From IMG/VR virus record IMGVR_UViG_2660238499_000001: DNA of 8,922 bases, one strand, 5' to 3'. The notes beneath the pieces are model-generated. The model searched no databases, had not been told where the DNA came from, and saw nothing but the letters and a program-made list of their open reading frames with translations. The first letter of the stretch is position 1, and every line of letters begins with the position of its first letter. This DNA is from a virus. Taxonomy: Duplodnaviria; Heunggongvirae; Uroviricota; Caudoviricetes. The position numbers and the translations under genes are program-made. Below, piece after piece: positions 1 to 8,922 of the stretch.

Positions 1-7574: not shown

Positions 7575-8004
7575 CTGACACATCCTGTGCGAGATTTATT
7601 ACGTAACTTCTGCGGATTTGCTGAGTAACAGGGAAAATCCGATACAACGGGTTAATGAACGAGTCGCCATGCGTAACTATGACGTTGAAATGCCACAGTC
7701 GCTCTCCTTTACCCATATATTCAGTGGGTATGTACAACCATTCACTGTTTTCGCCCTGTTCAGCCGACGTCAGACAACGTTGTTCGCCTTCAATCACTGT
7801 CGTCGGCTTCTGAACATCGCGGATCCAATATCTGACCGTTGCGCCGCGCAAAAACGGGAATTTAGACCGGTATTTGAACGGCACCCGGATGAAATCCGGT
7901 TTAATTTCCACATCACCAAGTTCTAAATGCGTGATGTCCTTGCGTTTTAGCAAATAGCGATCGGCTAAGGCTAACGCAAGAACGCATACACCCCAGCCAA
8001 TCAT
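7561..8004 (-). CDS. lydB: LydB-like lysis regulator (antiholin-like), 147 aa
   Basis: ATG overlaps the holin-like gene stop (ATGA at 8001-8004). One N-terminal hydrophobic segment (MIGWGVCVLALALA), then a soluble domain. Position after the holin gene matches the P1 lydA-lydB arrangement as recalled. Confidence 0.65.
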   Translation of the reverse strand: MIGWGVCVLALALADRYLLKRKDITHLELGDVEIKPDFIRVPFKYRSKFPFLRGATVRYWIRDVQKPTTVIEGEQRCLTSAEQGENSEWLYIPTEYMGKGERLWHFNVIVTHGDSFINPLYRIFPVTQQIRRSYVINLAQDVSDDEK

Positions 8005-8330
8005 TTCCCGCCTCCCTTTTTCACCAAACTTGTAAGAACATTCAGAATGCTATCGATATTCACTCGTTTCATCCCTGAAATCACCTCATGACCGTTATTG
8101 CTGGCTATCGTTACCATTAAGTACGTAATTGATAACTCCCAGCCCTCGTGTTGCCCCAATAGGTACGCCACCGCGCCAGCTGTCACTGCAACAAAGATCT
8201 CCGTAACCAATCCCAACAAATTGCCAGACTGGCGACCGTCTCGGACATCCATCAGGAACGTGCCTATCCCACCAATTACTGAAAGCAGGAGCGCAATAGC
8301 AACTGGAGCTAATTCCTGTGTGTCAAGCAC
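8001..8330 (-). CDS. lydA: Holin, LydA-like (109 aa), GTG start
   Basis: Two to three predicted transmembrane segments and a charged C-terminus (KKGGGK). AGGAGG lies 5 nt upstream of the GTG at 8328-8330. Confidence 0.75.
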   Translation of the reverse strand: MLDTQELAPVAIALLLSVIGGIGTFLMDVRDGRQSGNLLGLVTEIFVAVTAGAVAYLLGQHEGWELSITYLMVTIASNNGHEVISGMKRVNIDSILNVLTSLVKKGGGK

Positions 8331-8335
8331 AAGTT

Positions 8336-8357
8336 CCCTCCTACGTTGTCAGGAGGT
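8336..8357 (-). promoter_or_regulatory. Possible RBS-sequestering hairpin at the lydA-like start
   Basis: On the mRNA, CCUCCU (complement of 8351-8356) can pair with the SD AGGAGG (complement of 8337-8342) across an 8-nt loop. Six-bp stem; stability not calculated. Confidence 0.3.
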
Positions 8358-8397
8358 AATGGTATGCAAAGTAACTTCTCAACCGGTCATTTGTTGC

Positions 8398-8679
8398 TTA
8401 AGAGGCATTTCTATTGAGGTACGAATCGATAATCCTTTGTAACTTTTCAAGAATGAGCCTGTTATTGATGCTGCAAATAATAGTCACGCAATTCTGAAGA
8501 CTTTCATCCATACCCTTATATTCCGCGAAATACATGCCTATAAAGCCTGCAAGTACGGCAGCAATACACTCGGCCATCAATTGCCTGCATGACGCTTCGT
8601 AACGTTTTTCACGAACCCCATTCAGAAACGAATGCACCCCGCCAAGGATGGAGAGGAGCATTATTGTGAAATCAAACAT
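8398..8679 (-). CDS. Holin-like membrane protein, paralog of the LydA-like protein (LydC-like), 93 aa
   Basis: SD GAGG 8 nt upstream of the ATG at 8677-8679. Aligns with the LydA-like protein (LLS.IGG...FL..VR and E.I.AV.AG motifs). First gene of the operon. Confidence 0.6.
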   Translation of the reverse strand: MFDFTIMLLSILGGVHSFLNGVREKRYEASCRQLMAECIAAVLAGFIGMYFAEYKGMDESLQNCVTIICSINNRLILEKLQRIIDSYLNRNAS

Positions 8680-8715
8680 AACTATTTCCTCAATAGTGAA
8701 TTAAATCTCATTGGG

Positions 8716-8754
8716 AAACGGTATGTACTTTGTGATTTCCACACATACTGGTTT
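8716..8754. promoter_or_regulatory. Imperfect dyad symmetry in the divergent lydC-like/cin-like intergenic region; candidate operator
   Basis: Arms aaacggtatgt (8716-8726) and acatactggttt (8743-8754) are near reverse complements (one indel), separated by 16 bp. Confidence 0.3.
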
Positions 8755-8762
8755 TTGTTAAT

Positions 8763-8809
8763 TAAAATCAGCAGCTTGCTATAAATAACGATAGTGAGCA
8801 GAAAATATG
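8763..8809 (+). promoter_or_regulatory. Candidate sigma70-like promoter for the cin-like gene
   Basis: TATAAA at 8782-8787 with TTAATT 16 nt upstream, ~20 nt before the cin ATG. Weak match, by eye only. Confidence 0.2.
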
Positions 8810-8865
8810 CTAATAGGCTATGTACGCGTATCAACAAATGAACAAAACACTGCTTTACAACGAAA
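8807..8865 (+). pseudogene. cin: 5' fragment of a Hin/Gin/Cin-family serine invertase gene (cin-like), truncated by IS26
   Basis: Translation from the ATG at 8807-8809 gives MLIGYVRVSTNEQNTALQRK, the canonical invertase N-terminus including the catalytic Ser. The frame runs into the IS26 repeat at 8866 and stops at 8882-8884. Confidence 0.75.
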
Positions 8866-8922
8866 GGCACTGTTGCAAAGTTAGCGATGAGGCAGCCTTT
8901 TGTCTTATTCAAAGGCCTTACA
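8866..8922 (-). mobile_element. IS26 (IS6 family) terminal end, truncated by the window edge; tnp26 would be on the minus strand
   Basis: 8866-8922 (ggcactgttgcaaagttagcgatgaggcagccttttgtcttattcaaaggccttaca) matches the IS26 terminal inverted repeat and adjacent tnp-distal sequence as I recall it. Confidence 0.9.

What the first reader, a model, noticed from the sequence alone, without database searches (positions are those of the whole stretch)
8807..8922. cin-like invertase gene cut by IS26 after about 20 codons
The invertase reading frame runs directly into the IS26 terminal repeat at 8866. Unless the rest of cin continues beyond the IS, the invertase is inactive and the tail-fibre orientation it would switch (the invertible C segment in P1) is locked. 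IS26 often brings resistance modules into P1-like phage-plasmids, so the sequence beyond the window may carry cargo.
Basis: partly seen in the sequence, partly recalled or inferred. Interest (0 to 1): 0.55.

Follow-up and report, generated by a model that had tools for sequence, protein, structure and literature searches.

The report
IS26-truncated cin invertase stub
A copy of the mobile element IS26 has cut off the phage P1 tail-fibre switching gene cin after its 19th codon; this is real but is an ordinary, already described kind of insertion-sequence damage in P1-derived plasmids.

Summary
Window 8807-8865 equals the first 59 nt of P1-type cin (19 codons + 2 nt). Window 8866-8922 is 57/57 identical to an IS26 end, beginning with the 14-bp terminal repeat GGCACTGTTGCAAA. 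The fused frame stops at 8882-8884, giving a 25-aa peptide, so the invertase is dead whatever follows. The cut also falls inside the cis-acting recombinational enhancer that P1's annotation places at cin nt 19-90; only 41 of 72 bp remain, so rescue by an invertase supplied in trans is unlikely too. The junction is real: an independent metagenome contig (L008) has it exactly. It is absent from PLSDB, 5,426 complete E. coli genomes, GTDB representatives, IMG/VR and JGI metagenomes, as is the reciprocal junction in the three collections searched for it, so what lies beyond the IS26 stays unseen. The P1-like DNA is a 7.6-kb block (hxr-ddrB-ddrA-darA-hdf-lydB-lydA-lydC-cin') between IS1/IS3 and IS26. 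Its closest complete relatives are IS26-scrambled mosaic plasmids. Siblings carry other IS26 breakpoints in cin (nt 26; nt 264 in the published pTZ20_1P). "Locked tail fibre" and "resistance cargo" remain untested. Low interest.

The parts
8807..8865 (+). cin' : first 59 nt (19 codons + 2 nt) of the P1-type Cin serine invertase gene
   Evidence: 59/59 identical to cin of P1 NC_005856 and of pECTOK-001_2/pHNTH9F11-2; identity ends at 8865
8807..8884 (+). fused reading frame cin'-IS26: 25-aa peptide MLIGYVRVSTNEQNTALQRKALLQS, then TAG
   Evidence: translation
8825..8865 (.). retained 41 bp of the 72-bp cis-acting enhancer of Cin-mediated inversion; the other 31 bp are replaced by IS26
   Evidence: P1 annotation 'enhancer' 31678..31749 mapped onto the window
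8858..8865 (.). CAACGAAA, the 8 bp abutting IS26; would be the target-site duplication if the other IS26 end adjoins cin nt 52-561
   Evidence: sequence; reciprocal junction not found in three collections
8866..8922 (-). 57 nt of an IS26 end: terminal inverted repeat 8866-8879, tnp26 stop codon at 8918-8920 on the - strand; the element runs off the window
   Evidence: 57/57 identity to a full IS26 in pECTOK-001_2; sibling L008 continues 529 nt as IS26 with 3 mismatches
8685..8798 (+). cin promoters P2cin (8685-8711) and P1cin (8736-8768) and the RBS (8796-8798), retained
   Evidence: mapped from P1 annotation; 3 mismatches to P1 over 8685-8865
8398..8679 (-). lydC (93 aa holin-family gene), intact, divergent neighbour of cin
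   Evidence: ORF list; P1 annotation; Pfam Phage_holin_3_3 on the identical product
1391..8330 (-). intact P1 darA operon block: hxr 1391-1699, ddrB 1689-4676, ddrA 4689-5054, darA 5051-6970, hdf 6972-7583, lydB 7561-8004, lydA 8001-8330
   Evidence: ORF lengths equal those of P1; 98.35% identity to P1 over window 1292-8865
533..1292 (-). IS1-like element forming the left boundary of the P1-like block; degenerate insB, no flanking duplication
   Evidence: IS1-family matches over 505/533-1290/1297; sequence; all differences from L008 lie here
1..410 (+). right end of an IS3-family element (transposase C-terminus, ORF 12-377); runs off the window
   Evidence: 100% match to NZ_CP034659.1 'IS3 family transposase'; siblings without it match from 411

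Best explanation
An IS26 transposition event joined the tnp26-distal end of IS26 to cin nt 59. Shown: the junction is real and heritable. It leaves a 19-codon stub that still has its promoters and RBS but encodes only a 25-aa peptide, and it removes 31 of the 72 bp of the enhancer that Cin-type invertases need in cis. The inversion system is therefore disabled in both its protein and its cis element. Inferred: IS26 moves by replicative cointegrate formation or intramolecular transposition, and this plasmid lineage is full of IS26 copies that have already cut, inverted and deleted the P1 backbone. The remainder of cin, cixL, the C segment and the tail-fibre genes are therefore most likely not simply 820 bp further on. 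They have probably been moved elsewhere in the replicon next to another IS26 copy, or deleted. That would leave the 7.6-kb hxr-to-cin' block as an IS-bounded remnant of a P1-like phage-plasmid inside a mosaic Escherichia plasmid. My probability that cin and its enhancer are inactivated by a genuine IS26 junction is about 0.95. My probability that the rest of cin is displaced or deleted rather than contiguous is about 0.6-0.65.
For: Junction anatomy. Enhancer position: P1 annotation mapped. The related Hin enhancer has a Fis-binding site at each end (PMC3798978). Independent occurrence: L008 has the exact junction and differs from the window only inside IS1 plus one SNP, and L015 matches the window up to 8863. 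Ancestral state: siblings L012/L014 (2 mismatches over about 8.4 kb) have intact cin followed by cixL, a C segment, cixR, Sc, R, gp16 and bplA. IS-driven decay of the same block in near-identical relatives: cut at window 1970 by IS26 (NZ_CP034659.1), at 7715 (L010), at 8496 by IS1 (L007), at 8832 = cin nt 26 by the other IS26 end (L006/L009/L011/L018, with a scr operon beyond), and an internal deletion in pECTOK-001_2. IS26 mode of action in the lineage: in NZ_CP034659.1 both halves of ddrB keep the 8-bp ACGAAAGA next to opposite IS26 ends but lie about 38 kb apart and inverted. Neither this junction nor its reciprocal occurs in any complete record searched. Published precedent: pTZ20_1P, with IS26-truncated cin and deleted C segment/tail fibres (PMC6906374; breakpoint at nt 264 verified).
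Against: Nothing beyond 57 nt (window) or 529 nt (L008) of this IS26 has been seen, so a simple insertion with the rest of cin right after it is not excluded. Near-identical siblings with intact cin do carry tail genes, so the source could still be a largely complete P1-like phage-plasmid. Absence of the reciprocal junction from complete-genome collections is uninformative, because the forward junction is absent from them too.
Confidence: 0.65

Rival explanations
1. Simple insertion. One IS26 copy sits in cin of an otherwise intact P1-like phage-plasmid, flanked by an 8-bp CAACGAAA duplication, and the rest of cin and the C segment follow directly. The tail-fibre segment is frozen in whichever orientation it had.
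For: The junction has the form expected for one side of such an insertion. The ddrB::IS26 event in NZ_CP034659.1 shows that 8-bp duplications are kept in this lineage. Siblings L012/L014 with intact cin have tail genes downstream.
Against: No reciprocal junction in PLSDB, complete E. coli genomes or GTDB representatives. The complete relatives of the IS3-bearing sublineage are IS26-scrambled mosaics of 190-454 kb. The neighbouring nt-26 junction and the published nt-264 junction are both followed by foreign DNA, not by cin.
Confidence: 0.2
2. Cargo insertion. The IS26 is the first of two or more copies bounding a resistance or other accessory module inserted into cin, with or without loss of P1 DNA on the far side.
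For: pTZ20_1P has exactly this layout: delta-cin, then IS26, then a dfrA12-aadA2-cmlA1-aadA1-qacL-sul3 region, then IS26, then mer genes. The nt-26 siblings have an IS26-scr sucrose operon module.
Against: No sequence beyond the IS26 is available for this junction. In the nearest siblings the adjacent module is metabolic, not resistance. This rival overlaps the best explanation, since cargo and deletion usually come together.
Confidence: 0.12
3. Assembly artefact. The contig was wrongly joined to an IS26 end at a repeat boundary.
For: The window ends inside a multicopy repeat, a place where short-read assemblies break.
Against: The same junction occurs base for base in an independent ENA assembly that continues 529 nt into IS26. 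A third assembly stops 2 nt before the junction, as expected at a true repeat boundary.
Confidence: 0.02

Closest known systems
pTZ20_1P (MN510447), a P1-like IncY plasmid of E. coli, Venturini et al. 2019 Sci Rep (PMC6906374)
   Same: lydC followed by a truncated cin abutting IS26. The authors attribute it to IS26-mediated rearrangement and deletion and infer loss of tail-fibre switching.
   Different: The breakpoint is cin nt 264, not 59. The opposite IS26 end (tnp26-proximal) faces cin. The enhancer at nt 19-90 is retained there. Its far side is known (40-kb resistance/F-tra region, then pacA); here it is unknown.
Sibling plasmids CP076767.1 / CP076793.1 and contig AASOCG010000041.1 (L006, L011, L018, L009)
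   Same: 100% identical to window 411-8832: the same P1 block, also ending in an IS26-truncated cin.
   Different: The breakpoint is cin nt 26 with the other IS26 end, the IS3 element is absent, and beyond IS26 lies the scrK-scrY-scrA-scrB-scrR sucrose operon.
Phage P1 cin / C-segment inversion system (NC_005856), Din family of Fis/enhancer-dependent serine invertases (Hin, Gin, Cin, Pin)
   Same: Promoters, RBS and the first 59 nt of cin, with the divergent lydC neighbour, at 98-100% identity.
   Different: Only 19 of 186 codons and 41 of 72 enhancer bp remain. No Resolvase or HTH_7 domain, no cix sites and no C segment are present in the window.
IS26 intramolecular/replicative rearrangements in multi-IS26 plasmids (established IS26 biology, from my own knowledge: Harmer & Hall; He et al. 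2015)
   Same: A single IS26 end abuts a truncated gene in an IS26-rich plasmid lineage. A sister plasmid shows the split-gene, 8-bp duplication and inversion footprint.
   Different: For this particular junction the partner junction has not been seen, so the specific route (insertion, deletion or inversion) is inferred.

Membership tests
IS26 (IS6/IS26 family insertion sequence) | 14-bp terminal inverted repeat GGCACTGTTGCAAA at the element end | tested here: met
   Window 8866-8879
IS26 (IS6/IS26 family insertion sequence) | Subterminal sequence identical to IS26, including the 3' end of tnp26 | tested here: met
   57/57 identity to the IS26 copy of pECTOK-001_2; the tnp26 stop codon falls at 8918-8920 on the - strand
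IS26 (IS6/IS26 family insertion sequence) | Complete 820-bp element with an intact tnp26 | tested here: inconclusive
   The window ends after 57 nt. Sibling L008 with the same junction continues 529 nt as IS26 (3 mismatches) and then its contig ends.
IS26 (IS6/IS26 family insertion sequence) | 8-bp target-site duplication at the other end | not testable with these tools
   The other end is outside the window. The predicted reciprocal junction is absent from PLSDB, complete E. coli genomes and GTDB representatives.
Cin / Din-family serine DNA invertase gene | N-terminal catalytic motif (YVRVST) and identity to P1 cin | tested here: met
   59/59 nt identical to P1 cin; MLIGYVRVSTNEQNTALQR
Cin / Din-family serine DNA invertase gene | Full-length product of about 186 aa with Resolvase and HTH_7 domains | tested here: not met
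   Only 19 codons remain, and the fused frame stops after 25 aa. Intact siblings are 186 aa with PF00239 + PF02796.
Cin / Din-family serine DNA invertase gene | Intact cis enhancer within the 5' part of the gene | tested here: not met
   41 of 72 bp are retained
Cin / Din-family serine DNA invertase gene | cix recombination sites flanking an invertible tail-fibre segment | not testable with these tools
   cixL would lie at window-equivalent 9362-9381, beyond the IS26 junction and the window end
P1-like phage-plasmid (Punavirus) | Collinear P1 backbone | tested here: inconclusive
   Only hxr to cin' (window about 1294-8865) is P1-like, at 98.35% identity to P1, and it is bounded by IS1/IS3 and IS26. 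Completeness of the source replicon is unknown.

The most novel reading that the evidence does not exclude
IS26 junctions recur in and just after cin in P1-derived plasmids: nt 26, 59 and 264, plus 82 and 144 nt after the stop codon. This recurrence might not be sampling bias. It could reflect targeting of the Fis-bent enhancer/cix region by IS26, or selection for loss of Cin activity once a P1-like element is locked into plasmid life.
Probability: 0.07. Interest if true: 0.4.

Novelty: new member of a known kind. Interest (0 to 1): 0.13.

Why it matters
It matters little beyond annotation. It marks this P1-derived block as defective for tail-fibre switching and flags an IS26 boundary where accessory DNA may be attached. 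The useful refinement is that the cut removes part of the cis enhancer as well as the gene, so an invertase supplied in trans should not restore inversion. The set of near-identical siblings with different IS breakpoints also gives a small, clean series showing stepwise IS26/IS1 erosion of a P1-like phage-plasmid inside large mosaic plasmids.

Tried and rejected
(1) The top PLSDB hits H1/H2 looked like 100%/99% full-length matches, but each is two joined pieces. In both, cin is intact and IS26 lies 144 or 82 nt after its stop codon, so the junction differs. (2) RCS47's 'Cin part 1/part 2' is a frameshifted cin followed directly by tail-fibre genes, with no IS26 in it. (3) Searches for the exact junction found nothing: megablast with a query too short in IS26 to seed on IS26 alone (complete E. 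coli genomes, PLSDB), and exact-pattern scans of genome, viral and metagenome contigs. (4) Searches for the reciprocal junction found nothing. (5) Exact-protein look-ups with DdrB and LydC produced the informative siblings but no contig reading through this IS26. The junction-spanning antisense ORF 8682-8912 is not on record. (6) A hybrid outward promoter at the IS26 end was considered, but the scan found none there; the one promoter-like site (8834-8807, - strand) is within chance expectation. (7) CP076767.1 and MN510447 could not be fetched under those accessions; the latter worked as NZ_MN510447.1. (8) I did not use the large protein-homology, structure or RNA tools, because the question is one of DNA junctions.

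Full report
**1. Observation**

The + strand frame that starts at ATG 8807 reads MLIGYVRVSTNEQNTALQR. Aligned with phage P1 (NC_005856) and with two plasmids that carry an intact 561-bp cin, the window is identical through ...CAACGAAA at 8865, which is cin nt 59.

From 8866 it reads GGCACTGTTGCAAAGTTAGCGATGAGG.... This is 57/57 identical to one end of a complete IS26 in pECTOK-001_2.

It is the end next to the tnp26 stop codon, which lies at window 8918-8920 on the - strand. The transposase gene therefore reads toward cin'. The fused frame stops at TAG 8882-8884, giving a 25-aa peptide.

"About 20 codons" is 19 codons plus 2 nt.

**2. The junction is real**

The exact DdrB protein of the window is on record in 444 blocks of the public assembly index, mostly on 5-10 kb contigs. 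Three kinds of contig are informative:
- **L008:** ENA contig ERZ1744996 NODE_915 has the identical junction and continues 529 nt into IS26 before the contig ends. Outside the IS1 copy it differs from the window by one SNP, so the junction is shared by descent.
- **L015:** contig DADCOE010000049.1 equals window 1-8863 with one mismatch and stops 2 nt short of the junction.
- **Collections without it:** the junction is absent from PLSDB, 5,426 complete E. coli genomes, GTDB species representatives, IMG/VR and JGI metagenome contigs.

**3. What the cut removes**

P1's annotation places the enhancer of Cin-mediated C-segment inversion inside cin, at 31678-31749. This is cin nt 19-90, equivalent to window 8825-8896. 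Only 41 of these 72 bp remain.

In the related Hin system the enhancer has a Fis-binding site at each end (PMC3798978). From established knowledge of this invertase family, it acts in cis. The event therefore disables both the recombinase and its cis element.

The cin promoters and RBS are retained (8685-8798; 3 mismatches to P1 over 8685-8865), so only a meaningless peptide can be made.

**4. Context**

P1 homology covers only window about 1294-8865 (98.35% to P1). It comprises hxr, ddrB, ddrA, darA, hdf, lydB, lydA and lydC, all full length, followed by cin'.

To the left lie a degenerate IS1-like copy (533-1292) and the end of an IS3-family element (1-410). Relatives show ompC-IS5-SprT-hsdR beyond that.

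Near-identical siblings give the ancestral state and a series of decay products:
- **Intact state:** L012 and L014 (2 mismatches) have intact cin followed by cixL, a variable C segment, cixR, Sc, R, gp16 and bplA.
- **Cut at window 1970:** by IS26, in NZ_CP034659.1.
- **Cut at window 7715:** in L010.
- **Cut at window 8496:** by IS1, in L007.
- **Cut at window 8832 (cin nt 26):** by the opposite IS26 end, in L006, L009, L011 and L018. In L006, L011 and L018 (plasmids CP076767.1 and CP076793.1) a sucrose operon follows the IS26.
- **Internal deletion:** in pECTOK-001_2.

**5. How IS26 acts in this lineage**

In the 454-kb IncHI1B/IncY plasmid NZ_CP034659.1, the two halves of ddrB each keep the 8-bp ACGAAAGA next to opposite IS26 ends. 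They lie about 38 kb apart and in opposite orientation. This is the footprint of IS26 transposition with inversion.

That plasmid still has an intact cin, C segment and tail genes on one of the pieces. By analogy, the partner of the window's junction would be IS26 end + CAACGAAA + cin nt 60 onward. It may lie 820 bp away, elsewhere in the replicon, or may have been deleted. It was not found in PLSDB, complete E. coli genomes or GTDB representatives. Because the forward junction is absent there too, this absence says nothing either way.

**6. Comparison with what is known**

Venturini et al. 2019 (PMC6906374) describe the P1-like plasmid pTZ20_1P. [quoted passage not shown] The truncated cin flanks a 39,980-bp IS26-bounded resistance/F-plasmid region, and the authors infer loss of tail-fibre switching.

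I verified its breakpoint: cin nt 264 joined to the tnp26-proximal IS26 end, followed by a sul3-type integron region. The window is therefore a further instance of a published kind, with a new breakpoint and a different IS26 orientation. Unlike pTZ20_1P, it also loses part of the enhancer.

**7. Verdict**

- **Certain:** inactivation of cin.
- **Untested for this junction:** "locked tail fibre" and "resistance cargo".

The context favours an IS-eroded P1 remnant in a mosaic plasmid, with the rest of cin and the C segment displaced or deleted (about 0.6-0.65). A simple insertion is less likely (about 0.2). This is ordinary insertion-sequence biology, so interest is low.

The only mildly unusual point is the number of independent IS26 junctions in and just after cin: nt 26, 59 and 264, plus 82 and 144 nt after the stop codon. 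My searches were biased toward finding these, so I give a real hotspot or selection effect a low probability.

Noticed in passing
window 533-1292: The IS1-like copy is only 95-97% identical to common IS1. It has a 10-nt indel near 892, a broken insB (107-aa ORF 582-905) and no 9-bp flanking duplication (TAAAACACG vs AGAAATGGC). Sibling L008 carries a different IS1 allele at the same right-hand boundary, with a different left flank (OLD-family ATPase + UvrD-helicase genes, Gabija-like).
   Followed up: partly
window 1-410: This is the right end of an IS3-family element inserted between ompC and the IS1 copy. It is present in L003, L007, L010 and L015 and absent from L006, L009, L011, L012 and L014, so it marks a sublineage. 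The element was not identified to name.
   Followed up: partly
L006/L009/L011/L018 (equivalent to window 8832): A second, independent IS26 junction at cin nt 26 uses the opposite IS26 end, on DNA 100% identical to window 411-8832. It leaves only 8 bp of the enhancer. A scr sucrose operon follows the IS26 in L006, L011 and L018 (plasmids CP076767.1/CP076793.1); L009 is a short contig that ends inside the IS26.
   Followed up: yes
L003 21962-21990 and L016 3900-3965 (NZ_CP034659.1; window 1963-1970): ddrB is split by IS26, with the 8-bp ACGAAAGA kept at both junctions. The halves lie about 38 kb apart and inverted. The same plasmid has ISSen4 between lydA and lydC, and an intact cin, C segment and tail module.
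   Followed up: yes
L001 21069-21213; L002 13069-13151: In pECTOK-001_2 and pHNTH9F11-2, IS26 sits 144 and 82 nt after the cin stop codon, that is, just inside the C segment. These are further independent IS26 junctions in the same few hundred bp.
   Followed up: partly
L026 9172-10001; L013 4953-5870: L026 (DAPKXW010000016.1) has no called cin; a 1394-aa tail-fibre gene and its chaperone gene lie next to lydC. L013 is cin-like only to nt 208, then diverges, with a 186-aa resolvase gene called on the opposite strand. These may be other variants of the switch region.
   Followed up: no
window 1391-8679: All eight P1 genes of the hxr/darA/lyd block are full length despite the surrounding IS damage. 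The exact DdrB protein is on record in 444 index blocks, so this IS-bounded block is widespread in draft assemblies.
   Followed up: partly
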